In this document: positions 1 to 20,000 of the stretch, one piece after another | Layout of the letters: each line of letters starts with the position of its first letter | Numbering within the stretch: the stretch's first letter is position 1 | NCBI GenBank assembly: GCA_008632985.1 | Contig: QPGO01000040.1 | Coordinates: 45,311-65,310 of the forward strand | DNA: 20,000 bases | Reading direction: 5' to 3' | Origin: Psammoneis japonica | Lineage: Eukaryota | Translations under genes and position numbers: made by a program | The notes under the pieces: model-generated | Seen by the model: only the letters and a program-made list of their open reading frames with translations | The model's database searches: none | Told to the model about the DNA's origin: nothing

Positions 1-2923
1 CGATAGTACCAGGCTCGGCTTGGAGAGTCAACCTTGATGCGCTGGAAACACCCAGCTTGTTCATATTCTCGGTGCTGCTGGCTAGCAGCGATGCGGCAGC
101 TTCGTCCTCCATTTCATCGTCGTCGGTAGAGTCCATTGCGCTTTCAAACGTTTTCCGTTGTAACACCAAATCAGGAAACCGCGACACTAACAACAGAGCA
201 ACCACTACTGATATTTGAATTAGAAGTTTCTTCGGGTGCTCTTTCAGAAAGCTACTCGCGTTTTCGATTCCGAAGAAAGGCAAGATTGTATCACTCAAGG
301 TTTTGAAAACATGTCTTGTTTCTGACCTCAGGTCTGCCCACGGCACTGGCCATGATCTCCACTGTGGCAAACTCAATACTTCGCCAAAAGCAGAAACAAT
401 TGCCGCCAGTACTGGTTGAACAAACGATACCGTAACAATGCAAAGGCCGACCAGAGCCAAAAAGATAAAGGATGAAAGACGTGAAGACGCAACCATGGCA
501 ATCGCCTGAGCACCGGCGGTCCACCGCGACCACTCCAATACGTTTCGTTGCAATGGCAAGGACGACATTAAACGCAAATACAGTTGGCTGTATAGCGTCA
601 AGTCCCTTGCCGAGTCGCCAGCTTCGGAAGCCACCCTTTGAATCTGCGGATTCCATTTGATGGAGTTGTTGGCAAATACAAGAAACGCCGCTGTTAGAGC
701 AAACGGCGCCCATGAATCCGTCAAACCGTCTAAACAGGCGCTCTGCAACGAGCTTAGAAATGATGAACTGCCAAGTTCGCTGAGAGATGGGAGTTTCACA
801 GTCTGAACAAACGGCGTCATCTCGCGGATACCCAAAAGAATCAGTCCAAGACACACCACATCGGAAAAGGCGCGATGACGCCCGATAGCATGACAAGTAC
901 GCGCATCTTGTGTGGACAAGAGCGATAGGTTTCCTTCTTTGCCATGCTTGTATAGGCTCAAAGCTTCTTGCAACGGCTCCGTCATTGTTGTTGATGACTT
1001 TTTCGAGTGCCTATGAAGTGCTTTCCAAGGTCGTCGTTTCGGTGTGCTATCCGTACTCGTCTGCTTTCCACTAAATGGAAACAGACGTTCTCGCCACTTT
1101 TCTTTGGTACTACGTGGATCCAATGATGCCAATCTGTCAACTTCATCTCTATCCTTCCAAGCGTCAGCGGCAAGAGAGGAAGACGACCGTCTCTTGAAGA
1201 GACGCATCGGAGACGGAATGGCTCCGACGATTCTTGCAAAGAACTTTGGAGAATCAAAATCGTATGAAAAGGTTCTACGTGAGGTGTCTGGTGAAGTAGA
1301 CCAACCATCAATGGCAGAAGAGATCGGTCTACGATCCGGTTGTTTCCGGCTGCCGGGATCATGGGGAAGCGGCTTTGACGGGGTCTGACTCGAAGGTTTC
1401 TGAGCACTTAGGGCGTGCTGCTGCTGCTTGGTTGATCCCGCTATACCCTGAGTTGCGTCCTCGGGTCTCGTAGGCCAGTCGACATGACGCCGGCCTCCAA
1501 CGGCCGTCTTACTGGGTTGTTCAGTAGTAGATTGAATACTTGGGTATGGACGTGGCTTGGCTGTTGCGTTTTGATTGAGAGCTGCCGCGGTGGGTGGAGA
1601 ATGTTGATGGCCCGAGGGCGGCGTGGGCGATGCACCAGCCCGAATCACATTCTTTTTACCCGCCATGAGATCATTCCAATTCTTTGTATTTGGATCTGCA
1701 GCAACAGTCGTTGCTTGTGGTGGCTCTTGTTTTTTCTTCGTTTTGTTTATTGCAGCGCTCTTTGAAATCATGGATGACGAAGATGCAAGCAAGCGTTTTG
1801 CATTGTGAGATACGGTATCCTCCAGATTGGCCAATTCATCTAACCCCTGCTCTACACGGTTCCATAATGCTTTCCATCTTGGTTTCCGTTGTTGGCGACC
1901 TTCGAGTTGATGTTGATGTTGATGTTGAACGTATTGACGTTGTTGGTAGCGACGTTGATCCATCTGTTGAGGGTAGCGATGCTGTGGCGGTTGTCGTTGC
2001 TGCGGCATTGGACGAATTTGGGCCTGTAGCTGCTGTGGCGGATATCCCTGTTGTTGTTGTTGTTGCTGCTGCTGCTGCTGCTGCTGTTTGGGGTATTTCT
2101 GTTGTTGATACTGATTCTGCTGCGTCTGCCGTGCTTGCTGCGGCTGAAGGTATGGCCTTTGCGCCGGTTGCTGCTGCGGTGGTACTGGCACACTGATAGA
2201 AGAGAATATGAATGGTTTCTTGTCTGAAAGGTCTGTTTCCGGCTTTACCAATGTTGCAGGTCGTTGTGGTGGTGGACCGCGGTGTGCTGTTAACAGCGAG
2301 CCGTGAGGCTCTGTCGTTTTGGTCGCGGACGCCGACACGCGAGGAGGAGGTATTCTGCCTTCTTCTTTGACTGCTGGTCTAGAGAATTCGTTGCCGTGTT
2401 CTTTATAACCTTGTTTCTGCTCTTGTTTTAGTAAAGCATCCGTTTCTGACTTGGGGATATCTTTCTTTGGCAAAGCATTGTGCCTCGGCGGAGGTGGTCT
2501 CTCAAACAAGCTAGAAGGAGGTCGCTTAATCGCACTGCTCGAATGCCTTCTTGATGTATCATTTGTGTAGACGCGACTCTCCTCTCCTTTCGTAACACGC
2601 TGATCGGTTTTTACAGTCTCGGTATTCTTTTCTTTCTCATCGTGTATGCCTTCTTTTATTGGATTCAGAGGCGGACGAGGAGGAGGCAGCGGTGGCTTTT
2701 TCGGTACAAAAGTTATTGTTGATGTTGTTGCTTGTTTCTTCGGAACATCTTTACGAGGCGGTGGTGGCAAGATATTTTTGGATCGTTCGAGCGAGGAAGA
2801 AGCACGGACAAAGACGTGTTGTTGTTGCTGCTGTATAACTACCAGACAAAAACACAGCAACACCACACACAAACTGATTTGAAAATCTGGCGCGTTTCTT
2901 GTTCTTGCTTTCATCATATTCAT
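1..2923 (-). CDS. Large putative secreted/membrane protein (>=974 aa, 3'-partial): signal peptide, Pro/Gln-rich disordered N-half, then several hydrophobic segments
   Basis: Manual translation: the minus frame is open from ATG 2923 (MNMMKARTRNAPDFQISLCVVLLCFCLVVIQQQQQHVFVRA) to the window edge with no stop, which is why the ORF track omits it. Poly-Pro and poly-Gln tracts are followed by TM-like stretches (DVVCLGLILLGI, SFIFLALVGLCIVTVSFV, LLIQISVVVALLLVS). Confidence 0.8.
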   Translation of the reverse strand, partial: MNMMKARTRNAPDFQISLCVVLLCFCLVVIQQQQQHVFVRASSSLERSKNILPPPPRKDVPKKQATTSTITFVPKKPPLPPPRPPLNPIKEGIHDEKEKNTETVKTDQRVTKGEESRVYTNDTSRRHSSSAIKRPPSSLFERPPPPRHNALPKKDIPKSETDALLKQEQKQGYKEHGNEFSRPAVKEEGRIPPPRVSASATKTTEPHGSLLTAHRGPPPQRPATLVKPETDLSDKKPFIFSSISVPVPPQQQPAQRPYLQPQQARQTQQNQYQQQKYPKQQQQQQQQQQQQQGYPPQQLQAQIRPMPQQRQPPQHRYPQQMDQRRYQQRQYVQHQHQHQLEGRQQRKPRWKALWNRVEQGLDELANLEDTVSHNAKRLLASSSSMISKSAAINKTKKKQEPPQATTVAADPNTKNWNDLMAGKKNVIRAGASPTPPSGHQHSPPTAAALNQNATAKPRPYPSIQSTTEQPSKTAVGGRRHVDWPTRPEDATQGIAGSTKQQQHALSAQKPSSQTPSKPLPHDPGSRKQPDRRPISSAIDGWSTSPDTSRRTFSYDFDSPKFFARIVGAIPSPMRLFKRRSSSSLAADAWKDRDEVDRLASLDPRSTKEKWRERLFPFSGKQTSTDSTPKRRPWKALHRHSKKSSTTMTEPLQEALSLYKHGKEGNLSLLSTQDARTCHAIGRHRAFSDVVCLGLILLGIREMTPFVQTVKLPSLSELGSSSFLSSLQSACLDGLTDSWAPFALTAAFLVFANNSIKWNPQIQRVASEAGDSARDLTLYSQLYLRLMSSLPLQRNVLEWSRWTAGAQAIAMVASSRLSSFIFLALVGLCIVTVSFVQPVLAAIVSAFGEVLSLPQWRSWPVPWADLRSETRHVFKTLSDTILPFFGIENASSFLKEHPKKLLIQISVVVALLLVSRFPDLVLQRKTFESAMDSTDDDEMEDEAAASLLASSTENMNKLGVSSASRLTLQAEPGTI
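2047..2086. repeat. (TTG)n(CTG)n trinucleotide microsatellite encoding poly-Gln on the minus strand
   Basis: ctg ttg ttg ttg ttg ttg ctg ctg ctg ctg ctg ctg is in frame with the 2923..1 ORF (CAG/CAA codons). Confidence 0.8.
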
Positions 2924-3367
2924 ATTTATCGAGTTTGTCTGTCACTTTGGGAAACAGTAGGGTGTTTTGCTCAGGATTCGGTAAGCACTAATCAATAGAG
3001 GAGCTTGTTGTAATAACCGCAGATCATCGACACTTCACAAACATCATAACGACAGCGCATGCAGAAAAAATAGGCGCCGCGACAACATCATGCCGTTTTT
3101 GAGCGAACACACCTCGGCGTAGAAAACATACTGGCTTCTACGATGGTTGCCACACACGTGTTGAAAAGCGCGCGCGGGAAGGAAACTGCGCACCACATTC
3201 CGACTCATTTGACTGCAACACTTTATCTCCAACTTTGACTCGAGCCAACGAGCCGGATGGGCTCTAACTCTATGTATGGTAGATGATAGATGGCAGTGAG
3301 TAGCCTTTCTTTCGAAGCTTTCTTTCTGTAATTGTAATAGTGATACAAGACAAACCAAAATATTACT

Positions 3368-4420
3368 CTAAACAATCCCCAAATCTTCGTGAGTTATTAG
3401 ACTTGAATTCAAGTGACCCACAAAATTCTGTAGCAGCAAAGTCGCGTGGCGATCATCCGTTCTATCGTCGCAGTGGTTGTCGCCATTGTCATTGTACGAT
3501 ACGACGTCAATATCAACAACCGTAATGGCCGTATTGTAACTTAGAAACTTTCGTTTCTTGACAATGGGAATGGGCAATCCCAACACGGCCTGTAGGACCA
3601 TGTCTTTGAAATCTCCATGACACACGAGTGCAATGGTTTTGCTCGTTCGCTCTGTCAAACACGTGGCGGCCATTTGGTAGAAACGATCTGCAACACGTTG
3701 GATTCGTGGAATAGCCATGGCACGTGTTTCCTTGTTGCGATCAACAGGATACCAGCCGTCTTGTGTCACGTCAGGAGGCAACTTGTAATTGGGAAACAGT
3801 TGTGTCATTTTGCTTTTCGATAGCCCGCCTTGTCCGACGCCTTGTCTGTGAATTCCTGAAACTTCATAAATATCCGTCCATACCTCTGGGTCCATGTTTA
3901 GTGCGACGCCAATCGGTTGTGCTGTTCGGAGTGCGCGAAGCATGGGTGACACATAAAGGGCATCAATGTCACCCATGATTGGATTAAAGTCGGAAAAGGA
4001 TTCGTGTGCGGCAAGGTACTGACCACAGGCAAGGGCGTGTTGCCTTCCTCGTGGTGATAGATCCGGGTCGTCGAGACGGTTGTTGCGATAGTAATCAACA
4101 GACTTTGCATTCATGACATTATTTTCGGATTCTCCGTGACGGATAAACAAGACACGGAGTCGGTATAGTGGATAGCCATACTCTGATTTTGTTGGGACAG
4201 ACTCCTTATCATCGCGGTTTGTTCTTGACGTGGTTGTCGTGCTAAACTTGGAAGACGAAGAGGCGGCCAACACATTTCGCGGTCTCGCCAACGACGATAT
4301 CGTTGAGACAATCGCGATAGTAGCAGCGTTCACAAAACGAGACCTCATAAAAGGAGTTGTGGTAAGCTGTCTTGTCGAGTTGTTGACAGAGGGAATGCCT
4401 CGGGATAACAACAACAACAT
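3368..4420 (-). CDS. Histidine phosphatase superfamily / phosphoglycerate mutase-like protein with Ser/Thr/Arg-rich N-terminal targeting-like extension
   Basis: RHG motif (LFIRHGESENN), D-x-x-LS-x-x-G-x-x-x-A, SPMLRALRTA and the C-terminal VCHG motif in a 350-aa ORF. The start codon is uncertain. Confidence 0.9.
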   Translation of the reverse strand: MLLLLSRGIPSVNNSTRQLTTTPFMRSRFVNAATIAIVSTISSLARPRNVLAASSSSKFSTTTTSRTNRDDKESVPTKSEYGYPLYRLRVLFIRHGESENNVMNAKSVDYYRNNRLDDPDLSPRGRQHALACGQYLAAHESFSDFNPIMGDIDALYVSPMLRALRTAQPIGVALNMDPEVWTDIYEVSGIHRQGVGQGGLSKSKMTQLFPNYKLPPDVTQDGWYPVDRNKETRAMAIPRIQRVADRFYQMAATCLTERTSKTIALVCHGDFKDMVLQAVLGLPIPIVKKRKFLSYNTAITVVDIDVVSYNDNGDNHCDDRTDDRHATLLLQNFVGHLNSSLITHEDLGIV

Positions 4421-4489
4421 CGTTGGCTGTTGCTCGAAGTGGTTTTTAGCAAAGATTCAGATGATGCGACGTCGCGTTACGAGTTGTTG

Positions 4490-6870
4490 CGAAATCCAAA
4501 ATTCCAACAAATGGGGATGACGTCACGGAAATCTGATTTGGGCACACGGGATCGCCATCTCCCGCTCGCTCTCCCCAAGCCCAGCCACCACCAGCAGGGA
4601 CGTTCTGCGACCTTTCCACTCTTCCGCTGCTGAAGGCACTTCCGTGCCTCCTTCTGCTGTTCACTTCCGTTCTCAACAGGCTCTCTAACTGTGTGCTTGG
4701 TTCAATCTTTGCCTGAAGCCAGTCCACCTCTCACAACCAGCGCCACAGCCGACCACGCATCGAAGTGCCGTGCTGGCCCTCGAGATTTCCTTCCAGCTTC
4801 AACACAAGTGACAACTTGTCCCAACATGGATTGAAAAAGCAACTGGGCAGCATTTTCTTGGTGAAATTGACGTGTGCTCATGACACTTCTTCAGCGTGCT
4901 GTGTGCTGCTGGCGCCTCTGCTTTTGGCTTGTTCTTGGAGAGCTGCCATCCTCACATTGCTGCCGAGTGAGGGGCTTGTTGATTCTTGATTCCTGTGTGG
5001 CACAATGTCTGTTTCATGTGGGTTGCAGCATGTGCGCCATGTTTCATGGAAGGAGAATGCCAGCTGCACCCTTGTGTCAAGAGATTGCCCAGTGAGTCAG
5101 GTCGCTTCCAGGACCTTCAGTTGGCAACAGATCAGAAATCCCAGTCAATGCCTGTGTCATTCACCAGCGCATGGAGCAACCTTTGTAGCTCCCACCCCAT
5201 CTGCCACACAAAGCACAAACAATGAGCAAACAATGGCATTCAACCACTGCATGAGAGACCTGCTCAGTGTGCATTCCAGAGGTTCAGCCAAACAAGTGGT
5301 CTGTCACATGGCCCACTCTCGTGGCTGGCATCCTTGATCTTGACTTGTTCCAGACTCATGTGCATGAATGTGCAGTCCAAACTTAAGGTGCAATTTTCAA
5401 TGGCCAAAAAACACAATGATCTTCAAATGCATTGTCATGGGCACATGCAGAAAGGTCTCGTGCATGCACTCATGTGTGAGAAACTGAGGATGGACCAAGT
5501 TGTTGATCGCCAAATTGTGCCTTAAGATGAGAGCTCTTTTTTCCGATGAGTGATTTGCAACTGCTTTTGTGTGTTGACAAACAACACATTGATTGTTGTT
5601 CTTGTGCACCAATGTGCTCTCAAATGCGACATGAATGATGTTTCGTCCACTCATTTGAGTGCAAGTTGATCTCAATGGATTGAACAAAACATGCATTGAT
5701 TGACAAGTTTCGGAAGACGCGGAAAGAAATGAAGCTCAGCATGTGCAATGGCATCAACTTCAGACCCTTTTTCACTGTTCCATTGGCATGAACAACTGAC
5801 ACACTTGCACAAGTCCATGTTGTGGAGGAAATGTGCATGAAAATGGAAAAGAAATGTGCTTTCTTGGAGGCAAATTGTGAGTGAATTGAGGCTCAATTGT
5901 TGGTGCTGACAGATTGAATCTTCTTGTGCCATGCTGCAGCCTGCATCAAGCATTTTCATTGTTGTGATGGATGCCACAGACCATGTGAAATGCTGTGGTC
6001 TTCATCATGACATTCAATTTTCCATGAGGTTGAAAAAAGCGGGCTGTCATGGTTGCTGAAAGCCATGGCCGTTTTGGCTGTTTGTTGGCTCGAATTTGCT
6101 CTGTTTGTTTCACTTAAAATCCATTGATGTGATCATTTAAATAAAATGTCAATGATGTTGAACAAAGCATGAAACATTCATTTTTTGTGCAAAATCAGGC
6201 ATGAGCATGCCACCTGAGTCTGGAGCAAGTCTTTTGCCAAAGTGCTGGTGCTGGTCTCCTCGCTCACCCACGATTTTTGACCTCGCACGCTGCATCCCTC
6301 ACAAGCAGATGTTTTTACTGCAGTGTTCATTGGCATCACACTCCAGCATGTGCTGACCTTCCCATGCACAGTGGAGAAGGAGCGGTGCAGTGCCTGTGGA
6401 CAGGCGGCATCAACAGCGCGGTGTCAATCTTGTTTCTTGTGCTTTCTGCTGCGCAGCTGTGGTGCTGGGCTTGCTCCCCCTCCCCCTGCCTCTCTCCACT
6501 GACAAATCATGTGCTTCAAGAGATGAAGTCCATTTTTTCTTTTTTTTCAGCTCTCAGACTGTTGTTCTGCCTTCCCTCTCCCTGCTGCCTCTTTCTTTTG
6601 AGAGCACTCTGCCGCAAAGGAGCTTTGCACGCATGCATGCAAGCACAGCCAGGTGACCTGTGTGTTTCCACTTGGACAAGAATGTTTGTTTTTTCATTCA
6701 CAAGGTGCTGTGTGATGGCCATTCTGGTCCCCGGGTGTGAGCCATCATCCATTCGCTTGGCCAAGAGCGAGAACAGGAAACTTGAGTGACACCTGGAACG
6801 ATTTGGCACGGTGACTCATTCATGTCTGCCCTAATTGTGAATGACGTGAAGGACATCATGACTCACTTAA
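4490..6870 (-). mobile_element. Decayed TE-like/foreign island 1 (TpA- and CpG-depleted) with relic minus-strand coding sequence of unknown family
   Basis: About 10 TpA in ~2.4 kb against normal density in the flanks, the same signature as the transposase-bearing island 2. A minus frame at ~5400-4950 is interrupted only by TGA (likely ex-CGA). No recognisable transposase motif or TIR. Boundaries are approximate. Confidence 0.55.
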
Positions 6871-7324
6871 GGGCGTCGTGACGTGTTTCCGATTCATCAT
6901 TCTTGAAGGTGCGCTCAATCTTCTTGTGAATGACGTTAGAGAGTGTCCCTATTCTTGCGTAAATAATATCAAGAAAATTGAGTGTATGGTTAAGCATAAA
7001 CGATGACACTCTGAGGTCATGATTGGAGTGAAATTCCGTGCACCAAAGTGTCACGCATGAATCCAACCAAATCCAACGCTCGCACCACATCCACGTAGAA
7101 CTCAGTACAAAAGCTACGTAATACTCATGCGGTTGGCGATCCTTTGATCACATTTTTTGCTTTCTCACACCTCAAACTGAGTTGAAACACACGACAACTC
7201 AATCTCCAAGCTATTGTATCGAGACAAGTCCTGCTGAGCAATTCATCGAAACTCTCCAGCGACACTTCCACATACAAACTCAAAAGTGGAGCCTGGAGAA
7301 ATTTCATAATTCATAGAGACAACC

Positions 7325-9126
7325 ATGTGCAACATGACAGCAACATACCGCTCAGGCGAGAAAGAGCCATTGACGTCACTCTCGCAGGAAGAAACGGCTT
7401 TCTCGGCTTGTGCCAACAACAGAACTACTGCATATTCATTAGAGAATAGGAGAGGAAAAGCGCCATACTTGATTGTTACGTTGGTCCCAGCCGTGGCATT
7501 GAGATTGTGCGACTTTAGTTTCAACTATTCCTGGTCCTTTGGGCTCTACTCATGCTTGTCCCTCGTTGTAGCAGCGCTGACCCACATGATTTATCAGCAA
7601 AGAGTGTTGACTCGCTCGCTACTTAGCAAGGTTCCATCCTCTGATAATATCAAGACGGCTACAACAGCTACGATCTCCTCAACAATCAAGAGGATTTCTT
7701 CGAATCAGTGCTGGGAGAGCTTACACGGGAAGACAAGCCATTCCAAGAATCAGCACGTCACTACACTCTCCAATAACGATCCATTTGTTTCTTTGGATGT
7801 CATATCGAAGTTAACATTGTCCGATGTCACGCACTCCTTCTATACGCCAAGGACAAGAATAGCCATCGTTGCGAAGGTACGACGACGAGTGCAGCGTTGG
7901 AGCAAGTCATGACCGCGTTGGACACGTCCGCGTCGAAGTCACGTGGTCCGAATGTGATTGAGCGCAATACGTTGTCCTCGGATGCGTTTGGCGATATGGA
8001 TGCCTTACGGTTCTGTGCCGCGGTTCGAATCTTTGGCGAATGGCGCGTCGTTCGACAAGTTCCTGATGGATACAAGGGCTATGCCGTCGGAATGAACTTG
8101 GGCAAACGAGACATTGTACAAAACCTTGCCAAGATGGAGCATGCGGTACACAACTGGATTGATCACAATAGAAACCGCGACGAAGTCTTGAAAAGCCCGA
8201 GTTTGCGCGATCTTTTAGTGCACGAAGTCAACACCAACGTTCACCATCGGCTTCCGAAGCTCAAGGAAAAGACGGCAGCCATCGGGCTGGTCTGGACGTA
8301 CCGTCAGTTGCAATACCAAACGTGCGTCTACGCCAACATGGTCAATGGAGAATACAACAAAGCTGCGCTGGATGCTTACAAGGAAGTGTACGACAAGTAT
8401 CACGGATGGGCAGTACAAAAGATGTTCAAGTACTCTTTTCAGGGAGCGCCGCCCGAACACGAAATTTATAGGCATATGAACCCTGAGTTGCTACAACAGG
8501 TCACTGACAAAGTGAAGAACGAAAGCACCGTGTTGCTGCGTAGTGCAAGCCTTTCATCGTTACCGGGCTGCAGTTTTGACGACGAGTCGTTCGTGCTTGA
8601 TCAAGAGAGTGATAGCGTCGACTGGGAGATTGTCCCCAACGTCACAGAATCTTCGTTTCTATTTGATTCAGATGACGAGGAAGATTCTGTGGTTAACGAC
8701 AAAGGGAAAGCCGAATCGAAAAAGAATCCTCTTGAAGAGGCTTTGGATCACATTGTTCGAGAAACCAAAAAGTTTGAAAAGAATATGGAGCGTGGATGGA
8801 ATGAATTCGTGTCTTCGATTGTCAGTGTCTTTGATAAAGACCACAAGCAAAAGAGTAGTGGAGCTTCGCATTCTACAAACGAGGAAAGAAGCGATGACAA
8901 AGAAAAATCAGTGGACCAGAGACGCCGAGAGTGTTTTAAGAAGAAGCGTCAAGAACAATCTGTTTCTGAAGATCAAACAGAAGCACTGAATAAAATGATA
9001 TCTACAGAAATGACCAATGGTGCTCACTCGCAAATGAAGCACTATCTCAAAGTCGCTCAGCCTATGATGGATGACTTGCTGAGCATGGTGAAAGAGCTGA
9101 ATATGAACGACCCTACGAAAGTATAG
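7325..9126 (+). CDS. Glycolipid transfer protein (GLTP)-domain protein with N-terminal TM segments, split by an apparent 1-nt frameshift near 7841
   Basis: ORF 7897..9126 has GLTP-like motifs (D-I-x-x-N-x-x-K, TAAIGLVWTYRQLQY, AY-x-EV-x-x-x-YHGWAVQKMF, APP, C-terminal LNMNDP). Its frame is open back to 7777 with no ATG before 7909, and it overlaps ORF 7325..7912, which carries the TM segments. Confidence 0.7.
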
Positions 9127-9683
9127 ATAGAAAGTGATGGATTATGGGTATGTAAATAGTATATATAAACAATAGAATTGCTACGGTTTGCTCATTCATT
9201 CGTCGATGGCCACGTATTTGTCCGTCCTGTTGATGTTGCGTATGCTGAATGTGCTCTATCCTCTCTACGAGTAGAAGTAGAGGTGAGAGGCAAATAATGT
9301 ATGTAGACTCTACCGTAGAGTTGATGGTGGTGGCGTTTCCTTTTAGGTCTCTTGCATGGGTGTTAAATAATCCTGAACAATTATGGAGAAATTTTCTTTT
9401 ACTGTTAAGTAAACAGATTCTCGTTTTTCCGTAAATATTGAGAGATAAATGTCGTCAACGCGAACCCCCATGCGTGTTCGGGGTCCGAATTTCCCACAAA
9501 ACAATAAAGGGACGAAAGCATCGCATCACGCCTCCCACAGTATTCTTCTCGACAAATAATTGAAGCTCTCGAAAAGACGGCACATCTGGTAAGAAGCACG
9601 ACGTGAGCGGTTTCTCTCTTTCTGTGACTTGCCGCTTCTAACGACTTGGTTTGGCCTGTTCGTGGCTACAGTACCCGATTGTA

Positions 9684-11444
9684 ATGAAACGCAGAACTCT
9701 AGAATGCACGGCGTTGGGAACCTGCCTACTTTTTGCTTTTATCTGTGAAGGTGCAAACGCAAAAGAAGATGTAGGAGTAATCGAAGAACCTGATGGTATC
9801 GATGGTTTCGCTACTAACCACGCAAAAAGCTTTGACTTTGGAACAACCAATAGCATTGCTGACGACACGATGGAAACCACGATGAAAGATATCGCCCTAG
9901 CGAGGGACCTTGTTGATGAATCACTGCCCTCCTGGACAGAGAAATATATGGCTGTTGACATTGGAGAATGGATTCAAATGGGACGGAGTATTACCATTGA
10001 TCCCAAAAAAAGGTTCGAAATGGTGGCAATGTCTAGAGATGGAAATCGTATGGTCATTTCAGAGAGTGGCAGATATGGAAAATTTGGGCGGATCCGTGCA
10101 TATCAGTGGAACTCTTTCAAGTCGGACTGGAAGCTAATGGGTCAAATCATCGAGGGAGTATACCACAGTCCTCTAGTCGCCATGTCAGCCGATGGAAAAT
10201 TTATTGTTACTGCTGAGGGACAAGAAGCAGTGCGTGTCTTCAAGTGGCAACGTCAAATGTGGAAACAGGTCGGAGAAAGCATTCCAATGTGGGTGGGTAC
10301 AAGCTACAATAGAGGATACTTTCAGTCAGTGGCAATATCGGATAATGGGCAAACTATTGCAGCTTCAATGTTGAACTATCGCATTAGAGTCCCTGGACAG
10401 GTCAAAGTATTTGACTGGGGAGGATCAAAGTGGAAAGAGAAGGGACACTTGTCCGGAAGCCTAAACAGCCTAGGGACATATGATTCATTCGGGGACAGTA
10501 TCGCAATGTCAGGAGATGGGAATCAATTGGCAATAGGTATTCCCTTTGCTGTAAAATCTGGAAAACGTGTAGGAAAGGCACAAGTCTTGAAGAGGAGGGA
10601 GGGATCATCTTCTTGGGTTCAAAAAGGACAAGACATTTACGGCAAAGGAAAGGACTACGGCTTTGGTAGGTCCATTGCGATATCTCAAAATGGAAGCCGC
10701 GTAATTATTGGTGAAAAGAGACATCGAGAAAGTGGATACGCACGTGTTGTTGAGTGGAACGAATCCAAAAAGCTTTGGAACATGGTAGGAAGCGATATCG
10801 AAGCGGAGTACAATGACGATTTCGGGGAATCAGTTTCAATATCGAGTGATGGAGGGCGAGTAGTTGCGGGCGCCAGAGACTTTGATGAAATGGTTGGCCC
10901 CTCAGGAGCCGGGTTTGCTCGGATGTTTCACTTTGATGGAACCTCATGGCTACAGCTGGGAAATGGATTGTATGGGAGGAAAAAATATAGTGGATTTGGC
11001 GCAGGCGGGGTGTCAATGGCAGGCAGTGGAAATCGTGTGGCAATCTTTTCGGGAAATGCCATTAGTGTTTACAATTTCGTTCCACTCGCCAATGACGCTC
11101 TTGTTGTAGAAATCAACATCAAGCCATTCAAGAAGAACCATGACATCAAAATCAGCAGAGCTCGTAAAGAAGAAACTGTAGGCGTTGCCGTACTTACAAC
11201 CGACGACTTTGACGCCAAAAAGGTAGACGTACAATCCATTCGATTCGGTCCTGATATGGCACAGCCTGTCAGTTGGCTAAAGAAGGATGTCAATTTCGAC
11301 GGTATCAAGGACATTATTCTCGTGTTCAAACTCCACCATACCGGGTTTAGTCCAGGGCGCCAGCAAGCATGCTTGCATGGAGAGCACACATCTGGAGTGG
11401 AATTCAAGGGTTGTCGAATCGTTCGCGTCACCAAGGCAAAGTAG
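9684..11444 (+). CDS. Secreted FG-GAP/integrin-alpha-like beta-propeller protein with C-terminal DxxxDG-loop beta domain, paralog A
   Basis: ATG 9684 is followed by a signal peptide (ALGTCLLFAFICEGANA). About 7 repeats of FGxS(I/V)A(M/I)SxDGxx(L/V)(A/V)(I/V)G ... WxxxG. The C-terminal domain runs VEINIKP...VAVLTTDDFDA...IRFGP...DVNFDGIKD. Intronless. Confidence 0.85.
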   Translation: MKRRTLECTALGTCLLFAFICEGANAKEDVGVIEEPDGIDGFATNHAKSFDFGTTNSIADDTMETTMKDIALARDLVDESLPSWTEKYMAVDIGEWIQMGRSITIDPKKRFEMVAMSRDGNRMVISESGRYGKFGRIRAYQWNSFKSDWKLMGQIIEGVYHSPLVAMSADGKFIVTAEGQEAVRVFKWQRQMWKQVGESIPMWVGTSYNRGYFQSVAISDNGQTIAASMLNYRIRVPGQVKVFDWGGSKWKEKGHLSGSLNSLGTYDSFGDSIAMSGDGNQLAIGIPFAVKSGKRVGKAQVLKRREGSSSWVQKGQDIYGKGKDYGFGRSIAISQNGSRVIIGEKRHRESGYARVVEWNESKKLWNMVGSDIEAEYNDDFGESVSISSDGGRVVAGARDFDEMVGPSGAGFARMFHFDGTSWLQLGNGLYGRKKYSGFGAGGVSMAGSGNRVAIFSGNAISVYNFVPLANDALVVEINIKPFKKNHDIKISRARKEETVGVAVLTTDDFDAKKVDVQSIRFGPDMAQPVSWLKKDVNFDGIKDIILVFKLHHTGFSPGRQQACLHGEHTSGVEFKGCRIVRVTKAK

Positions 11445-11748
11445 TGAGATATTTCGGATACACAAATACCAGGAAACCTTTTAATATATAGACAGTACTT
11501 ACCATTTTTAGGTTGTCGCTGACGAATGCGATGTTGTGCTTCTATATCTTTGAATGTGCCGTGAGCAAGAGTCGAGTTCTTGACTCATTGTTAGAACTCG
11601 TCTCGTTGTGATGTGGAGAGAATAAGTTTACCGCTTTGCGTAACACGTAAACCACACAGAAAGGTGGAACGTAAACGTTTAGAAGCTCTTCACACACCAC
11701 AAGATAAAAATAGCGCCGGATTTCATACGGGAGGTCCACGCAAGCATT

Positions 11749-11895
11749 TTAGTCTTTTGGATGCAACCCAGCATCGCCCAAGTATGGGGATCCAAATGCA
11801 CCCACACGTGCCATGTGTGGATTCTCTTGCATTGCATTTACTTCATTCTCCAACTTGGCAAGCTCCTTGTTGTCGGGGAAAATTTCTTGGGCTCG
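11749..11895 (-). pseudogene. Truncated duplicate of the last ~48 codons of the TM+TPR-like gene
   Basis: Near-identical to 17780-17926 including the stop codon. It is cut off at 11895, where transposon sequence begins. Confidence 0.85.
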
Positions 11896-12870
11896 AAAGC
11901 AACGATGGTGAAGGGTCCGCTTTAAAGAAGTTCAGGGCAGTGACATCATCAGCCGGTGCATCGTCGCGGAGGAAACGCCAAGACGAAGCAACAGTCACTC
12001 CTTTTAACATCAAACCACAAAAAGTCAAAGCCCGAACTGGTTTTAAAGACATTGTTCAGCTGCTGTGTCATGTTCTCACGGTTTGCGATGGAGACGTGGG
12101 AAGCATGACACAACAAACTGGTCCTTTGACGTGGTTTGAGGAATGGTTCCTGTTCTGTGAGTTCATCTGGGGAAGGACTGCGGCAACAATGGAAGCAGCA
12201 GGTGCCATTTTTGAACTCAGCAAGATGTCAAAAATGATTGATGGAAAGCTTGCATCTGTTCTCAAGAACGGCAGAACTGGCCGACTTGTGCTGCACATGA
12301 GGAAGACTTGAAAATGCATGGTGAGAAATGGAATGACAAGCATGGCAAAGATGAGCAACCAGTGCTTTGGGACGACACTGGCAATGATCTGCACACGCCA
12401 TCGGATTCACTCCTGCAGCGAGTGACTTGTTCTGCATGCTGTGGAGGCAACATTGCGAAGGGAGGTGTTTTTGCACAACTTTGTGGTTGGTTGGGGACCA
12501 AGGAGCTACATCCAGGTGCCATGTCTGATTCTGAATGCTTTCAAATGGCTGGTGTTCTTGAAAAACAGAAAAAGTTTCAAGAAGAGGATGGCAGAATCAA
12601 ATTCCTTGATGTGGTGTGGCGACAAGACCAATTTGTGTCACAACCTGAGTTTGCACAGAGTGATCAGAAATTCTCTGCTCGGGAAGTGTTGCACTCTGCA
12701 AGCATTGCAGCTGATTGCTCTGGAAATGAACGAGCAGTCCGTGTTTCTAAATTGTCAGCATGTGTCAAGCGCAGAATGCAAACACACAAGAATCTTGACC
12801 ATTTGTGCAAGGCATGGCTTGCCTGGAGTTGGCAAGCAAATTTTGTGTTTAAACTGGTTCATCAAAAAGT
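11896..12870 (+). pseudogene. DDE_Tnp_4 (ISL2EU/HARBI1-like) transposase pseudogene
   Basis: The motif order matches the family: RTGF; FEEWF (HTH region); WP...ED; VLWDDT (first Asp, 12371); P-S-D-x-x-LQRxT(C)SA(CC)GGNxxKG; PGAMSD; QPxF...F-x-x-x-EVL-x-S-x-x-IA-x-x-(C)-x-x-NERAV (Glu, 12728). Frameshift near 12267. The D(K/R)G second-Asp segment appears deleted near 12610. Confidence 0.8.
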
Positions 12871-13179
12871 TGGTTTATTCAGTTTGTTTCTTGGCAAATC
12901 ACAAAGCGTGTCCGAAATCAAAATGACAATTCTCTGCATGAAGCACCTCATGAGGATGAGGAGTCAATGGCTCCTGCTCTGCTGCAGGGCCTGTTGACAC
13001 AGTGCACCACAGTGCTTGTGATGGAGGCACAGGAAAAAGATTTCATTTGCAGTGCACTTGATGTGTGCCCCAAAATGTTGCAAGCACAGGTGTCCATTCC
13101 AGTCAGAGGGCAGGGACTCAAGTTCAGCAGTGACTCCCACAGAGGGATGTCATGCAACAGATCAGGCTCCAGTTGTCAG

Positions 13180-14055
13180 CAAGAAATTGACAAGTTCAAT
13201 GTTGAAGAAGGTGGTCAATGAAAGTGTTTGGCCACATTGCAAGTTCACAATCTTCGACAGAGAACTGGCGGTGAGAAGAGAGCACATGAAAAGAAGACTT
13301 CTGCAGGAGTCAAGAAGTGCAGCAGCTGCACCGGAGGCACTCTGGGAAGCATGCAAAGAGGTGTTCAGGAAAAAACTCAACCACAAAAGGAGCAATGTGC
13401 AGGATGATGGAAGGAGGAGGATGACAGGCAAGCCAAAATGTGGACGCATTCAAAAGTCATGGACAGGAATGTCTGACAACAAGAGTGTGATTTCCATTGT
13501 TTTCATCAATGCAGCTGCTGCTTTAGAGGGGTCACTGGTTGAGTGCAAAGATTTGGTCCAGGACAGAGTGGACAAAAGCACACACACATGGTTCTTGGAA
13601 ACTGCAGCGCCAACTGTGTCAGGCCAAGTGCAGTTTGGCAGAAGCATGACCAACTTGCTCCAAGAGTGGCTTGCCATTTCTTTGGAGGCCTTTGCTCTGC
13701 TGGTGTGCTTGAGCTGCCATGACAAGGTGGTCAACACATCAGAGAAATTGGGAAAGGACAACAACATTGCAAGGCAAAGAAAGCTGTGGTGGTGGAAGAC
13801 ACTGCACCAGCAAAGTGTGCTGCAATGGCAAAGGGAGAAATGGCTGAAAGGAGCCAAGGATGGAGCAAGGATGAGATCAAGAAGTGCAATGAACTGCACA
13901 AGTGGGTGATGAAAAACCAGGAGGAGAACAAAGGATTCAGTGCATGGCTCAAGGAACAGAGACAAGAGAAGGCAAACTTGCCCAAGGAGGCAGAGAAGAG
14001 CTGCAAAAGGGAGGAGAAGAGGAAGGAGAGAGAGAGGACAGATGGGCAGCATTGA
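13180..14055 (+). pseudogene. Transposon accessory ORF relic (SxEAFALL and GWSxxxIxxxNxL motifs) with one degenerate intron
   Basis: ORF 13052..13909 (VWPHCKF ... FRKKLNHKRSN ... ISLEAFALLV) shifts into ORF 13786..14055 (GWSKDEIKKCNELHKWV). These motifs resemble TE-associated hypothetical proteins of diatoms, from recollection only; the family is not assigned. Candidate intron at 13428-13514. Confidence 0.5.
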
Positions 14056-15287
14056 TGGGAGAGGACCTGCCATTGCTGGCAGCCACTGGCTGCAATGGAG
14101 TGGAAGCAATTGCAGAAGTGGCAACCAACCAAACTGGTGTGTGAGCTCAATTTGTGGCAAGCAACAAAATCCAGAAAACAGAAAAAACAAAAAGGCAAGC
14201 TGTGGCACAATTGACAGTCGAGAAATGTGGCCATTGCAAAGCTGTTGCACATTTAAAGCAGCAGCGCAAATGCATGAAATGCCAAAGGATGATGCAGGCA
14301 AGGATGGTGGATCTCAAGTGGCAAAACAGGTGATGAAGAAACAATGAGCAGCAAATGTCAACAAGGGTTGAGAGCAAAATTGTGGGCAAACATGTTCGCA
14401 CTGCAAAGTGGAGTGAAATTCAGGTTTTAGAAGCTCACGAACTCAATCAGTCACATGTTTTTTTTTGTGCACTCGCCTTCTGATTTTTGAAACAATCAAA
14501 TTTGAAGGAATTCAATGTGCCAAACTGTGCAGAAAACCAGTCTCACACATGATGGATTGCTCATCACTGGGGCTGGAACATGCGGGAGACGGGTTTCAGC
14601 CCCAGGTGGGACTCCGTGTGACATTTGCCCCGCAGAATTCTGTGTGCAAGCTCTGCAGTTCATGCTCTGGCCAATGGACACATTTGTCTTCGACATGAAA
14701 TGAACGACCAAGTTTGTGGCACACATGTCCCTGTTCCTGCTTGAAGTTTTGGACAGCCCGCCTGCCCCGCGCCATGCTCAAGACATTTGAGAATGGTGCA
14801 GAAGAAAAAAATGTCAAAAGTTGTTGAATGGATCGCCCAATGATTGTGCCGCAAAACAGCGCAAAATGTCACCAAAATCACATGGAAATGTGCGTGCGCA
14901 ACATGCGATGCGATTCAAAAAACTGTCGATGTCACAGTTCAGCAGCACGAGGTCCCACCTGGACCTGGAACATGTCAGGAGGGTTGTGGCCACAGTGCAT
15001 GAAGAGCACTCTGCTGACTTGCTCGCAGCGGGCCACACATTGTGGTTGGTTGTGGCAGTGTCAAGAGATGTGACAACCGTGCTGCAAGGACAAAACAAGT
15101 GCTGCCTGGAGCCCTTGCCCTTGTCTGGAGAGATGATGGCCGATGTTGTGTTTTGACATCATTGTGTGTGGATGACAATGAAGCTTGAGATGGCTTGGAA
15201 ACAGATCAGGAGACAAGGTTTTTTTTATGATGGTGACAACAATGCCCAGCGCGATGATGACACCAAAGACACCGATCTGAAATCACG

Positions 15288-15346
15288 AGCTTTTTTTTTA
15301 GCAGAATGTGAGCTAAAAAAGTGGGGGATGACCCCCCCCCCCTTAA
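15288..15346. repeat. Putative transposon terminus: two short inverted repeats and a C-run abutting TTAA
   Basis: ttttttagc (15294-15302) and gctaaaaaa (15312-15320) form an inverted pair. Then ggggg-atga-ccccc, C11 ending at 15342, and TTAA at 15343-15346. This coincides with the compositional boundary. Confidence 0.55.
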
Positions 15347-15364
15347 GCGTCTGATGCGATGTTG

Positions 15365-17926
15365 GCGTTAAATAATGCAGCATCTTAGTGAACAATTAAG
15401 AGGAAACTTTCTTTGGTGTTAAGTAGACAGATCCTTGCTTTCTCCCATAAATGTTGAGAAATAATTATTAGACCATGTCGTCAACGCGAACCCCGAGAAT
15501 TCTGACATGCGAATCATCTCCCACAAAACCAAAAAAAAGGAAAAACATCGCGTCAACAGAGCAGCACTACACAACCTCGTCAACTGGAAATCACAGCGCC
15601 ATAAAATATTCGTCTCTATACAAATCGAAACTCTCGAAAAGACGGCAAATCTGGTAAGAAGCAGGACGTGAGCGGTTGTCTCTTTCTGTGGCTTGCCGCT
15701 TCTAACGACTTGGTTGGACCTTTTCGTCAATGTGGCTACAGCACCAGATAATAATGACACGCAGTACTCTAGAGTACACGGCGTTAGGAGCCTTGATACT
15801 TTTTGCTTTTATCGGTGTAGGTGTAAACGCAAAAGAAAATGTAGGAGTGGCTGAAGATCCTGTCGTGAGAAATAGTTTCGACAGTTTCGCTACTAGCCAC
15901 GCAAAAAGGTTTGACATTGGAACGACCACCAGAATTTCTGACGACACAGTGGACTCCACGAGAAGAAATCTCGGGGACTCTGTTGATGAATCACTGCCTT
16001 CCTCGACAGAGAAATCTACTGCTGTCGACATTGGAGAATGGATTCAAATGGGACGGAGTATTACTACCACACATCCCAAAAAATGGTTCGGAATGATGGC
16101 AATGTCTAGAGATGGCAATCGTATGGCCATTTCAGAGAGTGTCAAAAATGCAAAAATTGGGCGAATCCGTGCATATCAGTGGAACTCTTTCAAGTCGGAC
16201 TGGAAGCTAATGGGTCAAATCATAGAGGGAGAATATAAAAGCCGTCGACCCATGCCTCTACCGGCAGTGGCAATGTCAGCTAATGGAAAATATCTTGTTA
16301 CTGCCGAGGGACTAGAAGTAGTGCGTGTCTTCAAGTGGCAAAGTCAAATGTGGAAACAGGTCGGAGAAAGCATTCCAAGTTGGGTGAGCAACCATAGAGA
16401 TTTCTTCCGGTCAGTAGCAATATCAGATGATGGACAAACTATTGTGGCTTTAATTTCTTTCGACGCCGCTAGAAACCCTGGACAAGTCAAATTGTTTGAC
16501 TGGAGTGGATCCGAATGGAAAGAAAGGGGATCCTTGTTGGAGAGTTTAGACAGCCGCGAGGACATTGGTTTCAGCATCGCAATGTCAGGAGATGGGAATC
16601 AATTGGCAATAGGTATTCCCTTAGCTGTAAAATCTGGAAGAAATGTAGGCAAGGCACAAGTCTTCAAGAGGAGGAAGGGATCATCTTCTTGGGTTCAGAA
16701 AGGACAAGACATTTATGGCAAAGGGAAGGACTACGGCTTTGGTTTATCAATAGCGATATCTCAAAATGGAAGCCGCGTAGTTATTGGTGATCTGAGTGGG
16801 TACGCACGTGTTGTCGAGTGGAACGAGTCCACGAATCATTGGAACATGGTAGGAAATGGTATCGAAGCGGAGTACAAAGATGAATTCGGAGGATCTGTTT
16901 CTATATCGAGTGATGGAGGGCGAGTGGTTGCGGGCGCCAGTGACTTTTATGGAGTGGTTGGCCCCTCAGGAGCCGGGTTTGCTCGGATGTTTCACTTTGA
17001 TGGAACCTCCTGGCTACAGCTGGGAAATGGATTGTACGGGAGGGAAAAATATAGTGGATTTGGCGCAGGCGGGGTGTCAATGGCAGGGAGTGGAAACCGC
17101 GTGGCGATCTTTTCGGGAAATGCCATTAGTGTTTACAATTTTGTTCCACTCGCCAATGACGCTCTTGCTGTAGAAATCAACATCAAGCCATTTAAGAAGA
17201 ACCATGACATCAAAATCAGCAGAGCTCGAAAAGAAGAAACAGTAGGCATTGCCGTACTCACAACCGACAACTTTGACGCCAAAAAAGTAGACGTACAATC
17301 CATTCGATTCGGCCCTGATATGGCACAGCCTGTCAGTTGGCTAAAGAAGGATGTCAATTTCGACGGTATCAAGGACATTATTCTTGTATTCAAACTCCAT
17401 CATACCGGGTTTAGTCCAGGGCGCCAGCAAGCATGCTTGCATGGAGAGCACACATCTGGAGTGCAATTCAGAGGTTGTCGAATCGTTCGCGTCACCAAGG
17501 CAAAGTAGTGAGACATTTCGGAAACGAGAATACCAGGAAAACTTTTAATATTATATACAGTACTTACCATTTAGACATGCACCGAGCAGCAAAGAAAGTT
17601 GTCGCTGACGAATGCGATGTTGTGAAAGAGGCGAGTTCTTGACTCTTCGACAGAACTCGTCTCGGTGTGATATGGAGAGAATATACCGCTTTTCGTAAAA
17701 CGTTTCAGAAGCTCTTCAAAACTCCTCGAGGTTAAACTTGGGTCGTAGGATTTGATACGTGAGGTCCAAGCAAGCATTTTTAGTCTTTTGGATGCAACCC
17801 GGCATCGCCCAAGTATGGGGATCCAAATGCACCCACACGTGCCATGTGAGGATTCTCTTGCATTGCATTCACTTCATTCTCCAACTTGGCAAGCTCCTTG
17901 TTATCGGGGAAAATTTCTTGGGCTCG
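15365..17926 (+). repeat. Tandem segmental duplication, copy 2 (continuous with the intact downstream gene)
   Basis: Homologous to 9360-11895 and continues without a break into the full TPR-like gene. Confidence 0.9.
15754..17508 (+). CDS. Secreted FG-GAP-like beta-propeller protein, paralog B
   Basis: Same architecture as 9684..11444. ATG 15754 is positionally homologous to ATG 9684, and an in-frame upstream ATG at 15730 is possible. Signal peptide ALGALILFAFIGVGVNA. Confidence 0.85.
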   Translation: MTRSTLEYTALGALILFAFIGVGVNAKENVGVAEDPVVRNSFDSFATSHAKRFDIGTTTRISDDTVDSTRRNLGDSVDESLPSSTEKSTAVDIGEWIQMGRSITTTHPKKWFGMMAMSRDGNRMAISESVKNAKIGRIRAYQWNSFKSDWKLMGQIIEGEYKSRRPMPLPAVAMSANGKYLVTAEGLEVVRVFKWQSQMWKQVGESIPSWVSNHRDFFRSVAISDDGQTIVALISFDAARNPGQVKLFDWSGSEWKERGSLLESLDSREDIGFSIAMSGDGNQLAIGIPLAVKSGRNVGKAQVFKRRKGSSSWVQKGQDIYGKGKDYGFGLSIAISQNGSRVVIGDLSGYARVVEWNESTNHWNMVGNGIEAEYKDEFGGSVSISSDGGRVVAGASDFYGVVGPSGAGFARMFHFDGTSWLQLGNGLYGREKYSGFGAGGVSMAGSGNRVAIFSGNAISVYNFVPLANDALAVEINIKPFKKNHDIKISRARKEETVGIAVLTTDNFDAKKVDVQSIRFGPDMAQPVSWLKKDVNFDGIKDIILVFKLHHTGFSPGRQQACLHGEHTSGVQFRGCRIVRVTKAK

Positions 17927-18426
17927 TTCAAAGGCAGCCCGAGCTGCTTGGCAATCTTCAGCTTGGTACAAGAGCAATGTAATGAGACTGAGATGCGATG
18001 GTAGGTAGGATTCGTCACGATATATGGATACCTCCAACATTCGTGATGCCTTTTCAACACTAGGCACATCACTATCTCCCTGCTTTAAGCAACCCAAAGC
18101 CTCGCTGAGATTGCAAAATTGATTGATTCAATGAAAGAAAGAGTGAGCATGGGATTAAAAAGTACGAGAAAAAAAAGCAAACACAAGTACAAACACGAAA
18201 ATTCGACTTACTCGTGAAGCTGCTCTGCTGATTTTGGATACACAATGTAATAGATTCGTCTACAAAACTCATACAGCACTGTTAGAAACAGCAAGACCAC
18301 CACACCCGGCAACAATACCGTTGTGGTGAGTTCCCAAAGAAATTCAGGCAAGTGAGAGATTGCAATTTCCAACTCGGCGGAAAGGTTGCGCAGTGCGTAC
18401 ACTAGCATTTTCGTTCGACCGCCCAT
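17780..18426 (-). CDS. Two-exon single-TM protein with a TPR-like helical C-terminus (exons 18426-18212 and 18104-17780)
   Basis: Donor GA|GTAAGT at 18211 and a pyrimidine-rich acceptor TCTCAG| at 18105 join ORFs 18208..18561 and 17780..18097 in frame (..EQLH-D-EALGCLK..). TM segment VLLPGVVVLLFLTVLY; TPR-like AARAAFERAQEIFPDNKEL. Confidence 0.75.
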
Positions 18427-18934
18427 GATGATCCTTTGATTTCTACTCTGGATTTTAGAGATGTATATCCGGTCGTTGACCGAGTTGGATCTTTCTGAGC
18501 CAGTCGATCTTTCTGCAACCTTACTATTTGTACAGTCGTACGTGCGGGACGCTGAGCACACCCAGATGCCCTATGAGTGCCAATTCTATCAATAGCTTTC
18601 CAAAAGAACGGACGCTGCTGCAAACAACAACAAACTGCTTCAGCATGCCAAAGATTGCGCGTTCGTTCGTTCGGTCATGATAGATGCGCGCGCCCGACAT
18701 TTGCATTCCCGCGCAAATTCGTGATTGGTATCTATGATCTTCGTCTCTGGAGTTATCTCAAATGAGTGATCGCGAATTGGGTCGTGCAGAGGCGCGAGCA
18801 TGATCTTGCCAAAAATTTCGTGACTCAAAACGCGGACTATTTCCCTGTTTGTGCCTTCTCGTTTAGTGTGTCTCATCTCACAATAAGTCATTCTATCGCC
18901 AACAAGCACGTACTATTCCAACAAGACACACAGC

Positions 18935-19675
18935 ATGGTGGTACGCATCATACACAACTCTCTTGAGCTACCCATAACAGTCCATGACACCAAGAACAAG
19001 TCAGCCGCTGCTGTTGCTCGTACAAGTAGCGGTTCAACCTCGTTTCGTCAATCCAACTACAAGCACAGCAATGATTTTCAAAAAGAAAATTATTCCAATC
19101 ACTCCGTAACGACTCGCCCTTACCATCGTCGTTATCGAGTCCATTTTGAAGACTCCTCCGAAACTCCTACTCGACAGGAATTGCCATCAAGAACCGACGC
19201 CACTGTTCACGACGACGACGAATTTGATAGATTTCACGATGAATTCTTTCGACAATTGCGTCATGAACGACGACAAGAGCTTCTTCATCTACAAAACCTA
19301 CCACAAGACAAACCTGGTCGTCGTGTCTGCTTTGCTGAAAAGCTCGTTTCGGATGTTTGGGAAAGACCCAAAACACTTCCAGAGGAAAAGGCTGCTCTGT
19401 TTTACTCGACGCACGAAATTCGAGAATTTCGAAACGACTATTGCCGACAGATACGTCAAGAAGCATGCCAAGACGAAATGCATCTTTCCAACCTTTTCAT
19501 TGCCATGGCTACAACGGATTTTTCATGGATTCGAAAAATGTTTACCTTTTGTATTGCAGAAACAACAGCCGTCCTTGTGAGTTACGGCACATCCTTTCTC
19601 ATGGACCATACATTTTGCTCCAAAAAGTGCGAATCATTGCCATTGTGGGAAGATAATGAATATACCATAGAATAG
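18935..19675 (+). CDS. Hypothetical protein with RVxF motifs (RVHF; RVCF...RPKT...LFYS..EI..FR)
   Basis: Clean 246-aa ATG-initiated ORF, divergent from the TPR-like gene and followed by an AT-rich 3' region. Confidence 0.7.
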   Translation: MVVRIIHNSLELPITVHDTKNKSAAAVARTSSGSTSFRQSNYKHSNDFQKENYSNHSVTTRPYHRRYRVHFEDSSETPTRQELPSRTDATVHDDDEFDRFHDEFFRQLRHERRQELLHLQNLPQDKPGRRVCFAEKLVSDVWERPKTLPEEKAALFYSTHEIREFRNDYCRQIRQEACQDEMHLSNLFIAMATTDFSWIRKMFTFCIAETTAVLVSYGTSFLMDHTFCSKKCESLPLWEDNEYTIE

Positions 19676-20000
19676 AATTGAATCGACTATAGAGAATGCA
19701 TAAAGGGGGGCAATAATCAATGCAGCTCTCTGTAGGGTAATCGAATGTACTGAGTATTCGAGCAGATTTTGACTTTTCAGAGATGTGAAAAGCTTGCTCA
19801 CCTCTCTCTGCGGAGTTACCATTCTCTCCAAGTGGCAATAAGATCATGTCTAGAGTTACAAATCAATTCAATTCCACTAAATTAGTACTGGGACTCTCTC
19901 TGGTATCAAATGAATGTACGAATATGCGGCCATCGTTCATTATTTCTGTTGATGACTTTGCAAGTTGGAGAGCGTAGAGTTGGCGGGGTGGCGCAAATTG

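Follow-up and report, generated by a model that had tools for sequence, protein, structure and literature searches.

Here we report the near-complete erasure of the dinucleotide TpA from two blocks of dead mobile or repeat DNA in a 20,000-nucleotide stretch of the Psammoneis japonica genome, the whole of which is referred to below as the window. One of the blocks contains a dead Harbinger/PIF-type DNA transposon together with further repeat DNA. The few TpA sites that survive are strongly biased in their flanking bases, and we consider it likely that a mutator confined to the blocks, converting TpA to TpG or CpA with a preference set by the 3′ flank, acted on this DNA after its insertion. No clue leads more directly to a mutator's enzyme than the flanks it prefers, and APOBEC and AID have been linked to genomic scars in this manner; the blocks give such a fingerprint for a DNA-editing activity.

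Results

TA-poor block 1 (4480..6831) and block 2 (11896..15345), neither of them assigned to a strand, contain 8 and 14 TpA, with TA O/E of 0.05 and 0.06 and CG O/E of 0.39 and 0.34, respectively. Across their 5802 bp this amounts to 22 TpA observed against 244–272 expected, and TA O/E is 0.04–0.06 inside the blocks compared with 0.57–0.62 in three flanking stretches. O/E values for AT (0.86), AA (1.25) and TT (1.21) are near those outside, so that the loss is TpA-specific; it is equal in coding and non-coding parts and on both strands. TG and CA O/E are 1.7–1.8 within both blocks and, relative to the flanks, the TG + CA gain in the strict blocks (5532 bp) is 411.6, matching a combined TA + CG loss of 413.2. 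The low CpG content of the blocks reflects a separate, known decay, and at the edge of block 2 (11896–12130) CG O/E is 0.89 and TA is present only as TTAA.

Block 2 sits exactly between two tandem gene units on the + strand, unit A (9374..11895, with an FG-GAP repeat gene at 9642–11444) and unit B (15389..17926, with an FG-GAP repeat gene at 15706–17508), which are 83.5% identical. It is thus bounded independently of its own TA content, because its position between the units defines it. The left border is exact: homology between A and B ends, and erasure begins, at 11895/11896. Erasure is confined to mobile or foreign DNA. The flanking genes have normal TA content, and so do both tandem units, which serve as internal controls and are not TA-erased. 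The aligned parts of the units (9541–11895 and 15607–17926) have 70 TA in common, and the TA that differ between them show varied products, with 27 of 60 going to TG/CA. Over the 90 aligned bases of unit A that lead up to the break, comparison with unit B reveals no TA replaced by TG or CA.

The read set, made up of contigs from a single DNA run and the further runs of its sample, probably derives from the assembly's own sample, and in it both blocks have multi-copy parts. On part 5337–6670 of block 1 the summed contig depth is 1100–1375, compared with ∼50 on neighbouring genes. Contigs from one run (X1) match 11842–14626 with 0 differences, confirming the sequence of block 2. One of the 40 differing bases listed between read-set contigs and the window falls inside a block. 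The two blocks show no similarity to each other by blastn, and no protein homology was found for block 1. A tblastx comparison of block 1 and the remainder of block 2 with 53 metagenomic loci that encode transposases related to the one in block 2 gave a single weak hit group, to one locus (L045), and the open reading frame at 13022–13909 in block 2 (P0025) had no homologue among 1034 candidates.

The transposase remnant of block 2 (11946..12859, + strand) is DDE_Tnp_4-like (Pfam DDE_Tnp_4, E 0.0014), is recovered by tblastn in two frames and has 24 homologues with E values from 1e-22 to 8e-65. It carries a frameshift near 12263, has lost the stretch corresponding to DRGYRSTRAA in the homologues, and reads through its stop, which is TAA in 18 of 24 relatives and CAA (12863–12865) in the window, the opposite strand reading TAAT. 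All seven Tyr-majority columns are changed, six to Cys and one to His, an Arg that is invariant in 24 of 24 homologues has become Cys, and the two T-TAT tyrosine codons are both TGT, neither being CAT. These Tyr columns, together with the balance between TG + CA gain and TA + CG loss, identify TpG and CpA as the only products (A>G and T>C transitions), with one possible exception: an N-terminal column with Tyr in nine of ten homologues is Phe (TTT), a transversion if Tyr was ancestral. Two of the three N-terminal tyrosine columns are ambiguous, F or W also being present among homologues. None of the 53 loci encoding transposase relatives is TA-poor (TA O/E 0.46–0.86, lowest 600-bp window 0.21), and the erasure was therefore acquired, not inherited.

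Sixteen of the 22 surviving TpA are YTAR (TTAA 10, CTAA 3, TTAG 3), six are half-sites and none is RTAY; YTAR accounts for 5 of 8 survivors in block 1 and 11 of 14 in block 2, with no RTAY in either. None of these sites is assigned to a strand. The TTAA sites lie in the hexamers CTTAAG (5383..5386, 5522..5525 and, at the right edge of block 2, 15343..15346), CTTAAA (6114..6117), TTTAAA (6137..6140, 11922..11925, 12043..12046, 12849..12852 and 14253..14256) and TTTAAC (12004..12007), the last being the sole TTAA that is not YTTAAR. Three of them fall at F-K or F-N codon junctions common to the transposase homologues. CTAA survives at 4685..4688, 12747..12750 and 15313..15316, TTAG at 13523..13526, 14427..14430 and 15298..15301, and the half-sites are GTAG (5185..5188), ATAA (6141..6144), TTAC (6315..6318), CTAC (12506..12509) and TTAT (12875..12878 and 15225..15228). 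The initial annotation had tallied about 24 survivors, about 18 of them YTAR, which is slightly high, although the bias that it described stands; its list of six half-sites was exact, and its claim that no RTAY survives holds for all 22 sites.

Background TpA are about 15% YTAR and about 33% RTAY (rest of the window; 51 metagenomic transposase relatives), and the survivors were compared with three nulls. Against the 573 TA found elsewhere in the window (81 YTAR, 196 RTAY), a strict set of 15 sites gave Fisher P values of 8e-6 for YTAR and 0.004 for RTAY. Against the 5473 TA in the 51 transposase relatives (16.1% YTAR, 32.0% RTAY), the probability of at least 16 YTAR among 22 is 6e-9 and that of 0 RTAY among 22 is 2e-4. 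Against the TG/CA contexts inside the blocks, which provide the expectation if survivors were random back-mutations, the strict set gave P = 2e-4 for YTAR. With expected counts taken from proxies (flanking genes, distant relatives) and not from true ancestors, and with 22 survivors from one window, a uniform depletion model is rejected (LRT P = 3e-10), which bears out the earlier claim of context-dependent depletion along a gradient from RTAY through half-sites to YTAR.

Within this gradient TTAA is hardly depleted (10 observed, 6.8–14 expected), CTAA/TTAG stand at ∼0.3 of expectation and CTAG is absent where 6.5–8.1 were expected. Survival relative to the transposase relatives runs from ∼0.71 for TTAA through 0.28 for CTAA/TTAG, 0.07 for ATAA/TTAT and 0.03 for GTAA/TTAC to 0 for CTAG and for every RTAY. 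Grouped by strand class, with AR denoting a TAAR strand, it is 0.45 for AR+G, 0.10 for AR+Y, 0.03 for G+Y and 0 for Y+Y. Fitted per-strand hazards rise from TAA (0.16) through TAG (1.22) to TAY (2.78), and a graded model of this order beats a purine/pyrimidine model under two nulls (LRT P = 0.004 and 6e-5). The proposal in the initial annotation that 5′-TAY-3′ on either strand is preferred and YTAR spared is thus right in its order of classes but not in making CTAG as safe as TTAA (0 against 10 survivors); the purine/pyrimidine wording is too coarse, because CTAG is gone while TTAA is hardly depleted. YTTAAR makes up nine of the ten surviving TTAA (4 of 4 in block 1, 5 of 6 in block 2) compared with 26% in the relatives (LRT P = 4e-7), a post hoc result in which the TAAR/YTTAAR refinement was drawn from the same data it was tested on. 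The nine YTTAAR lie above the 1.3–3.6 predicted by the two proxies, so that the baseline is imperfect.

The three informative sites (the two tyrosine codons and the transposase stop) all fit a mutated A whose 3′ neighbour is decisive. On the product side, the YTGY + RCAR class gains 131 compared with 71 for RTGR + YCAY, which agrees with 'A followed by Y' as the target. The tetranucleotide fit cannot tell one orientation from the other (r = 0.21 and 0.04), and where a site has one A flank, neither orientation model sees its predicted products enriched as expected. Gains expected at TTG/CAA and TGA/TCA were absent under either model, marking the flanking genes as a poor proxy for the ancestral repeats.

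Discussion

We suggest that, after insertion, the blocks would have undergone A:T to G:C transitions at TpA, giving TpG or CpA, with ordinary CpG to TpG/CpA decay probably running in parallel. Each adenine of a TpA, one per strand, would be mutated at a rate set mainly by its 3′ base: fast before C or T, about half as fast before G and almost never before A, with TAAR (an A, then another purine) predicted to be the most refractory context of all. If the two strands act additively, a site would survive only where both are refractory, so that TTAA, and especially YTTAAR (TTTAAA, CTTAAG), would stay, RTAY would become extinct and CTAG would be lost. Since the process is near saturation, the few remaining TpA reveal the flank preference.

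A>G hypermutation restricted to TpA has already been described for foreign DNA in one 2026 preprint, which deals with giant-virus and virophage sequences integrated in Bigelowiella natans (Mettrop et al., bioRxiv 10.64898/2026.01.13.699255). The mutation-accumulation lines of that study yielded 231 mutations, of which 230 were A>G or T>C changes, each of these at a TpA of the integrated viral DNA; the mutation rate was raised ∼1000-fold, low-TpA coding sequences were enriched in DDE endonuclease and reverse-transcriptase domains, and an adenine deaminase acting on DNA was the proposed cause (10.64898/2026.01.13.699255). The main text of the preprint contains neither an analysis of bases beyond the dinucleotide nor a flank rule (10.64898/2026.01.13.699255), and in the literature on diatoms or algae we found no TpA-erasure scar besides the one that it describes. 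As in B. natans, going by that main text, only TpA is targeted, TpG and CpA are produced and only foreign or mobile DNA is affected. The present case differs in its organism, in its near saturation (TA O/E 0.05 compared with a Rho of 0.45 in the NCLDV region) and in the CpG decay that accompanies the erasure. There is a further likeness to RIP of Neurospora and other fungi, a transition hypermutation with a dinucleotide context that is directed at repeats only and kills transposons. In RIP, however, C is converted to T, chiefly at CpA, so that TpA is created, whereas here TpA is destroyed and CpA/TpG and G:C pairs are gained. C>T change at CpA with gain of TpA was not found in the blocks, and the 2.4-kb tandem units A and B are unmutated at 83.5% present-day identity.

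Several other explanations of the flank bias deserve consideration. A plain purine/pyrimidine rule, in which TAY is a substrate, TAR is not and all YTAR are equally spared, predicts the class order that we observe (RTAY 0, half-sites 6, YTAR 16) and by itself accounts for most of what the uniform model fails to fit (LRT 39.7), but we regard it as unlikely given the loss of CTAG beside the persistence of TTAA, the excess of TTAA within the surviving YTAR (Fisher P = 0.014 and 0.001) and the better fit of the graded model. The survivors might instead have been shielded from a flank-blind mutator by a YTTAAR-binding protein or a methyltransferase marking its adenine; nine of the ten surviving TTAA are of the palindrome type (five TTTAAA, three CTTAAG, one CTTAAA), and the number of YTTAAR is at or above expectation. 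The chance of this is slender, as non-palindromic sites with one TAAR strand outlive those without (0.45 and 0.10 against 0.03 and 0), which favours additive per-strand hazards, and TAG flanks are intermediate; we know of no shielding factor of the YTTAAR type. It is very improbable that the present TpA are new sites formed by later ordinary mutation of TG/CA, in which case their context would be uninformative on the mutator. TG/CA abounds in the blocks and would yield TA through G>A or C>T, but TG/CA contexts predict 21% YTAR, 26% RTAY and 7.6% TTAA, whereas the strict set holds 10/15, 0/15 and 6/15 (P = 2e-4, 0.011 and 5e-4, respectively), and the three TTAA at F-K or F-N junctions are common to homologues.

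Other rivals concern the origin of the erasure itself. Error-prone synthesis in silenced chromatin, for example by a Pol-eta-like WA-motif mutator acting through T:G mismatch repair after 5mC decay, would place TA erasure and CpG decay in the same blocks, as is seen, and Pol eta has a bias towards WA motifs and towards A>G changes. We nevertheless think it improbable: the products are transitions (Tyr to Cys/His in 7 of 7 columns), the TG + CA gain covers the whole TA + CG loss, AA and TT are undepleted, TA is missing right to the block edges, although most CpG persists there, and the B. natans mutations reported in the preprint are likewise transitions but for one. Scarcely credible is the notion that TA-poverty was inherited or selected in these elements, for instance by UpA avoidance in RNA, and is not a mutation scar. 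Some viruses and retroelements do avoid UpA and CpG, but TA-poverty is absent from all 53 metagenomic loci carrying relatives of this transposase, the coding frame is ruined (invariant Tyr and Arg replaced, frameshift, deletion, read-through stop), and the erasure is even across the two strands and across coding and non-coding parts.

The reading that we prefer is therefore a block-confined TpA mutator with a 3′-flank preference. For its chemistry our leading candidate, at somewhat less than even odds, is a polynucleotide deaminase that would turn adenine into hypoxanthine in DNA, requiring T at −1 and tolerating no purine run at +1/+2. The initial annotation had offered, as speculation, a TadA/ADAT-like deaminase, a modified adenine or an error-prone polymerase. 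ADAT2/ADAT3, TadA and TadA-derived editors share A-to-I chemistry on polynucleotides. In the natural tRNA substrates of ADAT2/3 and TadA, U precedes the target A, and in bacterial tRNA-Arg C follows it, so that the tRNA context of TadA resembles T-A-Y, the best substrate here. Eukaryotic ADAT2/3 accepts tRNAs in which A34 is followed by A, G or C, and its tolerance of A leaves the refractoriness of TAA unexplained. In the accounts consulted, amphioxus ADAT2 (BjADAT2), the sole natural ADAT2 reported to deaminate adenine in DNA, has a preference for 5′-GAA-3′, the opposite of the TpA fingerprint found here. The earlier statement that TadA-derived editors favour TA finds no support in the same body of literature, in which ABE7.10, ABEmax and ABE8e accept adenine in broad contexts and a rice study describes ABEs as having no obvious context preference. 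On this literature a TadA/ADAT2-type flank preference does not match T-A-[not A], although an unstudied orthologue may differ. ADAR also carries out A-to-I editing, prefers U as 5′ neighbour and G as 3′ neighbour, has double-stranded RNA as its substrate and is known only from animals. The scar resembles its activity in an A-to-I-type change with a 5′ T/U preference; unlike ADAR, the hazard here is lower for TAG (1.2) than for TAY (2.8), and block 2 is a DNA transposon, without an RNA copy step.

On the annotation side, the erasure explains the long false open reading frames of the blocks, where TGA is the only stop left, as well as Tyr-to-Cys/His 'variants' in TA-poor blocks. The rule 'T-A, then anything but a purine run' is testable on oligonucleotides against candidate deaminases, can be checked against the 231 experimental B. 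natans mutations and is usable for scanning other genomes for the same scar. The fingerprint speaks against an ADAT2 that behaves as the amphioxus enzyme does, which would be the simplest candidate. More speculatively, and we hold the wider proposal to be doubtful at present, a eukaryotic genome-defence enzyme might deaminate adenine in silenced mobile-element DNA (T at −1 obligatory, +1 C/T > G >> A, YTTAAR fully refractory), the same kind of system operating in the rhizarian B. natans and in this genome, two very distant algal lineages. If this were true, such an 'A-type RIP' would be an old and widespread defence, and its enzyme could be sought by matching the fingerprint.

Results

Two blocks of dead mobile DNA have lost TpA

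Across 500-bp bins the observed/expected ratio (O/E) of TA fell to 0.00-0.12 in two stretches of the window, in both of which CG was low too and TG+CA almost doubled, with G+C still near 47%. Listing each TA and CG placed block 1 at 4480-6831, with eight TA. Block 2, from 11896 to ∼15345 with 14 TA, was delimited without use of TA content as the DNA between two tandem gene units, A (9374-11895) and B (15389-17926), which are 83.5% identical and whose homology stops exactly at 11895/17926. Whole-block TA O/E was 0.05 and 0.06 for blocks 1 and 2 respectively, compared with 0.57-0.62 in three flanking stretches. At the block edges CG O/E was 0.89 (11896-12130), 0.65 (4480-4960) and 0.54 (14571-15345) against 0.19-0.28 in the cores; in these same edge stretches TA had already gone, with TTAA-type sites the only ones remaining. 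Because CpG is largely retained at edges where TA has been erased, these data suggest that CpG decay and TA erasure are two separable processes.

Both blocks consist of dead mobile or repeat DNA. In block 2, an open reading frame at 12242-12997 has a weak match to DDE_Tnp_4 (PIF/Harbinger) and 24 homologues (E 1e-22 to 8e-65), and tblastn with six of these as queries traced a transposase remnant over 11946-12859 that spans two frames, the shift between them lying near 12263; alignment with the homologues showed that the conserved DRGYRSTRAA stretch is missing from it. Contigs of the single public run containing the stretch matched 11842-14626 with 0 differences, although the run probably derives from the sample behind the assembly, so that the agreement is no independent proof. 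Summed contig depth in the run was 1100 to 42000 on 5337-6670 and 13341-15341 versus ∼50 on genes, which fits multi-copy repeats, the depth figure not being a copy number. The segments 14008-15341 and 5337-6670, with depth up to 42000 and many internal joints of 50-250 bases, resemble a short element, or a satellite, that is highly repeated within the blocks. At the right end of block 2 (15285-15342), homopolymer runs T9, A6 and C12 lie immediately before the last TTAA and may represent the junction of the insert or a structure at its terminus. Two long open frames in block 2, 13022-13909 on the forward strand and 13450-14313 on the reverse, lacked both homologues and Pfam matches; since erasure of TAA and TAG leaves TGA as the sole stop, long frames of this kind are expected by chance, and they could be wrongly annotated as genes.

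Surviving TA sites are biased in context

The 22 surviving TA comprised TTAA (10), CTAA (3), TTAG (3), TTAT (2) and one each of GTAG, ATAA, TTAC and CTAC, that is, 16 YTAR sites, six half-sites and no RTAY. The initial annotation had described this pattern correctly, including the absence of RTAY and all six half-sites exactly, but its totals of about 24 survivors and 18 YTAR were slightly high. Its observation was confirmed against three nulls, all of which reject chance. Relative to the remainder of the window (573 TA; 81 YTAR, 196 RTAY), the strict set of 15 sites gave Fisher P values of 8e-6 for YTAR and 0.004 for RTAY. The second null consisted of metagenomic loci encoding homologues of the block 2 transposase (hereafter relatives), 51 of 53 being used after L002 and L031 were dropped as near-duplicates of L001 and L030; against their 5473 TA (YTAR 16.1%, RTAY 32.0%, TTAA 5.2%), the 22 sites gave binomial P values of 6e-9 for YTAR and 2e-4 for RTAY. 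The third took TG/CA contexts within the blocks, as if survivors were random back-mutations (YTAR 21%, RTAY 26%, TTAA 7.6%), and gave P 2e-4 for YTAR. The bias is present in either block alone, with YTAR at 5/8 sites in block 1 and 11/14 in block 2 and RTAY at none in both.

The flank effect is graded

The relatives, with 5473 TA over 116,798 bases, supplied the expected counts after scaling to 5802 bp. TTAA was seen 10 times against 14.0 expected (6.8 from the window's flanks), CTAA/TTAG 6 against 21.6, CTAG 0 against 8.1, ATAA/TTAT 3 against 45.5, GTAA/TTAC 1 against 34.4, CTAC/GTAG 2 against 31.2, and all RTAY 0 against ∼87. A Poisson model in which the hazards of the two strands add, each set by the base 3′ of that strand's adenine, gave fitted hazards of 0.16 for TAA, 1.22 for TAG and 2.78 for TAY (TAC 2.67, TAT 2.88), and a uniform model was rejected for the blocks of this window (LRT 39.7, P 3e-10). 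The preferred substrate proposed initially, 5′-TAY-3′ on either strand, is right in kind, but its purine/pyrimidine wording is too coarse: it is outperformed by the graded model under either null (P 0.004 and 6e-5), and no CTAG was seen. TTAA was in excess among YTAR survivors (P 0.014 and 0.001). AT-richness as such gives no protection: strand-wise survivors numbered 0 of 37.6 expected for TAAT, 0 of 27.7 for TATA and 2 of 57.6 for TATT, and the tetranucleotide ATAT was seen 0 times versus 23.2 expected from the window's flanks.

A further refinement is post hoc, having been found in these same data with few sites. YTTAAR accounts for 9/10 surviving TTAA (TTTAAA 5, CTTAAG 3, CTTAAA 1; 4/4 in block 1 and 5/6 in block 2) versus 26% of TTAA in relatives. 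When the A flank was subdivided into AR and AY the fit improved (LRT 25.8, P 4e-7), with a TAAR hazard at or below zero and a TAAY hazard of ∼2, similar to other flanks. With one TAAR strand, survival was 0.45 with TAG opposite and 0.10 with TAY opposite; without any TAAR strand it was 0.03 for TAG paired with TAY and 0 for TAY on both strands. The YTTAAR count of 9 is above both baselines (3.6 and 1.3), which are therefore imperfect.

Two rules, "A then not-A" and the mirror rule of an A whose T comes after not-T, cannot be told apart from the survivors alone. They are discriminated at three sites where the ancestral state can be inferred, and all three agree with the 3′-flank model: the Tyr codons at 12287 and 12428, each following CT, are now TGT, not CAT, and a stop TAA after AT became CAA, not TGA. 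Class gains were 131 for YTGY+RCAR and 71 for RTGR+YCAY, in agreement with the 3′-flank model, which predicts ∼165 and ∼50, the mirror predicting the opposite. The tetranucleotide-level fit (r 0.21 versus 0.04 for the two orientations) does not decide. On these sequence comparisons, the deciding flank is probably that 3′ of the mutated A.

TA loss is an acquired scar

The blocks acquired their TA deficit as a scar in this genome: whole-locus TA O/E was 0.46-0.86 in the 53 relatives' loci, not one of which was TA-poor. In the C-terminal alignment all seven Tyr-majority columns were changed in the window (Cys 6, His 1), Cys and His being both single-transition products of TAY; an Arg invariant in 24/24 homologues had become Cys, a CpG transition, and the transposase stop, TAA in 18/24 relatives, read CAA. 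In the N-terminal part, three columns with Tyr in at least 40% of homologues read F, W and F; two are ambiguous, F or W also being present among homologues, and the third (Tyr in 9/10 homologues) implies a transversion if Tyr is ancestral. In the strict blocks relative to flanks, the TG+CA gain (411.6) matched the TA+CG loss (413.2) with AA, TT and AT unchanged, and the losses are therefore nearly all transitions. Relatives P0012 and P0018 showed CpG-type decay (conserved Arg to Cys, His or Trp) with tyrosines retained, indicating that in other organisms this family of transposons undergoes decay but no TpA erasure.

The tandem units served as an internal control. They have 70 TA in common, and where TA occurs in one unit only the other shows varied products, TG/CA in 27/60. 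Next to the block, the final 90 bases of unit A that align with unit B showed no TA-to-TG/CA change relative to it. The two units are tandem copies of an FG-GAP-repeat gene unit, and the transposon block separates them; identity rises from 83.5% overall to ∼97% in the 96 bases that immediately precede the junction, perhaps through gene conversion.

Discussion

The TpA loss described here is confined to blocks, saturating, transition-only and strongly flank-dependent. We envisage an agent that would flip or bind adenine, require T on its 5′ side, act inefficiently where a purine run lies on the 3′ side, and hit both strands independently, the lesion presumably being hypoxanthine, read as G. Polymerase error fits less well, as it must contend with the lack of transversion products, with untouched AA, and with the erasure of TA to the very block edges (11896-12130, 4480-4960), where CpG is largely retained. 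For the adenine-directed agent, the enzyme is only putative. The initial annotation had stated that TadA-derived editors favour TA, which the publications consulted do not bear out: these editors are reported to accept adenine broadly, a rice study reported no obvious context preference, and amphioxus ADAT2, which is reported to edit DNA, prefers GAA for adenine.

The closest known system is that of Bigelowiella natans, in which mutation-accumulation lines reportedly carried A>G or T>C in 230/231 mutations in two integrated viral regions, all at TpA, and in which transposon domains were over-represented among low-TpA coding sequences (bioRxiv 10.64898/2026.01.13.699255). The same preprint proposes an ADAT2-like enzyme, in contrast with the GAA preference of amphioxus ADAT2 on DNA, and its main text goes no further than the dinucleotide level, the words "context", "trinucleotide" and "tetranucleotide" being absent from it (bioRxiv 10.64898/2026.01.13.699255). 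In the literature on diatoms or other algae, we found no account of this scar except that preprint. The flank fingerprint in Psammoneis japonica adds a new detail to a form of hypermutation for which a single preprint, dealing with an unrelated alga, is so far the only description.

Follow-up and report, generated by a model that had tools for sequence, protein, structure and literature searches.

Derived loss of TpA to TpG and CpA in mobile-element DNA suggests hypermutation targeted to element insertions

Introduction

Why are two blocks within a single window of protist DNA (the window being the whole analysed stretch of 20,000 nucleotides) almost free of the dinucleotide TpA, when the genes beside them are not? 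An earlier note on this DNA had proposed a repeat- or heterochromatin-targeted mutator that converts TpA to TpG, or CpA on the other strand, in transposon DNA. Fungal repeat-induced point mutation (RIP) requires duplicated sequence and changes CpA to TpA, thus creating TpA. Hypermutation in the other sense, for which the earlier note knew of no described pathway, is now reported by Mettrop et al. (2026), who describe, for viral DNA integrated in the genome of Bigelowiella natans, mutation at TpA alone, to TpG/CpA (bioRxiv 10.64898/2026.01.13.699255). According to the available text of that preprint, 230 of 231 mutations in two viral regions of mutation-accumulation lines were A>G or T>C, all those 230 being placed on TpA, with essentially no GC>AT excess in viral regions; domains of DDE endonucleases and reverse transcriptases were over-represented in TpA-depleted coding sequences (CDS), and the viral and transposon-like CDS set was on average not TpA-depleted (bioRxiv 10.64898/2026.01.13.699255).

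Results

Dinucleotide counts clearly separate two blocks from the rest of the window (Table 1). TA occurs 13 times in the 3,447 bp of block B and 10 times in the 2,381 bp of block A, exactly the numbers that the earlier note had reached by hand, against 145.9 and 100.8 expected at the flank rate of 600 TA in 14,172 bp (Poisson P of the deficit 1e-45 and 5.5e-31, respectively). The observed/expected ratio (O/E) of TA is 0.06 in both, versus 0.56, 0.61 and 0.59 in the three flanks; ~95% of TpA has been removed, leaving a TpA frequency of 0.0038-0.0042. In B the three longest stretches without TA measure 798, 730 and 648 bp, and in A 592, 516 and 500 bp; elsewhere in the window no such stretch exceeds 123 bp. 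TG and CA are abundant, with 381 (O/E 1.80) and 359 (1.73) in B and 284 (1.81) and 238 (1.71) in A, as against 1.14-1.19 in the flanks, so that the earlier description of TpA-poor, TpG- and CpA-rich blocks among normal flanks holds.

CpG depletion, little stressed before, is also real in both blocks: 64 CG in B (O/E 0.33; 186.8 expected) and 54 in A (O/E 0.39; 129.0 expected), with flank ratios of 1.08, 1.00 and 0.97. G+C is 0.45-0.48 across blocks and flanks alike, and AA, AT and TT are not lost from the blocks (O/E 0.83-1.30); since G+C is not raised and these dinucleotides are retained, GC-biased gene conversion was ruled out.

All block edges are sharp, as claimed earlier, within a few tens of bases. 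At the left edge of B host paralogy ends exactly at 11895, and at the right edge, ~15343, normal TA spacing is back from 15344. The two units of the host tandem duplication are 87.3% identical when aligned with MAFFT (83.5% over 2403 bp by blastn of unit 1 against 15607-17926), and their TA versus TG/CA differences fall 16 versus 14, i.e., without bias; no spreading of TpA loss from B into adjoining host DNA was seen in this comparison. The genes of the window are intronless, their only named homologue being a diatom's, and neither Rfam families nor tRNAs were found in the window.

Table 1. Features of the window, with positions counted from its first nucleotide
Feature	Positions	Strand	Remarks
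Block A	4490-6870		TpA-purged, CpG-poor; sequence unrelated to B
Repeated core of A	5337-6670		Summed contig depth 1375 and 1121 (two bins) vs ~53 beside
Host tandem duplicate unit 1	9374-11895	+	FG-GAP gene and neighbour; normal TpA, internal control
Block B	11896-15342		Composite mobile-element DNA, TpA-purged, CpG-poor
Transposase pseudogene, N-terminal part, first reading frame	11889-12266	+	tblastn of P0003, P0004, P0008, P0010
Transposase pseudogene, DDE_Tnp_4 (Harbinger-type) core	12269-12859	+	PF13359 and 10 relatives
Second element gene	13049-14034	+	No Pfam family; frameshift near 13786
Very high-copy repeat, 3' end of B	14588-15341		TpA-purged, 3 TA; ~0.75 kb
Host tandem duplicate unit 2	15389-17926	+	Normal TpA; internal control

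The transposase of B has 10 relatives (E 1.6e-58 to 3.4e-18, 41-59% identity), four of which have a precomputed PF13359 assignment. The window ORF scores 18.9 bits (E 0.0012) against this Pfam model, whose cut-off is 24.8 bits, and relative P0003 scores 24.3 bits; from these alignments the family appears clearly homologous to DDE_Tnp_4, at the edge of the model. The reading frame shifts near 12266-12269, the core has a 10-codon gap (30-bp deletion) where relatives carry an LDRGYRS stretch, and the relatives' transposases begin with 43-96 extra N-terminal residues that have no counterpart in B, the element being, as judged from the alignment, truncated at its 5' end. Relatives of the second element gene are weak (13, best E 1.1e-13), with tblastn matches split over two frames, and no Pfam family was found in the window ORF or in five relatives. 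The relic thus resembles PIF/Harbinger elements in a transposase core that aligns to DDE_Tnp_4 and is followed by a second element gene, and differs from them in being dead, with its 5' truncation, two frameshifts, 30-bp core deletion and no terminal inverted repeat pair in a repeat search of the window, where the 5' end of the element is missing; a 3-bp target-site duplication was not found. Over the 3' repeat, summed contig depth is 18,369 (bin 14008-14674) and 42,106 (bin 14675-15341), against ~28-60 in unique flanks, with 23 contigs ending loosely at 14588. Pfam scans of the window ORFs and block A pieces gave no reverse transcriptase, and no tandem repeats of note occur in A or B.

Block A has no blastn similarity to B and no similarity to the 12 contigs of the relatives, and none of its 39 translated pieces has a credible Pfam match (a Hepcidin match, E 0.019, was taken as chance). 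No gene was identified in A, and its copy depth is the ground on which it is taken as probably mobile DNA. The earlier term 'transposon DNA' is therefore apt for B, with its Harbinger-type relic and repeat, and too specific for A, a repeated sequence in which no gene was recognised; in the absence of any blastn match the two are not copies of one family.

TpA-free DNA cannot hold TAA or TAG and therefore yields long spurious ORFs on both strands, e.g., 13450-14301 on the minus strand (283 aa), a practical warning that gene finders may call such ORFs as genes.

Comparison with the relatives gives the direction of change. At the 126 transposase codons with at least 70% agreement among at least four relatives, none of eight Tyr is kept (six are now Cys, TGY, one His, CAT, and one Phe), and six of 10 Arg are kept (two lost to His, one to Gln and one to Cys), while Trp (10/10), Phe (6/6), Gln (7/7) and Glu (7/7) are fully kept. 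The 29 changed codons comprise 11 TA>TG/CA, eight CG>CA/TG, two other transitions, five transversions and three multi-step changes; the first two classes together account for 19/29, and separately for 11/26 and 8/26 of the single-step changes, against 2/26 for other transitions. The same holds at the DNA level: of 12 aligned positions at which TA predominates among relatives (at least 60% of at least four of 10 non-redundant sequences), eight are now TG, two CA and two other, and none is TA; GG is kept at 30/36 and TG at 26/36. The second gene was left out of the Tyr count, its conservation being too weak, with only three columns that hold at least two Tyr among relatives (window residues His, Phe and Trp).

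TA O/E in the relatives' transposase DNA is 0.45-0.82 in 12/12, and their 12 metagenome contigs contain no TpA-purged stretch, no 500-bp window falling below O/E 0.20. Because Tyr was lost relative to the relatives and the relatives' TpA is normal, the TpA loss is derived and not intrinsic to the element, and TA>TG/CA is the largest class of change at the conserved codons, in the direction that the earlier note had foreseen. These results support a derived, polarised change of TpA to TpG/CpA, limited in this window to mobile-element DNA, and likewise support a decay of CpG to TpG/CpA that runs alongside it in the same blocks.

The surviving TpA differ in context from those of the flanks. TTAA accounts for 10/23 survivors versus 21/600 flank TpA (p 1.5e-8), 10 being present where 8.6 were expected originally; only 2/23 lack both a 5' T and a 3' A, against ~160 expected when the flank count (388/600) is scaled to the combined 5,828 bp of the blocks. 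ATAT and GTAC occur at 0/kb in the blocks versus 4.09 and 3.03/kb in the flanks. On the basis of 23 surviving sites, and with the original composition estimated from the flanks, TTAA is a candidate extended motif spared by the TpA process, and its persistence while ATAT and GTAC are gone points to sequence recognition. Strand-coordinated clusters of TG versus CA were not found in a runs test (z -0.79 and +0.83).

Contigs of exact 31-mers from public reads (run X1, depth 33.7 and 40.7) show 0 differences over 11842-13252 and 13223-14626, and other contigs span the 6870 and 15342 junctions; this agreement is of doubtful independence, since X1 may be the assembly's own library. Most of A and B has no coverage in runs X2 and X3, and no RNA run containing the stretch was listed among the public runs, which has no bearing on expression. 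The transposase part of B has a depth of 25-36, like unique DNA, and is nevertheless purged, whereas the adjoining 2.5-kb, 87%-identical host duplication keeps normal TpA. The process is therefore not repeat-induced: targeting by repeat homology, a part of the earlier proposal, is contradicted, and the purge is common to unrelated sequences (block A as well as the relic and the high-copy repeat of B).

Discussion

Targeted TpA hypermutation, acting in situ on dead element insertions, is the probable explanation of these blocks. A and B would be insertions rewritten in place by two context-specific transition processes. The first would change A:T to G:C at TpA on either strand (TpA>TpG or CpA), near saturation, leaving TTAA and partly sparing TpA within T/A runs, and would be of the same type as the locally targeted hypermutation measured directly on foreign DNA in B. 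natans, directed at silenced or foreign chromatin and not at sequence duplication; the second would be ordinary CpG>TpG/CpA decay, as expected for 5-methylcytosine. The most likely chemistry, to which we give slightly less than even confidence when it is taken by itself, would be enzymatic adenine deamination in DNA at 5'-TA-3', the product being read as G when the DNA is next copied. The element would thereby lose its Tyr codons, its own ends and any signals that contain TA, and could not revive. The earlier idea of a mutator thus survives as a derived TpA>TpG/CpA change in element DNA, shorn of its repeat targeting and of its novelty as a pathway. A dedicated enzyme, the way in which it is targeted and a role in defence are what we infer from the pattern, and the TpA process may be ancient and extinct.

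TpA-targeted hypermutation has so far been described only in one preprint and one organism, and the literature consulted, mostly outside subscription journals, contained no other account of elements purged of TpA, in diatoms or elsewhere. The host of this window is probably an organism other than B. natans, as judged indirectly from its intronless genes and from a protein collection that gave no annotated self-match. The two cases share the change of TpA to TpG/CpA on either strand, the restriction to foreign or mobile DNA whose neighbouring sequence is normal, and the fact that single-copy DNA can be affected; from what is available of the preprint they also share a long-term footprint of TpA-free, CpA+TpG-rich blocks and 'DDE superfamily endonuclease' domains, the mean TpA frequency of low-TpA CDS being 0.0018 there, versus the values given above for blocks A and B. 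The B. natans spectrum, however, is almost only A:T>G:C, whereas the blocks here are also strongly CpG-depleted; given this co-depletion and the lack of a GC>AT excess in B. natans, the cases may not be identical, and we read the CpG decay as a second, separate process. TTAA sparing, CpG co-depletion, residue-by-residue polarity in a Harbinger relic and targeting independent of repeat homology are observed here and go without mention in the accessible part of the preprint text.

Known systems account for parts of the pattern. As in fungal RIP, dinucleotide-specific transitions ruin mobile elements in place in a manner resembling genome defence, but TpA is destroyed here and CpA enriched 1.7-fold, and it is the single-copy relic that is purged and the duplication that is spared. 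Deamination of 5-methylcytosine accounts for the CpG>TpG/CpA part, including Arg>His/Gln/Cys, and cannot remove TpA. APOBEC (on retroelement cDNA), ADAR (on double-stranded RNA) and ADAT2/3 resemble the proposed process as context-specific deamination against selfish nucleic acids, but APOBEC gives C>T and ADAR needs RNA. ADAT acts on A after U. An action of ADAT2/3 on DNA is cited in the B. natans preprint (bioRxiv 10.64898/2026.01.13.699255); neither this analysis nor the available text of that preprint demonstrates an adenine deaminase that attacks chromosomal elements as DNA.

A different chemistry, oxidation of thymine, is unlikely. Here a TET/JBP-type dioxygenase would make 5-hydroxymethyl- or 5-formyl-uracil (5hmU, 5fU) at TpA in silenced elements, leading to T>C and thus to CpA, or TpG on the opposite strand. 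Both bases mispair with G, and T modification favours TpA in some protists. Since TpA is its own complement, A>G and T>C cannot be distinguished from the pattern; moreover, the TpA and CpG codon changes lean to the same strand (Tyr to six Cys and one His; Arg to three His/Gln versus one Cys), which in these small numbers would fit one pyrimidine-directed process on the minus strand. A dinoflagellate TET/JBP enzyme makes repeat-enriched 5hmU that silences transposable elements, as far as the accessible text describes it (PMC11572971), but the base-resolution 5hmU map of Breviolum minutum is, in the portion available, without a sequence motif (PMC11071213). Neither such an enzyme nor 5hmU/5fU is evidenced in this organism, and the runs test lacks the strand-coordinated clustering.

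It is quite improbable that no dedicated mutator acted and that methylated, compacted, unexpressed DNA merely underwent long-term spontaneous mutation and repair with a context-dependent bias. Both YpR steps that one transition converts to CA/TG are depleted in the same blocks, and the relics are old enough for frameshifts and a deletion. However, near-complete TpA removal with AA, AT and TT retained demands an extreme TpA-specific rate, other transitions are so few (2/26) that general decay must be modest, and the retention of TTAA with loss of ATAT and GTAC argues for recognition of sequence. In B. natans, mutation ran ~1000-fold over background and at rates that varied between lines, according to the preprint's accessible text (bioRxiv 10.64898/2026.01.13.699255).

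A sequencing artefact, in which true TA and CG bearing modified bases are miscalled as TG/CA, is very improbable. The sole run containing the stretch has an unrecorded library type and may be the assembly's own data, but its 31-mer contigs cover the blocks at a depth of 34-41, like unique flanks, with 0 differences, and such depth of exact words suggests accurate reads. The transposase frameshift and 30-bp deletion mark a genuinely decayed gene, and a modification stably read as another base becomes a true mutation at the next replication.

Intrinsic composition or selection, whereby TpA and CpG are avoided by the elements themselves or by a foreign (e.g., viral) donor, is barely credible. Many RNA viruses show such avoidance, and joint suppression of CpG and UpA together with an excess of UpG/CpA is known from viruses, as described in the available parts of two sources (PMC3829696, PMC2707012), but all 12 transposase relatives have normal TpA, and O/E 0.06 lies far under their minimum of 0.45. 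Invariant Tyr of the catalytic core are now Cys or His, so that the transposase could not work in its present form, and the signature is common to three unrelated sequences whose edges coincide with host DNA. Practically negligible is the possibility that double-stranded RNA of the elements was hyperedited from A to I in the manner of ADAR and then reverse-transcribed and reintegrated: a 5' U preference giving UA>UG is noted in the Discussion of the preprint, as far as available (bioRxiv 10.64898/2026.01.13.699255), but the element identified here is a DNA transposon, which does not copy itself through RNA, its truncated relic directly abuts host DNA, and the purge is near complete and equal on both strands.

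Targeted TpA hypermutation in place would thus be represented here by a near-saturated case with base-level polarity, probably in a lineage other than B. natans. It adds evidence that DNA transposons are substrates, that duplication is not the trigger, and that the TpA process overlaps with CpG-decayed, probably methylated, DNA; TTAA sparing is a candidate motif that any proposed enzyme must reproduce. It is possible, although we consider it rather doubtful as a whole, that TpA hypermutation is a widespread protist genome defence which includes a diatom-like organism, is guided by silent or methylated chromatin and not by repeat homology, and relies on a TA-acting enzyme that is blocked at TTAA and slowed in T/A runs. 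If this is true, a comparison of both hosts' genes would reveal the first natural DNA adenine/thymine editor against chromosomal parasites, and a natural, sequence-specific A:T>G:C editor of DNA would be of interest for research on both genome defence and base editing.

Two blocks of the window are purged of TpA

TpA is almost missing from two blocks of the window, with 10 occurrences in the 2,381 bp of block A (4490-6870) and 13 in the 3,447 bp of block B (11896-15342), i.e., an observed/expected ratio (O/E) of 0.06 in each by dinucleotide count, versus 0.56-0.61 in the three flanks. With TpA as frequent as in the flanks (600 per 14,172 bp), 101 would be expected in A and 146 in B (Poisson P = 5.5e-31 and 1e-45, respectively), and the longest TpA-free run measures 798 bp within the blocks and at most 123 bp elsewhere in the window. 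TpG and CpA are each abundant (O/E 1.7-1.8 versus 1.14-1.19 in the flanks), and CpG, on which the earlier note laid no stress, falls to 0.39 in A and 0.33 in B versus about 1.0 in the flanks; G+C content is the same in blocks and flanks (0.45-0.48). Block B has sharp edges, paralogous host sequence ending at 11895 and the usual TpA spacing setting in from 15344 on. The purge is a real and striking feature that the earlier note had rightly spotted: its counts of about 13 and 10 TpA proved exact, and the abundant TpG/CpA and sharp boundaries it described are found as stated.

TpA depletion is uniform across block B, unlike that of CpG, which is graded (O/E 0.03-0.17 at mid-block, 13000-14250, and 0.4-0.6 toward both ends), indicating that the two processes differ in rate, reach or age. 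Both strands of block B are also crowded with long, mutually overlapping ORFs (12068-14301), e.g., 283 aa at 13450-14301 and 173 aa at 13731-14252 (both minus strand); they arise because TpA-free DNA cannot hold TAA or TAG, and must be mostly spurious.

Composition of the blocks and their flanks

Comparison within the window reveals no common sequence between A and B, which are therefore not copies of one family. Block B combines a transposase relic, a second gene and a high-copy repeat. The transposase, which has ten relatives (E 1.6e-58 to 3.4e-18, identity 41-59%), is dead: its 5' end is absent, a frameshift lies near 12266-12269, and 10 codons are lacking at the position of the relatives' conserved LDRGYRS stretch. 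No Pfam family was found for the second gene, and block A holds no recognisable gene, with credible Pfam hits for none of its 39 translated pieces. A repeat search of the window detected no terminal inverted repeats; the 3' end of B (15322-15347) carries a 13-C run immediately 5' of a CTTAAG site and has the short word GGGGATGAC in common with the left end of A (4509-4525).

Features of the two blocks and of the adjoining host duplication (window positions)
Feature	Position	Observations
Repeated core of block A	5337-6670	Contig depth about 1,100-1,400
Harbinger-type transposase pseudogene	about 11889-12859	Pfam DDE_Tnp_4, E 0.0012, under the curated cut-off
Second element gene	about 13049-14034	13 weak relatives; own frameshift
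Very high-copy repeat, last 0.75 kb of block B	14588-15341	Summed contig depth 18,000-42,000 versus 28-60 in unique DNA
Host tandem duplicate units	9374-11895 and 15389-17926	Secreted FG-GAP-repeat gene and end of minus-strand neighbour; 87% identical

The flanking genes are ordinary (a histidine phosphatase, a GLTP-domain protein and two tandem FG-GAP paralogues). Two flanking proteins were searched in a collection including annotated public genomes, which held no identical or near-identical entry; the best hits (54% and 62% identical) both came from read assemblies, and the sole named homologue belongs to the diatom Epithemia clementina (39% identity), so that a diatom-like host is a lead rather than established. 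Over a Gln-rich 974-aa gene (1-2300), many sites of the window disagree with contigs of the public sequencing runs X1 and X2; records of 0.6-1 kb show, e.g., 31-103 other letters each, along with small indels. Such differences point to a divergent allele or a close paralogue, and the organism may accordingly be heterozygous and diploid.

The loss of TpA in block B is derived

Three lines of comparison with relatives—protein, codon spectrum and DNA—indicate that the lack of TpA in block B is derived, not ancestral. Across 126 transposase codons with at least 70% agreement among at least four relatives, Tyr (TAY) is kept at 0 of 8 conserved positions (6 Cys (TGY), 1 His (CAT), 1 Phe) and Arg at 6 of 10 (2 His, 1 Gln, 1 Cys); Trp is kept at 10/10, Phe at 6/6, Gln at 7/7 and Glu at 7/7, and the relatives' invariant motif TYSAYYAGN reads TCSACCGGN in the window. 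When the 29 changed codons were each classed by the single step linking them to the consensus residue, 11 were TA>TG/CA, 8 CG>CA/TG, 2 other transitions, 5 transversions and 3 multi-step. At the DNA level, over 10 non-redundant metagenome contigs with relatives, none of 12 consensus TA dinucleotides (those with TA in 60% or more of four or more contigs) is TA in the window (TG 8, CA 2, TT 1, CT 1), GG being kept at 30/36 and TG at 26/36 positions of the same alignment. The homologous DNA of all 12 fetched relatives has normal TpA (O/E 0.45-0.82, 15-35 TpA each), and their contigs contain no purged stretch (no 500-bp window with O/E <0.20).

The 12 metagenome contigs (1-15 kb, G+C 0.35-0.54) carry transposase relatives whose Tyr codons are intact and whose TpA is normal, so the family is widespread in uncultured organisms and unpurged there. 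Among other copies of the high-copy repeat, three loose-end strings near 14837-14874 have, by eye only, TA at 4 sites that are TG/CA in the window, weak and informal support for this family too not having been TpA-free at origin.

Sequence context and targeting

The 23 surviving TpA are non-random: 10 lie in TTAA versus 21/600 in flanks (p 1.5e-8), 16 in TTTA or TAAA versus 89/600 (p 1.3e-8), and 2 have neither 5' T nor 3' A where about 160 would be expected (from 388/600 TpA in flanks, adjusted to 5,828 bp). About 8.6 TTAA were expected originally in the blocks and 10 are present (1.72/kb versus 1.48/kb in flanks), so TTAA looks untouched, within the limits of small numbers and an estimated original composition. 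ATAT and GTAC, at 4.09 and 3.03/kb in flanks, number zero in the blocks, and their respective products ATGT and GTGC are two to three times enriched there.

Both strands are affected, without strand-coordinated runs in the order of TG versus CA (z -0.79, +0.83). The polarised changes of the transposase pseudogene favour one strand (TA>TG 10 versus TA>CA 1; CG>CA 7 versus CG>TG 1), largely an effect of detectability, since a change at a third position is silent. Counted inside codons, Tyr gives 6 Cys versus 1 His and Arg 3 His/Gln versus 1 Cys; these numbers are too low to carry weight, and detectability also biases the changes that cross codons.

Targeting is independent of repeat homology, contrary to one of the two options, repeat or heterochromatin targeting, given in the earlier note. 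The transposase part of B has the depth of unique DNA (25-36 at an 85% likeness threshold), yet is purged, and the 2.5-kb, 87%-identical host duplication abutting B on both sides has normal TpA (of the sites that pair TA with TG/CA, 16 have the TA in unit 1 and 14 in unit 2, i.e., no bias). Block B lies precisely at the junction of the two units, the neighbour gene's unit 1 copy being cut at 11895, and no spread of the purge into the duplicate DNA beside it is seen. Because CpG decay is co-located, the data suggest that both blocks belong, or once belonged, to methylated silent chromatin, our proposed mode of recognition.

Known systems and possible mechanisms

TpA removal, for which the earlier note knew of no described pathway, has since been reported in the chlorarachniophyte Bigelowiella natans, studied by mutation-accumulation lines (Mettrop et al., bioRxiv 10.64898/2026.01.13.699255). 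According to the available text of this preprint, the mutation rate of two integrated viral regions is about 6e-7 per site per generation, some 1000 times the background, with 230/231 mutations A>G or T>C, all of these on TpA -> TpG/CpA; 'DDE superfamily endonuclease' and reverse-transcriptase domains are over-represented among 324 predicted CDS (mean TpA frequency 0.0018), and 124 genomic clusters are TpA-poor and CpA+TpG-rich. Blocks A and B (TpA frequency 0.0038-0.0042) resemble these clusters at saturation. That text makes no mention of CpG, TTAA, context beyond TpA or other species, and the literature searched yielded no further report of TpA purging, nor any for diatoms. B. natans averages 8 introns per gene (PMC13746701, Table 1), whereas at least six ORFs of 246-974 aa in the window are uninterrupted and have their domains intact. 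From this and from the lack of a near-identical entry for the two flanking proteins, the window is probably not B. natans DNA.

We consider it likely that A and B underwent TpA-specific A:T>G:C hypermutation of the B. natans kind, which would act in place and be aimed at chromatin, with 5mC decay running alongside and removing CpG, the only part of the pattern for which such decay accounts. The mutational reading of the earlier note thus largely stands as to derived TpA -> TpG/CpA change, but not as to an undescribed or repeat-induced pathway. As to chemistry, adenine deamination in DNA is our first, still tentative choice. ADAT- and ADAR-type enzymes naturally act on an adenine that follows U. 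The preprint notes this target for ADAR, and its authors propose, without testing it, an ADAT2-like DNA adenine deaminase (10.64898/2026.01.13.699255).

A rival still in play, though rather unlikely, is oxidation of thymine by a TET/JBP enzyme. Such an enzyme is reported to mark and silence transposable elements in dinoflagellates (PMC11572971), and the one-strand lean, if real, would fit a single pyrimidine-directed process; against this, a base-resolution map in another dinoflagellate is described as having no sequence motif (PMC11071213). A passive, enzyme-free mutation bias is improbable, being a poor fit to 95% loss of one dinucleotide with other A/T steps and other transitions little changed. 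That the TG/CA of the assembly are an artefact is hardly credible, since the frameshifts and deletion in the block B genes are real decay and X1 contigs at 11842-13252 (depth 33.7) and 13223-14626 (depth 40.7) match the window with 0 differences, a match that is supportive rather than independent as X1 may be the assembly's own data. The depth of these two contigs equals that of the unique flanks, further contigs span the edges at 6870 and 15342, and the exact-31-mer depth of X1 suggests accurate reads, from a library of unrecorded type.

Fungal RIP runs in the opposite chemical direction, generating TpA, and requires duplicated sequence; neither hallmark is seen here, where TpA is lost and a single-copy relic is purged. 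ADAR-type editing requires an RNA copy step, which the identified element, a DNA transposon, does not have.

We file blocks A and B under a very recently described kind of TpA hypermutation, to which they add the sparing of TTAA, a coupling with CpG decay and a lack of dependence on copy number. Gene finders may annotate ORFs such as those of block B as Cys/His-rich, Tyr-free 'proteins', and the context rule of the surviving TpA provides a testable fingerprint for candidate enzymes.

What the first reader, a model, noticed from the sequence alone, without database searches (positions are those of the whole stretch)
12266..12740. Direction of mutation is readable in the transposase: Tyr->Cys/His and Arg->Cys at conserved motifs
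The reconstructed transposase contains no Tyr. Where DDE_Tnp_4/ISL2EU proteins have Q-x-x-TYSxY(K/Y)xxNxxK, this copy reads T-C-S-A-C-C-G-G-N (TGT 12428, TGC 12437, TGT 12440). Other cases are WPT-C-AA-H-EED, EL-H-PG (CAT 12509), SDSE-C (TGC 12536), and IAAD-C-SGNERA (TGC 12716) where the family has the R of RxxxER. TAY->TGY and TAY->CAY are the two strand outcomes of A->G at TpA, and CGC->TGC is CpG decay. The TpA loss therefore happened after the gene was functional and is protein-destroying, not codon bias.
Basis: partly seen in the sequence, partly recalled or inferred. Interest (0 to 1): 0.82.

Follow-up and report, generated by a model that had tools for sequence, protein, structure and literature searches.

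The report
Dead transposon hypermutated at TpA
A broken jumping-gene enzyme in this eukaryotic genome has lost every tyrosine codon because nearly all its TA steps were changed to TG or CA, a rare mutation pattern so far reported from only one alga.

Summary
Window 12266-12862 (+) is the decayed DDE_Tnp_4 (PIF/Harbinger-type) domain of a transposase. Its N-terminal part lies one frame away at about 12000-12265.

- **Tyrosine loss.** Against 45 intact homologs, 6 of the 7 tyrosine-majority columns are Cys or His in the window (TGY/CAY). The transposase reading has no Tyr at all.
- **CpG loss.** The invariant Arg of D-R-S-G-N-E-R is TGC. Three further conserved Arg are CAT or CAA.
- **Stop loss.** The family's stop position reads CAA.
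- **Reversion test.** Undoing TG/CA to TA raises a homolog-HMM score far more often than undoing other transitions.

So the direction of mutation is readable, and the damage came after the gene was functional.

The gene sits in a 3.5-kb block (11897 to about 15424). A second block lies at about 4480-6830. In both, TpA is about 0.05 of expectation, CpG 0.36, and TG/CA about 1.75. Host flanks are normal and the edges are sharp. Surviving TpA are almost all TTAA or TAAA.

This matches the TpA-only A:T>G:C hypermutation described in a 2026 preprint on Bigelowiella natans. That work did not discuss CpG loss or this sequence context. The organism here is unidentified and probably not B. natans. Verdict: a real feature and a new member of a very recently described kind.

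The parts
11897..15424 (.). TpA-free, CpG-poor, TG/CA-rich block 2. It holds the transposase remnant plus unannotatable repeat DNA.
   Evidence: Left edge: alignment with the paralogous host copy stops at 11896. Right edge: the first TA lacking a TAA context is at 15424. Composition.
11898..12265 (+). N-terminal part of the transposase in frame 3. Homology is clear from about 12000 (V-K-x-R-T-G-F ... T-W-F-E-E-W). It is probably cut short at its 5' end by the block edge.
   Evidence: Alignment with 27 homologs. Only 42 codons precede the TGF motif, against about 80-125 residues in homologs read.
12258..12268 (+). Frameshift. Homology passes from frame 3 to frame 2 here.
12266..12862 (+). DDE_Tnp_4 catalytic domain remnant, 199 codons, with no Tyr.
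   Evidence: Pfam PF13359 at 18.9 bits, below the 24.8 cut-off. 482 homologs at E<=1e-3, the best 49-62% identical. Column table.
12425..12442 (+). Motif T-C-S-A-C-C (ACT TGT TCT GCA TGC TGT), where the family has T-Y-S-x-Y-Y.
   Evidence: Y 24, 43 and 43 of 45. Two metagenome relatives read TAC/TAT at these codons.
12608..12619 (+). Site of a gap of about 10 codons covering the L-D-R-G-Y-R motif (second catalytic Asp region). The exact alignment is ambiguous.
12716..12718 (+). TGC (Cys) where Arg is invariant in D-R-S-G-N-E-R. This is CGC>TGC, a CpG>TpG change.
   Evidence: R 45/45. It is the largest single-site score gain, +5.3 bits.
12863..12865 (+). CAA at the family's stop position, consistent with TAA>CAA. 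The open frame runs on to 12997.
   Evidence: 44 of 45 homologs end at the preceding column. So do 12 of the 13 nearest relatives; the other, P0165, is cut short.
13000..15424 (.). The rest of block 2. No recognisable protein. It carries long artefactual ORFs on both strands. Part of it belongs to a repeat family.
   Evidence: No Pfam hit at E<=0.01 in its 13 stop-to-stop ORFs scanned. Atlas search blank. Summed contig depth is 17,000-40,000 at 14008-15341, against 25-70 in host flanks (not a copy number).
4480..6830 (.). Block 1, a second repeat-derived stretch with the same composition. It is unrelated in sequence to block 2.
   Evidence: No family above 34 nt is shared with block 2. Summed depth is 833-1172 at 5337-6670. 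No credible Pfam hit in its 12 ORFs; the best is Hepcidin at E = 0.019, 15.7 bits against a cut-off of 27.
9489..11895 (+). Host tandem duplicate A (FG-GAP gene), with ordinary TpA and CpG. It abuts the left edge of block 2.
15516..17926 (+). Host tandem duplicate B, 73-97% identical to A, with ordinary composition. It serves as the reference for the block's left edge.

Best explanation
Window 11897-15424 is a dead, probably 5'-truncated cut-and-paste transposon of the PIF/Harbinger (DDE_Tnp_4) kind, joined to other repeat DNA. It lies between two tandem host gene copies in an unidentified eukaryote.

After the transposase had been a working gene, the element went through two directional transition processes. 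Both stopped at its edges.

1. A near-saturating change at TpA, where A:T became G:C on either strand. Each TA became TG or CA once, and was then no longer a target.
2. A less complete CpG>TpG/CpA decay.

The first process removed all Tyr codons (giving Cys or His) and the stop codon (giving Gln). It also changed residues wherever a TpA spans a codon boundary. The second turned conserved Arg into Cys, His or Gln.

What is shown: the direction of change, the two dinucleotide targets, the restriction to repeat DNA, and the survival of TpA only in TTAA/TAAA contexts.

What is inferred:
- Process 1 is the same kind of targeted defence as the TpA hypermutation seen live in Bigelowiella natans mutation-accumulation lines.
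- It is carried out by a DNA-acting adenine deaminase (A>inosine, read as G). I give about 0.4 to that enzyme class.
- Process 2 is ordinary deamination of 5-methylcytosine in a methylated, silenced repeat.
For: **Direction**
- Of 103 columns with a consensus of at least 50%, 32 differ in the window. Ten of these are one TA>TG/CA step from a consensus codon and 7 are one CG>TG/CA step. Only 2 are other transitions.
- 6 of 7 Tyr-majority columns are C or H (P = 2e-8).
- 4 of 7 Arg-majority columns are TGC, CAT or CAA.
- The stop position reads CAA.
- Reversion test: 17/79 against 4/214 gain more than 1 bit (p = 1e-7). The score goes from 214.8 to 251.5 bits with the TA class and to 270.8 with CpG added. 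The control reaches 221.5.

**Dead gene**
- Frameshift, gap and lost stop.
- Pfam score below the cut-off, while 7 of 9 homologs pass.

**Composition**

| Dinucleotide | o/e in blocks | o/e outside |
|---|---|---|
| TA | 0.05 | 0.59 |
| CG | 0.36 | 1.02 |
| TG | 1.78 | 1.17 |
| CA | 1.72 | 1.17 |

- TG is about equal to CA in block 2 (377 and 358), so both strands were hit.
- The edges are sharp.

**Context**
- TTAA keeps flank density: 9 of the 19 survivors, p = 4e-8.
- All other NTAN contexts fall to 0-0.18 of flank density.
- TAA is at 0.27 of flank density, against 0.02-0.06 for TAC, TAT and TAG.

**Relatives elsewhere**
- Three related metagenome loci have TpA o/e of 0.41-0.94 and TAT/TAC Tyr codons.

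**Precedent**
- bioRxiv 10.64898/2026.01.13.699255. I read the abstract, Results and Discussion.
- It reports 230 of 231 new mutations in two integrated viral regions as A>G/T>C, all at TpA.
- It reports 324 TpA-poor CDS enriched for a DDE endonuclease domain.
[quoted passage not shown] Windows 12001-15000 here meet them.
Against: - No enzyme, methylation or live-mutation data exist for this organism. The whole genome is not held.
- The organism is unidentified, so 'same process as in B. natans' rests on the signature alone.
- The B. natans lines showed almost no C>T. The CpG loss here is therefore a separate, assumed process.
- CpG depletion is uneven within block 2, from o/e 0.03 to 0.58 per 500 nt.
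- Ancestral codons are inferred from protein homologs only 43-62% identical, not from a sister copy. Individual sites such as 12296, 12509 and 12608 are uncertain.
- The TTAA rule rests on 19 surviving sites.
- Choosing only score-raising reversions inflates the combined scores. The class-proportion comparison is the fair test.
Confidence: 0.8

Rival explanations
1. Same targeted TpA hypermutation, but the chemistry starts at the thymine. An example is oxidation to 5-hydroxymethyluracil by a TET/JBP-type enzyme, followed by mispairing or faulty repair, giving T>C.
For: TA>CA on one strand is the same event as TA>TG on the other, so the sequence cannot tell A-directed from T-directed chemistry. 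That 5-hydroxymethyluracil in dinoflagellate DNA favours TpA is recalled, not from a call.
Against: No evidence here for such enzymes or bases. The only study of the phenomenon proposes adenine deamination. U33-A34, the natural tRNA target of ADAT/TadA, already gives a T-A context; this point is recalled.
Confidence: 0.12
2. RNA-level A-to-I hyperediting (ADAR-like) of double-stranded transcripts, fixed in the genome through reverse transcription.
For: ADARs prefer a 5' U. Both strands of a duplex are edited (as discussed in the preprint).
Against: The element encodes a DDE cut-and-paste transposase, which has no RNA intermediate. Depletion covers non-coding repeat DNA of two unrelated blocks, right up to sharp genomic edges. 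In B. natans the changes arise in integrated single-copy DNA.
Confidence: 0.03
3. No mutation pressure. The element evolved, or arrived from a donor genome, with TpA and CpG avoidance while still functional.
For: CpG and TpA are mildly under-represented in many genomes and viruses. Flank TpA o/e is 0.59.
Against: Invariant residues are lost: Y 43/45 twice, Y 40/45, R 45/45. The stop is also lost, and there is a frameshift and a gap. Relatives have ordinary TpA at the DNA level. The Pfam score has fallen below the cut-off.
Confidence: 0.02
4. Chance, ordinary neutral decay, or an assembly or sequencing artefact.
For: None specific. The DNA run that holds the stretch may be the assembly's own source, so it is not independent.
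Against: P about 1e-35 for the TA gap. The pattern is local, with sharp edges inside one contig. Contigs of run X1 cover 11842-14626 without a difference. The changes are polarised against 45 homologs.
Confidence: 0.01

Closest known systems
TpA-targeted hypermutation of integrated foreign DNA in Bigelowiella natans (Mettrop et al., bioRxiv 10.64898/2026.01.13.699255, 2026)
   Same: - Exclusive TA>TG/CA direction.
- TpA depletion with CpA+TpG enrichment, in clusters of 1-kb windows. The preprint's cut-offs are met at 12001-15000 and at 5001-7000.
- Restriction to non-host DNA.
- A DDE endonuclease domain among the enriched families of TpA-poor CDS.
   Different: - Here the target is a cut-and-paste transposon at saturation (TpA o/e 0.05). 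The viral regions there still hold 3.3-9.2% TpA.
- Direction here is inferred from homologs, not observed in mutation-accumulation lines.
- CpG is co-depleted here. The word CpG does not occur in the preprint's main text.
- A TTAA/TAAA immunity is visible here. 'TTAA' and 'trinucleotide' do not occur in the preprint's text. I could not see its Fig. 2B or its supplements.
- The organism here is unidentified and probably different.
Repeat-induced point mutation (RIP) of ascomycete fungi
   Same: Transition hypermutation confined to repeated or mobile DNA. It destroys coding capacity and leaves a dinucleotide signature with sharp contrast to host genes.
   Different: RIP is C>T, mainly at CpA, and so creates TpA. 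Here TpA is destroyed and TG/CA are created, which is the opposite direction. Whether repeat copies are sensed by homology is unknown here. In B. natans a single-copy region is hit.
CpG decay of methylated transposons (vertebrates, basidiomycetes, many algae)
   Same: CG>TG/CA changes, with Arg>Cys/His/Gln at conserved columns and CpG o/e of 0.36 in the blocks. An environmental homolog, P0165, shows this pattern alone.
   Different: It accounts for only 7 of the 17 explained differences and cannot remove TpA. Methylation itself was not measured.
PIF/Harbinger-superfamily transposases (Pfam DDE_Tnp_4, PF13359)
   Same: Domain order and motifs: W-D-x-T, T-Y-S-x-Y-Y-x-G-N-x-A-K-G-G, L-D-R-G-Y-R, D-R-S-G-N-E-R. 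Homologs pass the Pfam cut-off.
   Different: The window copy itself scores below the cut-off. It is frameshifted, gapped and without terminal repeats in view. Many homologs are 1,400-2,000 aa with the domain at the C-terminus.

Membership tests
DDE_Tnp_4 / PIF-Harbinger transposase | Match to PF13359 above the gathering score | tested here: not met
   The window copy scores 18.9 bits against a cut-off of 24.8. Seven of 9 homologs scanned pass at 26.7-42 bits, one scores 23.6, and one has only Peptidase_C48. The copy is a decayed member by descent: 49-62% identity, E as low as 1e-62.
DDE_Tnp_4 / PIF-Harbinger transposase | Catalytic D-D-E triad | tested here: inconclusive
   The first Asp (W-D, 45/45) and the Glu of N-E-R (45/45) are present. 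The region of the second Asp (L-D-R-G-Y-R) carries a gap of about 10 codons, and its alignment is ambiguous. Assigning these residues to the triad is recalled, not tested.
DDE_Tnp_4 / PIF-Harbinger transposase | Terminal inverted repeats and 3-bp target-site duplication | tested here: not met
   No inverted repeat pair frames 11897-15424. The element looks cut at its 5' end.
   No PF13613 hit in the window or in 9 homologs. There is one sub-threshold THAP hit, in P0008 (E = 0.0057, 17.8 bits against 23.9).
TpA-targeted hypermutation (B. natans type) | Changes are A:T>G:C at TpA only, giving TG or CA | tested here: met
   Polarised against 45 homologs. The stop position reads CAA.
TpA-targeted hypermutation (B. 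natans type) | [quoted passage not shown] | tested here: met
   Windows 12001, 13001 and 14001 have rho TpA of 0.08, 0.02 and 0.03, and rho CpA+TpG of 1.72, 1.87 and 1.81. Windows 5001 and 6001 also pass. That is 5 of 20 windows.
TpA-targeted hypermutation (B. natans type) | Confined to foreign or mobile DNA, with host genes spared | tested here: met
   Host duplicates on both sides have TpA o/e of 0.5-0.8. The edge lies at 11896/11897. Both blocks coincide with stretches of raised summed contig depth.
TpA-targeted hypermutation (B. natans type) | Elevated de novo rate in living lineages | not testable with these tools
   It needs mutation-accumulation lines or resequencing. Only contigs of one sample were available.
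Fungal RIP | C>T at CpA, with a rise of TpA relative to ApT | tested here: not met
   TpA o/e is 0.05 and CA o/e is 1.72 in the blocks, the reverse of RIP.

The most novel reading that the evidence does not exclude
TpA-directed DNA editing is a genome defence that reaches beyond chlorarachniophytes. This rests on two observations. The host genes here have diatoms as their best named relatives, at 30-39% identity. A second transposase copy with the same Tyr>Cys/His signature lies on an unrelated environmental contig.

On this reading the defence:
- drives cut-and-paste transposons to complete TpA loss;
- obeys a context rule, with TAB edited and TTAA/A-tract TAAA immune, which points to an enzyme that flips bases out of double-stranded DNA;
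- acts on the same silenced, probably CpG-methylated, domains.
Probability: 0.35. Interest if true: 0.8.

Novelty: new member of a known kind. Interest (0 to 1): 0.6.

Why it matters
Targeted A:T>G:C mutation at TpA is the mirror image of fungal RIP. In my five literature searches it appears in only one preprint, on one species.

This locus adds several things.
- It gives an independent, comparative proof of direction.
- It shows that ordinary DNA transposons are driven to saturation.
- It adds two testable features. The first is TTAA/TAAA immunity. The second is coincidence with CpG decay, which narrows the search for the enzyme and for the targeting signal.
- It hints that the process may occur in a second lineage.

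It also has a practical consequence. DNA without TpA has only TGA stops, so it throws up long false ORFs on both strands. These will be annotated as orphan genes.

Tried and rejected
- **Whole genome.** Not held. I therefore made no family consensus, no genome-wide scan and no search for deaminase genes.
- **The rest of both blocks.**
  - 25 stop-to-stop ORFs gave no credible Pfam hit. All five matches were far below their cut-offs, and the best was Hepcidin at E = 0.019.
  - The Atlas search of the 295-aa ORF gave no lead, with a best score of 0.88.
- **Earlier findings of the scan.** Three look-ups returned nothing.
- **Sequencing runs.** One sample, three runs, all kept as contigs, and no RNA holder listed. 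The laid contigs give no per-site spectrum inside the blocks, because 454 difference rows were not shown. I could not test for ongoing mutation or for expression.
- **Organism.**
  - Exact look-ups of three window proteins found nothing.
  - Homolog searches with two host genes gave at best 59-62% identity, from unnamed assemblies.
  - The named hits were only diatoms: Epithemia at 39% and Chaetoceros at 30%.
  - The Atlas search of the GLTP-domain gene was not informative on taxon.
  - This argues against B. natans but proves nothing.
- **Explanations considered and dropped.** RIP goes in the wrong direction. Codon bias is excluded by the loss of invariant residues. An ADAR-plus-retrocopy route does not fit a DNA transposon.
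- **Preprint supplements.** The bioRxiv supplements (Tables S2, S6-S11, Fig. S7-S11) and Fig. 2B could not be seen. They may already contain a sequence-context logo or CpG figures.
Full report
**1. What is in the sequence**

A six-frame reading shows one gene-like reading in two frames. Frame 3 runs from about 11898 to 12265. Frame 2 runs from 12266 to 12862 and stays open to 12997. Pfam finds only a weak DDE_Tnp_4 match in the frame-2 part: E = 0.0012, 18.9 bits, gathering score 24.8.

A full HMMER search of 1.84 billion representatives with 12266-12994 found 482 proteins at E<=1e-3, 203 at <=1e-10 and 27 at <=1e-30. The best are 49-54% identical. A word-indexed search added 10 closer ones at 43-59%. 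Of 9 homologs scanned against Pfam:
- 7 pass the DDE_Tnp_4 cut-off (26.7-42 bits);
- one scores 23.6;
- one shows only a Ulp1 protease domain.

The thing is therefore a decayed transposase of the PIF/Harbinger (DDE_Tnp_4) kind.

**2. The residue test**

Among the 169 domain matches of the stored proteins, 48 cover window residues <=5 to >=190. I dropped three cluster-mates of proteins already included (P0153, P0154, P0156) and aligned the other 45.

| Place | Window codon and residue | Homologs |
|---|---|---|
| 12437 | TGC, Cys | Tyr 43/45 |
| 12440 | TGT, Cys | Tyr 43/45 |
| 12536 | TGC, Cys | Tyr 40/45 |
| 12287 | TGT, Cys | Tyr 26, Phe 16 |
| 12428 | TGT, Cys | Tyr 24, Phe 9, Trp 7, His 4 |
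| 12341 | CAT, His | Tyr 23, Phe 15 |
| 12716 | TGC, Cys | Arg 45/45 |

The only Tyr-majority column that is not Cys or His is 12848 (TTT, Phe; homologs Y 29, F 13). That makes 6 of 7. Only 12 of 315 homolog cells in these columns are Cys or His (binomial P = 2e-8).

- His 12296 sits in a column with H 11, Y 11, L 9, F 6.
- His 12509 sits in a column that is Trp 28/45 overall, but Tyr in 9 and Phe in 4 of the 13 nearest relatives.

Of the 7 Arg-majority columns, 3 keep CGN. Four read CAT (12317), CAA (12356), TGC (12716) and CAT (12800).

Changes at codon boundaries fit as well.
- Met 39/45 > Val at 12845 (TTT|ATG > TTT|GTG).
- Gly 42/45 > Arg at 12773 (CGC|GGA > CGC|AGA).

44 of 45 homologs end one column before 12863, where the window reads CAA. 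That is what TAA gives after T>C.

Of 103 columns with a consensus of at least 50%, 71 agree with the window. The 32 that differ break down as follows:
- 10 are one TA>TG/CA step from a consensus codon;
- 7 are one CG>TG/CA step;
- 2 are other transitions;
- 5 are transversions;
- 8 need two or three changes.

**3.

I built an HMM from the 45 homologs and tried every single transition in 12266-12862. A gain of more than 1 bit was seen in:
- 17 of 79 non-synonymous TG>TA or CA>TA reversions;
- 9 of 75 TG>CG or CA>CG reversions;
- 4 of 214 other transitions.

Fisher p = 1e-7 for the TA class against the rest.

| Sites reverted | Score (bits) |
|---|---|
| none (window as it is) | 214.8 |
| all score-raising TA-class sites | 251.5 |
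| the same plus CpG-class sites | 270.8 |
| the four score-raising 'other' sites | 221.5 |

The combined figures are chosen for gain and so are inflated. The class proportions are the fair comparison.

**4. The gene is dead**

- Homology moves from frame 3 to frame 2 near 12258-12268.
- About 10 codons are missing at the L-D-R-G-Y-R-S-T-R-A-A stretch. The exact placement of this gap is ambiguous.
- The stop codon is gone.
- The reading starts only 42 codons before the conserved T-G-F motif, because the block begins at 11897. Homologs have about 80-125 residues there.

**5. The surroundings**

The transposase is part of a wider anomaly. Two stretches, about 4480-6830 and 11897 to about 15424, almost lack TpA. 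Together they hold 19 TA in 5,745 nt, against 604 in 14,255 nt outside.

| Dinucleotide | o/e in blocks | o/e outside |
|---|---|---|
| TA | 0.05 | 0.59 |
| CG | 0.36 | 1.02 |
| TG | 1.78 | 1.17 |
| CA | 1.72 | 1.17 |

TG and CA are about equal (377 and 358 in block 2), so both strands were hit.

The window also holds a tandem host duplication: 9489-11895 and 15516-17926, at 73-97% identity. Alignment of the two copies stops at 11896, which fixes the left edge of block 2 to the base. The host copies have ordinary composition.

The two blocks share no sequence and give no credible protein-family match outside the transposase.

Contigs of the one DNA sample that holds the window were laid at 88% likeness or more. 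Summed depth was 833-1172 at 5337-6670 and 17,000-40,000 at 14008-15341, against 25-70 in host parts. The transposase part is at flank level. The tool warns that this is not a copy number. It does show that many similar contigs exist, so these parts belong to repeat families.

**6. A context rule**

The surviving TA are not random. Nine of 19 are TTAA, against 22 of 604 outside (p = 4e-8). TTAA density inside equals that outside (ratio 1.0). Every other NTAN class is at 0-0.18.

Pooled over both strands, TAA is at 0.27 of flank density. TAC and TAT are at 0.02 and TAG at 0.06. Most non-TTAA survivors read TAAA on one strand.

Take the TA that have no TAA on either strand. Only one lies in 4322-6949 (at 5186) and only one in 11784-15423 (at 12507). 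The 2,917-nt gap has P = 2e-35 at the flank rate.

The simplest reading is that the A of 5'-T-A-B is the target and an A next to it (an A-tract) protects. A TA then survives saturation only if both strands are protected, which is TTAA. This rests on few sites and needs the whole genome.

**7. What it is like**

Five literature searches were run. They turned up one description of such a process: Mettrop et al., bioRxiv 10.64898/2026.01.13.699255. I read its abstract, Results and Discussion and searched its text. Its supplements and figures were not available.

In mutation-accumulation lines of Bigelowiella natans:
- 231 of 302 new nuclear point mutations fell in two integrated viral regions;
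- 230 of those were A>G or T>C, all at TpA;
- the genome also holds 324 TpA-poor predicted CDS, enriched for a DDE endonuclease domain and two reverse-transcriptase domains;
- it holds 124 clusters of TpA-poor, CpA+TpG-rich 1-kb windows.

By that paper's own cut-offs, 5 of the 20 1-kb windows here pass, three of them consecutive. The authors propose an ADAT2-like DNA adenine deaminase. The present locus is thus a new instance of a very recently described kind.

**8. What goes beyond that description**

- CpG is co-depleted here, and unevenly so: o/e 0.03-0.58 per 500 nt within block 2. TpA loss is uniform. The word CpG is absent from the preprint's text, and its lines showed almost no C>T.
  - I read this as a second, slower process, namely deamination of methylated CpG in a silenced repeat. 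This is an inference.
  - Two environmental homologs support separability.
  - P0165 shows Arg>His/Cys/Trp/Gln with its Tyr kept.
  - P0085, from an ENA contig, has Cys or His at 9 of the 13 Tyr positions of its nearest relative P0056. It keeps Tyr at none of them, yet keeps 13 of 19 Arg.
- The TTAA/TAAA rule of section 6.
- The organism is unidentified.
  - No exact window protein is in the collection.
  - Two host genes find at best 59-62% identical unnamed proteins.
  - The only named relatives are diatoms: Epithemia at 39% and Chaetoceros at 30%.
  - A well-annotated B. natans genome would be expected to give near-identical hits. The window is therefore probably from another organism, but this is not proven.

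**9. Relatives at the DNA level**

A metagenome scan found three related loci, two of them nearly identical. Their TpA o/e is 0.41-0.94 per 500 nt. Each has 9 Tyr in the domain (6 TAT, 3 TAC), and they read T-Y-S-x-Y-Y with TAC/TAT codons where the window has TGT/TGC.

**10. Mechanism, as far as it can be stated**

Shown:
- the direction of change, TA>TG/CA and CG>TG/CA;
- action on both strands;
- one hit per TA, since the product is no longer a target, which is why CG does not rise;
- confinement to repeat DNA, with an edge sharp to within tens of bases;
- a bias in the context of the survivors.

Inferred:
- a targeted, enzyme-driven process like that of B. natans;
- adenine deamination as the chemistry, at about 0.4. 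A thymine-directed route cannot be excluded from sequence;
- CpG methylation as the cause of the second signature.

**11. A by-product**

With TAA and TAG abolished, only TGA can stop translation. The blocks therefore carry long open frames on both strands. Examples are 13022-13909 (+), 295 codons, and 13450-14313 (-), 287 codons. These have no family match and are best taken as artefacts.

**12. Verdict**

- The feature is a new member of a kind known from a single 2026 preprint.
- Interest is moderate to high, because of the added context rule, the CpG link and a possibly wider taxonomic range.

Noticed in passing
window 4480-6830 (4322-6949 by the strict TA measure): A second block that almost lacks TpA and is CpG-poor. 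It is unrelated in sequence to the first. It has raised summed contig depth at 5337-6670 and no recognisable protein.
   Followed up: partly
window 9489-11895 and 15516-17926: Tandem host duplication at 73-97% identity. Each copy carries an intronless FG-GAP-repeat gene with a signal-peptide-like start (597 and 592 aa). The last 149 nt (11747-11895 and 17778-17926) are 97% identical and read as the 3' end of a minus-strand gene. Copy B continues this gene. Copy A is cut off by the block.
   Followed up: partly
window 13022-14313, both strands: Overlapping open frames of 295 codons (+) and 287 codons (-) with no family match. They are most likely artefacts of DNA in which TAA and TAG cannot occur. 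This is a hazard for gene prediction.
   Followed up: partly
protein P0085 (ENA metagenome contig), compared with P0056: An environmental transposase copy from another branch of the family shows the same signature. Nine of 13 Tyr positions are Cys or His and none is kept. Arg is largely intact, so there is TpA loss without CpG decay.
   Followed up: partly
protein P0165 (JGI metagenome contig): This homolog shows the reverse pattern. Conserved Arg are replaced by His, Cys, Trp or Gln, with Tyr kept. That is CpG decay alone.
   Followed up: no
proteins P0005, P0008, P0009, P0012, P0071 and others: Many homologs are 1,400-2,000 aa with the DDE_Tnp_4 domain at the extreme C-terminus. One carries a Ulp1 protease domain (83.6 bits). 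One has a sub-threshold THAP hit. The large N-terminal parts have no family match.
   Followed up: no
window 18104-18212: A contig of run X2 skips 107 nt with ends CT..AC. That is a GT..AG intron of a minus-strand gene. X2 may therefore be RNA-derived although it is listed as 'DNA?'.
   Followed up: no
window 15290-15424: The right margin of block 2 holds 8 TA, and all of them have a TAA context. None is of the unprotected kind. It looks as if an AT-rich end had been stripped of every editable TA. A run of 11 C lies at about 15333-15343.
   Followed up: no
window 1900-2150: Imperfect TGC/TGT triplet repeats. They encode a Gln-rich tract of the 974-aa minus-strand ORF.
   Followed up: no
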